NCBI RefSeq assembly: GCF_052425735.1
Contig: NC_135761.1
Coordinates: 44,144,001-44,208,000 of the forward strand
Direction of reading: 5' to 3'
Source: Oculina patagonica
Taxonomy: Eukaryota
Length of the DNA stretch: 64,000 bases
In this document: positions 1-64,000 of the stretch, in pieces
Numbering within the stretch: the first letter of the stretch is position 1
Layout: each line of letters begins with the position of its first letter
Position numbers and translations under genes: made by a program
Notes under the pieces: generated by a model
Seen by the model: the letters and a program-made list of their open reading frames with translations, nothing else
The model's database searches: none
What the model was told of the DNA's origin: nothing

Positions 1-1240
1 CTAATATGAAACTCGTTTCAAAAAGCAAGACGGTAAACTGCCCCCCAAAAATTATACCTCTAAAAATGCTGAAAAATGCCATTGTTAAATTTTAACCCGG
101 CCGGCGAAATGATCAATTTGTGTTGTTTTAATTTGCTCAGGAATTAACCTAAGCTGGCAATAAAACTACAACGCTGATTTGAAATAAAATATACAATAAT
201 GAAAGATTTCCGTATGGCGCCATATTTATTTTCTATACACACAACTATTTCTTTTTATACTGCAGTGTGTTGTATCTTTCACACATGAACGGCAATGATA
301 ATTATGAGTTACACGGAAATCTGTAATCTCAGTCCTGATTTTAAATATAAGGGCTCTGACGATCATTAAAAAATTATTTTGCACACAAGACATTTTATAT
401 GTATACTGTATATAACCTTGTTTAATGGTGATGTTTATTTTTGTGCTATTAAGAAAACTCACAAATTGAAACAATGCCTTCTGTATGACAGTTCAGAATA
501 TTTTTAATTTTAGCTTTACTTGCAGCTCTGCATATAAAAATGTAAGACTTCTAGTCTGCTGGTAAGTGTGTACATCTACTCTGAAAGTGTAACATAGATT
601 TTTACTTTAAGATCTTGTGTCAATATACAAATTCTTGTTACTATTAATTCCCTGTGCATTTCTTATAATAAGAGTTGAGAGAATTTGATAATTGTATCAC
701 ACTTCAAATTCTGATGACAACTTACAAATCCTCTTTGCTGGTCTTTATACATACCATATAATACAACAAAGTTTGAGAATTTTTTATGAAGACAGTTTGC
801 TCCTTGGTAAGCACTTTATAATTCTCATGTCCTTTTCTTTGTTATATGTCTTTTGATGTTACAAGTACAGGGTAGATTTTTAAGATCCGCGACACACTAG
901 GCGATTTTATTCACTGATCAAAGAAAATTTGATTGTTGTGGACACTGCTTGTTGCGGACACACTTGGCGATTTCTCTCGATGTGGCACTTCTGCCTTGTT
1001 TCCAGACTCCATCGAGTGGCATTTAAAAAATTGCGCAAAACAATGTTAGCAAACAAAATGCTGACTTAGCAGAAATATCTGCTAGCTGCTGCCATAATTT
1101 TGCAACTACTGTGAGACACTCCAGACTACTTGCCATTTCTTTATAGGCAGCATCTTTCTTCAGGCGATGACTGCATTCGCTTGACATACCTGATCGGTAC
1201 ACAATTTTGCTGGTCTTAAATTTCACGATTGAACACACTT

Positions 1241-1372
1241 AAACACACACTGAATTAAATTAACAATGAAAACATGTTTAGGATGTCCTGCATCGATCTT
1301 CAGTAACAAACAACAGTGGAAGATTGAAGCAGGACATCCGAAACATGTTTGTTAATTTTAATCTGTGTGTTT
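1241..1372. repeat. Inverted repeat made of two degenerate minimal hammerhead-ribozyme motifs (Penelope pLTR-like remnant)
   Basis: Arms ~1241-1303 and ~1317-1372. The left arm on - reads CTGAAGA-T-CGATG-CAGGA-CATCC-TAAA-CATGTT; the right arm on + reads TGGAAGA-T-TGAAG-CAGGA-CATCC-GAAA-CATGTT. Confidence 0.6.
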
Positions 1373-1384
1373 ATCTTGAAGATA

Positions 1385-1493
1385 AATAAATAAATAAATC
1401 AACTTTGTTTAACGAGGGTTGCACATAACAGTCTTTCGACTGACAAACCTGTGGCCCTCGGATTCCCGATCGAATTGGAATTTAGAGGTGTTG
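1385..1493 (-). mobile_element. Short 3' tail of a SINE/LINE with (TTTA)n tail and 7-bp TSD
   Basis: (AAAT)n run at the left end; GAAGATA repeated at 1378-1384 and 1494-1500; a similar tail lies at ~7350-7430. Confidence 0.5.
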
Positions 1494-1578
1494 GAAGATA
1501 TGACATTGACATCTTTAGCATGGAGTTGAATGTATTAACTGTAACAAGCTGACATCTCTAAACCAATTTCATCATTAG

Positions 1579-10547
<8,969 letters not shown>

Positions 10548-11911
10548 AACAAAGAGGAACTTTATTTTTCATCGAGATATACTATTCACGTGTACTATAT
10601 ATATTATACGATATACGATACTCCATCTTGGAGTCGACGATTGACTCTAGAAACTATCACGCGAGCAGACAGCAATCATACACACCAAACTGCTATAGAA
10701 TTTTCTTTTATTGGAAAGTTCAAAAGGATTTCTGTTTATTCAGTTTTACTTGTAAATTACGATGCCTCCAAAGCGCAACTTCTCGTAAGGAGGGACCATT
10801 CTATTTTAGAGTTGGGGGCGCGGGGAGGGGGGGGGGGGGGGGGTGGCAATTTAAAAAAAAATTCACGTTCAAGAAAAGTAGGAAGGTAAAAATCCTGCAC
10901 AAGTAAGCACGGGAAAAACTAGCCAAAAACATGGTTGGTGCAAAAATGTTGGTAAAAAAGAAAAGAATTCTTGCAACTGAATACTAATGCTGACCCCCAC
11001 CTCCCCCATCAAAAAAAAATGGTCCGTCCCTAACAGCCTCGTCAGATTTGTTCACGAGTCAGCTTCAGACATTTTAAGCTTTTGCTAGCTGGTACACAGA
11101 CTCAAAAGAAAACACTGCCTGCATTGTGCAGCTAAACCAATTGCATATAAGTAACTTCTTGAAGTTAAAGCTCAAATCAAGCGCAAGCTGGCATCCGACC
11201 ACGTAGTTTATTTTTTGTACATCATAATTTATTTTTAGTCCTCAGGTGCCTGAATCTAAGTTTATATCGAAAGCCCTGCATCTCAAATGAGCAGCTTAGC
11301 GCTCTTCTATTCAGAGTTTATAATTATGCGACTCATTTGAAGTCGTTCTGTTACATTGAAAATGACCCGTTGAATATATATTATTCAAAGGTACCTTCTA
11401 GCAAAGACAACTACAACTAATAAAAAGTGGTTATTAATATTTAATTCCATGGTCAAGACTTGAGCTACATTGTAAATCCGATCGACGTTTTAACAGTTCA
11501 GTCGGGGAAACAACTGCCATTTGATGGCGACATCACTTCTCCGAGAAGTAACTGAGCCCGCGGTTTGTACGCCCGATTGCTTTCGGCGTACTCGTGAGTG
11601 CTCGCGCTAGTTTTTGATTGGACGAAAAAGTTTGGAAATTCTTCGAGTGCTTCAACGAAGATTTGCTAAAACCGTCACTTATTCCCCCGACTAAGTTAGA
11701 CTGGGATCTCCAGGTTTCTGTCGACTGATAGTTGACAAAGTAGTAGAAGCCGAGAGCGAGTAGTCTAATTTAGTTTTTAGAATACCCCCGTGTCTTTATT
11801 TACTTTCCGGCTGTAAACTTTCCGAGATAGACAACCAGTAGTTCATCATCTTTCTCTTGGCCAGCCAGTCCAGTAGCAAGCTCGCGAAAGGGAAAGAGAA
11901 AAGGAAACCTC

Positions 11912-12180
11912 GGGCCAAGTGGCTTATACTTCCGGAGCTTATCCCGGTTTTGATAGCATTAAGCGGTTAGGAATATTTCTACACCCCGTCGATGGTGGAT
12001 GCTAGTCCATCGCAGGATACCCCCACCTCCCCAGCATTATTTCGTCGGTACCCATTTATACACCTGGGTGGAGAGAGGCATTACGAGAGTAAAGTGTCTT
12101 CCCTAACAACACAACACAGTGACCCCGGCCAGGGCCCGAACCAGGGCTGTTAGATCCGAAGTCCGGCTCGTTTACCATCA
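11912..12180 (-). mobile_element. tRNA-derived SINE with Deu/Nin-like central core
   Basis: On -, a B-box GGTTCGGGCCC lies in the head near 12140; core TACCCATTTATACACCTGGGTGGAGAGAGGCA; paralogs at 1855-2145 and a fragment at ~25570-25630. Confidence 0.7.
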
Positions 12181-12396
12181 GCAGCGAGCTCGCGAGTGCG
12201 GGCGAAAATCTGGCGCACCCGACTGGCCCTGAGAAAAATAACGGGCTTCTCGTAGTCTTCTTGCGAGTGCGCACCGTAGCCTGTGTACAAGGACGGCTGT
12301 ACACAGGTTATGCGCACCGAGGATCGATTTAACGTTGCTACCTGTGAGTTTGCAAGTCAGCCACTGAGTTATGCTTATCAGTTTAATGTCCCTAGC

Positions 12397-12477
12397 TAGG
12401 GTGGGTTTTAAGCCATCTAAGCGATTTTCACTTTCGACGGTTTGAAATTCGCTTAAATGGCTTTAATCCACCCTGGG
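12397..12477. repeat. Isolated hairpin with ~32-bp imperfect arms
   Basis: GGGTGGGTTTTAAGCCATCTAAGCGATTTTCA / TGAAATTCGCTTAAATGGCTTTAATCCACCC. Confidence 0.75.
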
Positions 12478-12839
12478 AACACAGCGAGGTCAAAATAATG
12501 CAAGAAAGACAAGAGGTAAGCCATTTTTATTTCAGTTCCTTTACAAATGTAGTATTTAGAGAAATTTTCAAAGGTTTCTCATACATTGTCTCAAACGGCT
12601 GAACCAGAGTTAAGCAATCGGCCACGTTTGATCGCATCCGGCAATTGCAACGCCTGGGGTGCCTGTGCTGAAAATCGTAGCTGGCCTCTTTTCATGCCCA
12701 AAACGACATTTTTCTCTTTCCAAAAACAGTAGTCTTTACTTTCCCCATGCCACGAAAGTTTAAGCCATGAAAGTTTAAGCAGAAGGAATCTCCAGTTTTC
12801 TTATCACAATTTTTTTGGTCCGAAAATTGTATAATGATA

Positions 12840-13180
12840 ATCTTCGGAAAATCGTCGGAAATTTTCGAAATATCATCGTAGTGTCTTCGGAAATATTCGT
12901 AAAATATTCGGAGTATCTTCGGTGCCAGAAATCACTTAAAATAAAAAAAAAGAAATAAGATACTTTTCGGTTTATCTTGGGAACTGTTCGGAAAAATTTC
13001 GGAGTGTCTTTGGAAATTTTCGGGAAATATTCGTAGTGTCTTCGGAAATATTCGTAAAATCTTCGGAGTATCTTCGGTGCCGGAAAACACTTAAAATAAA
13101 AAAAAAGAAATAAGATACTTTTCGGTTTAACTTCGGAACTCTTCGGAAACTTTTCGGAGTGTCTTCGGAAATATTCGGAG
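12840..13180. repeat. 156-bp tandem duplication built from ~11-bp TTCGGAAATAT-like subrepeats
   Basis: TCGTAGTGTCTTCGGAAATATTCGTAAAAT starts at 12876 and again at 13032. Confidence 0.85.
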
Positions 13181-13284
13181 TATAAAAACAGAAAAAAAAA
13201 CCCTTAATTGAATAAAACAGACTCTTAAAAAAATTCCGCCGGAATTCCGGATTCCCAATTCCAGGTTTTCCAGCTTACCTGCAA

Positions 13285-13519
13285 TTTATGGCTGTATTAT
13301 TTCAATTTTTAAGCGCTACTTGAAAATGACAAGAAAACGTCATGTTTTAAGTCTATACCATGACTTTCAGGTATATAAAAGGGGTACCTTTTTTCCATAA
13401 AAAGGTATACGAAAGGGGTACAATTTCTGGCAAAATGGTATATAAAAGGGTAAGGGGTAAGTGCTCGGGGCGGTGCCTCCCCGTACAAAACCTTTTTGGG
13501 TACCCCCCCCCCCCCCGGG
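13285..13519 (+). mobile_element. Right half of the CCCGGG-terminated MITE family
   Basis: Close match to ~40503-40731; ends in C-tract-CCGGG. Confidence 0.75.
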
Positions 13520-14108
13520 TTCCCGGCACGAGAATCGCGAAAAGCCCTAGAGTATTTCTTGACCTCCCAAAAAAACTTTCTCTTGGCTTTCTCTTAGCTT
13601 TCTCTTCCACTACTCTTCATTGGACGTCGTTGTACTACAGTCTAAGTTCCAGACCCATTTCGTAACAATATATAAATAGTTGCCAAAATTTTAACGGTCA
13701 TACTTTTGAAAATGTATGTAGCTTAGCATACGAAACGTCATGTTGATAAGAATGCTATTTTTCATAATGTTTATCACCGCTGTTTGTGTTATATTTTTAA
13801 TCAAGTTACGACGGCCTAAAACCAAGAGTCTATATGATACACTTTTGTGTTTTTTAACAGTTTAAACTTCAACTTCAACTTTATTACTTCCATCACTTAC
13901 ATAAATAATTTATAAGTATTTTTTATAAAAAATCAAAAGTGACCAGGAGTCTACAGAAATGCAGAAATGCTTGAAATAGTAGACCCCCTTAAGCGGTCAT
14001 TGCATAACTTAAACTGATTTACAATTCAATTAAAAGATAACAACAATCTTATGATTAATATACGACCAGGTTCAACGGATATGTTCGAATTGGATCACTA
14101 TGTCATTT

Positions 14109-17100
14109 TTAATGCTTTTCATTTTGGCTCTGGCTTCTCACCATTTCAGCAAACATTCCACCTTTTCTTATCAACACCTCAGGTTTATCAAACTCCGCCA
14201 CACGTCCGCCATCAAAAACCAGCACCTTATCATAATCCATGATGGTGTTCAGTCGATGAGCAATGGTCAGCACTGTGGAATCTGTAAATTTATAACGAAC
14301 GACTTCCTGGATCAAACGATCTGTTTGGAAATCCACATTAGCAGTGGCCTCATCCATGATGATGATCTTGCTCTTCTGGACCAGAGCACGAGCCAAACAC
14401 ACCAACTGTCTCTCGCCAACGCTCAAATTTGTTCCAGACTCTCTCAGTTTGAATTCGAGCTGTCCTGGCAGATCTTCTACAAGGGTCTTCAACTGCACCT
14501 CCTCCAGAGCTGTCCAGAGATCTTGATCGTTATATTTCGAAAAGGGGTCCATATTCCTTTTCAAGGTACCTCCAAATAGCACCGGATCCTGAGTTATAAC
14601 GGCCATGGACCTGCGGGCTTCTTGGAGATTGATGGATGCGATATCAAGACCATCTATCAACACCTAAAAGGAAAGACATATGGTTTAAAGTTTCTGTAAA
14701 TTATTGAGAAAGCTTGGTCTTCGGGGTAGTCTCTCGTTAGTTCTAAGTCAATTTCACCCGTCTCATTTTACTCCTCTCGTCCAGGTCAATTTTGTTAGGG
14801 GGTGGGGGTGGGCGCTTATTCGAGGCTGGGCGCTTATTAACTTTTCCTACCTACAGGGTGGGCGCTTATTCGAGGTGGGCGCTTATTCGAGGTTGGGCGC
14901 TTAATCGAATAAATACGGTATTCCAAGTAATTATATTTGGAAAGATTTAAAGGTGGAAAAATATAGTCAACACCTTAATGATTCTGGCCCAGTATTTGCT
15001 ATGCAGTTTATTCGTTCGTTCGTTCGTTCGTTCGTTCGCTCGTTCGTTTCTTTGATTGCTTATTTCTCTCTTCCGTTTTTACCGAGCCGTAACTTAAAAC
15101 TGACGTCATAAATCATAACGGGAACGACAAATTCCAATGAGTCATTTTGAGGTAGGCAAGATATTCATGTACGAAAACGTGACGACGTAAGCGGTTATAA
15201 CATAATGGCTTCTAATGTAGGCTACTTGTACGTTCCTCTGAAGATATTTTACAATAAATACCAAAACACTTTTACGGTAGCTTCAATCCAATGCAACAAC
15301 GTTTTACTCACCTTTCCTGAGGGATCTGGCATACGAAACAGCGCAGATACCAGAGATGACTTGCCTGCGCCAGTGCGACCCACAATTCCAACCTTCTCTT
15401 TACTCGAAACACAAACGTTGATGTCCTTCAAGATGCGAGGTCCACCGTCAAAGTAAACCAAAGAAAGATCCTGTATGGTTAAGTTTCCTTCAGTAGGCCA
15501 GGACTCTGGAGGACAGGTTTCAGTGCTGTAGCCGGGTTCTGAATCTATTCCAGTATACGTCATTACACGTTCTACTGACGTCATCAAGTTTTCTACCTCT
15601 GTCGCCATTCGTACACCATACTGCGTTTGGTCCAGCGTTTGTAGTGCGTACGTCAGAGCGAGGCCGGCTAAAACTAAAGAGAAGTATGTAATTACGGCTC
15701 CTATTTTCAGGCCAAAGTGGTCATATACGGTAGGCCTTCGGTAGAAGGATTTTTTATGTTTTAGTTATCATCCTGAAGTTTCTTAAATTGATAAATTGAC
15801 TTTATCGGAAAAATCTGGAATCTTTCAAAAAAGAATGAGCCAAAAGAAGAGGTAAGTCACTTAGGCCAGAACGAAACAATCTAATTTTAACCCGCACTAA
15901 TAAACTTAAACGCATGCTTCCAGCCGACACTGGGCAAGATACAACTAATCAACCGGATATAAACAACCCATCATCCGTCGATAATGGAGATCGTATTGCT
16001 AATAACATCACCACCGAACAAAATGCTACTACGGCTACTCCTGATCTTCCTAACAGAAACACTACCAACACCGCCCCTGGAACGTCTACATCCATCAGAC
16101 GAAATAAGAAAAATCGCAGAACCCACTCCCAAAACAACACATCTCAACCATTGGTAGAAACAGAAACAGTTATCAACCTTTCGTCTGCACAGCTTTCCAA
16201 TTCTGAGACCAAGTTATTATCACGAGGACTGTCCTTCGTCCCCATCCCCAAACGAATCAATTGGTCAGAATTACAGGCTGACATAAACGAGTTTGCTAGA
16301 AGATTACGACTTAGCGAATTTTTTCAACAAAAAGATCTCACAGATTCAACTAATCCACCTGATGATGAACCACAGACACGTTTCAGGTGTAAAGGCTCAT
16401 GGACTCCTCCTAACGGAAGAGACGCAGCCCTAGATACTTTCATAAATGCAATCGAAGCTAGCATCATGACTTCTAAACCAACCGCCGTCAACAACAATCT
16501 TTCTAAAAAGGAACGCAAGGCTTTAACAGATCTCAGAAAACGCTCAGACATCGTCATCAAACCAGCCGATAAGGGCTCTGGAACTGTTGTAATGGACCAC
16601 GCCTGGTATGTCAATGAATGTAACAGACAGCTTAATGATATCAAGTATTACGAGAAACAATCTTCGAATCTTACGAAAAAAATACAAGGCCTCGTCGTAG
16701 AATACACTACCCGTTTACACAATGACAACCTTATTGACTCTGAGACATTGAAATACCTTTCGTCCAACTCTGACCCCAAAGCAGGCCGCTTCTACATACT
16801 ACCCAAAATTCACAAGCAAGGCAACCCTGGCCGACCCATCATTTCTAGCAATGGCCACCCTACAGAACGGATTTCGGAGTTTGTCGACTACCATCTCAAG
16901 CCTCTTGTACAAGCCCTTCCTTCCCACATCAAAGATACTACACACTTTCTTCTACAACTACAGAACCTTGGCCCTTTACCGGACAACGCCCTCCTCGTCA
17001 CACTAGATGTTTCTTCATTATATACTAATATTCCGCACAATGAAGGTATCAACGCTTGTCGCCATTTTCTTGACACTCGCCAAAACAAATCACTTCCTAC

Positions 17101-20100
17101 TGAACGTATCTGTGATCTGATTAGAATGATTCTCAATATGAACAATTTTTCTTTTAACAATCAACATTATTTACAAATACACGGAACAGCCATGGGAACC
17201 CGCATGGCACCTTCATACGCGAACTTATTCATGGGTAAATTGGAACAAAACGCCATTGATAACACCGTAAACAAACCGCTCGTATGGTGGAGGTTTATTG
17301 ATGACGTTTTCATGATATGGACACACGGAGAAGAACTCCTCAAGAACTTCATAAGTTACTTAAACTCCATTCACCCGAGCATCAAATTCACCCATGAATA
17401 TTCGATTTCCTCACATCAGGCACTCCCTTTCCTGGATGTTCAAGTCCACCTTAGCAACAACCACATTCAAACAGATCTACATACCAAGCCCACCGACAAA
17501 CATCAATACCTTCTCAGAACCTCATGCCACCCAAACCACACGAAGGAAGCCATACCGTTCAGCCTGTTCCTCCGTATTCGCCGCATTTGCTCTACCGATG
17601 CTTTCTTTGACAAACGTAGTGGAGAACTCATCAAACACCTGATCAAACGTGGATACAGCCGCACTTCCCTACAGAGAGATGCAAATCGCGTTCGCGCCAT
17701 CCCACGTCACGCAACGCTCCAGCCCCAAGGACAGCAAACCACAAAGACAGACCGTACACCTTTTGTCATATCATTCAATCCTGCCCTACCCAAAATATCT
17801 TCTGTTATCAAGAAACACTTAAATATTCTCCAGTCCTCCGCCAACTGCAAAGAAGCTTTTCCTCATCCACCAGTTATCGCCTACAGACGTAACGCAAGTC
17901 TGCGTGATCTCCTTGTACATTCCGAGCTTACACATAAGAAGTTCTCCAAACAACAAGGCGCTGGAGTTCATAAATGCAACCACCCACGATGTCTCACTTG
18001 TTCATTTCTTCAAGAAGGCCAAACTAACTACACTTTCTTCAACACCAACGAGACACGCAAAATAACTGACAACATTTCTTGCCGCTCTAAAAACCTTATC
18101 TATCTAATCGATTGCAAAAAATGCCACCATCAATACATTGGGGAGACCAAACGTCAACTTAACGAACGCTTCGGACAACACCGCAGATCCATTCTCAACC
18201 ACCATAAACTTGATGACCCTACACCAGTATCTATTCATTTCAACCAACCCGGCCATTCCATAAACGACGTTCACCTCATCCCGCTTGAACTTATACGCAG
18301 CAAACGAGACTCAGTCAGGAAGGCTCGTGAAGCCCATTTAATTAACAAGGCAAAAACTTTACATCCTCTGGGAATTAACAGACGTGACGAAACACGTCAT
18401 TGACACTTGTTAGAACCAATCATTGTTTAGTATTTTATTTTAAATTTTTCTATTTGTAACGATCCTTTTATTTTTCTCATCATTTTGTTTCTCCGCCCAG
18501 CCCCTGTGGAAGATTTGTTTTGCAAACCGAAATATAGGGCAAAGTTTTTTCTACATATTCTAGTTTTTTTCTTTTTATCCACTTTGTTTATTTTTGACCG
18601 CTTTAGCCGTCAGGATCAGTTTGCCGTCTATATTTTCCGTTTTAACTTAGTTACTGATCCAGGTCTTCAATAGATCCGGCACCACTCATCGGTTTGTCGC
18701 TGTGATATTGCAGTATTTTATTATATAAGTCACTTAGGCAGGGTCGACTGCAAATGAAGCTGTTAAGCCATTTAATGTTTTAGCAATATGAACATATAAC
18801 TTATCTTAGTATGATAAATTGTTATTAGCGTAATTTTTTTTTTTAAATTTTATTCATTAGTAAATTTATTTGTAAATTTTTAGCTTTATCTAGGATAACA
18901 GCTTTTACATGGGAATTCAGTTTCCCCCTGCTGTTATCCTCCCACTTTTTTTTTATTATTATTATATATTTTATCTTTTTTGTTGTAAATATTTTTTGTA
19001 ATGTTGGGAAATCTAATAAAAAAAAAAATAAAAAAAATAAAAATGCTGAAGACCAAGAAGGGTTACAGTGGGAACAGGGGGGGGGGGGGGGGGTGATCAG
19101 ATGAAGAAACACGCTTTACCGGTTTGGTTTGCCTAAACACAGACTGTTTAAAGGTTGCTTGCATTGGTTAGAGAAAATGAAATTCTGCTATTTTAAGCTG
19201 ACTACTTCCTTCCTCCCCGTTCCACCCTAAAATACATTCATAGTTGATATACCAACTGCTTATAGTCGGGGAGCTGAGGCCGCAAACGAGTTACGACTAA
19301 GGGCCTGTTTACAAGCAGGTAGGGTAACCCTAGGTGCTAGGGTTACCCTAGCAAGAGGGTGAGAAGATAGCCCGGGTTTACAAGCAAAATTGGCAGGTAG
19401 GGTAACCCTACTTACCCGGGTCAACTTACACCGGTTACGCTTCAGTTAACCTTGTAAAATTTTGTCGTTAGAAACTGTTATTCGAAAATAATTCCGTTCC
19501 AGTGCAAAAATACGACAAATTGTGAATGAAAACGATGTTTCTTGGTCACAATTCGCTGTTCTTGTCGGTATTTTTAAACATATTTAGCCTTTTGGAGCCA
19601 AAATAAAGTTGTCTCGGGTAGGCGAGTAATCCCTAGCAGAGCGTTTACAAGGCGCTAGGGTTACCCTAGCAGCTAGGGTAACCCTAGCACTCAGCTAGGG
19701 TTACCCTAGCTGCTAGGGTAACCCTAGCGCCTTGTAAACACGTCGATGAAAAAAAGAAGAAATGTGGGAGCGCTAGGGTAACCCTAGGTGCTAGGGTAAC
19801 CCTATGTGCTAGGGTTACCCGCCTGCTTGTAAACAGGCCCTAAGCAACACAATGAACAGGATTTGTGAGCATTGTCGCCTGCATCGTTTGTTTACCCCAG
19901 CGTCAGAGACCACTTAGCTTGATAATTCTTACCAGGATTCTCCTTTATCAAAATGGCAGCCACTGCGACAATCGTAACGAACACGCTACAAAGAAGATCC
20001 ATACGAATCCCCAGCCAGCGATTACACGACACAACCATAAAGAAAGCTTGTGTGTTCTCGTCCTGGTACCTAAAAAGGAGTACTGTCATGAACATGACTT

Positions 20101-23100
20101 CGAAATGTCAAAAGCCAAAAGACATTTTCACTTCCATTTGAACCAAAAATGGCTTATTTGTTAAAACTTCTATGCTACTGCTATGAAGCTGTTATAGGGA
20201 CATTATCATAATCAAGAGAAACGCATGCAAAAGGTTTGATTTCAAATGGACGAAGTCGGACCACTTTCCAAATTCTGCTATTTTGTATTAAAACCCTATC
20301 AGTTAATTTCAATTTGATCTTCCTTTTCCTTCAGCAATATACTTAATATATTCATCCTGGTGCTCTAAGTGCATTTCGTTTATGAGAGTAGGTACATGAA
20401 TCATATACAGCATTTTTTCTCGCCACAAATGCAATAAAATTGCATTGACTGAAAACAACTGCTTAAGTTAAAGGACAGTGTCACGGCTGATATATCGTAT
20501 TTCTATAATTATGGCCTGTAGTTTGCTGTAAACTGGGTTTATTATCTCGTAATAGAAAGAAGAAAACGGTTCGTACAAAAAGTGGTAAAATGAAAAAGAT
20601 AACTAAAAAGAAACGACATGAATTAAAAAGATTCGAAATTTCACCAGAATGGCAATTTGGTTTCTTGTGATCCTGTCGCACAACTAAATTTGATGAACTA
20701 CAAACCACCTCCAAACTTATAATCCTACACTTCGTCCCCAAAATCCTTGCTTTCTTTTGCTCTGTAGAATCTTTTTATCCAATTGACTTGAATGTTTTGT
20801 GACATTTGGCAATAAAATATAGAAATGAGGAAAGAGAACGTTTGATAATCAGCCGAGACACCCTTGCAATGATTCAACTGTATTAATTGTGGGTAGTTGG
20901 GAGCTTCTTCATTCTCTAACCTATTTCATCTCCTACTAACCTTTGAAGCCTATCAAGAAACGTCCTGCTCATATCTGAAATATGGACTATTTCAAGTCCA
21001 TTTGCTGTTTCCGTGATGTGTGAGTACACAGGGCTGCATTTGATGGCCTCGATTCTCTTCAGCTCTCTGGAAGACTTCAGGTAATAACGAGCATAGTACA
21101 CCAATATCCCAATAATTGGAAGAAGAGCCAAGAAAAGCCAGTAGTTTGTTGCAGCAGGAACCAACATAGTACAGAGCTGGAACAGACACATTACAAGTGC
21201 CTGTAGAAACAGCGGTGGTAACACGTCGTCCATACAGCCAACATCTTTGGAGAACCGATTTAGAATACGCCCGGCTGGGTTTGTGTCAAAAAACAACACA
21301 GGGGCTTTGATCGTAGACACAGTCATTTTGTTGTGAAGGTTTTCTGCCGCTTTAAGAAGGAGGTAGTAAAAGAAGAAACAAGATACTGCCATGACAACAA
21401 TGGACACCGCCACAAGACAGGCGTGAATGACTTGGGTGTCCGAAGCTTTTTGCTGGTCATGTGACATCTCTGCCATTCTGGACAGCCACCAATTTGGAGC
21501 TATGAGGCAAACTAGAAAAAAATGTTCATATTGTTAGTCGGTTCCTCATCTAATCTAAATCAGAATGTGATAGGCATGTGTTGCATTTTCTATTTTAAAG
21601 GTTAATCTGAACAATAGTTTTACCGAAAGAGATTTAAAAAGGAAATATATTATCCCGATACCGAGTTTTTTTTTGGATAGTAGCATTGTAGCAAGACTGA
21701 CGACGTAAAATGAGATAGCATTTTTGGTAATATTCTAATATACAGCTAGTAATAAGTTCTTATACATCTCAAAACGACATACCTTTTCCTTACTTAACCC
21801 ATCAGCCAAATTGCATTTCGTGCCTTTCTACTAAAAACGCAGTGTTGTCATTTGATTATGATATGCATATGGTTTGACTGTCCAGATTTTCGCAAAAACG
21901 GTACTGCTTAACAACAGTACTGCTCGCCATTATTTAATGTGTTACCTTGCGCCAGTATTAAGAGAACTGCCAGGAGCATTATCAAGGGAGTAGGTAATCC
22001 TTCCTGAAAATATTTCCAGTAAAGTCGCCAGGTCACAGTGCCCTCCGTTTTACTCTCCTCCTCTTCCTTCAAATCAAGAGCTGGTGGATGATCAGACTCA
22101 GGCACTTCAAACGAGCTTACCCGGGACAGAGAGCGAGCAATACGCGAAACACTTCCATCATCCACAAATCCAACGCTTACAGGGAACATAACATCATCTT
22201 CCAACAGTTTATGTCGTTCCATGTCATGTCTCTTCTCGTGGAAAACCGAGGTAGCTGATCGCGGCTTGCGCATGATGGTCCCTCTCTCACCGAACTCGTA
22301 GAGACTTACACTTCTTGTGCGTGTAGGCTCATCTTCAAAGAGATCCGATATTTTTAAAATATCGGAAAATACTCCCTGATCTGTGAGCTCAGTATATCCT
22401 CCCTGGTGAATGATTGAACCGTTTTCCATCACTGCAATCCGATCCACATCTTTCAAATACTGTAGCTGGTGTGTGACCAACAAACGAATACGACCTGATA
22501 AATGGCCCACTAAACAGGCATCAAATATATTTCTTCCTACTTTGGTATCGACTGCACTCAGTGGATCATCTAGAAGGTAAATATCAGCATCTGAATACAC
22601 TGCACGAGCTAAACCCACACGTGCTTTTTGACCTCCACTGAGGGTCACTCCACGCTGCCCAATTTCAGTTAGGTCACCATTGGTGAAAATGGCAAAGTCT
22701 TTGGTCAAACCACATATGTCTACAACATGCTGGAATCTCTCCTCGTCAAATCGCAAGCCAAACAAAATATTCTCCCTGACAGTCCCCGAAAATACCCAGG
22801 GTATTTGCGGAACATAGGCCACTTTGCCATGATATGATATTCTCCCTTGAAGTAGAGGTAATTCACCAAGAATAGCTGTTAGTAGTGAGGATTTTCCACT
22901 CCCCACCGGACCAGTTATTGCCAACATCTTACCATCACATACATTGAAAGCTACGTTACTTATCGTCAACATATCGACGGAAGAATCTTGAATCCAAGAA
23001 CATGACGCCTCCGAAATTGAGAGAAACGGCTCTATGATGCTTGAGCTCTTTGTTTCATGACTGGCAATCAATTCGGTCGTCCCGTGATCCACATTCTCGG

Positions 23101-26100
23101 CCCTTCTGGGCATTGAGCTACAGGCAAATTTTTGAGAACTTTGATCTGCAGAATTGCTTTGTTCGCTGCAATTTATCAACCTCGTGGCCTCTTCTCGTTC
23201 CATAGAACCTTCAAATTTTAATGCAAGATCATCGTCAATACTTAACGGCTTTGTTGAAAGCAGACCTTCTGTTTGGTTCTTTTTGGCTCTTCCAACCTCC
23301 GATTCCTTGTCGTTAAGAAAGACTTGTATTCTATCGAGTGCTACTTTAGCATCTGCGACAATGTACACGGAGAGACTCAAGCTGTTACAAAATGTAAACC
23401 TGATCGTCACTAAGCCGAGAAGAAGCGTGAATATTGTGAAAGACGATAAGTGAGTTCCTGTCAAAGCCAGTGTTGCTACTGAAATAAGGGCGGCAATAGG
23501 AAGCATAGTGTAGTAAAGAACGGTAAGCAGGGAAACGATGAGACCTTTTAACCGAATTTTTGCCATCTCCTTCCTGCAAAAAAAGTACAGATAACAAAAC
23601 GTTGGCTGCGGTTTGTAGCTAAAAGGTCGTGTTTTATTGGAATAACAAGTTTTAGGTTGATTGAGTATTTTCGTGTCAGTTTGACAGATCAACTTCTTAA
23701 TTCAGCATCAAACTGGGTTCAAATGGTTGATTTGATTCAAACACCCAAATAAAACACTTATTCAAATATTTTCAGTTTAAACATTGACTAACGTACGTAA
23801 AAAACGGACCCAATCTAACAAAATGAAAATTGTTTATCTCAATGGAACACGACGGAACGGTTATCACCCATTTCAAATGAAAGCGGTTGGAAAAGTGCTC
23901 TGCTGGGACACTTCGTCTAAATCAACCAAAACCGTTTGCCATTGGAAAACGGTTGCCCTATTTAACCTGACCTTACTACAGTAAAAACCCGCGTGTAAGA
24001 ACCTAATTTTTTCAGAGTTTGGCAAAACAGGTTCTTGTATTATGGGGTACTTATTGACAGTTTAGGCTAAGTAGGTTCTTAATTAGGTTCTTAATTTCTA
24101 CAGAGTAGACATTGTTGTTGATTATCAGAAAATAGTATAAAATCTGGTCTGTTCTTCATTATAAATATTTATTAATGTACCCATGTTGCCAAAAGTCCAA
24201 CAACATTAATTGATCAATGATACATTACTGTAACATTGGTTTTTGGTAAAAAAAAAAAAAAAAATTAAATAGTTAAACACCACATATAAGAACCTGTTGG
24301 AATTTGTTTGGCTAAACAGGTTCTTATATTTTGGGGTATTAGAAAAGCAAATTTCTGCTAGGAGGTTCTTAAATCACTAGGTTCTTACACGCGGGTTTTT
24401 ACTGTATTTTATGTTAAACTAAAAAATCTAACGACTCTGTTGAATTAAAGATTGACACAGTGAAAAACGCAACGAGCCTTCAAGCAATAATGAACTTGGC
24501 AGTCGCTTCCTTGCATTCTTTGACTTTTTGTCATGTTTGGAGAGTAATAGCTATCGGGAGAGCTTTTTCTTTCATCGAATATTATTCATTGAAATACGAC
24601 GTGAAACACATATTTGTTGCCAATTATCGGCTTTCTTTCCAAGGCAGTATACAGAAAAGTTGGAAAAAATGCTGATGACCAATTCCCTTAAGAACGTTGC
24701 CCTAGCTAACTACATAAGCAGGAACACTAATTTTTTCATTGGTACCTGCGAAGGTCGTAAACAACATCTCTGAAATTCCACTCCCAAGCATACATCTTTA
24801 CCGCTCGTATTCCGGAGATGATTTCATTCATCACCACAAGCCGTTCATCCGTGAATGCGGCCGCTTTCTCTCTAAGCTTAGCAGCTTTTCTTGCCATTAA
24901 CATTTGAAAGGCGACTAATACGAAAAAAATGGCAGCACCAACCAGAGCCTCCCAGCCAATCAAGTACCACAGGATCACCAAGCTGATTGTGAGCTCCAGT
25001 GGCGCGGCTAACACCATACCTAGTTGGTTCAAGGACCGCTCGATTTTCTGTGCGTCATTCGAGACCAGGTTAATGGTATTTCCAGACAAGGTGGCTTCCA
25101 GGCTGAAACGATTTAGCGAGAGAACCTGAATGCAGAAAAGAATACAGCTGAACTTTTCTACAAATGGTTAGAGAAGCGGCCGTTGTTGTTAAGTAGGATG
25201 GGAACTCATCTAAGACACCCGGGACCGGTTGTTCAAAGTGCAATAAAACGTATCCAGGATTACCGTGAATATAATTCAGTTTTGTAACTTGTCAATGTGG
25301 CTTTCTGTTTATTTTGTGTCCTTCAGATTATTTGTCGACCACAAGGGTTAAACCACTAAACATTTACAGTGAAAAACACTTTTGTACAAGAGAAATTAAA
25401 ACCTCCAACACGTTGAATCCTGAATTAACGTTCATTAAATTTTGAACTTGGTTCAGGAGCATTGCTTCTCCCGCTGGAGAGCACGCTAGCGCAGCGCAGG
25501 TTAAACCCCTCCCTCGACACCCAACTTCTCTTACCCCAAACGCTTTTCCTGTTGCCCTTATAGTTCCCGATTTACCCATTTATCCTTCTGAGTAGGGAAA
25601 GGCATTATAGGAGAAAATTGTGTTCCCAAGACCCCAGCTGGCGCCCCCCCCCCGGGGGGGGGGGGGGTACTCGACATAGTTTTGGGTAGGGAGGTGCGCC
25701 CCGGACTCCTAAACCCTGGCCCTGTTTAAGACACAAACCTCTGATTTTCCTACCCTGTTAAAGACAGAATGCCAATTTTTAATACCCCGTCTAAGACATC
25801 GACAAGCACCTCACTGGCTTTGTTGTGATCGTGAATTAAGCCAAGTATCAATGCGGAAATCAACGTAAGTCAGCAATACGGAAGAATTTGTGAAAATTCG
25901 GCTTGTTACACCTCTGCAGGCATTTGTAAGCCTATTCTGTTTGACATTGGTCCATGCAAAGATACCCCTTTTAGAACAAAAAGGGGTGAAATATATACCC
26001 CGTTCAAGACAAAAAGGCCTGATAACCATACCCTATTGAGGGACTGGCGCTCAAGCCCGGACCATTTTCACTGACAAGTTCGTTTCTCAGTGTGGTTCTC

Positions 26101-26823
26101 AAAAGTTTTCTACAAAAACATTGGGTGACTGAGAAAGGAGCATAAAAAAAGAAGAGGTATACGTTCGCTTTATTACGCAAGGTAAGTTTGGCTATGAGGT
26201 GAAACTCACTGGTTTAGGCTCATAGAGCGAATAAAGCGTTGAAATGGGTTAAGAATTTTAAGACCCCAGACGTACCCTCTTCTACTTTACAAGTTTACCT
26301 TCTTGTAAACGAGTCCTATTAAGGCCACTTTCAGCTTCAATGCCCACAGCTCAGTAAGGTAGTCATAGTGATGCGTCGAGATAACTTTAATTATGCTTGT
26401 CGTTCCCAGAAGTACCACGCCGATTATGGCAAACTTCACGTCCATATTTGGCCCATCATTTAACGTCCTCAAGACAAGCCAAAGACACAAAGGCTGGAAG
26501 GCAAAGCATAAAACCCAGCATGTTCTTAAAATTACCATCGTAAGACCTGATTTCCATGGAATAAATCTGAACAGTGCTTTCCACAGCCGTGGTTTCTTGT
26601 TTTTCAGTCGACTCTTTTTTATTTCGTCTAACCAACATTTCTCAACTTTCTTTACAAGCACTTCCGCTTTGTAATCGTCAAGAAGAGGAAACAAATCATC
26701 ATCGGTCAGCGGTCGCTTATTTCCCAGTTTTAACACATCATTCATCCACCAAAGGAACATGATTGACAGCCAGCTTGCTCCATCTCTAGGATTTCTGCTC
26801 TCTGAGCTGCGCATGCCCTGCAT
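14109..26823 (-). CDS. ABCC4: ABCC4/MRP4-like ABC transporter, 1385 aa; exons 26823-26299, 25125-24746, 23573-21946, 21511-20941, 20069-19933, 15673-15312, 14663-14109
   Basis: TMD-NBD-TMD-NBD layout without TMD0. NBD1: GPVGSGKS, LSGGQKAR, YLLDD. NBD2: GRTGAGKS, LSVGERQ, IIMDE. Also FFDTNPAGRILNRFSKD. All introns are GT-AG and the exons sum to 4158 nt, in frame. The symbol is a family-level call. Confidence 0.9.
14795..14920. mobile_element. Right-end fragment of a TA-TSD MITE
   Basis: GGGCGCTTATTCGA repeats ending AAATACGG|TA; similar to the ends of 48448-48909. Confidence 0.65.
15011..15047. repeat. (TTCG)n microsatellite
   Basis: Direct reading of the sequence. Confidence 0.95.
15914..18403 (+). 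CDS. Penelope-type reverse transcriptase + GIY-YIG endonuclease (829 aa)
   Basis: KPADKG, YILPKIHK, LDVSSLYTNIP, GTAMG, RFIDD (RT active site), FLDV, Cys motif CNHPRCLTC, and GIY-YIG-type LIY...YIGET...R...H. Confidence 0.95.
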   Translation: MLPADTGQDTTNQPDINNPSSVDNGDRIANNITTEQNATTATPDLPNRNTTNTAPGTSTSIRRNKKNRRTHSQNNTSQPLVETETVINLSSAQLSNSETKLLSRGLSFVPIPKRINWSELQADINEFARRLRLSEFFQQKDLTDSTNPPDDEPQTRFRCKGSWTPPNGRDAALDTFINAIEASIMTSKPTAVNNNLSKKERKALTDLRKRSDIVIKPADKGSGTVVMDHAWYVNECNRQLNDIKYYEKQSSNLTKKIQGLVVEYTTRLHNDNLIDSETLKYLSSNSDPKAGRFYILPKIHKQGNPGRPIISSNGHPTERISEFVDYHLKPLVQALPSHIKDTTHFLLQLQNLGPLPDNALLVTLDVSSLYTNIPHNEGINACRHFLDTRQNKSLPTERICDLIRMILNMNNFSFNNQHYLQIHGTAMGTRMAPSYANLFMGKLEQNAIDNTVNKPLVWWRFIDDVFMIWTHGEELLKNFISYLNSIHPSIKFTHEYSISSHQALPFLDVQVHLSNNHIQTDLHTKPTDKHQYLLRTSCHPNHTKEAIPFSLFLRIRRICSTDAFFDKRSGELIKHLIKRGYSRTSLQRDANRVRAIPRHATLQPQGQQTTKTDRTPFVISFNPALPKISSVIKKHLNILQSSANCKEAFPHPPVIAYRRNASLRDLLVHSELTHKKFSKQQGAGVHKCNHPRCLTCSFLQEGQTNYTFFNTNETRKITDNISCRSKNLIYLIDCKKCHHQYIGETKRQLNERFGQHRRSILNHHKLDDPTPVSIHFNQPGHSINDVHLIPLELIRSKRDSVRKAREAHLINKAKTLHPLGINRRDETRH
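18500..18540 (+). ncRNA. Minimal type I hammerhead-like motif with variant core
   Basis: GCCC-CTGTGGA-A-GATTTG(TTTTG)CAAACC-GAAA-TATA-GGGC: stem I GCCC/GGGC, stem II with one mismatch, palindromic stem III. Confidence 0.7.
19301..19840. mobile_element. PIF/Harbinger-type MITE with TAA TSD
   Basis: TAA|GGGCCTGTTTACAAGCAGG ... CCTGCTTGTAAACAGGCCC|TAA; many internal CTAGGGT(T/A)ACCCTAG palindromes. Confidence 0.9.
23979..24404. mobile_element. MITE with TA TSD (Tc1/mariner-Tigger type)
   Basis: TA|CAGTAAAAACCCGCGTGTAAGAACCT ... AGGTTCTTACACGCGGGTTTTTACTG|TA. Confidence 0.9.
25651..26040 (+). mobile_element. Left portion of a CCCGGG(G)nTACTC-type MITE
   Basis: Same terminal motif as 40310, with a different interior; no clear right end. 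Confidence 0.55.
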
Positions 26824-29800
26824 GATTTTCCCAAGAATGTGGTACTATTTCGACAAACCTGAAATAAAAATTAACAAAAAAAAAACTTGAACTAACATTG
26901 TCCCCTCCTGACAGTGACGCGAATGTTGACAAATATAATTGTGAGTTTGTGCGAGTAAGTAACTGAAGTACAACTTGAAGAACATTTTAAAAACACATTT
27001 GACTGGCCAACTGAGCTTTCAAAACTAAACTTTTTTGGCAAATTTTAATCATTTTTAGTGCCACGAGCTGCGAGTAACATATTGAAGACATAACAAGAAT
27101 GCACGAAATATGCCCTGGCTTTTTTGCCATAACTGGGACAATTCTAAGAAATCAATTGGAATTCGATTTTTCGATCTACCCCCTCTCCAAATTTAAGATT
27201 GGACAAATTTGTTTTGAGTTATAACTCTTAAAAGGTGCAAAATATTTATTTCAGTGAAAACATTTTTGAACGATATTGGTCTTTAAAGGTTCCGCTCTAA
27301 GGGCTGTGACACTGTCACGCAACTCCACACGCAACACAATGTCACGCGCATAATTGCGAATACTGGAGGTTTTACTTGTATTGGTATAAAAATAAAAATA
27401 CATGTGAAGGCAGCTACAGAAAGTCCTATCTCTTTACAGTAACAGTAAGTCGTCCCCGAGTCTAAGCCCAGACTGAAGTCCGTTATGCGCCGTAATTTAT
27501 GAGACCCTCTTATGACAATTTGCACAGTATTTATTATTTTCAAGATGGCGTCCCGACAGTGGATCATAATCCCGGAAAAGTGCAATGATCAAATTCGGAA
27601 GAAAAAGTAATAACCTGGAGAGCTTACATCTTTACAGTATACCATTAGCGTAAATTAGCATGGAAATGTGTTAATTGTAAGTGAAAGTTTGCATAAACCT
27701 ATGCCGGCGCTGGTTCGATCGCGAACAGAGACTTAGTCACGTAACATTTTAATTTAAATAACATTTTTAAATTTTGTCGATAATGCCGCAGCACCGTTTG
27801 CCAGTTCACATGCAGAGACAGTGCACAATAATTGAATTTTTTAAAAAAGCGAGGAATACAGCAGCCCATTAGCGAAACGGTCAGGGATGATAAGTTTGTA
27901 ACTTACTCGTCTACCAGACAATCGTGTGTACATGACGAGAAGATTAATGTTAATATTCTGAGAGTAAGGAATATTCAACCACCGAAGTTAAGTACAAAAG
28001 CTGTGATTTACTTACTCTTGTTTATCACTTTTATGGAGCGACAAGCCTTCTTTTTTCGCTTTCCTTGTCGATTCTCATCTCAATCGAGCGAAGTGACGAA
28101 GCGTGGCAAAGCCTATTCAGGGAATTTTTAAAAATTAAAATTACAAATTAACTTGTTCATATCGCACGTCATGTAACACTCCAGGGAGGGTAACGCAATC
28201 TAGTGTTCTTTTTGCAGTTATTTTGCGGTCAAATCACCAAGTTGAATCCTCGGTTTTTGCTGTGTATGTGTATTTGCCTTCTGGAGCAGCTCCAGAAAAG
28301 TAAAGTTTATCTTTTTAAAGATCTACACTACAGAGACAAAGAATCGAAAAAAGGTAAAAAAAGAACGAGACCAGCCATCAGTTTAATTTACTTAAAAAAT
28401 TCTTTACAAGGAAGAAAAGATGTTAAACATTTCTTAAGTGCTTTAGTGCAATTTCACACGTTCTTCGGGTTACGATTTAAGTATAATAAATGCTTATTTG
28501 CTCCGAGTCAAGGGCCAACGATTGTATAAGATGATATAAATAACTGACTAATAAGAATGATCGAAATGTGCAACAAAAGCTAGGTAGAGCATCCGACCGG
28601 GGGATGGGAGGTCATACGTTCGACTCGATACTGTAGACTCCTTCCAAAATGAAGGTCTCCATGTCTCTTGTCAAGACATATTTTGTCTTGCCTTTTATGT
28701 ATTTTGGTCCCTAGTAAACCGGAAGTGTTGAAAGTGTTTGCCGAATGTGTCATGGCACGAGTCGACAGACGTTTTCACGAGGGTCTGAATGGGGTTAACA
28801 GTAACATTTGGACCACCCACCCCCCCACCCCCCTCAGACCCTTTTTCACAACTATGACTCTCGCTCTGTCTGTTTGTCTATATCTTTAATTCGATCTCGA
28901 TGGACCTAAGACCCGAAGACTATAAATATGTTTTATACCAGTGGAAATTAATTTTTTTTTTTACTTTTTAAAACAACGGAAACTAATTACTAATAACTCT
29001 GTTAACCATAACGGAGAAAAACAACAACCACAACCCCATTGAGGCCCTCTTTGAATTGTAGCTTGTGCCACATAAGCATTATTCTCGTCTTTCTTCAAGA
29101 CTTTGCATCTACCCGCTACATCTATTTTTTATTCATATCCGTAAAAATTTTCCTTCGATCTTGACAGTTTTCAGTACAAAAATAAACAATCAACTTCTTT
29201 GTCAATTCCGGAAAGAGGATGTTTGTTGATGTTAAATATAAAATGATCAAGTATTTCCCTCGGGAAACGTAATCTGCGATAAAACGTTTTGAGCCGAGCA
29301 TTTATCTGTGAAATAAGAATCGAGTTTTAAGCGTTCGATGTTCTGCAATGATCTCGAATAAAGCAAAATGTGAAAAAAAAAATCGCGGTAAAACGTGATG
29401 TGGACCTTTGTGAGACGTATGCAAAGTCGTCGCTCGTTTCTCAGTGATGTTCCTTAAAGTGCTTGCATAGGTCCGCCAGATTCTTAAATTAAATCGCAAT
29501 CACTTCTGTAAGATCCCATACACATTTATTTGCGCTTTTCGGCAAAATTGACAAACATTCTAATGAGAGGAAATGAAACATATTTATTATTTTGAGAATC
29601 TAATACGAAACAACTGAGACGTCCGATGTATTTTTAGAAGGAAATTTGGCAGGGGCTAACGCAGTCAAATAATTCCTTTTCTTTTTGCCTTGCTACTGAC
29701 GTTTTATTTTTGACCTATTAAGATCTTTGTTAAAGTGTCCTCGAGCAGCCAGATTAGAAAATCTGTAAGCAGCCTTTGTAATCATTTTTATTTTAATTTG

Positions 29801-30280
29801 AGGGACAAATTTAAAGTGCGGTGTGATTGACAATCCACACTTTAATCAATTACAAAGTGATATGAACTTTGCTAGAAACATCAAATTGTAAATAATTTTA
29901 ACTTTATTTAGCTAAGATATATTTTAATGTATAAATAGTGACACTTTAATAAAGTCTTTCATTTCATCTATAAGCAAAACCTTAAAACTGAACCACGTCA
30001 GTCAACATACATCGTATGCCAAATAATACCATTTCATAAACGAAAGAAGGCGAAGAGAAAGACAGATTTACAAGCAAAGTATATTCACCAAAAAATATCA
30101 GCTGTACTATAAAAATGACATAGTTCAAGGTGTGTTTTAACTGAAATGAAAAGATTTTGTGATCTTTAATTACAATTATTGATGTACATCACTAAATACT
30201 AATGTTGACCAAACGCCGTATTTTTTTTCGTTCAGAGTTCACAACCCTCCTTTGGTACTTTTAATCGATCTCGGACAGCC

Positions 30281-31924
30281 ATGAGTGCATCTAAAGCTCT
30301 TGGAACCACATATGGTTTTATTGGAACTGCATCAATTGTCAGAACGCGCTGTTTTGTTTTCTGCTGTATAAGAAGCCTTTACTGTTGAAAAAACCTCACA
30401 ATATTCTACTCCTGACTTTAGCCACGATTGATATGATAACAGGTAACATTTATAATTGATTGGGCTGGATGAAACCCCTCCGGGGTTTTCGTTCTATTAA
30501 GGCAAAGTGAAATTATTTTGCACTGAATAGAAAGCCCTTAGCTTACTTTACAAGATGGCATAATATTTGTTGGCTTTAACGTCATATGACGTCATATTTT
30601 TTGGCCAAATATGAAAGAGAGAAAAAGCGCTATAAGAACTACAAAAGTAATATTCAGAACATCAAAAGATTAAATTAATTGATCTGGTTGAGGGTGAGAA
30701 AGTGGGGTATAGATCCCGGTTCAAGGAAAATAAAACTGCCCTTTCGTAATTAACGAAAAATATATATTGAGCATTTCACGCTTCAAGGAGAATAAAAGAG
30801 AACGTTTTTGGGAAGTCGAGATTCACGAGGGACAAATAGCCATCTGTCATTTCACGGGAAATAAATAGGGTGGATGGCGGGATACGAAAATACCCGTTAC
30901 CACCCTTTTGGTTGGGAAAGTTTGCAACATTATGTTTCATCTGATGCAACAATCAGTCAAGTTATAACCAACATTAAAGCTTTTCAGCCAAATTGAAACA
31001 AAAGTGATATTTTCTAGACTAGCTTTGGTGTTATGTTTTCGCCTTTTGGTAAAAAAAAATAACACAAGGAATAAGAGATGTAACAACATATAATTGTTTT
31101 CTGTTCTCTTGACAGGAGTCATTATTTTCATAACACCGCTGTTTGAAATCACCAGGGATCCATTCCTTGAGGGACTGGCTGGGTATTTATTCTGCTATTT
31201 GATTACAAGTAGATTCTTTGCCTTTCTTCTGAGCAAAGCATCAATCTTGACTGTAACGTTGTTAGCACTCGAACGCTGGTTTTCAGTAATAAAACCGTTT
31301 ACTTACAAAGCTATCTTTACCAGGAAAAAGTTGTTAAAATATATAGCTTGTATTTTCACTTTAAGTTTTTTATTTCAAATCTACAAGTTTCTCCAAATTG
31401 AATTTAAGAATAACACGTGCCAGTCTGTCCCAAGTCGTTATGGTAAGGTGGCGCAACAAGCTTTTCTCATAAGTTACGTCATTGTAACTTTTTTTATTCC
31501 GACATTTATCACGTGGACTTCATTTATCCATATTTGGCATCGAATTAAAACATCCCCGTCATTATGTGGTTCAACGGAACAGGCGCAAGCCCAGCAAAAG
31601 TTGTTGTTGCGCATGTGTGCAATCACAGCCGCTGTCCTTAGTGTTTGCTGGCTTCCTAATCAAATCGTTTATATCACGAGCAGTTTTGGGCTGGTACAAG
31701 TTGAAAGTAAAGCGAACAAATGTTCGCTTTTACTGTCCATGTCCAACTCTATTGTGAATCCGTGGATTTACTTCCTCAGCAACAAAGAATACAGGCAAGA
31801 GTTTTTCTCTTTGCATTTAATCTGTAAGAAAACTGTCCCTGTCTCTCCAGGAAAAGCAGTTCGGGATACTGCCACTCAATTGGAGCAAAAATGTGGCGTA
31901 AACAAGCCACAGGCTGTCGTGTAG
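30281..31924 (+). pseudogene. Class A GPCR copy 1 (exons 30281-30442, 31116-31924) with a 1-nt frameshift in exon 1
   Basis: Homologous to copy 2 (KKPHNILL, LALERW, NPWIY). GTC-AG-AAC at ~30341 against GTC-AGC-AAT in copy 2; spliced length is 971 nt, not a multiple of 3. Confidence 0.75.
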
Positions 31925-33736
31925 ACTGTAATGCTCGTCCAGGAATGTCAACAACCATCTAAGTTGCGAAAAGTTATTAGAAAATATAATAGCATAAAAA
32001 AATTAACTAAAATAGGCAAACAATGCTCAGAATAGAAATAAGCTAAACGAGCTAGTTGTAGCTGAGCTAGTAGTTAAAAAATTAAGTCGCTATGATTAGC
32101 TTGTACATGATCAAAGAGAAAAGACTAGAGAAAAATAAGATAATTAAAGGTAAGACAAGTAATAAGTTAGTACACTGTAAATAAGTATGTATAAATAGTA
32201 ATCTAGATTAGGAGTAGAAAAAAGGGAACAGAAAAAAAAAATTAGGAAAAAAACCCAGTACCAGTTAGTGATGGAACCAAAATCTTTTTATATGAATTAA
32301 ACATTCGCGAAAAGAAATTTAGAAACTAAGCCAGCGTTAGCCAAAAGTAGTTGAGAAATGCTTATTCATATTTTGCTTAAATGAGAATGAATGCGGAGAT
32401 AGACTTTAATTCTTCATCCAAGTTGCTTCAGACAGAAAGAACAGAGAAGTACAAATTATGTGTTAGATATTCTGGTTTTCTGTTAAATGTTATAGGTCAG
32501 ACACAGAATATATGTATAAAGCTGTATATATAATACATGGTGTGATAATAAACGGGGTCATTTTATTGTTGTGGTATGTCTGGAAATTGAACTCCTGTGC
32601 ATCTGCAGCTTTGTTCATTACTGCAGTCCTTCAAGTAGACAAATATTTCGGTACCGTATTCTTTTGAGTTTCTGTTCTTACTTCTTAGTTAGCTGAGCAA
32701 ACCAATTTTAGAAATCTTAATAAGCTTTTCACTTTTAATTTCCTATGCTTGTTTTAGCTTAATTTAAGTTCACTTTTTCTAATTTCAAAGTTGTGATTTT
32801 TAGTCTTTTAAACTCTTGTGTTTACTTTGTAATCTTCCTACTGTTGATGTTCGCTCTTGTAATTGCAATCGTTTCCTTGCTTATTGTACTCAATAGAAGG
32901 CTTTTTTTTCACATTGTAAACACCTTTTAGTAGCAACGATATATAAGGAGCTACGTTGCCGTAAAAGTTTCTTTGATTACTTCGACGGTGTGATTACATC
33001 AGTGTTCACATTATGATTACTAAGGTGGAAGCAATAAACTGTTGTTAGACCCAACTTCTGTCTGATCCTTGACGGCCTGCCGTAGCAAGAGTTCTTGAAG
33101 CTAGATCTCCATGCAGGTACCAGGACGTGACGAGATTCCGTTCTCTCAAGCCAAGCAGTTAGTTTACCGAGCTAAGTTTCCCCCGTATTTCAGTGAAGTT
33201 TCACAGCGCTCCTCGCTACAGTCCAGAAGTTGTCCCTTAGTCCAAACCCAGAATTGACTGAAAAACTTATCGTCACAAAAATGTTTCCTATTGCATGCCA
33301 TAGTAATTTATATCCAATGGAATATTGGAAATTGAAAATTTACTCGGTCGTAGCTCGCTCGGTAATATATTCAAATATTGTAAATAATCGGTTACCATCC
33401 CATTTTATTTACTAGGATTAGAATCAAATGTCTTTTTTGGAATGTAGGGTTTATGATTAGTCAATAAATGGAGCTTGAAACAATATATGGGCATCGTGCA
33501 AATTTGTTAAATAATAATTCGGTATATTGCGTCGAATCGGCAACTGCGTCAAGTACCGAGTGCAGTTGAATTAATTGTTTAAAAACACGCTGAGAAAGGG
33601 TCTCTGTAAACTGAGAATTGCCTGCTTGCGGTTTATAGCAAGGCTGTTTGCTAAGGTGACGCAATAGATTTCGGGGTGCTTGTGTGTGTTCGAACTCTTG
33701 TGATTGGAAAATAAAGTTTTTGTTTCCTTCTGCGAA

Positions 33737-33900
33737 TAGACCATTTGCATAAATGGCGTCTTTTATTTGAATAACAATACATATACATCCTAAGCCTCAC
33801 ATTCACGTAAAAGAACCTTTGTCCAAAAACATCCACATGAGGCTAAGGATGTACTAAGTATTGTTATGTAAATTTGGGAGCCATTTATGCAAAGGGTCTA
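33737..33900. mobile_element. Small palindromic MITE with TAG...CTA termini
   Basis: TAGACCATTTGCATAAATGGC ... GCCATTTATGCAAAGGGTCTA; arms extend through most of the element. Confidence 0.75.
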
Positions 33901-35042
33901 TATTTGTTGTTACATTCATGTATGGTTGTTGTTTTTTCATCCGGCCCTGGTGTACATTTCATTCATAAAAAAAGTATTAAGTTAAAGGGATAAGTTATAA
34001 CCTACATTAGCTTTTGAGAACTACGAAAGCAAGAAATGCTGCGTTTCATTTTCATTCAATATTGACAACTCTGTAGAAAATGATGAGGATGACGACGACG
34101 GCGGCGGCGCGAAAATCGTTATTTCTTTCTCCTGAAACGTGATATGCCAAGGCTGTGGGCAGTAATTTAGGATATTTGTTCAGGAAATGTTTGCAGTTAT
34201 CTTCAGTACCCCATAATTACGATATCACGAATGGGGATGGATAAAATTCGACATCACCTTTTTCAGTTTTCGCGAAACGTGATGTGGGCCCTCCTAAAAT
34301 GTAATCAAAATGTCGCTCATTGTTTTACAGGCGCCTTAATAAAACTATCCGTCATATACTCAAAAAAATAAAACCACTCTTTTCAGACATATTTTAAAAA
34401 AAGACCATCTAATATCGACAGCTATTATGTCTAAAGAAAATTAAACATCCTTCATACTGTTCATGTAAACTTGTTGTGGAAAGTAATTGGAAATAAAAAG
34501 TGAATTATTACATTGCTCTATATATCATAAGAAATCCACCTGCCACTTTCTTGGTAAGTTTGAAATAAACTATCGTAAAATCACAATTTTGAAGGCTGTA
34601 GATATATTAGATCTTCCATTTTTCAACATAAGTTTACAGCGCCCTTTGAGGCAACATCCCACCTAATAATACCAATAATACCAAATTTTTGGCGGGCTAT
34701 TAAATCAAGAGTATTTGTTCAACGTTTAACAACGTTACATTAATAACCAAACCAATTTCCGTTCAAATTAAATAAAACGCAACATATTTGACAATCGACT
34801 CTTTTAGAGACGTTATTACAAGGTGTTAATTTCAACTACGCCAGAAAACAAGCCACAGAGCTTCGACCGAGCCCACGAAGAAGAAGGAGACGATTTCAAT
34901 GTACGTTCACAGAAAAAGGAATTACAAGGTATTCTGAAAATGCTCTCGTTGAATAGAGCCCTACAATGTTGTTGTATAAACTTTGCGTTAACATTTTTAC
35001 ATTTTTTTTAGTAATTCACAGACCTGATTGGAAGTTCCAGCC

Positions 35043-36508
35043 ATGAGTGCAGCTCAAGCTTGGGTGTTTGGCGTCATTGCAGCTGCATCGTTTGTCAGCA
35101 ATGTATTATTCTGTTTTCTGCTATATAAGAAGCCTGCCTTGCTGAAAAAACCTCACAACATTTTACTGCTGACTCTCGCTACGACTGATATGATGACAGG
35201 TAACATTGATTAATTCATGAGATCAAAGGAAACTATCGGCAAACCATATAGATTAAATAGAGTGATTTGTTTCAAGCAGCCAGCAGTTGTTTTTGCGTGA
35301 GAAGTAAAATCTGAGAGGTAAAACGTTATATTCCAAATATTCCTCACTAGCTGCCCTTAAAGATCAGAATTTCATACATTTCCTTTCGTTTCAACTGGTT
35401 AGGTACCCTTTTATAAATCAGGGTAGAAATAAGTTTAAGTTAGTCAGCCTTAATTTCAATAGGGTGACTCCATCCGCTTTTACAATAAAAACTGTTATCA
35501 ATAGAAGCCCTAGTAAAACGTAAAAAAGCCTTACAGTGTACCTAAAATGGGATTTAAAAATATTAAAATATTTAAGGATACTAAGATTTATGCTAAAATT
35601 ATGTTGCATGTGTATAAAATCGAAAGATTAAAAATTACATATTATTTTGAAAACAGTTATAAATTTGACATTTCAAGGATTACTGCTGATAAGATGTAAT
35701 TAATTTTATCTTTTTCTTTGCAGGAGTGGTTATTTTTGCAACACCGATGTTTCAAATCACTAAATATCCGTTCCTCGTCGGCCCGGCTGGGTATATTTTC
35801 TGCAACTTGTTTGCAAACAATTTCTTTGTATTTCTTCTCAGCAAAGCGTCTATCTTGACTGTCACACTGTTAGCGTTGGAACGCTGGTGTTCAGTAATAA
35901 CACCATTTAGGTACAAAATCTTGTTTGCCAGGAAGAAATTGTCGATGTATATCGTCGGTATTATAGTCTCAAGTGCTTTATTGCAAATTTTCAGGTTCTT
36001 CGGAATTGAATTTAAGAATAACACTTGTGTATTTGTTCCAAGTCATTTTGGTAAGGTGGGGCAACAGGCATTCGTTTTAAGTTACGTCGTAGTAACATTT
36101 CTTTTACCTGTATTGATTATCTGGGCTTCATTTATCCATATTTGGTATCGAATTAAAGCAGCCCCGTCCTTATGTGGAAGGACACAGCAGGCGCAAACCC
36201 AACAAAAGTTGTTGTTGCGCATGTGTGCTACCACAGCCGCTGTCCTAATAGGGTGCTGGCTCCCTAGTCAAATCGTTTATATTTTGATTCAATTTGGTCT
36301 TGAGTCAAGTGAAACCACACTTACAATTCCCCTAATATTGGCTATGTCCAACTCTATGGTGAATCCATGGATTCACTTTCTTAGCAACAAAGAATACAGG
36401 AAAGAGTTTTTCTCTTTACATTTAATCTGCAAGAAATCCGTGCAAGTGTCTCCCGAAATAGCAATTCCAGAAATTGATACTCAGTTGGAGCAAGAAAACT
36501 CTGTGTAA
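35043..36508 (+). CDS. Class A (rhodopsin-like) orphan GPCR copy 2, 313 aa; exons 35043-35199, 35724-36508
   Basis: Seven hydrophobic segments; LATTD (TM2), LALERW, CWLP, NPWIH; in-frame GT-AG intron. Confidence 0.88.
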
Positions 36509-37698
36509 TTAAAATTTGAAATTGATAAAATGGGTATCGAATAGATTGTTTTGCGAATCTAGGAAAGTGTTAGATTTTATGGTTTTCTGTTTGATGTTAT
36601 AAGCTAGACGCAAAATCTATGTATAAAGCAGTATACACTGATATTCATAATACAGGGTGCGATAATAAACGTGGTAATTTTATTTGTAGTTTGTTTATAA
36701 TGAAGTAAATGGAAAGTCTCTATGAGTTTCTACAAACATTGTTATTTTAATGTTGTAAAAAAAGCCCCTTTTGCATGGCGTAGAAATTTAATCCATTGAA
36801 ATGTAGGAAATCAAAAGTTAATTCGGCTCTAGCTGGCTGTGGATATTTCCCTTGTCATCACTTATTACAAGGAACTGTGAAATGAAGATGACTCTACTTG
36901 GACTTGATACTTTTCCTACTTATTTTATTATATTCAAGTATTGTAAATAATGGGTTAAATTAAATGTTATGAAAACGACTGATAAAAGCATTAATAATAT
37001 TTGAAAAGCACGGTCAGGTATGCTACTGAAGTTTCTAGAATAAGTTCGTCAGATTACCAAAATAAAACAATTGCACCCAGACAAGGGAGATATGCCAGCT
37101 CATAGTTCCTTTCTCTCAAGGAACGCGTTGCCTGTATCACTTGGGTTTCGTGTTTCGCTACTATCTAACAATTGATTGTAAAATAAATATAAGATCAATT
37201 GTGCTTGACATCTGTTATTGTGGCTCGTTGTTTGACTTAATTTTGGCACTTCTTAAGGATCTGTCGCATTGGTACTTTTTGTATTTCTTTTTTTGAACCT
37301 AATATTACTGTGTTTAAGTTTGTTAGCCATTGAATTGTAAGATATTGAAAAAAATAAGTATTGGGAAATTTAACCTATTTGTTTCTTCCTCTACACTGCA
37401 GTATAATGGGTATATAACGATTAAGCCTCATTGTGCAATTCTTTCATTGTTTTAATAAATATAATGTATCTGACCAGAGATGTCTGCTAACTTAAAGATG
37501 GTTACTGAAATATTTATCCTGAGGTGGAAATCGCGCTGTAACGCTTAATACTTTGCCTACGAAGCCGTAGCGAAGTTGGATAACATCGGACCATATTTGG
37601 CAAAAATTGGGCAGGAATGACATGAAGTACCAGATGTATGACGTAACGGTCAATCCACACAAGATCGCTAGAACTTGTCAACATTGTGTCCAAAAAGC

Positions 37699-39392
37699 TT
37701 AGTTGACTAGATCTGGAAGAACCACTAACGAATGCATTGTTTGTACTCTTCTTTCCTGACATTTTTTTGTGTTAGCAAACGCGAAGAGCTCACACAAGCC
37801 CTTCCTGTACTCTCTGTTTGTCATCCAGTAAATCAAAGGGTTAACACATGAGTTAAACATTGCAAGAATTCCTCCCGTGTCGTGCAATGTGCTACCGATC
37901 TCAGTGATGCTAAACGGAGAGAGGATATAAATAGTTTGAGCGGGAAGCCAACACAATGTCAACGTTACTGACGTCACTGCACACATGCGTAGTAAAGCTT
38001 TCTGTTGTGCTCTTTGTCGCTCACCATAGCATCTTGCCATTGGCGATGTCTTGAACAGCAGTGTTATATGGCCAAATGAAGCCCAAGCAATCAAACACGG
38101 AAAATAAAAACTAACCAGAACATAAATAACAATCATAGCCTGAGTTCCTTTTTCTCCATATGGTGCATAAACTTTAGAACATTTACTCCCTGACAATTTC
38201 CACTCGAACAACTTGTTTATCTGCAGAAGACAAGTGCAAACCCAAATAGCCAGGATGTAGAGAAAGAGCCTCTTTCGGGTGAAATAGCGCTTGTACATCA
38301 TTGGTCGAAAAATACAATACCACCTATCAATAGCCAGGCACGTGACTTTCAAAATAGAGACTTTTCCCATAGTAAAGAGCGCGTATCTACTACTGAGTAC
38401 ACGGCAGAAGATTTCACCAGCTAAACCGTCGGGAACTGGGAATGATGCAATGCTGATAACATAGCCAGGAGTAAGAGGAATGAAAATTCCTGTCGAACAT
38501 AAAAGCATCCGTTATTCATATAGTTTATTACAATCGTTTATTCAAATTAATTTCTTGACATCTGTAACTTTCTCATGAAAAACAATGTGATGGAGATAAT
38601 GTATTTATATCTGCAATATGTTATGATACTGCTTCGCACTATTTGATCGCTGAGGAAATTTGTCAAACTTTAAAAGAAATAGCGAACATAAATTTAATGT
38701 TTGGCAAATAAAACACCAGTATCACTTACTATGATTTGGTGCACGGCAACATCTAGAACTTTTTACGTGGAAACAAAGCTTTTAATTTTTTTTTTTGGTG
38801 TTTGAAATTATTGTGATATTCAAACAGCTATACCAGTTGGTGTGAAAGAGAGAAAATGTTTCAATTATAAAAAAAAATAGTTGCATCCAAAAACCAAAAG
38901 AAAATCAATCCCGCAATTTTGAATACATGACAATTTCTTTCATATTTCTTCACAATTTAACTTGTAATTCCTGCGTTTTCCTAAACGTTACTGGCTTCTG
39001 TCGCTTTTATGACCTACCCCCTAGAATCATCAACGATTGCGGGATCTAGCCCTTAAAGACCTATCCAGTGATGCTTTATCTAGGTATCGTTTTTGTTCAG
39101 TACAAAGTTTGAGAGTCTCGAAAATCGTATACAGATACAAACCTGTTAGTAGATCTGTGATCGCCAAAGAGAACAGGAGAATATTGTGTGGTCTTTTCAA
39201 CATGGCAGACTTTCTCATCATAATCAAACAAAATAAAAAGTTCAGCAAAAACGACAAAGCTGCTATTATTCCAAACACCGACTCCTTAGCTTTAACCTGA
39301 AAGCTCTGATCTGCTATGGCTGGCTTGGACAGCTCTTCACTTGATATATTTTGTATTTGTAAAGATGTACTCAGGGTCTCCATTTTCAACAT
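37699..39392 (-). CDS. Class A orphan GPCR copy 3; exons 39392-39143, 38489-37699
   Basis: LAITD, LAIDRW, CWLP, NPLIY; spliced length 1041 nt, in frame. Confidence 0.9.
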
Positions 39393-40309
39393 CCCGCATA
39401 TGGATAATATCGTTTTAGTTTTCTACATATTATTTTAATTATTTTAAAACATTAGTTTCCAAATACAATACAGGTGTACTAAAGGTTTACCTGTTATACA
39501 AACAAATGATAGGTTTGGTTTTACAAACAAATGATACGTTTTGCCTGACGAAGGTTTGGAAATTTAAATAACTTAAGAAATGGGCTTTTATGTTTGCAAA
39601 AGTGCGAAAAGCTATAAGCAAGACCTGTCAATCATTATCCACCATCTCAATTCTCTTTCATTGTTTTCGTAATCTCTGTAAAATTTAAAATTAACCTGTC
39701 GAAACTTAGTACGCCACTGCTTCTAATCATACCGTATTGCAGTAAATAAAGAAAGAGCAAAATAAAGTCCGTTAAATGTCTGTTAAAGCTGTGCTTCAAC
39801 ATAGATATATAAAGCGAAATAAATCAAACGTCTGACATTAAAAAACGCACGAACAATGTCATTGACACCCGCATGTAAATAACAAGCTAATATTTTTTTC
39901 GTCAGAGTGAGTCATATTTTATTCATGTGTTATTTTTGTGAAAACTGGACTAAAATCAGTAAAAACGTAGTTTCCAGCAGTTTTCTGTCGAAGTATAACG
40001 TAATTCTGTAATTCGAAAAAAAAATATGTTTTCTTGCGTTGGTGAATCATGTGTGAAAATTGGAAGGAAGGTTATTATGACATCTTGTCAAATGTTTTAG
40101 TAAATACGGTGACATCAGCTGTGCAAATATGTTCTAGCTAAAATTTCATATTCTTACTAGAGAGTCACGTTCAAAATACATTTACTTTAAACTGAACGGT
40201 GGTAACAAGACTGCAATTCAACAATATCAGTTAGCTTATATTTTACTGGAGCAAATCTAAAACACTTAAACATTAAGACACATCACAGCATGTGAGAGCA
40301 GGAAGTCAA

Positions 40310-40731
40310 CCCGGGGGGGGGGGGGGGGTACTCCATATAACGGCCTATACGGGGAGGCTCCGCCCGAAAGGGGTACCTTTTTCAGGCTTCAGGTATATAA
40401 AAGGGTAGCGATTTCACAAGTTTAGGTATATGAAAGGGTATGAAAATCCGTCATTTAGGTTTTTTAAAAGGCCTGTAATTAAAATATTTCGAACAGACGC
40501 ACTTTATGGCTGTATTATTTTAATTTATTAAGCGCTACATAAAAATGAGAAGAAAACGTCCTGTTCTAAGGCTATGTCACGTCTTTTAGGTATATGAAAG
40601 GGGTACCTTTTTTCAGTAAAAGGTATACGAAAGGGGTACAATTTCTGTCAAAATGGTATATAAAAGGGTAAGGGGTAAGAGCTTGGGGCGGAGCCTCCCC
40701 GTATAAAACTTTTTTGAGTGCCCCCCCCGGG
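40310..40731. mobile_element. CCCGGG-terminated MITE with 8-bp TSD
   Basis: GAAGTCAA|CCCGGGGG...CCCCCGGG|GAAGTCAA; the paralogous empty site at ~45184 has a single GAAGTCAA. Confidence 0.9.
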
Positions 40732-41619
40732 GAAGTCAACAAGACATGCAGCTGTGATCCAGAATAATAATACAGGACTGTATTAACACAACTTACATGT
40801 TACTTTTGTGTGACCAACACAATCAATAAACAGTGTCGCTGAGTAATTTTACCCGTTCTTTACATTTTGTCTTGCCCTGCAAGCTTTACAGATTTGCTGT
40901 TTGTAATTTCCTTTTTTTCTTTAGCCATGGGCGGGAACCTCCTGGTCTAAAGCCTAATCCGTGTGTACGTACCGGGGCTGGCTGCGACCCCCAAAATTTC
41001 TCGGCTAGATGGATAACCATTTGCTTACTTATGGATGCTTCGCCGGCTCGCGCCGCTCCGCTATGAATTTTCACACGATAAATGGCGTAAAAGTGACCTC
41101 TGATGCTTGCTTGTCTTAGCCAGTGAGTTTCCTTATTTGACTAAATAACATAAGTAATTTCACTATATGTTCATTCGAACGACTACAAACTTCCAGTTTT
41201 CAAATATTCTATATCTGTATCAATGTCAAAGACTCCATCTCTGATTTTAATTGTGCTTGTATCTATGTTCTTATTTTCATGGCGGAAAACCGATGTGCGA
41301 GAAGTGTAGACTGCAGACCTGCAGACTTGCATGCAGACCGGTTAGCATGAATGATACTCCGGATAGTTTAAGATTATACGACTAACAACGCTTCAGTTTG
41401 CTTTGAATAGTAGACAAAGCAAAACGATATTCACTTGAAAGCAATTCCACATGTCCACAGCCTGCAGTTTACATTTGTTGCACACCGTGGCAGAGCAGGT
41501 TCCATTGCAAGTTAAAATCTCACCTTCCAGAAACAGCACAGAATCAACTGAGCGTGCTCCGTTTCTTTCTGTTCACATACACTCAAGACTTGCTGCAAAC
41601 TTATCAGTATTGTAGATAA

Positions 41620-41852
41620 ATGACACGAGAATGGGGCAAAGAAAAATTTTGAGTCCCCGACGGGAATCGAACCCATGGCCTCCCAGATACCGGTTGGGCG
41701 CTCTACCCAACTGGGCTACGAGAGACTCGTGGTAAGCTGGGCCATTTCCTAGGTACAAAGTTCTTCCAACCGGTATCTGGGAGGACATGGGTTCGATTCC
41801 CGTCGGGACTCAGAATTTGTCTTTGTCCCATGCTCGTCTCATTGTTGGAAAA
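41620..41852. mobile_element. Inverted pair of tRNA-derived SINE heads
   Basis: On -, A-box TAGCCCAGTTGG and B-box GGTTCGATTCCC; the inverted partial copy on + keeps the B-box. Confidence 0.8.
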
Positions 41853-42460
41853 ATTCATCTTCATTATTCGTCGCCGAGCATAAAATTTACCAGCTTTATT
41901 AGTTACAACTTATAAGTACGTTTGAGATGACCGAGAGAATAGTTCTCAAGTATAGTCTTACATAATCACACTAAACGGCACTGTAAACTGTGTTTCCATG
42001 GTGGACACATGCTGCAAGGATACCTTTAGCGCTGTGTCCACTGAGTTGAGAAGATGCCTATGTACATTGAAGATTCCTTAACCTGATCTCAAATTAAAGC
42101 TTGTAAAACTGGCAGCAATAGGATATTACACACAACGTTTTTTTTTATGATAACTAGAAAAGAGATTGGGGGAAACAGGAACTTATTTACCGTAAAAATT
42201 AAAAGGATATTTTTTTAACGAACACCTCAATGGATGTGATTGTGTAGTAGTGTTCAACTTTCGAAGTTTAAAACACTATATCGAAAAGAATGTTATAAGC
42301 TGTGTTTTAATTGTTATTTATGTTGAGCTCTTAAGCTAATTTGACTGTCGATAAGCTGTGAAACTATGAATTATCGTGAATGAATTATCATAATTATGTA
42401 TGAGGTAATAGTTAAGACACACGCGAACGCTGAAACCTTTCAACATAGCGTCCTCAAAGC

Positions 42461-44933
42461 TTAGTTGACTGGATCTGGAAGAACCATTAACATTTCAGTC
42501 TCTCGTTTAGAACTTTCCTTCCTAAAATACTTTTTGTTAGCGAACATGAAAAGATCACACAAGCCCTTCCTGTACTCTTTGTTTGTCATCCAGTAAATCA
42601 AAGGATTAACACACGAGTTAAACATTGCAAGTATTCCACCCGTATCGTGCAATGTGCTACCAATCTTTGTGATGTTAAACGGAGAGAGGATATAAATGGT
42701 TTGAGCCGGAAGCCAACACAATGTCAACGTAATTGACGTCACGGCACACATGCGTAATAGCGCTTTCTGTTGTGCTCTTTGTCGCTCACGGTAGCATCTA
42801 GCCATTGGCGATGTCTTGAACAGCAGTGTGATATGGCCAAACGAAGCCCAAGCAAGCAAACATGGGATATAAAATCCTATCAGACTGTATATAATTATCA
42901 TAGCTTGCGTACCCTTTTTTCCATACGGCGCTTCTACTTCCGAACATTTGTTTCCAGACAATTTCCATTCGAAAAACTTGTTTATCTGCAGAAGACAAGT
43001 GCAAACCCAAATAGCCAGGATGTAGAGAAAAAGTCTCTTGCGTGTGAAGTAGCGTTTGTACGTCATTGGTCGAAAAATACAATACCACCTATCAATAGCC
43101 AGGCACGTGACTTTCAAGATAGAGACTTTTCCCATTGTAAAGAGCGCGTATCTACTAATGAGGACACGGCAGAAGATTTCACCTGCTAAACCGCGAGGAA
43201 CTGGAAACGATGCAATGCTGATAACATAGCCAGGAGTAAGAGGAATGAAGATTCCTGTCCAGCATAAAAGCATTGGTTATTCTTACAGTTTTTTTTTAAT
43301 GACATCTGTTACGTTCTCATGAAAAACAACAACATACGGATAATAAGGGAATAAAATGATTTTTTGAGGGAATATTGTTTATTTGCGCCCGCGTAGTGTC
43401 ATTTGTGGCCCGAGCGCGAAGCGCAAGGGCCACAAATGACACTACAAGGGAGCAAATAAACAATATTCCCGAACAAAAGTCATTTTATTATCATTATTAT
43501 CAATAAACAAGGCCAAATAACATCCAGATAGGTAACACATTCAGTTTAATGAAGTTAGCATCATGATTTTCAATTCAAATAACACAAGTACTTCGTCGCA
43601 ATGAAAATTATACACGATGCTACTGAGGCTTATGTCTTATTGTGTAGTTGTAGTATAAAAGAGCTAGCTGCAGTGTCTCTGAAAATAATGAGCAATGGGT
43701 TGATTCATGGATAATAATACTTTACAAACTTACATTTTCCGATTGAACTTCGGCGTAAAATTCCTGCAACTGCCTTAGCAAAATTGGCTCGACCGGAGAT
43801 ACACAATTCAAGTGAATGATGTTTCGTTTCTCGCAAGACAACAAGGAGCTGCTCTCTTTGTCCCTTCGCCTTGTGAATTTGCCTCTAAATCCGACTTTTT
43901 GGCTGTATTTTGTCCCATTTACAACAAATAGACTTTTATTTTAATTTGATTTTTCCTACCGAACACAATTCGCTTGTCGAAAAACTGTTCGAGACTCTTG
44001 CTGTACGCGTACGCACCTGAATTGTTTTCCCACGTCAGCGACGCTGATTGGTTAAAGTTAATCGGATGATGAACAGAGAACCAATCAGCTGCAGGGCCGT
44101 TAATGCATTAACAGCCCGCTAGGAGTCATTTGCGGCCCGCAAAGCGTGTGTTTTCAATAGGGCGGTTTTCAATTTGGCCGCGTGTATTGATAATAATGTA
44201 ATTTTAACTGCAGTATGTTATGATAATGTTGTTTCACACCGTTTGATCGCTGAGGAAATTTCTCAAACGTTAAATTAATGTTTGTTTTGCAAGCATAAAT
44301 TTGACATTTGGCAAATAAAACACCAGTATCAATTACTTTGATTTGGCACACGGCAAAATCTAGAAATTTGTTCATGGAAACAAAGCTTTTAATCTTTTTT
44401 CCTTGTTTAAAATTACCGTGATGACAGCTATTCCGTGAAGTGTGAAAGAGAAAAAATGTGTCAAAGAGAAAATATCAATTGCATACAAAAAACCAAAACA
44501 ACAGGAATTCCACAATTTTGAATATATGATTTCTTTCAAGTTTGACCATTTGTTTTCTTCACGAATCATCTTTCTAGTAATGCTTGTGTTTTCCTACATA
44601 TACTACTGGCTTCTGTCGCTGTTAAGACCTACCCACTAGAATCATCAACGATTGCGTGATCTAGCCCTTAAATACCTTTTCCAATGATGTTTTATCTAGG
44701 TAAAATTAATATTGAGAGTCTCGTAGAATCGTATAAAGCTACAAACCTGTAAGTAGATCTGTGATTGCCAAAGAGAACAGAAGAATATTGTGTGGTCTTT
44801 TCAACATGGCAGGCTTTCTCACCATTATCACACAGAACAGAAAGTTCAGCAAAAACGACAAAGCTGCTATTACGCCAAACGTCGCCTCCCTAACATTGGC
44901 CTGGAAGCTCTTTTTCTTGCGTTGGTGAATCAT
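42461..44933 (-). CDS. Class A orphan GPCR copy 4 with replaced N-terminus; exons 44933-44747, 43254-42461
   Basis: Paralog of copies 3, 5 and 6. The METL.. start is missing and an in-frame ATG at 44933 comes from former upstream DNA; spliced length 981 nt. Confidence 0.75.
43343..44197 (-). mobile_element. Hairpin-ended non-autonomous element, Crypton-like, in the GPCR4 intron
   Basis: Absent from the paralogous introns. Hairpin 43339-43501; IR CATTATTATCAATA (43492) / TATTGATAATAATG (44185); the - strand encodes LLRQLQEFYAEVQSEN near 43735-43780. Confidence 0.7.
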
Positions 44934-45255
44934 GTGTGAAAATTGGAAGAAAGTTATTATGACATTTCGTCAAATGTTTTAGTAAACACGGTGACATCAG
45001 CTGTGCAAATATGTTCTAGCTAAAATGTCATATTCTTACTAGAGAGTCACGTTCAAAATACATTTACTTTAAACTGAACGGTGGTAACAAGACTCCAATT
45101 CAACAATATCAGTTAGCTTCTATTTTACTGGAGCAAATCTAATACACTTAAACATTAAGACACATCACAGCTTGTGAGAGCTGGAAGTCAACAAGATATG
45201 CAGCTGTGATCCAGAATGCTGTCAATATATGCTATGTTAACAAAACATACAGAAC

Positions 45256-45572
45256 TTTATACCATGCCATAGAAAATACAGCCAATCAGAATACAGGAAA
45301 GCCGTTGTATATTCGACGGTATTCAACCCAACCTTCCCATCGTGCGCTGCGATCTTATTCTCGATGAAATTTAGTAAGCCTTTTTTTCTATGGCATGGTA
45401 TAAAATAGTTACACAACACTTTCTCGTGGTATACTATGGAATATCCCACTTGTCACTTGTATTTTCTTCGTATACACACTCGCCTAAAGGCTCGTGTGTA
45501 TACCGAGAAAATACAAGTGACTCGTGGGATATTCCATAGTATACCACTCGAAAGCGTTGCATAACTAGTATG
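45256..45572 (+). mobile_element. Hairpin-ended miniature element with Crypton-like architecture
   Basis: 21-bp IR at 45256-45276 / 45384-45404, then a ~160-bp hairpin at 45406-45567; absent from the paralogous site at ~40780. Confidence 0.75.
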
Positions 45573-46413
45573 TATTAACACAACTTACATGTTACTTTTG
45601 TGTGACCAACACAATCAATAAACAGTGTCGCTGAGTAATTTTACCCGTTTTCTACATTTTGTCTTGCCCTGCAAGCTTTACATATTTGCTGTTTGTAATT
45701 TCCTTTTTTTTTTCTTTAGTCACGGGCGGGAAACCTCCTGGTCTAAGGCCTAATCCGTGTGTACGTACGGGGCTGGCGGCGACCCCCAAAATTTCTCGGC
45801 TAGATGGATAACCATTTGCTTACTTATGGATGCTCCGCCGGCTCGCGCCGCTCCGCTATGAATTTTCACACGATAAATGGCGTAAAAGTGATCCCTGATG
45901 CTTGCTTGTCTTAGCCAGTGAGTTTCCTTATTTGACTAAATAACATAAGTAATCTCACTATTTGTTCATTCGAACGACTACAAACTTCCAATTTTCAAGT
46001 ATTCTATATCTGTATCAATGTCAAAGACTCCATCTCTGATTGTAATTGTGCTTGTGTCTGTGTTTTTTTTTTTCATGGTGAAAAACCGATGTGCGAGAAG
46101 TGTAGACTGCAGACCTGCAGACTTGCATGCAGACCGGTTAGCATGAATGATACTCCGGATAGTTTAAGACTATACGACTAACAACGCTTCAGTTTGCTTT
46201 GAATAGTAGACAAAGCAAAACGATATTCACTTGAAAGCAATTCCACATGTCCACAGCCTGCAGTTTACATTTGTTGCACACCGTGGCAGAGCAGGTTCCA
46301 TTGCAAGTTAAAATCTCACCTTCCAGAAACAGCACAGAATCAACTCGGCGCGTGCTCCGTTACTTTCTGTTCACATACACTCAAGACTTGCTGCAAACTT
46401 ATAAGTATTGTAG

Positions 46414-46652
46414 ATGAATTTTTTCAACAATGACACCAGCATGGGACAAAGAAAAATTTTGAGTCCCCGACGGGAATCGAACCCATGGCCTCCCAGATCC
46501 CGGTTGGGCGCTCTACCCAACTGGGCTACGAGAGACTCGTGGTAAGCTGGGCCATTTCCTGGGTACAAAGTTCTTCCAACCGGTGTCTGGGAGGTAATGG
46601 GTTCGATTCCCGTCGGGACTCAGAATTTGTCTTTGTCCCATGCTCGTCTCAT
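46414..46652. mobile_element. Inverted pair of tRNA-derived SINE heads (duplicate of 41620-41852)
   Basis: Near-identical sequence in the duplicated unit. Confidence 0.8.
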
Positions 46653-47226
46653 TGTTGAAAAAATTCATCTTCATTATTCGTCGCCGAGCTTCAAATTTAC
46701 CAGCTTGATTAATTACAACTTATAAGTACGTTTAAGATGACCGAGAAAATAGTTCTCAAGTATAGTTTTACATAATCACTCCGCACCAAACGGCACTGTA
46801 AACTGTGTTTCCATGGTAGACGCATGCTGTGTCAACTGAGTCTATGTGCATTGTAGATTCCTCAACCTGATCTTAAATGAAAGCTTGTAAAACTGGCAGC
46901 AATAGGATATTACACACAATGTTCTTTCATGATTACCAGAATAGAGATTGAGGAAAACAGGCACTTATTTACAGTAAAAAAAAAGAAAATTGATATTTTT
47001 TATAATGAACACCTCAATGGAATGATTGTGTAATAGTGTTCAAATTTAGATCGAAAGGAATGTTATAAGCTGTGTTAAACTCGTTATTTATGTTGAGCGA
47101 CTAAGCTAATTTGACTGTAGATAAGCTGTGAAACAATGAACTATTGTGAATGAATTATCAAATGTATGAGGTAATGTTTGAGAAACACGGGAACACTGAA
47201 ACCGTTCAACATAGCGTCAACAAAGA

Positions 47227-49267
47227 TTAGTTGACTGCATCTGGAAGAACCACTAACGAATACATTTCAGTCTCTCGTTTAGAACTTTCTTTCCTAAAAT
47301 ACTTTTTGTTAGCGAACATAAAAAGCTCACACAAGCCCTTCCTGTACTCTTTGTTTGTCATCCAGTAAATCAAAGGATTAACACACGAGTTAAACATTGC
47401 AAGTATTCCACCCGTATCGTGCAATGTACTGCCAATCTTGGTGATGTTAAACGGAGAGAGGATATAAATGGTTTGAGCCGGAAGCCAACATAATGTCAAC
47501 GTAATTGACGTCACGGCACACATGCGTAATAGCGCTTTCTGTTGTGCTCTTTGCCGCCCACCGTAGCATCTAGCCATTGGCGATGTCTTGAACAGCAGTG
47601 TGATATGGCCAAACGAAGCCCAAGCAAGCAAACATGGGATATAAAATCCTATCAGACTGTAGATAATTATCATAGCTTGAGTACCATTTTCTCCATATGG
47701 AGCATTTACTTTAGAACATTTACTTCCTGTCAATTTCGACTCGAAAAACTTGTTAATCTGCAGAATACAAGTGCAGACCCAAATCGCCAGGATGTAAAGA
47801 ACAAGAGTCTTTCGGGTGAAGTAGCGTTTGTACGTCATTGGTCGAAAAATACAATACCACCTATCAATGGCCAGACACGTGACCTTCCAAATGGAGACCT
47901 TTCCCATTGTGAAGAGTGCGTATCTACTACTGAGGACACGGCAGAAGATTTCACCTGCTAAACCGCGAGGAATTGGAAACAATGCAATGCTGATAACATA
48001 GCCAGGGGTAAGAGGAATGAAGATTCCTGTCGAGCATAAAAGCATTGGTTATTCTTACGGTTTATTAAAAAAAAGTTTATGTAAATTATTTTTTTAATGT
48101 TTGTTTTGCAAGCATAAATTTAACATTTGGCAAATAAAACACCAATATCAATTACTATGATTTGGCACACGGCAAAATCTAGAAATTTGTTCATGGAAAC
48201 AAAGCTTTTAATCTTTTTTCCTTGTTTAAAATTACCGTGATGACAGCTATTCCGTGAAGTGTGAAAGAGAGAAAATGTGTCAAAGAGAAAATATCAATTG
48301 CATACAAAAAACCAAAACAACAGGAATTCCACAATTTTGAATATATGATTTCTTTCAAGTTTGACCATTTGTTTTCTTCACGAATCATCTTTCTAGTTAT
48401 GCTTGTGTTTTCCTACATACTACTGGCTTCTGTGCTGTTAGGACCTACCGTAATGATTCGATTTAGCGCCCTCCTTCAAATAAGCGCCCCCTTCTGAATA
48501 AACGCCCCCCTTCGAATGTGTTTTTGTAAATAAGCGCCCCTATTCCAATAAGCGCCCCCATTCTCATTAACGCCCCCGTTCCTATAAGCACCCCTATTCT
48601 AATAAGTGCCACTATCGTGGATAACTGCCCATACTGAAGTCATTGACGTCAACTAGATAAACTCCTGACCGTTCACCGTACAGTTCATGTATATATTTAC
48701 TGCTAAAATGAACAATTATTTTAAAAGTAACTGAACTTCAAACAATTTCTAACTGTAACAGTCTCTGTTATTGTTAGATACATTTGGTTGTTTCTCTAGA
48801 AATTAAATAAACGCCCTGTCCCGAATAAGCGCCCTGTCTCGAATAAGCTCCCTCCCTCGAGGTGCCAAAAGTAAATAAGCGCCCCGGGCGCTAAATCGAA
48901 TCATTACGGTACCCACTAGAATCATCAACGATTGCGTGATCTAGCTCTTAAATACCTTTTCTAATGATGTTTTATCTTGGTAAAATTAATATTGAGAGTC
49001 TCGTAGAATCGTATAAAGCTACAAACCTGTAAGTAGATCTGTGATTGCCAAAGAAAACAGAAGGATATTGTGTGGTCTTTTCAACATGGCAGGCTTTCTC
49101 ATCATTATCACACAAAACAGAAAGTTCAGCAAAAACGAAAAAGCTGCTATTACGCCAAACGTCGCCTCCCTAACATTGGCCTGAAAGCTCTGATCTTCTA
49201 TGGCTGGCGTGGGCAGTTCTTTACCTGAATCATTTTGCAATCGTGAAGATGTACTCAAGGTTTCCAT
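47227..49267 (-). CDS. Class A orphan GPCR copy 5; exons 49267-49027, 48026-47227
   Basis: Same motifs as copy 3; spliced length 1041 nt, in frame. Confidence 0.9.
48448..48909. mobile_element. MITE with TA TSD in the GPCR5 intron
   Basis: TA|CCGTAATGATTCGATTTAGCGCCC ... GGGCGCTAAATCGAATCATTACGG|TA; empty site GACCTACCCACTAG at ~44626. Confidence 0.93.
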
Positions 49268-50097
49268 TTTGAATAATATTGTTTGAGTTTTTCTATATAT
49301 TACTTAAATTAGGTTCCCAACCATGAAAAACCTAATATTTCAAACTAATGCCTTATAGGTTCAAGAGGAATATTGGTTAAGAAATGATACGTTTTGACTA
49401 AAGAAGTAGGGACATTTGAATAATATAAGAAGTAGGCTTTTATGTTTGCAAAGGGTGACAAGCTCTGTACAAGACTTGTCAATCATTATTTCAGTTCTCT
49501 TTCTTTGTTATCGTAATCGTTGTAAAATTTGACATTAACCAGTCGAAACTTAGTTCACGCACTGCTTACTAATTATGCCTTATTTTTATATCCCAGTAAA
49601 TAAAGAGGGAGCAAAATAAAGCGAATTTATATGGAATATTAATGCCAATTTATGTGTAATATAAATTAAAGTTAATGCCACAACCATGAATGTGAGATCA
49701 GAGAAGTAAAAAGAGCACCCCAGTCAAATATACAGATCTGTCACGCAATAGGCTGCAAGACTAACACTCTTGCATTACATTCAAAGGTCAAAGTCGCCTC
49801 TGCACCAGTATGTTGTGCAATTTCGGGCTGGCCAATCATATTGCCCCTATTCTATCATGTCAATCAAGACCATGCGGTTTCATCTAGACATCATTAATTT
49901 TACTTCAAATTCTCTGAGCTCTAGAATGGTTCTGACAATAATTCCCACCCACCCAACCCTCTTTGGTTTTCTTCTAGCATAGTACTTGTAGACATCTAGG
50001 CAATGTTAAAATTCTACACACAAATACTGACATGTAGAGGGTTGTCCTTTATTATGATTATGATTATTATTATTTTCACACATTAGCCAGAGCCAAT

Positions 50098-50600
50098 AGA
50101 CTAAAGCAAAAAGTCTGCTTATATAGACACTATTATAATTGTTACCTTTCGCATGCTACTCAAGTTTCAGTAGAACTAATGGACTTAAGCAGCATGCCTG
50201 CTTATAGAGACATTGTGTTTATATTGTTACCATTTTGTATGCTAACTCAGGCTTAGAGCTTATGGACTGAAGCAGCATGTCTGCTTATAGAGACATTGGT
50301 TTTATATTGTTACCATTTTGTATGCTAACTCAGGCTTAGAGCTTATGGACTGAAGCAGCATGTCTGCTTATAGAGATATTGGTTTTATATTGTTACCATT
50401 TTGTATGCTAACTCAGGCTTAGAGCTTATGGACTGAAGCAGCATGTCTGCTTATAGAGACATTGGTTTTATATTGTTACCATTTTGTATGCTAACTCAGG
50501 CTTAAAGCTTATGGACTGAAGCAGCATGTCTGCTTATTAAGATGTTACTATTGTTAACATTTTCTATGCCAACTCAAGCTTGCAGCTGTTGGCCTTGAGC
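50098..50600. repeat. 83-bp tandem repeat (4-6 copies)
   Basis: TATGGACTGAAGCAGC recurs at 50261, 50344, 50427 and 50510. Confidence 0.95.
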
Positions 50601-50871
50601 AATATCTCTTCTTCTCGAGACATTGATATAACTGTTTCATTAAGTGTCAAGCTGGCACATACTAACTCAACCATTCTGTTATTCGTTTACTGACTTTTAT
50701 TTATGATCTTCTTCGATAGGTTTAGAACATCTTACCTAAGTGTTGTTTTTTGTTAAAGTAAATAAACCACGGGAAGGGGTGAAGTGCTCCATACAATTCG
50801 CCCTTTTGCCCCATAGCCTCACAGGGTCAGCTTTCCCTGTAGAGTGGGCCCTCAGTGTTGCTGTTGTTGGC

Positions 50872-51275
50872 TGTTGTGTTTGTTCCCAAGGGTCCTGGAG
50901 ATTAGGACCCCAGTTTATTGGGAACCAGGGAATGTGGTTGTGTTTGTTCCCAAGGGTCTTAGGACCCCAGTTTCTTGGGAACCAGGGAATGTGGTTGCGT
51001 TTGTTCCCAAGGGTCTTAGGACCCCAGTTGCTTGGGAACTGTTCCCAAGGGTCTTAGGACCCCAGTTGCTTGGGAACCAGGGAATGTGGTTGTGTTTCTT
51101 CCCAAGGGTCTTAGGACCCCAGTTGCTTGGGAACCAGAAATGTGGTTGTGTTTGTTCCCAAGGGTCTTTGGACCCCAGTTGCTTGGGAACCAAGGAGTGT
51201 TGTTGTGTTTGTTCCCAAGGGTCTTAGGACCCCAGTTGCTTGGGAACCAGGGAATGTTGTTGTGTTTGTTCCCAA
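50872..51275. repeat. 57-bp minisatellite with internal palindromes (~7 copies)
   Basis: Unit TGTTTGTTCCCAAGGGTCTTAGGACCCCAGTTGCTTGGGAACCAGGGAATGTGGTTG. Confidence 0.95.
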
Positions 51276-52014
51276 CCTCTCGTTGCCAACCAACTTACCT
51301 GTAATACTCTGCATGATTCCTATTGGCAACTCGAGCACTTCACCCCTTACCCCTTTTCTCCCACTGAACTTGTTGTCTTGTTTTCATGTCATGGGTTGGG
51401 AGCATTAAAAGTCCGTTAAATTTCTGTTTTGTTAAAGCTGTGCTTCAACATAGATATATCTATAAAGCGAAAAAAAATCAAACTATTGACATTAAAAAAC
51501 GCACGAACAGTGTCATTAACACCCGTATGTAAATAACTAGCTAATATTTTTCCGTCAGGGCCAGTTATATTTTATTCATTTGCTTTTTTTATTAGTAAAA
51601 ACGTAGTTTCCAGCAGTTTTCTGTCGAAGTATAACGCAATTCTGTAATTCGAAAAAAAGATGTTTTCTTGCATTGGTGAATCATGTATGAAAACCTGAAA
51701 GAAAGTTATTATGACATTTCGTCAAATGTTTTAGTAAACACGGTGACATCAGCTGTGCAAATATATTCTAGCTAGAATTTCATATTCTAACTAGAGAGTC
51801 ACGTTTAACATACATTTACTTCAAACTGAACGGTGGTAACAAGACTCCAATTCAACAATATCAGTTAGCTTATATTTCACTGGAGCAAATCTAAAACACT
51901 TAAACATTTAGTTAAGATACATCACAGCATATGGGAACAGGAAGTCAACACGATATACGGCTGTGAACCAGAATGCCGTCAATATATGCTATGTTAACAA
52001 AAATACAGAGCTTT

Positions 52015-53367
52015 ATTATATGGCAAAGCAAATCCGAGCGTTCTGATTGGTTCTTTCTTGGTCGGGATTTCGCCATACGGACCGTTTTCATGAAAACGGT
52101 CCAAGCCGTGTATTTTTTCGAAAGCTGACAAACTCAATTTTTAACTATACCTGCGAAGTCAAAACGTGTACTCTCATTCTTCGCAAAGAAACTACCGAAC
52201 AGATTGATATTTCACAGAGCTTAGAACGTGGACGAAGAAAACGAACATTCACCAAGCGAATTTCAAGCGAATTATCTTAAAGTTTGGGAAACCTCTGATG
52301 TGGAAACGGACACAGGCATCACCGAAAGGCAGGAGGCCATATAGAAGATTTTATAAACGAACGGAAAACTATAAACACAAATAAGAAGACGGCTACTGAA
52401 ATGAAAGCTCTTCCCCGCTACATTGAAGGTAAGTGAAGGTAATAGTATGACAAATGAAAGAATTGATAGCCTACCTTCTTCCGAGCTTGACCAACTTCCC
52501 GTCCAAATGAGTCCAAATTTTTTTACGAAGCGAATTTTTTATTAACACACGAAGCAAAAAAAGGAGAAGAGTACGAGCAAGCAGCAATTTCCAGTTTTCA
52601 GCAAAGCATACAGTGATACCTGAGAAGAAATATCCATTCAACATACTCAACGACAATGAGTTTGAAAAATCGAGAAGAGTACTAGCTGCGAAGTGCCAGT
52701 CACTAGTTCACAAGAAAGAAGCCGCAAGCCGCTCAGGCGATTAATGAAGACGAAGAAGTCGAAGACGCTCTTTTTGAAGCGGGAGAATTAAGCGACTCCA
52801 AACCAGTGGGCACTTCATAGAACTGTCTTGTGCTTTTTTTTAGAAATTTACCCTTACGACACTTTGGTTTACGAGCCAGAAACGAAAGCCGAAAGTTACG
52901 CTGAAGAGCTGAGACGTTCAACTTCAACGGAGAATGATGGCCAAGAAACCTCAGTTTGGTTAGCCGAGCGGCCTTTTGGCTTTCAATGTTGCCTGTTTCA
53001 GTTTCGTCATCAGAACTTTCCCGAAATTAAGAATAATATAATCCGCTTGGTGAATATTCGTCTTCCTCGTCACGATCAATAAATTTGTTTTCAAACTCGT
53101 GGTAGCTTGTTCTTTCTGAGTTGCTCACTTTACGGAGGAAGCCCTTTGAATGCAAGTGACCGGAAGTGCTTTATAACAGAAAAATAAACAAGCATGGCTC
53201 GAGTGCCATATAATCAACTACTTACTAACCTTGCTTCCCCGAGCCGTACTGGGGAATATTGGCCCTCGGTCGTTTTGTACGGACCTCGCTACGCTCGGTC
53301 CGTACTGCCACGACCTCGGGGCAATATTCCCCAGTACGGCCCTCGCGCACGGTTAGTAAGAGGTTAA
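52015..53367 (+). mobile_element. Decayed, internally deleted Crypton-type (DUF3504 tyrosine recombinase) element
   Basis: Broken frames at 52341-52910 give IEDFINERKTINTNKKT, IDSLPSSELDQL, GEEYEQAAISSFQQSIQ*YL, NILNDNEFEKSRRVLAAK, EDALFEAGEL and HFGLRARNESRKL. IR ATTATATGGCA (52015) / TGCCATATAAT (53204); hairpin 53221-53360. Confidence 0.8.
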
Positions 53368-54459
53368 TATTAACACAACTTACATGTTCCTTTTATGTGA
53401 CCAACACAATCGATACAAGAAATCTGCCGGTTTCCTGAAACATGTTTTACACTCAAATAATAAGACAATATATTCATAACATACATAGAATATTCATCTC
53501 ACAACATGGAAGGTACTTTGTGAAATATCAAAAAATGCGGCAAAGTTAATAAAACTGTGAAGCAATAATATGGCTCTGGGGGCCGTTTTTTTTTAATTGA
53601 CAAAAATGACAAAAAGACATATAATAAATAATCGAGAGTTGGGCTAGTTTAGAAAATTTTAATAAAAGATTCCGCAACTAGAATTAATAACTGAAACAAG
53701 TAAATATAGTAGCCAATTTAAGGAAAATAGATAGATTATAAAGTATGGAATTTATAACAAACATTACTTGCGACCCAGTGAGCCAGTGAAATTGAAAAAC
53801 CGTCTTTCTTTAAAAACCCAGGTAGCAATCGTTTATGGTCTAAAAATTCAATCCATGCCAAATTATAAGTACACTGAAGGTCTGAGCAACCGAACAACCG
53901 TTGTAACAGATACACCACCAGGTACAAAGTTCATAAACGGTGTTTCCTTTACAAGATGCGTGAAGCAGCGCGAGTTTCCTTATTTGACTAAATAATAGAA
54001 GTAATTACACTAAATGTTCATTCAAACGACTACAAACTTCAATTTTTAAGTATTCTATAACTGTATCAATGTCAAAGCATCCATCTCTCTGATTGTAATT
54101 GTGCTTGTATCTACGTTCTTATTTTTCTTGCGGTAAACTGGTGTGTGAGAAGTGTAGCCTGTAGACCTACAGACTTGCATACAGTCCGGTTAGCTTGAAT
54201 GATGCTACGGTTAGTTTAAGTATTTATGACTAACAACGCTTCAGTTTGCTTTCAATAGTAGACAGAATAACACGATATACACTTGAAAGCGATTTTGCAA
54301 GTGTACAGCCTGCAGTTTTTTGTTGCACACCGCGGCAGAGCAGGTTCCGTTGGAAGTTAAAATCTCACCTCCCAGAAAAAGGCCAGAATCAACAGAGCGT
54401 GCTCCGTTTCTTTCTTTTCACATACACTCAAGACTTGCTGCAAACTTATTAGTATTGAA

Positions 54460-54720
54460 AATGAATTTTTTTCAACAATGACACGAGCATGGGACAAAAA
54501 AAAAATATGGAGTCCCCCGACGGTAATCGAACCCGTGGCCTCCCAGATAACGGTTGGGCGCTATAACCAAGTGAGCTACGAGAGACTCGTGTTAAGCTGG
54601 GCCATTTACTTGGTACAAAGTTCTTCCAACCGGTATCTGGGAGGACATGGGTTCGATTCCCGTCGGGGACTCAGAATTTTTCTTTGTCCCATGCTCGTCT
54701 CATTGTTGGAAAAATTATCT
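54460..54720. mobile_element. Inverted pair of tRNA-derived SINE heads (third duplicate)
   Basis: Homologous to the copies at 41620 and 46414. Confidence 0.8.
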
Positions 54721-55272
54721 TAATTATTCATCGCCGATCTTAAAATTTACCAGCTTTATTATTTACATCTTTTAAGTACGTTTGTGATAACCGTAAAAAT
54801 TGTTCTAAGGTATAGTCTTACATAATCACACCAAACGGCACTGTAAACTGTGTTTCCATGGTGGACACATGCTGCAAGGATACCTTTAGCGCTGTGTCCA
54901 CTGAGTTGAGAAGATGCCTATGTACATTGAAGATTCCTTAACCTGATCTCAAATTAAAGCTTGTAAAACTGGCAGCAATAGGATTTTACACACAACGTTT
55001 TTTATGATAACTTGAAAAGAGATTGGGGGAAACAGGAACTTATTTGCGGTAAAAATTAAAATGATATTTTTTTAACGAACACCTTAACGGATGTGATTAT
55101 GTAGTAGTGTTCAACTTTTGAAGTTTTAAACACCATATCGAAAAGAATGTTATAAGCTGTGTTTTACTTGTTGTTTATGTTGAGCTCCTAAGCTAATTTG
55201 ACTGTAGTTAAGCTGTGAAATAATGAATTATCGTGAATGAATTATCATAATTATGTATGAGGTAATAGTTAA

Positions 55273-56120
55273 GGAGGCTCGATGTAGTTTTTTTAGCCGA
55301 AGGGTGGTTGTTTTGAAAATTAAAATTATCTAGGAAGCCAATGTTCGATTTTTGTTCAAATACACCATAATGATCAAATATGACCAAATATTAATTTTCT
55401 ACCCGTCACTTAATCACAAAGGTTACCATAGCAACCACTGACGTTTTCTTTTGTTCTCAAACAAGCTTGATTTTCTCGAAATCTAGATTGACTCTTGGTA
55501 TTCATTTTTTGATATGTTCAAGTATAGTAGATTGACTACCTGAACACAAAATTTTAGGAAAATCTGTAAGAGCGTTTTAGAGTAAATCAAGTTTGAAGTT
55601 TTTGTTATTTTCTTACAATTTCCTACAATTGGCAGTCGATATATTTTAAAAAAATTAAGCAAAAACACTTTCGCTTTTAGTTAATGGTCTTTGATGATGT
55701 AAGTATTTATATTTCAGTGAGAGTAACTGCGCTCAAATAATACAAAACAATTTAAAAGCGTCTATTTTATGTTAAAACGGGTTTTTTCTGAAAATTTTAT
55801 TCTTCATTTACTTGAAAACGCTCTTACAGATTTTTCTAAAATTTTGTCAACAGTTAGTCAATCTACTAAATTTCAACATATCAAAAAATAAACACCAAGA
55901 TTCAATCTAGATTTCGAGAAAAACAAGCTTGTTTGAGAACAAAAGAAAACGTCAATCGTTGCTATGGTAACCTTTGTGGCTAAGTGACGGGTAAAAAATT
56001 TAAATTTGGTCATATTTGATCATTATGGTGTATTTTGGCAAAAATCAAACATTGGCTTCCTAGATAATTTTAACTTTCAAAAGAACCACTCTTCGGCTAA
56101 AAAAACTACATTGAGCCTCC
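55273..56120. mobile_element. Long-TIR non-autonomous transposon at a TTAA site (Kolobok-like), 3' of GPCR6
   Basis: TTAA|GGAGGCTCGATGTAG ... CTACATTGAGCCTCC|TAAA; arms ~300 bp; empty site ATAGTTAAGACAC at ~42408. Confidence 0.9.
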
Positions 56121-56169
56121 TAAAGACACACACGAACGCTGAAACCTTTCAACATAGCATCCTCAAAGC

Positions 56170-57542
56170 TTAGTTGACTGGATCTGGAAGAACCACTAAC
56201 ATTTCAGTCTCTCGTTTAGAACTTGCTTTCCTAAAATGTTTTTTGTTAGCGAAAATAAAAAGCTCACACAGACCCTTCCTGTACTCTTTGTTTGTCATCC
56301 AGTAAATCAAAGGATTAACACACGAGTTAAACATTGCAAGTATTCCACCCGTATCGTGCAATGTACTGCCAATCTTGGTGATGTTAAACGGAGAGAGGAT
56401 ATAAATGGTTTGAGCCGGAAGCCAACACAATGTCAACGTAATTGACGTCACGGCACACATGCGTAATAGCGCTTTCTGTTGTGCTCTTTGTCGCTCGCCG
56501 TAGCATCTTGCCATTGGCGATGTCTTGAACAGCAGTGTGATATGGCCAAACGAAGCCCAAGCAAGCAAACATGGGATATAAAATCCTATCAGACTGTAGA
56601 TAATTATCATAGCTTGAGTACCATTTTCTCCATATGGAGCATTTACTTTAGAACATTTACTTCCTGTCAATTTCCATTCGAAAAACTTGTTAATCTGCAG
56701 AATACAAGTGGAGACCCAAATAGCCAGGATGTAGAGAAAAAGAGTCTTTCGGGTGAAGTAGCGTTTGTACGTCATTGGTCGAAAAATACAATACCACCTA
56801 TCAATGGCCAAACACGTGACCTTCCAAATGGAGACCTTTCCCATTGTGAAGAGTGCGTATCTACTACTAAGTACACGGCAGAAGATTTCACCAGCTAAAC
56901 CGCGAGGAACTGGAAATGATGCTGTGCTGATAACATAGCCAGGAGTAAGAGGAATGAAGATTCCTGTCCAGCATAAAATTATTCGTCATTTTTACAGTTT
57001 ATTTAAAATGTTTATACAAATATATTTTTAACATCTGTAACGTTCTCATGAAAAACAATACTGCGAAGATAAGGTAATTTCCTCTGTACTTTGTTATGGT
57101 AATGTTGTGTCATACCATTTGATCATTAAGAAAATTCGTCAATGTTTTAAAGAAAAAGCAGACATGATTTTAAACATTTTTAAACATGAAACACTAGTAT
57201 CATTACAATGATTTGGTGCACTGCAATATCTAGGTATTTTGCACAAAAGTTTTAAAAACATGTACAGAGTCACAAACCTGTTAGTAGATCTGTGATTGCC
57301 AAAGAGAACAGAAGAATATTGTGTGGTCTTTTCAACATGGCGGGCTTTCTCGTCATGATCACACAGAACAGAAAGTTCAGCAAAAACGACAAAGCTGCTA
57401 TTACGCCAAACGTTGCCTCTCTACCTTTGGCGTGAAAGCTCTGAAAGCTCTCTTCTATGGCTGGCGTGGCCTTTTCTTCATCTGAAACGTTTTGCAGTTG
57501 TAAAGATGTATTCAGGGTTTCCATTTTGAACATCCATTGCAT
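56170..57542 (-). CDS. Class A orphan GPCR copy 6; exons 57542-57278, 56963-56170
   Basis: Same motifs; spliced length 1059 nt, in frame. The true start may be the METL ATG at 57524. Confidence 0.9.
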
Positions 57543-58253
57543 ACGAACAATATTGTTATAGATTTTCTGTATATTATTTTAATTAGGTTCCCGACCAGAA
57601 AACATAATATTTCAATCCAATTCCTCATTGGTTCAAGAGATAATATAAATTAACAGTTATACCAAAGTATATTTGTTTTATAAACAAATAATACGTTTTG
57701 CCTGAAGGGGGGTGGGAAATTTGAATAACTTAAGAAATGGGCTTTTATGTTTGGAAAGTGTGAAAAGTTCAAAGCAAGTTTGTCGAAGTTAGCATGAAGC
57801 TGTCAAGTCTAGTTCACGCACTGCTTTCTGATAAATTAAACCTTATTCCAGTAAATAAAGAGAGAGCAAAATAAAAGATCGCTTAATTTTTGTTAATTCT
57901 TGAGGCTGTGCTTCAACATAGATCTATAAAGCGAAATAAATCAAACGTTTGACGATAAAAAAAATTGCTAATCTTTTTCGACAGCTCAAAATTTTTCATT
58001 CATTTGCCCTTGCACTGTTCTCTTTTGTGAACACTGGAGTACAACTAGTCTTAGTTTCCGGCAGTTTTCTGTTGAAGTATAACATAATCCTGTAATGCGA
58101 AAGATGCGTTGGCGAATCGTATAAAAATTGGAAGAAAGGTATTGTGACATTCTGTCGAATGTTTGAGTAAACACGGTGACATCAGCTGTGCAAATTCTAA
58201 CGTTCAAAATACATTTACTTTAAACTAACTGTTGACAGGACTTCGAATCAATA

Positions 58254-58840
58254 CATCTAAAACACTTTAACACTAAAACACAGCAAATGGAAGCAGGAAG
58301 TCCCCACGATATACGACTTTCAACCAGAAGAATGCCAATATACACTTAATTGCAGAATTGTTGACCCTATAAAAAAAGCATAAGCCATGAACGATAAGAC
58401 CAAATGGTATTTTGCGTAGAGAGCGTTTGTCAGCTTCCATTTTTTTTATAATCAAGATGTTTTCTTTTCTTGAGAGCTTTAAAAACTTGTTTTACATAAC
58501 CTGTCTCACTGTAATGCTCATTCTACCACAGACGACGATTACTTTTCCGATTTCCCAGTAAACATTTGGGTAGTATTGTTTATGGTTTATGCTTTTCATG
58601 GTCAATGTTTCTTCAATCAGCAGTATGCTTATTGTTATGTCAGCAAAAATACAGAACTACAAGAAAACGCACATGCTCCTTTCCACACAGAAATGACAGA
58701 ACGAGTGACTTTGTTTTTCATAAGATAATGTTAATGTTATATCCATCACATCCAAAACACTTAAACACTAAAACACAGCAAATGGAAGCAGGAAGTCCGC
58801 ACGATATACGACTTTGAACCAGAATGATGCCAATATTCAC
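58254..58840. repeat. Local ~90-bp direct repeat (58254-58345 and 58749-58840)
   Basis: ACACTAAAACACAGCAAATGGAAGCAGGAAGTCC occurs twice. Confidence 0.85.
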
Positions 58841-59297
58841 CTGATGAAACGTTGACCCTGGTACAATGGTGGACTACTTAAAATCTTTAGCTTAATTTAG
58901 TTTTATACTCGTTGCTATTGCAATATATACTATTGTTATTCACTATTGTTTTTCTTACTACTATTATTCTTTTCTTTTCGTGAATGTATATAAGTTATAA
59001 ATATTTTGTAAATTTATTTATTTATTTATTTTCTTCTTTATTTTCTCCTTCACCTCCCGCCGCAAATAGCTAGTCTAATTGCGGGAGGTGAAAGACACTA
59101 TAAATAATATAATTATGCTAGATAAAGTTTTGTTGTTGTTGTTATGATAAATTACTAAAGCGAAACTTAATGAAGAACTGTCTCATACCATTGGGTGACC
59201 AACACAATCGATAAAAGAGATCTGCGTTTCCTGTAACATGTTTTATATTCAAGTAATGAAACAAAAAAGACAGAATATACATACATATCACAATATG

Positions 59298-59525
59298 TTA
59301 TTAGGGCGATCAGTGTTTGACATAATAAAAATTTGGTTTGCATCTAAGCTCAAAATCGGTTCAAAAAAGTTGGTAAGAACGTATATTGGTTCAGTTTTGC
59401 ATGCAAAACTGAACCAATTTTAACTCTGATGAAGGTAACAGAGAGTTACCGAAAATTCAGTTTTATACGTTTTTACCAACTTTTTTGAACAGATTTTAAG
59501 ATCAGATACAAACCAGATTTTTATT
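59298..59525 (+). mobile_element. Miniature Penelope-like inverted-pLTR insertion with 13-bp TSD
   Basis: ATATCACAATATG at 59285-59297 and 59526-59538; IR arms 59322-59385 / 59464-59527; single-copy empty site at ~53496-53510. Confidence 0.75.
59422..59462 (+). ncRNA. Minimal type I hammerhead ribozyme motif with canonical core
   Basis: AACT-CTGATGA-A-GGTAAC(AGAGA)GTTACC-GAAA-ATTC-AGTT; predicted cleavage after C59458. Confidence 0.8.
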
Positions 59526-60437
59526 ATATCACAATATGCAAGGCCAGGTACTTTATTAAAATGGGAAACAATATTTTTTCCTTTGGATCAATCCTTTCGA
59601 AATTGTGAAATATTTATAACGAAGTAAGGTAAATAAAACTATGAAGCACTGAAAGTATGATTCTGGTAATGTCTTTTCCTACCAAAAAAAAAATTGACAC
59701 GAATGATAAAAACATATAATAAAACAACTTTCTGAGTTGGCCAGGTTAGAAAATATTGATAAAATATTCCACAACGTGGATTAACCAAATGAAACGGGGA
59801 AATCTAGTTAGCCAATTTAATGAAAAAGAAATAGTTTATGAAGTGGTTTGTTTGCAACATACAATACTTCTGACACTGTGAGCCAGTGAGATAAAAAAAA
59901 ATGTCTTTCTTTAAAAACCCCATGTAACAATTGTTTACGGTCTATTAAATTCAGACCAAATTATTTGTACAAAAAGGGAGTAGTGAGGGATGCACCGGTC
60001 ACAAATGATGACATCATCGAAGCGTAAGGGTGTTGGGGCGCAGGGATTTAGTGACGTCTCAATACCCCAGGGGTTAACGTCATAAAAAAAGATGACACCG
60101 TTACATAAAAATAGAATAGGGACAATATTGCCTCACTCTTCTTTATTGTCGCAAAAGACAGAAGATACAAAAACATTTTGAAAGAGGTTAATGTTCAAGT
60201 TAAAGAAGTCAGAAGTCTTATCGGGTATATTTAAGATTTGCGGAGCAGCCGACCGAAAAGCCATGGGAGCAATATTTTTCGTACCCATTTTCACGCGGGC
60301 AATAGTTTGAATATAATGTATGCAAATGTTTTGCTGTGACAGACCAAAGTCGTATTTTCATATTCCCCGTATATTCTGTTCATCTCTGGTAAGTTTTTGC
60401 TTTATGTCTAAACTAGAAATAACTGCGTGATCCTTAA

Positions 60438-60763
60438 GGTCATTGCCCTGAAAATAGAACTGAACACAATTTTTTAACCAAACTTCGCCTACTGGTTTAT
60501 TACTTTGAGGGAACTTAAATTTTGAAATAAAAAAGGGGGGTCACCAGATTCGTTTAGGAGCAGGAAGACCATGTATATTCCATATAATTCCTTATATTCC
60601 TCTGCGAGTACGCAAAGTACACTTTTTTAGCGATAATTTATTTTTCAAACACATGAATTGATCTGTTTTCATTTTACAGAAAGAATTTGATCGCTACACC
60701 AAATTCTGCGCATTTTAAAATTCTGCGCAGTAAGGATGCGCAATGCAATACAGGGCAATGACC
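60438..60763. mobile_element. MITE with TTAA TSD
   Basis: TTAA|GGTCATTGCCCTG ... CAGGGCAATGACC|TTAA. Confidence 0.8.
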
Positions 60764-60798
60764 TTAATCAACTAAGGGCCCGGCCAAAACATAGTTGG

Positions 60799-62748
60799 GC
60801 TAAGAACCAAAACAAAAACCTGATGTAGGTAGGACGCACGGGCAGTTTTGATTCATTCTCAAACATGCCTACTCTGAGAAACGGACTAAGACAACCCTGA
60901 CGATTCTTTCGAACTAGACATTTCGTTTTAATCTTTATTTCAACACGGTAAAATCATCAGGACTTAAAATACACAATACTTATTTAAAATTACTTTATAC
61001 CTATTTTAAATAATAAATTCAAATTGCATTAGTCGTCTACAATGATATTAAGAAAGGAGGCGATAATAAATCATAATAAAAGAAATGCCTGCTTTCCATG
61101 AATGCCGTGTGATGTTAATATTTTCATTGATTCTAGCCAAAAACGAAACTGCTGCAGCCGGATTTAAAGCTAGTGAGAGTTTGTGCTTGCCGAAGGTCGA
61201 CAGGTAAACTGTTCCACAGCACCGCATCTCTATAGCTAAAACTTTTTTTAAGAAAATTAGTGCGGGGGAGCGGAACAGTAAGTTTACCCGCGGACTCTCT
61301 CAGTGAATAGCTACACGTATCGATTCTATTAGAAAACATTGTCCTCAGGTAGTCAGGTGCAAGACCATTGATTGATTTATAGACCATGACGGCTGTTTTA
61401 AATTTAAATTGGACATCGACTTTATTCCAGCCAAGTCTTGCAATAAGATCATCAGCATTGACACTAGACAAAACTGCTCAAAAACTAAGGACCTGCGAGT
61501 GTGGGCTAAACTTTGATCACCCTTGGACTTGAAGCCTAAGAGTTACCTTGAACAACCTTGGTAACTATAACATTTAACAGCATTCCTCTCCACTTAGTTT
61601 GAGCATCGCCCCCGATGTACATCGAAAATTAGGTGTAAATAAGGCAATAGAAAAACAGAAAAATAGCAAAATTGATAGACATTTTCAATAGTCAAAACAA
61701 AGTAATAAAAAAAGATGAAAAGCTCACAAAGGTAAAATAAACAATTTTGTCTAGCGTCCCAGCGTGTTTAGGAAAGGTTAAATACATTCTTAAGTGATAA
61801 TTTTGATTGATATAAACAATATAAAATAAAATACTTTCCAAAACTGAATATAACGAGATACGCAACCGATATATAGTTTCACTAACAACATAACTACAAT
61901 TTTTTTAGGTATTGTTTTTTTTTTTTTTTTGTTTTTTTTTTCAAGGATTATAAAAATGATGCATATATACGATAAAGAAGTTATAATGGTACACTAAGGA
62001 ATAAAAAAACACATATAAAATTAAATGAACACATCAAAATCATTCATTCCCGGCGTCGAGTTCTAAATTACAAAAATTTAAAAGGGATTAGTAGTGGATC
62101 GCAGGGATTGGTAGTCTGGTGGCTTCATAAATGGAGACTATGTCACGCGTCAAGCCCATATATTCCGTAGACTTGATGGTAAATAAAATATCGCTTAAAG
62201 AATTCTCTCTAAAATCATTAATATAATCGACTGGAAAACGAAGAATTTCCCTGAGGAACCACTCATTGACTCGGGTTCTCCACCAAATATGTTGGATTAC
62301 TATAAGGGGATATTCGGCTCTCTTGTGTAGGAAGGTACCAAGACTCTGGCTGTTTCAGTACTCGTCAAGGATCTTGAATGCACTTCGTCTGCAGCTACTA
62401 AATAACTAACTATAGCGAACTAGTATCCATTCTGATATAGGTATACTGTAGACATGTTTGGGTTTGCTGAGCGTGCAAACTGTTATTGCACATCCCACAG
62501 CATGATTAAACTCGTGAGAACACTCTTGTTAGATGATCAACTAAAGTAGAGAATAACCAATTAAATTTTAATGGTAAACTTCAGAGTTAGACTAAGAACC
62601 CAAACAAGAACATGATGTAGGTGGGACACACGGGCAGATTTGATTACCAAACATGCCTACTCTGAGAAACGTAAAAGGGTGGTATGTTTTTTGAACTAAG
62701 ACAGCCTAAAAACGAACTAAACACTAGACAAAACTGCTCAATACTAAA
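60799..62748. repeat. Dispersed ~150-bp direct repeat (60799-60920 plus 61461-61490, and 62592-62748); the first copy is interrupted by the LINE
   Basis: CTAAGAACC..TGATGTAGGT..CAAACATGCCTACTCTGAGAAACG..CACTAGACAAAACTGCTCAA is present in both. Confidence 0.75.
60925..61462 (-). mobile_element. 3' fragment of a CR1/L2-clade LINE
   Basis: ORF end GLAPDYL...YSLR...PLPRTNFLKKSFSYRDAVLWNSLP is typical of the CR1/L2 ORF2 C-terminus; 3' UTR ends AATAAAGATTAAAA. Confidence 0.85.
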
Positions 62749-63101
62749 CACCTTCAGTTTGCTGGTGTTTTCAACCAGTACAAAACAAATTCACTTGCTT
62801 TCGTCCTTGTTGTGTTCTCTGAAAGTGATGTCGTTACAGTTAGGTAGGTTCTTTTTGATAGCCCCCCCCCCCCCCCCCCTTCAGCCCAAAGAAAAGTAGA
62901 AATATGAGGAATATCTAAAGTGGCTCATGTCTAACGAACAAGTAACCTGTCTGAGCGTAGCTAAACATTTTTCTTTTTGTTGTTATTAGAACGAACATGA
63001 AACAATGAATTTACTTGTGTTATATTGTCGTTCGTATCATTTCTAAATAAAAAAAAGACGCTCTTTGAAAAAAAACACACACGAGGGTCTTAAAAAGTAG
63101 T

Positions 63102-64000
63102 TCATGTCGTAGCAACATGTATCAGTCTTTCCACCTGACCAGCTAAGTCGCCATTGGTATTCACCAACCATCCATACATTGGCATTGGATCCTGATCCAC
63201 TTCACAGATAATATCGCGTTGAAGGACACCTCTTGTGATAAGGTCTGCAACTGCCCGTTCTGCGGCTGTTGTGACTACGCTCATGTCCTGTGGGAATGCT
63301 ATCTGTCCTATAGTAAACGGTCCCATGTAATAGATGGGAGCAAAAGGACCTTGAGCTGCTGGCACCAGGGAGAAATTGTTAATATTAATGAGTGCACCAG
63401 TTGGACGGAAGTAATTGACCCCATCCCTTGTCACCACGTTTGGATGGTCTTCGTGGTTTTGGGACTCCTTGGCATTCCGGAAAGGAACCAAAATCTCTTT
63501 GATAAGCTTCGCTTTTATTAGGGATGTCGTCAGAGGGGAGTAATCTTTCTCAAACGCGGCCTTCTGACCAGTAGCATCAATCATGACATCATGATGGGCC
63601 TCAAAGGTGTAATCTCCGCTTGGTCTCCATGACAGTTTGATGCCACTTCTATCTTTTTCCTCTTCAATTTCATAATTTTTTCCAATCTTTGTAACTTCGA
63701 GATAACGCCCTCTCATAAGAGCCAAGATCTTTTCAGCATTTTGAACTGGGAAGGGCCCAATAAGAAGGTGCAGCTCAGTCTTGATTTCCTCAAACCTGAT
63801 GCGATCTTCTGCTGAGAAGTAGCTGAAAGCTTCGTCGAACGCTACATAAGACTGATAAAATACATTCTGAAGAAGTAGAGGTACACCGGTTTTCAGGCTC
63901 TCTTTCGCCTCGTCAAGCTCTTGGCTTAATCTTTCGACGGGGTCAGTTGTTTGCAGCAACTTTCTCATTTTAAGTACCGCTTCTTCCAGTGGCACCGTTT
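63102..64000 (-). CDS. C-terminal part of a putative FAD/NAD(P)-binding oxidoreductase resembling bacterial YdhS/NAD_binding_9 proteins
   Basis: About 299 uninterrupted codons, open to the window edge; motifs FPVQNAEKILALM, DVMIDATGQ and IYYMGPFTIG. Family assignment is from memory only. Confidence 0.65.
   Translation of the reverse strand, partial: TVPLEEAVLKMRKLLQTTDPVERLSQELDEAKESLKTGVPLLLQNVFYQSYVAFDEAFSYFSAEDRIRFEEIKTELHLLIGPFPVQNAEKILALMRGRYLEVTKIGKNYEIEEEKDRSGIKLSWRPSGDYTFEAHHDVMIDATGQKAAFEKDYSPLTTSLIKAKLIKEILVPFRNAKESQNHEDHPNVVTRDGVNYFRPTGALININNFSLVPAAQGPFAPIYYMGPFTIGQIAFPQDMSVVTTAAERAVADLITRGVLQRDIICEVDQDPMPMYGWLVNTNGDLAGQVERLIHVATT

Follow-up and report, generated by a model that had tools for sequence, protein, structure and literature searches.

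Three elements in the window (i.e., the whole 64-kb stretch of DNA analysed), referred to as E1, E2, and E3, are probably non-autonomous members of an anthozoan group of Crypton-type transposons, a reading that includes a putative single-strand route of movement. That route itself, in which Crypton-type movement would proceed via a folded single strand antisense to the recombinase gene, is put forward tentatively, as a serious possibility.

All three elements share the same order of parts, with a sequence A of 14–27 nt at the start and an inverted copy (A′) abutting a hairpin of 140–170 nt at the opposite end. Repeat and fold analysis thereby confirmed for each of them the terminal repeat with an inverted copy beside a terminal hairpin that had been claimed in an initial annotation of the window. 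E1 (43343–44195, minus strand) is an 853-bp non-autonomous element that runs from 44195 (5′ end) to 43343 (3′ hairpin end), boundaries that are ambiguous by a 5-nt microhomology (ATTAT). Its 5′ terminal repeat A (44172–44198; minus-strand reading CATTATTATCAATACACGCGGCCAAAT) is 27 nt long and 89% complementary to A′ (43492–43518, minus strand), which directly adjoins the terminal hairpin (43350–43489, minus strand; arms 43360–43417 and 43421–43478; plus-strand apex GCGCGAAGCGC, the plus strand being the bottom strand of E1). E2 (45256–45570, plus strand) is a 315-bp miniature element from a very high-copy family, in which A (45256–45276; TTTATACCATGCCATAGAAAA) is a perfect 21-nt complement (100%) of A′ (45384–45404) and is followed at the other end by a hairpin (45405–45569) with 87-nt arms that are 84% complementary. 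The A of the E2 family consensus is 26 nt long, and the TGTAT at 45571–45575 is target DNA in the window copy. E3 (52014–53367, plus strand; 1354 bp) derives by internal deletion from an element with a recombinase gene, with A at 52012–52025 (TTTATTATATGGCA, the leading two T being flanking DNA; 14 nt, 93% vs. 53204–53217), A′ at 53204–53217 (TGCCATATAATCAA), and a terminal hairpin at 53213–53367 (bottom-strand apex GGACC-GA-GC-GTA-GC-GA-GGTCC) that is 92% identical to nucleotides 8900–9067 of locus L122.

Near the end opposite the hairpin, the annotated motif CCAATCAG/CTGATTGG (a CCAAT box in either orientation) was found in each element, at 44044 and 44081 in E1, 45282 in E2, and 52043 in E3, so that 4/7 of its occurrences in the window sit in E1–E3, inside 2.5 kb. 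In E1 it forms an inverted pair (44043–44089; GCTGATTGGTT ... AACCAATCAGC), in E2 the box CCAATCAG (45282–45289, plus strand) is nearly invariant between copies, and in E3 the inverted box CTGATTGG (52043–52050, plus strand) lies ~185 nt upstream of the ATG of a gene remnant. No mutual similarity among E1, E2, and E3 was detectable by BLAST.

Comparison with paralogous empty sites in tandem units of ~4.8 kb identified E1, E2, and E3 as true insertions, and filled vs. empty sites revealed no target duplication at any of the three. Empty sites for E1 are located at ~38585 (unit 1) and 57060 (unit 5), and that for E3 at ~40790 in unit 1, where the fragment 40780–40800 (plus strand; ACAGGAC TGTAT TAACAC) represents the empty paralogous target site for both E2 and E3. 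The empty sites contain a single TAT-containing stretch (i.e., ATTAT for E1, TGTAT for E2, and TATTA for E3) that is carried by both ends when the site is filled, one TAT of the target matching the TAT at the 5′ end of the element. Members of the E3 family start with TAT, with a TAT also following in 5/7 copies, and the 5′ terminus TATTATATGGCA is common to four independent loci of this family. With a microhomology of 1–5 nt, a T^T reading is possible at each of the three sites. The last base of the 5′ flank is A or T in most E2 copies, and a T run follows about one-third of E2 copies.

E1 and E2 were multi-copy in four coral organisms. Contig depth over E1 (43331–44221) was ~1e4 vs. 0–290 in its flanks in four coral runs, while that of the E2 family reached 1e5–1e6 vs. 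~1e2 in the flanks across the four organisms. The ends of E2-matching contigs piled up at 45256 and at 45571/45575/45576 (four runs), one contig joining 45245 to 45571 represented an empty site, and metagenome contigs yielded >120 E2 copies, on 120 contigs, with sharply defined ends. The earlier suggestion of non-autonomous members down to 0.3 kb was thus well founded, the 0.3-kb E2 family being very abundant.

Among the window copies, only E3 retains traces of a gene, i.e., a broken tyrosine-recombinase remnant (52228–52910, plus strand) covering a QRICH1-type N-terminal domain plus the beginning of DUF3504, interrupted by frameshifts and stops, together with an inverted partial duplicate of the gene start (52970–53071, minus strand; 32-nt core inverted repeat with 52231–52262). 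The DUF3504-like remnant annotated in E3 could be upheld through homologues, whereas a direct Pfam scan of the remnant pieces returned no match. More specifically, P0005, which matches PF25561 in Pfam, aligned to 52341–52838 (tblastn E = 2e-20), an E3 ORF piece retrieved coral ORFs in similarity searches, and a DUF3504-bearing ORF piece of locus L121, from a Porites-related assembly, matched 52620–52901 (E = 2e-10). L121 5649–9207 is itself a 3.56-kb member of the E3 family that matches E3 at both ends and in the 5′ part of the gene, with a perfect A/A′ pair (14/14) and a hairpin. The ORF pieces between its A and A′ plus hairpin scored above the Pfam cut-offs for QRICH1 (PF25561; 41.4 bits), DUF3504 (PF12012; 40.4 bits), and Phage_integrase (PF00589; 29.1 bits). 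A similar short peptide claimed for E1 found no support in similarity searches; E1 and E2 carry no gene.

Four further loci (L128, L129, L130, and L131/L132; three coral, one sea anemone), selected by protein similarity alone, harbour intact recombinase ORFs of 543–556 aa, and each gene is surrounded by the same layout of A, CCAAT boxes, ORF, A′, and hairpin. A lies ~275 nt upstream of the ATG, three to four CCAAT boxes are present, and A′ and the hairpin follow downstream. Altogether, a hairpin accompanied 5/6 recombinase genes examined, none being found near the gene of L133, and none near a neighbouring gene in L121 (1538–3106). Across sister families A and A′ covary, with CACCC, CATTC, and CATCC in A each mirrored in A′. 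The Pfam integrase matches are weak to borderline. Candidate catalytic residues (R..HxxR..H/W..Y in tyrosine recombinases) appeared in these matches and in a weak XerA alignment (E = 0.58), which placed NHSMRK, GH, and DDY opposite HxxR, H, and Y of XerA. L121 and the four intact loci support the earlier idea of one mobilisation system tied to a DUF3504-type tyrosine recombinase. For E1 and E2, the architecture, hairpin code, CCAAT motif, and TAT target are the features that would tie them to this recombinase.

The arrangement of A, A′, and hairpin equally corresponds to that of textbook Helitron2/Helentron elements, in which the 5′ asymmetric terminal inverted repeat (ATIR) lies 0–2 nt from the end, the 3′ ATIR immediately precedes a terminal hairpin, and insertion occurs without target duplication, with a 5′ T and at T-rich targets (PMC3627910, PMC4067079). 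Helitron2 has also been described with a hairpin at the 5′ end. Since the window elements match the former arrangement (ATIRs, 3′ copy before the hairpin, no duplication, and the T run after about one-third of E2 copies), and since capture of gene fragments is known for Helitrons (PMC4344730), they could be non-autonomous Helitron2/Helentron elements (HINEs) whose ends are nicked by a Rep/helicase and whose 3′ hairpin terminates the rolling circle, the recombinase being captured cargo. Given the layout, the action of a rolling-circle enzyme in trans is thus still conceivable. However, in all five long members examined, the recombinase gene occupies an equivalent position, points in the same direction, and has its own CCAAT promoter region, its ORF being intact in 4/5, and no Rep or helicase was found in these five, nor was one recognisable among the ORFs of at least 200 aa in 536 kb of coral contigs when the sequences were read. 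Moreover, the hairpins measure 140–170 nt vs. 20–60 nt in described Helitron2/HINE elements, and the same short repeat at each end, matching one target copy, is a Crypton signature (PMC3212892). Helitron2/Helentron, an initial guess, was therefore dropped as the enzyme found in the long members is a tyrosine recombinase and not a Rep/helicase, and is in our view unlikely. The initial annotation had named RepHel- or DDE-encoding intact relatives as evidence against its reading; the relatives encode a tyrosine recombinase, and no RepHel was seen.

As single-stranded DNA, the hairpins of E1, E2, and E3 were predicted to fold at –60.9 (z = –16.5), –61.9 (z = –14.6), and –55.7 kcal/mol (z = –10.5), respectively, and none of the shuffles (0/200) folded as well. 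The similarity noted earlier between their centres is real and is a strand code: the top-strand CTCG...CTCG reads CGAG...CGAG on the bottom strand, leading to tandem G.A pairs that flank a small GC stem and loop. Over eight hairpins, which fall into about four related groups and are therefore not fully independent, mismatches on the gene strand were pyrimidine-pyrimidine in 55 cases vs. purine-purine in 6 (p = 5e-11). These mismatches become tandem G.A pairs on the opposite strand, where they occur together with GNA triloops, the bottom-strand loop being GAA, GTA, or GCA in six of the eight hairpins. In the E1 hairpin, the plus strand shows G.A, A.G, and A.A mismatches and a GAA loop, and in that of E2 the tandem G.A pairs are on the minus strand. 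Folded single strands are known to be stabilised by GNA triloops of the d(GCGAAGC) type and by the tandem G.A pairs of 5′-CGAG-3′, and the hairpins should fold well on one DNA strand only. They are also modular, with the same A/A′ module joined to different hairpins in L108 and L113, and with a hairpin in L053 that combines the E1 apex with the E3 outer stem.

Instead, the hairpin of a Crypton-type element might function as duplex DNA, e.g., as a palindrome bound by the recombinase, or as RNA, e.g., by marking a transcript 3′ end or as a small-RNA precursor. Tyrosine recombinases normally work on double-stranded sites whose arms are inverted (PMC3212892). A position immediately downstream of the gene, such as that of the hairpin, would suit a terminator, and Rfam gave sub-threshold microRNA-precursor-like matches on the E1 and E2 hairpins. 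Nevertheless, a duplex binding site leaves the one-strand mismatch bias unexplained, a sense transcript would convert the mismatches into destabilising C.U/U.C pairs, and the GNA triloop and tandem G.A pairs belong with folded single strands, making this explanation decidedly unlikely. Finally, chance composites of an ordinary TIR-bounded MITE and an independent foldback repeat, both moved by DDE cut-and-paste, are highly improbable even in coral DNA rich in long palindromes (11 in the window; 136 in the window plus 536 kb of contigs) and in nested or adjacent insertions (L079, L053, L130), since the A...A′ part and the hairpin of E2 copies move jointly within common outer boundaries, target duplication is absent around both parts alike, and this order of parts is seen again in >8 unrelated families, as well as flanking intact recombinase genes. 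A cut-and-paste MITE was rejected because a hairpin arm, rather than an inverted copy of the 5′ end, forms the 3′ terminus, and because no duplication is present.

Under the Crypton-type reading, a full element comprises A, CCAAT boxes (one to four), a gene for a recombinase of ~550 aa (with a QRICH1-type N-domain, DUF3504, and an integrase C-terminus), A′, and a terminal hairpin of 140–170 nt. In the simplest view, the CCAAT boxes serve as the recombinase promoter and have been retained in miniature copies. Insertion occurs just 5′ of TAT without duplicating the target, leaving one short TAT-type repeat per end, as in Cryptons. When the antisense strand becomes single-stranded, the hairpin would fold, with the GNA triloop nucleating and the sheared tandem G.A pairs stabilising it, after which A would pair with A′ and the two stems would unite both element ends at one junction. 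The recombinase might then cut and rejoin the antisense strand at this junction, yielding a circle that could later insert at a TAT, and replication would complete the second strand. Contig-level read data from the four coral runs contained no circle junctions. The strand specificity of the G.A/GNA code supports such a single-strand mechanism, which would resemble integron attC or CTX-phage recombination.

To our knowledge, the movement of Cryptons is not understood and no substrate of their recombinase is known, and we know of no description of their ends beyond featureless sequence with 4–6 bp direct repeats. A cis-acting layout is now defined (i.e., A, A′, and a hairpin with strand-selecting mismatches) that is conserved around intact recombinase genes from stony corals to a sea anemone, making the mechanism directly testable. 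It also assigns very abundant coral miniature repeats, whose ends alone would suggest Helitron2/HINE, to a transposase family. If true, the single-strand reading would extend to animals the recombination of folded DNA that tyrosine recombinases perform in bacteria, as a eukaryotic counterpart of the integron attC or CTX-phage route, and would explain how 0.3-kb elements lacking a recombinase attain thousands of copies.

As in Cryptons of the CryptonA/DUF3504 lineage (Goodwin 2003; PMC3212892, Kojima and Jurka 2011; PMC13465315, Glomhopper), the long members encode a DUF3504 tyrosine recombinase, the outer termini are not mutual inverted repeats, and true target duplication is absent, with short direct repeats at both ends matching one target copy. 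Beyond Cryptons, the elements display the A...A′ pair, the CCAAT-box module, the 140–170 nt terminal hairpin with its strand-specific G.A/GNA code, and very abundant 0.3-kb derivatives; the Crypton literature searched contained no mention of a hairpin or palindrome, and no paper describing the shared end layout was found. With Helitron2/Helentron, HINE, and DINE-1 elements (PMC3627910, PMC4067079) they share ATIRs whose 3′ copy directly precedes a terminal hairpin, the lack of target duplication, an initial T, T-rich targets, and abundant miniature derivatives. In contrast, the enzyme of the autonomous forms here is a tyrosine recombinase and not a Rep-helicase(-endonuclease), their hairpin exceeds that of Helitron2 three- to sevenfold in length and carries a mismatch code, and the short repeat at both ends matches the target.

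IS200/IS605 ('peel and paste') and IS91 elements similarly have subterminal hairpins and insert beside a short fixed target without duplicating it, but they use HUH nucleases (none found here), bear short hairpins at both ends, and pass through single-stranded intermediates that are only proposed for the present elements. Bacterial tyrosine recombinases act on integron attC and CTX-phage attP(+) sites as folded single strands (PMC8946536, PMC3053210), and the coral hairpins resemble these sites as imperfect palindromes with mismatches favouring one strand and a tyrosine-recombinase association. Recombination at these sites involves a circle, and the model proposed here would likewise be a single-strand exchange completed by replication. 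The attC and attP(+) sites are bacterial, measure 60–140 nt, use extrahelical bases instead of G.A pairs, and share no homology with the coral hairpins; the likeness is an analogy of mechanism and not of membership.

The three non-autonomous insertions E1, E2, and E3 were confirmed by a repeat finder to share the layout that the initial annotation had claimed for them, i.e., a 5′ terminal sequence (A), its inverted copy (A′), and a 3′ terminal hairpin adjoining the latter. In E1, which lies in minus orientation, A (44172–44198) and A′ (43492–43518) are 27 nt long and 89% complementary, with A′ abutting the hairpin at 43350–43489. The corresponding E2 sequences (A at 45256–45276, A′ at 45384–45404) are 100% complementary over 21 nt and are directly followed by a hairpin with arms of 87 nt, and E3 matches 13 of 14 positions between A (52012–52025) and A′ (53204–53217), after which its hairpin extends to 53368. 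Folded as single-stranded DNA, these hairpins reach –56 to –62 kcal/mol, and no shuffled sequence folded as well (0/200 per hairpin). BLAST detected no similarity among the three elements or to the remaining window, and Rfam yielded only microRNA-like, sub-threshold matches for the E1 and E2 hairpins.

Since the 37–59 kb region of the window is a tandem array of paralogous units of ~4.8 kb, it offers natural empty-site controls for the insertions. The site that holds E2 in unit 2 and E3 in unit 3 is unoccupied in unit 1 (ACAGGAC-TGTAT-TAACAC), and the E1 site is unoccupied in units 1 and 5. Moreover, an empty E2 site was present in contigs of all four coral runs, with position 45245 joined to 45571 and ATACAGAAC in between. 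Each empty site carries a single TAT-containing stretch (ATTAT, T-TAT, or TATTA), which is found at both ends when the site is filled. The placements that fit E1–E3 as well as other family copies are 43343–44195 (E1), 45256–45570 (E2), and 52014–53367 (E3), so placed that each element starts with TAT (TTTAT for E2) and is followed by TAT after its end. E1, E2, and E3 are insertions without target duplication.

Because the unoccupied E2/E3 site at about 40790 is a small perfect palindrome (ATACA-GAAC-TGTAT) and was used by two different families (E2 at 45256 and E3 at 52014, inserted 2 nt apart at the homologous site of two paralogous units), it resembles a hot spot for insertion. A preference of E2 for the loop edge of small target hairpins was not supported: the window target is a perfect hairpin, but over 24 E2 copies the matched stem positions (2.33 of 5) did not exceed those of shuffled partners (2.21, p = 0.23). 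At E2 targets, side-specific motifs alone were evident, with TA 7–8 nt before the point of insertion and T(G/A)TAT after it. In contig L053, an E2 copy begins exactly where an E3/E1-type hairpin element ends (1213–1388 and 891–1217; …GGTTAGTAAGAGGTA|TTTATACC…); such head-to-tail joining is consistent with insertion 5′ of T-TAT, a sequence that an element's own 5′ end supplies.

The window is anthozoan DNA, and its 2.4-kb stretch with E1 and E2 occurs in public sequencing runs from coral metagenomes and four coral organisms. When contigs of the latter were mapped against window positions 43250–45650, depth was 1e5–1e6 over E2 and about 1e4 over E1, whereas flanking depth did not exceed about 1e2, with matching-contig ends accumulating exactly at 45256 and at 45571–45576. 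An exact scan with 19 nt of the E2 terminal repeat found it in at least 120 coral metagenome contigs. E1 and E2 are thus members of mobile families. The E2 family consensus begins with TTTATACCATGCCATAGAAAATACAG-CCAATCAG, has an A/A′ pair of 26 nt, and ends in ...GCATAACTAGTA; conservation of the T(G/A)TAT that follows is lower than in the body, and in the window copy this stretch is demonstrably target DNA.

The best-conserved part of the E2 family, its first ~95 nt, is joined to quite different hairpins in contigs L108 and L113, and the L053 hairpin combines an outer stem from E3 with an apex from E1, so that the families are modular and related rather than independent inventions. Folding of E2 copies with swapped arms revealed subfamily-specific pairing in young copies only: own arms outperformed every chimera for three copies (the window, L034, and L051) and all but 10% for L038. 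Neither RNAalifold, applied to 22 E2 copies in a gapped alignment, nor the rearranged 5′ end of an E3-like copy in L079 was informative, and a search for a gene after E2-type 5′ ends in 16 contigs met truncations and nested repeats only. A further E2 copy (L005, 5211–5000, minus strand) is interrupted by another long palindrome with apex GGCCGAAGGCC. GAA triloops form the apex of many coral palindromes that are otherwise unrelated.

The initial annotation had also read DUF3504-like recombinase remnants in E3 and a short similar peptide in E1. When ten stop-free ORF pieces from E1 and E3 were compared with Pfam, nothing relevant was returned even at E = 10, and the recombinase link was therefore made through homologues. 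A 77-aa E3 piece searched against 1.84 billion protein representatives matched 33 short coral ORFs, of which the better-preserved relatives P0005 and P0002 carry the QRICH1 domain (PF25561); P0005 aligned back to window positions 52341–52838 (E = 2e-20). Since the ORFs P0032 and P0020 start within an E3-type 5′ end, with P0032 extending into the hairpin arm, the gene fragment is a family feature rather than an isolated capture. Moreover, contig L121 (GCA_942486035.1), which encodes P0016 next to a protein named KIAA1958-like of Porites lutea, contains a 3.56-kb E3-family member at 5649–9207 that starts with TATTATATGGCA, has a CTGATTGG box, and carries an ATG 241 nt from its start. The ORF pieces of this member matched QRICH1 (41.4 bits), DUF3504 (40.4), and Phage_integrase (29.1), all above curated cut-offs, and its 3′ part contains TGCCATATAATAAA, perfectly complementary to the 5′ end, followed by the hairpin; the copy is frameshifted once and interrupted over ~1.35 kb. 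These data support a tyrosine-recombinase reading of the system, the E1 peptide (43725–43940, minus strand) excepted, which gave no tblastn match to recombinase queries at E < 0.1 and nothing in a search of 5.8 billion proteins.

An independent test was based on full-length relatives of an intact 522-aa recombinase ORF in L121, selected solely by length, copy number, and contig size before their surroundings were fetched. Intact ORFs of 543–556 aa lie in the coral contigs L128, L129, and L130 and in L131/L132 (the sea anemone Actinostola and a metagenome contig). Each is accompanied by a terminal sequence of 22–26 nt about 275 nt upstream of the ATG, by CCAAT(CA) boxes (one inverted, two or three direct), and by an inverted terminal copy directly before a hairpin (143–157 nt where complete); the L128 A/A′ match is only 12 nt and its shorter hairpin looks truncated, and the L130 pair matches at 24 of 24 positions. 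The variable A positions of the three coral families (CACCC, CATTC, and CATCC) are mirrored by changes in A′, indicating that complementarity is maintained. A sixth recombinase gene (L133, 43% identical) had CCAAT boxes and no hairpin, and the neighbouring recombinase gene of L121 likewise had no hairpin. The C-terminal NHSMRK, GH, and DDY align weakly with the HxxR, H, and Y of archaeal XerA (E = 0.58).

In L130, the stop codon of the intact recombinase gene is followed 33 nt downstream by a reversed miniature element of ~325 bp (5665–5990) that repeats the layout, with A = TTATAATATAGCA, a CCAATCAG box, and a coded hairpin, so that elements of this layout evidently insert into one another. 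Just downstream of the hairpin-less intact gene in L121, the ORF at 846–1373 (minus strand) reads as the N-terminal part of a Harbinger-type transposase, and this insertion may have removed the 3′ end of the recombinase element.

Of the seven CCAATCAG motifs in the 64-kb window, four lie inside E1–E3. In the gene-carrying relatives, CCAAT boxes of either orientation precede the ATG by 80–240 nt, which fits promoter CCAAT boxes; the motif may also act in cis for transposition.

The similar hairpin centres (CTCG...CTCG) noticed at the outset proved to be half of a strand-specific code. Alignment of the arms of the three window hairpins and five from recombinase-carrying elements yielded 55 pyrimidine-pyrimidine (mostly tandem TC/CT) vs. 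six purine-purine mismatches on the gene strand (binomial p = 5e-11, which overstates independence since the eight hairpins form about four related groups). This bias is visible in E1, E2, and E3 each alone. The opposite strand has tandem G.A/A.G pairs in 5′-CGAG-3′ context and, in six of eight hairpins, a GAA, GTA, or GCA apical loop (e.g., GGACC-GA-GC-GTA-GC-GA-GGTCC in E3 and GCGCGAAGCGC in E1). Folded single strands gain unusual stability from sheared tandem G.A pairs and GNA triloops, e.g., d(GCGAAGC). The reversed miniature element in L130 bears the code on the other contig strand, consistent with a code that follows each element's own orientation.

Elsewhere in the window, an Rfam tRNA match (46466–46532, minus strand; 33.1 bits vs. 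a gathering score of 29) lies within a palindromic repeat (46406–46676) with paralogous copies at 41619–41843 and 54467–54714; this repeat of 225–285 bp, present in three tandem units, may be a tRNA-derived element. A separate repeat at 19300–19850, bounded by GGGCCTGTTTACAAGC inverted repeats and enclosing a palindrome of CTAGGGTAACCCTAG units, looks like an ordinary TIR-type MITE rather than the A...A′ and hairpin layout. Unit 1 contains an insertion (40310–40700) that interrupts paralogous sequence, begins with about 18 G, and has complementary ends (GGGGAGGCTCCGCCC ... GGGGCGGAGCCTCCCC). Two tandem arrays (50088–50585, 83-bp units; 50874–51304, about 57-bp units) separate units 2 and 3 and account for their longer spacing, and a run of N spans 9889–10104.

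For transposition, we infer a single-strand mechanism. The strand antisense to the gene would fold into the hairpin and an A:A′ stem joined at a junction, where both element ends (5′ and 3′) come to lie side by side, and the recombinase would exchange strands next to TAT. The intermediate would be a circle, to be integrated at another TAT, after which replication would fill in the other strand. In such a circle the end-to-end junction (predicted for E2 as ...GCATAACTAGTA + TAT-type core + ACCATGCC...) would lie opposite the internal A′–hairpin boundary. The joined E2 ends minus GTATGTA are the exact complement of the E2 boundary, a geometry that supports the folding model.

Finally, among known systems, a 5′ repeat with an inverted copy immediately before a 3′ hairpin is the signature of Helitron2/Helentron (PMC3627910, PMC4067079), and Helentron/HINE was the first hypothesis. 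It was dropped since the long relatives encode a recombinase: the initial annotation had named RepHel or a DDE transposase in intact relatives as a refutation of its recombinase reading, and recombinase genes were found, with no Rep/helicase ORF recognisable among the long ORFs in 536 kb of coral contigs. The CMITEs of corals (PMC2872659) are piggyBac-type MITEs unrelated to E1–E3. Crypton ends have been described as featureless except for direct repeats of 4–6 bp, without hairpins or palindromes (PMC3212892, PMC13465315), and full-text literature searches found no description of the A/A′ and hairpin layout. The system, which is of clear interest to transposon biologists, would be classified as Helitron2/HINE if judged only by the ends of its elements, whereas the genes of the families make them Cryptons.

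Follow-up and report, generated by a model that had tools for sequence, protein, structure and literature searches.

The reading frame at the right-hand end of the analysed window, a stretch of 64,000 nucleotides from Oculina patagonica, is the 3' part of an intact single-exon coral gene, whose close relatives are anthozoan-type and whose next nearest relatives are bacterial. Taken as a whole, it is probably best explained as an animal gene that came from bacteria, is functional and encodes a flavin N-monooxygenase. Bacterial origin with retained function, considered on its own, is very likely, and N-monooxygenase chemistry is favoured on balance by the modelled structure. An anthozoan ancestor would have taken up from bacteria a member of the YdhS/CreE-like superfamily (PF13454), which would then have been fixed on a chromosome, brought to host base composition and kept as a single coding exon.

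Structure of the gene

Positions 63102-63998 of the window translate on the minus strand into 298 codons and a stop, with no internal stop codon (Table 1). The full open reading frame runs over 636 codons from ATG to stop without an intron (G000:C4:44207102-44209012, minus strand, corresponding to L002:1102-3012) and extends 1,012 bases beyond the window end. In DNA of 38% GC, this length is far above chance expectation. The gene occurs once in the 529-Mb genome, about 44 Mb into a scaffold of 64.4 Mb. Its N-terminus (M..YDIAIVGAGAYGT) is common to the aligned orthologues.

Several features of the C-terminal half distinguish the protein. The part of the predicted helical substrate domain that lies in the window carries the clade-specific residues Y386, Y389, F392 and D393, identified from column counts and comparison with the aspartate N-monooxygenase FzmM. 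G482 and Q483 of the DATGQ motif are near-invariant in alignments of the whole family, and by its sequence the motif corresponds to the second of the 'ATG'-type motifs in flavoproteins that have two dinucleotide-binding domains. Just after the glycine motif IYYMGPFTIGQ follows A572-F-P-Q-D576, a signature common only to the coral proteins and their bacterial sisters. The C-terminal tail is poorly modelled, with pLDDT below 50 at residues 604-625 and 630-636; it contains an N-x-K/N-G-D-L..M motif that is also found in the bacterial sisters P0049, P0031 and P0050.

The earlier note, made from the letters of the window, had counted about 299 open codons without an intron, in agreement with the 298 codons and stop, and the motifs that it quoted (NAEKILAL, DVMIDATGQ and IYYMGPFTIGQ) are all present. 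It had read the fragment as the C-terminal half of a YdhS-like flavoprotein and named PF13454 as the family to look for in the full frame. Pfam matches no family in the window fragment by itself, because the PF13454 (NAD_binding_9) domain sits outside the window; the family was therefore placed correctly from a half that Pfam does not cover. In the full open reading frame, the domain is found at residues 11-188, spanning model positions 1-154/155, with 59.8 bits against a gathering cut-off of 21.8 (E 3.9e-16).

Table 1. Positions of the gene, its motifs and flanking elements in window coordinates
Feature	Position	Strand	Basis
Dispersed host retroelement fragment, 1.6-2.0 kb downstream of the gene	61100..61463	.	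repeat copies in the genome
3' flank of the stop, possible 3' UTR, ending at a poly-C/G run (62863-62880)	62874..63101	-	putative-RNA contigs
Gene, 3' part: residues 339-636 (298 codons) and stop (63102-63104)	63102..64000	-	translation; single copy
C-terminal tail, residues 601-636, with a helix at the end	63105..63212	-	AlphaFold model, alignment
IYYMGPFTIGQ, residues 560-570, C-terminal flavin-domain glycine motif	63303..63335	-	alignments
DATGQ motif, residues 479-483	63564..63578	-	family alignments
Predicted helical substrate domain, second half: residues 339-435 of the model, helices 342-434	63708..63998	-	AlphaFold secondary structure
NAEKILAL motif, within the helical substrate domain part	63717-63740	-	
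Gene, 5' part: other 338 codons, past the window end, ATG at G000:C4:44209012 (L002:3012)		-	

Fold and predicted chemistry

The AlphaFold model of the 636-residue protein has a pLDDT of 89.2 and a pTM of 0.90. A Foldseek search of the PDB placed FzmM (8cp2) first, with an end-to-end match (E 3e-22, TM 0.67-0.71), and further matches included SidA, PvdA, KtzI, NbtG and FMOs (E 1e-10 to 1e-13). Among the Swiss-Prot entries of the AlphaFold database, Escherichia coli YdhS came first (E 1e-34, hit-normalised TM 0.84), as expected from the earlier note, followed by CreE and NpaA. The fold of the model is thus similar to that of class B flavoprotein monooxygenases. FzmM was detected only by the family profile, which reaches 8cp2 at E 2.6e-14, and by the fold search; phmmer with the coral protein against PDB sequences gave no match at E up to 1. 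In the ESM Atlas the closest clusters are 98-100% bacterial, and related clusters carry the automatic name 'HpyO/CreE-like'.

The motifs of class B enzymes, G14-A-G-A-Y-G19, LATGH (184-188), G224-C-S-L-S-A229 and DATGQ, are conserved in an alignment of 67 sequences. N67, present in 66 of the 67, aligns in the profile alignment with Asn62 of FzmM, the catalytic residue over the flavin C4a (PMC10404684). Model and motifs together suggest a class B-type flavoprotein monooxygenase.

What cofactors the enzyme uses, that it oxygenates nitrogen and what kind of substrate it takes are inferred from these comparisons. FAD would be bound by a Rossmann domain with G14-x-G-x-x-G19 and NAD(P)H by a second dinucleotide domain with G224-x-S-x-S-A229 and the conserved R272, and a large helical substrate domain would be inserted between them, an arrangement that the solved structure of FzmM also has. 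NADPH would reduce FAD, which would then react with O2 to a C4a-(hydro)peroxyflavin that sits beneath the conserved Asn67 and is stabilised there. The helical domain would hold a small amine, whose nucleophilic nitrogen would receive an oxygen atom from this intermediate.

Even with a real transfer, the enzyme could be a two-Rossmann flavoprotein of another type: it might hydroxylate carbon in the manner of a urate hydroxylase (HpyO type), oxygenate sulphur, carry out Baeyer-Villiger reactions or serve as an NAD(P)H oxidoreductase for a quinone or disulfide. We know of no member of the subfamily, and so of no close relative, with a known activity or substrate, and the 'HpyO/CreE-like' cluster names are in line with such chemistries, as is the appearance of FMOs and of a cyclohexanone monooxygenase in the structural and profile searches. 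They are nevertheless unlikely, if worth serious consideration: the best full-length structural matches of known function (FzmM, CreE and NpaA) are all N-oxygenating, as are the next ones (SidA, PvdA, KtzI and a putrescine N-hydroxylase), the helical substrate domain is built like that of FzmM, and the family alignment contains no conserved redox-active Cys pair.

Probable bacterial ancestry and life in the host genome

Stony corals and an octocoral have orthologues with 48-85% identity, intronless wherever they could be inspected, and the transfer is therefore old. Those with an organism name come from Montipora foliosa (on a 71-Mb contig), Desmophyllum pertusum and Dendronephthya gigantea (two copies). 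Other coral-like orthologues lie on many contigs of up to 5.7 Mb; these rows, beyond the three named, were assigned to anthozoans from sequence identity, contig size and sparse gene calls. Neither the protein fragment encoded in the window nor its Montipora counterpart had an exact match among the records searched. In libraries of 5.8 and 1.84 billion proteins, only this coral-like group (with an organism name on three rows) exceeds 41% identity. The nearest bacterial proteins are 35-41% identical to the anthozoan ones and share with them the derived residues M280, Y386, Y389, F392, D393 and A572-x-P-Q-D576.

A phylogeny had been proposed as a check of the horizontal transfer. In a careful tree the animal rows form one clade (100/99), which is sister to P0049, P0031, P0050 and P0192 (100/99), and this pair is nested amid other bacterial YdhS-like proteins; a quick tree of 91 rows agrees. 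The sister proteins are bacterial, because their contigs carry AmgK, MurU, CcmC, TsaE and ParA (L007) and a MocR-type regulator (L006). They are also rare. A scan of 185,579 GTDB reference genomes with the coral-plus-sister alignment and with the sister-only alignment returned no relatives from either, and hence no donor lineage. From metagenomes came 34 distant YdhS-like loci and, for the sister group, a single short fragment without gene context (L017, with 49% identity to P0050). A glutamine-synthetase-like gene and several gamma-glutamyl hydrolase-like genes are neighbours of P0050.

Vertical inheritance of an ancient eukaryotic gene that was lost outside Anthozoa would make a transfer superfluous. 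The wider superfamily has fungal members, for example NpaA, and the library matches could include other eukaryotes. This history is quite improbable, however, given that the sisters sit on plainly bacterial contigs at 35-41% identity with common derived residues and C-terminal motif, that no intermediate eukaryote-type sequence was found among 1.84 billion representatives and that the coding part is free of introns in every species examined.

The coral gene is under purifying selection, with dN/dS of 0.11-0.21 against species at dS of 0.4-1.4, and all family-invariant residues are retained. Transcription is only hinted at. Low-depth contigs of two putative-RNA runs, the RNA nature of which is a guess, extend without a break over the coding part into the 3' flank and leave the unique intergenic DNA beside the gene uncovered. 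In X15 and X16, two runs of raw polyA reads from a related species (about 3.4 million reads each), no read falls on the gene, which is neither support for expression nor a sign of silence. No AATAAA occurs within 500 nt after the stop; an ATTAAA lies 529 nt past it.

An intron in the 5' UTR is a hypothesis only. In run X2, the match of one contig breaks off exactly at a polypyrimidine-AG that precedes the start codon by 20 nt and has its AG at 44209033-44209034, and four species have a similar acceptor-like motif 2-45 nt ahead of the ATG. The intron cannot be put more strongly because contig L009 passes uninterrupted through the site, as genomic DNA would. The 3.8-kb Logan contigs of P0011 were considered as transcripts and rejected; they are colinear with genomic scaffolds and therefore uninformative on splicing.

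Could the transferred gene be a decaying relic, silent or non-functional in this species? The polyA runs without reads, the missing canonical AATAAA near the stop and a Montipora model flagged 'LOW QUALITY PROTEIN' would fit such a fate. Decay is highly improbable in view of the intact 636-codon frame, the dN/dS values at this divergence, the complete set of family-invariant residues and the probable-RNA contigs on the coding part and not on adjoining unique intergenic DNA.

Linkage to the host is evident from the scaffold, from repeats on both flanks, from neighbouring genes and from several species. The retroelement fragment downstream of the gene has at least 40 copies with 74-97% identity on many chromosomes, and on the upstream side, 1.4-1.8 kb from the ATG, a repeat of high copy number occupies 44210414-44210809; animal-type repeats near the gene had been pointed out in the earlier note. 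Rhodopsin-type GPCR genes occupy 31-57 kb of the window, a cluster 6 kb from the gene with a member at 56170-56844, and a Penelope-like reverse transcriptase is found at 15.9-18.4 kb. The GC3 of the gene (0.46) compares with 0.40-0.45 in adjoining host genes. In several species the orthologues adjoin retrotransposons on independent large eukaryote-type contigs.

An origin of the frame in a coral-associated bacterium, by contamination or a chimeric assembly join, would suit an intronless gene of an overwhelmingly bacterial family, but its probability is close to negligible and it was rejected on linkage 44 Mb into the scaffold, multi-chromosome host repeats within 2 kb on both sides, GC and GC3 in keeping with host genes, orthologues on independent contigs of several species and a top bacterial identity of only 41%.

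Horizontal transfer is thus supported by the clade nested in bacteria, dN/dS, host-like GC3, flanking host repeats and the GPCR cluster. The proposal of a domesticated bacterial enzyme agrees with the tree, the chromosome-scale scaffold, the host repeats and genes and the purifying selection, and neither broadly distributed metazoan homologues nor signs of a contaminant were seen. It can be narrowed in three respects: the transfer is old, the protein is not a YdhS orthologue, and the chemistry is predicted to be of the class B flavin N-monooxygenase type.

Significance and comparison with known systems

FzmM, the best match of solved structure, is like CreE and fungal NpaA an L-aspartate N-monooxygenase that forms nitrosuccinate. 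It has the three-domain plan predicted for the coral protein, with a big helical domain between the FAD and NADPH domains, and its catalytic N62 is kept as N67; the two proteins are only about 15% identical. The aspartate entry chamber of FzmM is lined by R13, R266, R276, R409, R412, R416, R577 and N413 (PMC10404684). R13, R266, R409, R412, R416 and N413 correspond to Y18, M280, Y389, F392, F/L396 and D393 of the coral protein in a profile alignment which, at about 15% identity, may be shifted at single positions of the helical domain and leaves R276 and R577 unmapped. The coral helix aligned with the R409-R416 region contains no arginine cluster, which makes aspartate a very unlikely substrate; identity as an aspartate N-hydroxylase was rejected on this ground. 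The Tyr, Met, Phe and Asp residues that take the place of the cluster point instead to a neutral or cationic (non-acidic) amine.

It is possible, though no more than tentatively proposed, that anthozoans make an N-oxygenated small molecule from such an amine with this bacterial-derived enzyme. Candidate products would be an N-hydroxy compound, a nitrone, an oxime, a nitro compound, or released nitrite or a NO precursor. To our knowledge, no animal genome is known to encode dedicated biosynthetic N-oxygenation of this type. If the proposal is true, the pocket signature of M280, Y386, Y389, F392, D393 and Q575-D576 marks a new substrate class in the YdhS-like superfamily and could open a first way into the function of YdhS-like proteins generally.

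In enzymes of the SidA/PvdA/IucD type (class B, PF13434), both dinucleotide-binding domains superpose on the coral protein (E about 1e-12, TM about 0.45 by query and 0.6 by hit), and the same NADPH/FAD/O2 mechanism would be expected. The coral protein belongs to another Pfam family, its helical substrate domain is much larger and not superposable, and its gene has no siderophore-pathway context. The neighbourhood of the coral gene also lacks a partner lyase or decarboxylase gene.

Escherichia coli YdhS (P77148; NF007381/PRK09897) shares with the coral protein the superfamily PF13454, the overall fold, 25% identity over 500 residues and the elements GxGxxG, N67, ATGH, GxSxSA, LP and DAxGQ. The coral protein is nevertheless not its orthologue: it scores 99 bits against an NF007381 equivalog cut-off of 783, YdhS falls into a separate, distant clade of the tree, and it is about 100 residues shorter than the coral protein, whose extra helical-domain segment and C-terminal tail occur otherwise only in the bacterial sisters. 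We know of no function for YdhS, and the name therefore implies no chemistry. As the subfamily and YdhS are both without a known substrate, a soluble animal protein offers a tractable entry to the chemistry of a large uncharacterised family, and the coral protein brings to it a confident model and a distinctive predicted pocket.

That stony corals and an octocoral alike have kept the gene whole, in one exon and under purifying selection, points to a conserved piece of anthozoan small-molecule metabolism. For genome annotators, the gene is one that should not be discarded from coral assemblies as contamination. Dozens of gene transfers from bacteria to cnidarians are known, so that the event itself is unsurprising. 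A list of 41 candidate bacterial-to-anthozoan transfers has been published (Bhattacharya et al., 2016, eLife, PMC4878875); its table names no flavoprotein, oxidoreductase or YdhS-like entry, and three entries are given just as 'predicted' or 'hypothetical'. A literature search found no paper on the gene in any cnidarian. The listed transfers, like the coral gene, are bacterial metabolic genes present in several anthozoans, nested in non-metazoan sequences and linked to the host; what the coral gene would add to them is a whole enzyme class, the predicted FzmM/SidA-like flavin N-monooxygenases.

The open reading frame and its genomic setting

An uninterrupted frame of about 299 codons had been read at the end of the window in the earlier note, and translation returned 298 sense codons and a stop (63102-63998, minus strand) with no internal stop. 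The motifs NAEKILAL, DVMIDATGQ and IYYMGPFTIGQ, picked out there from the sequence alone, are each present in this frame. The frame is truncated by the window end; the full ORF extends over 636 codons from ATG to stop, so that the window holds residues 339-636 only. The gene occurs in one copy in the 529-Mb genome, where the window corresponds to C4:44144001-44208000 on a 64.4-Mb scaffold.

Features of the gene, its surroundings and its bacterial relatives (L002, continuation spanning the window end; C4, scaffold of the window; G000, the Oculina genome; L007 and L008, contigs of bacterial relatives)
Feature	Location	Strand	Description
Whole ORF	L002:1102-3012 = C4:44207102-44209012	minus	continuation sequence from G000
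Polypyrimidine tract ending AG	L002:3033-3075 = C4:44209033-44209075	minus	20 nt upstream of ATG
Upstream repeat, ~400 bases	C4:44210414-44210809 = L002:4414-4809, outside window		1.4-1.8 kb from ATG
Retroelement fragment	window 61100-61463		at least 40 copies, 74-97% identity, many chromosomes
Six rhodopsin-type GPCR ORFs	window 31094-56844	both	224-276 codons; 7tm_1, E 1e-22 to 1e-28
594-codon uninterrupted ORF	window 21908-23692	minus	ABC-transporter ATP-binding domain; TTG = first possible start
829-codon ORF	window 15914-18403	plus	RVT_1 then GIY-YIG nuclease domain, Penelope-like retroelement architecture
P0050 neighbours	L007:9295-20431		O-methyltransferase-like, 668-residue glutamine-synthetase-like, four gamma-glutamyl-GABA-hydrolase-like (Peptidase_C26) genes
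P0192 neighbours	L008:2313-12308		PNPOx-type flavoprotein, P450, carrier protein, adenylation enzyme, acyl-CoA dehydrogenases

The gene lies 44 Mb into the scaffold, with host repeats on both sides. Downstream lies the dispersed retroelement fragment, which is young: over about 364 bases, 18 scored copies are 94-97% identical. An ORF of 112 codons overlapping it resembles the C-terminal end of LINE ORF2, although a Pfam search gave zero matches. The upstream repeat yielded more than 3,000 first-look candidates, of which 40 were scored at about 80% identity; it is present on all large scaffolds and reaches read depths in the thousands in runs of related corals. The six GPCR ORFs form a tandem cluster, the closest member being 6 kb from the gene. 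GC and GC3 of the gene are both 0.46, compared to a GC3 of 0.42-0.45 in the GPCR genes and a GC of 0.38 in the whole window. Single-exon orthologues were found in Dendronephthya (L004, where the gene adjoins a retrotransposon), on two Tara coral-metagenome scaffolds (L010 and L011) and on two large ENA contigs. Long-standing purifying selection is indicated by dN/dS values of 0.11-0.21 against two stony-coral orthologues (dS 0.4-1.4). Given position, repeats, neighbours, host-like composition, orthologues and dN/dS, decay of the gene as a pseudogene is unlikely, and so is its origin from bacterial contamination or a chimeric join.

Elsewhere in the window, the Penelope-like ORF appears intact. 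The ABC-transporter ORF is unusually long for one animal exon; it may represent either one large exon or a further gene without introns.

Animal orthologues and bacterial sister proteins

A word-indexed search of 5.8 billion proteins gave 47 hits. About 30 of them are coral-like (48-85% identity) and include proteins of Desmophyllum pertusum and Montipora foliosa (71-Mb contig); the automatic NCBI name of the latter, 'YdhS-like', shows that the similarity to YdhS has already been picked up by annotation pipelines. The octocoral Dendronephthya gigantea has two paralogues, P0019 and P0021, 59% and 56% identical to the coral protein; the longest contig is a different one for each (416 kb and 462 kb, respectively), and the Oculina genome is single-copy. 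Below the coral-like group identity falls sharply to 38% and then under 30%, with bacterial labels (MAGs, Drouetiella, Alloyangia). The same pattern emerged when 1.84 billion representatives were searched exhaustively with HMMER, the sole intermediates being P0049 (41%), P0031 (38%), P0050 (35%) and P0051/P0192 (35%).

These intermediates sit on bacterial contigs. L007, the contig of P0050, is gene-dense and encodes CcmC, TsaE, a peptidoglycan amidase, AmgK, MurU and ParA; the neighbourhood of P0050 is reminiscent of gamma-glutamyl carrier chemistry acting on amines or hydrazines. A MocR-type regulator adjoins the flavoprotein gene of P0049 (L006), and the gene row around the 801-residue P0192 resembles a biosynthetic cluster. 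Bacterial sequences make up 98-100% of the closest ESM Atlas clusters. GTDB reference genomes, scanned twice, yielded no sister-clade protein and a metagenome scan just one further short fragment, so the donor lineage is either rare or unsampled.

The bacterial affinity suspected in the earlier note was borne out by phylogeny. Two trees, a quick one of 91 rows and a careful one of 54 (IQ-TREE, LG+C20, ultrafast bootstrap/SH-aLRT), were concordant: the coral-like rows form a single clade (100/99) that joins the four bacterial intermediates (100/99), and the pair is nested within other YdhS-like proteins, with E. coli YdhS distant. Within the animal clade octocoral rows are sister to stony-coral-type rows, which is the order of the species tree, and P0030 (5.7-Mb contig) diverges earlier. 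Corals and bacterial sisters share an extra segment of the helical domain and a C-terminal N-x-K-G-x-L..M motif, both absent from other family members, and M280 where 41 of 47 other members have Arg. Y386, Y389, F392, D393 and A572-x-P-Q-D576 are likewise restricted to the two groups.

Bacterial-to-anthozoan transfers are well documented, and the 41 candidates of one study name no flavoprotein of this kind, three entries being unnamed proteins (PMC4878875). No mention of this gene in any cnidarian was found in the literature.

Possible traces of transcription and of a 5'-UTR intron

None of the runs on record as RNA contains the gene stretch. Four runs were compared with L002:301-5300. Two polyA raw-read runs under another species label (about 3.4 million reads each) gave 0 reads on the gene, their matches being confined to the upstream repeats. 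In two small runs from two other organisms, whose RNA nature is guessed, short low-depth contigs of about 96% identity cover the 3' flank and most of the coding part (L002:874-3034), and the unique intergenic bins 635-801, 3140-3473 and 3808-4141 of L002 are empty in both. Such coverage is more readily explained by transcripts than by low-coverage DNA, though it does not amount to proof. Contigs of two independent runs terminate at an 18-base poly-C run (window 62863-62880), 220 bases 3' of the stop.

The match of one contig ends at L002:3034, exactly at the polypyrimidine-AG, with 176 further letters unmatched, and three other species have a similar acceptor-like motif 2-45 nt before the ATG. 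The tract could be the splice acceptor of a 5'-UTR intron gained after transfer; little weight is placed on this because the related contig L009 crosses the site like genomic DNA.

Fold, conserved residues and predicted chemistry

The YdhS-like assignment made from the window is supported at the level of superfamily and fold. PF13454 (NAD_binding_9) was found in the full ORF at residues 11-188 (59.8 bits, cut-off 21.8), and Pfam on the window part alone gave zero matches. An AlphaFold2 model from a 67-sequence alignment is confident (pLDDT 89.2, pTM 0.90), with poor definition only in the last 33 or so residues. Its top match among AlphaFold DB Swiss-Prot models is E. coli YdhS (E 1e-34, TM 0.84 normalised by hit), followed by nitrosuccinate-forming aspartate N-monooxygenases (CreE and one from Streptomyces davaonensis), fungal NpaA and Rv3403c, with ornithine and lysine N-monooxygenases below. 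A YdhS orthologue is ruled out by the NCBIfam equivalog model (99 bits versus a cut-off of 783), 25% BLASTP identity to E. coli YdhS (from NC_000913) and the position of the latter in the tree.

The protein begins directly with a Rossmann strand and shows no obvious targeting motif at its C-terminus, which suggests that the enzyme may be cytosolic. The value of the coral gene lies in its unexplored chemistry.

Among PDB structures, the aspartate N-hydroxylase FzmM (8cp2/8cp5; E 3e-22, TM 0.67-0.71) matches best over the full length, ahead of SidA, PvdA, KtzI, other N-hydroxylating monooxygenases and FMOs; the family profile also matches 8cp2 at the sequence level (E 2.6e-14). FzmM has a helical substrate domain wedged between FAD and NADPH domains, with the catalytic Asn62 above the flavin and aspartate bound by an arginine cluster (PMC10404684). 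The three-domain architecture, the cofactor motifs and the catalytic Asn are conserved in the coral protein: Asn62 aligns with N67, kept in 66 of 67 family members, and the FAD motif G14-x-G-x-x-G19, LATGH 184-188, R272, DATGQ 479-483 and a second dinucleotide motif, G224-x-S-x-S-A229, are conserved in the family. By analogy with FzmM (PMC10404684) and with the mechanism established for class B flavoprotein monooxygenases, NADPH would reduce FAD, O2 would then give the C4a-hydroperoxyflavin and an oxygen atom would pass to a nucleophilic amine nitrogen.

In contrast, R13, R266, R409, R412 and R416 of FzmM correspond to Y18, M280, Y389, F392 and F/L396 in the profile alignment, and N413 to D393. 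Since the cluster arginines are not conserved, the protein is placed among the class B-type flavin monooxygenases of the YdhS/CreE-like superfamily and not among the aspartate hydroxylases. Its substrate is probably neutral or cationic rather than a dicarboxylic amino acid, because the arginine cluster of FzmM is replaced by aromatics, a methionine and an aspartate.
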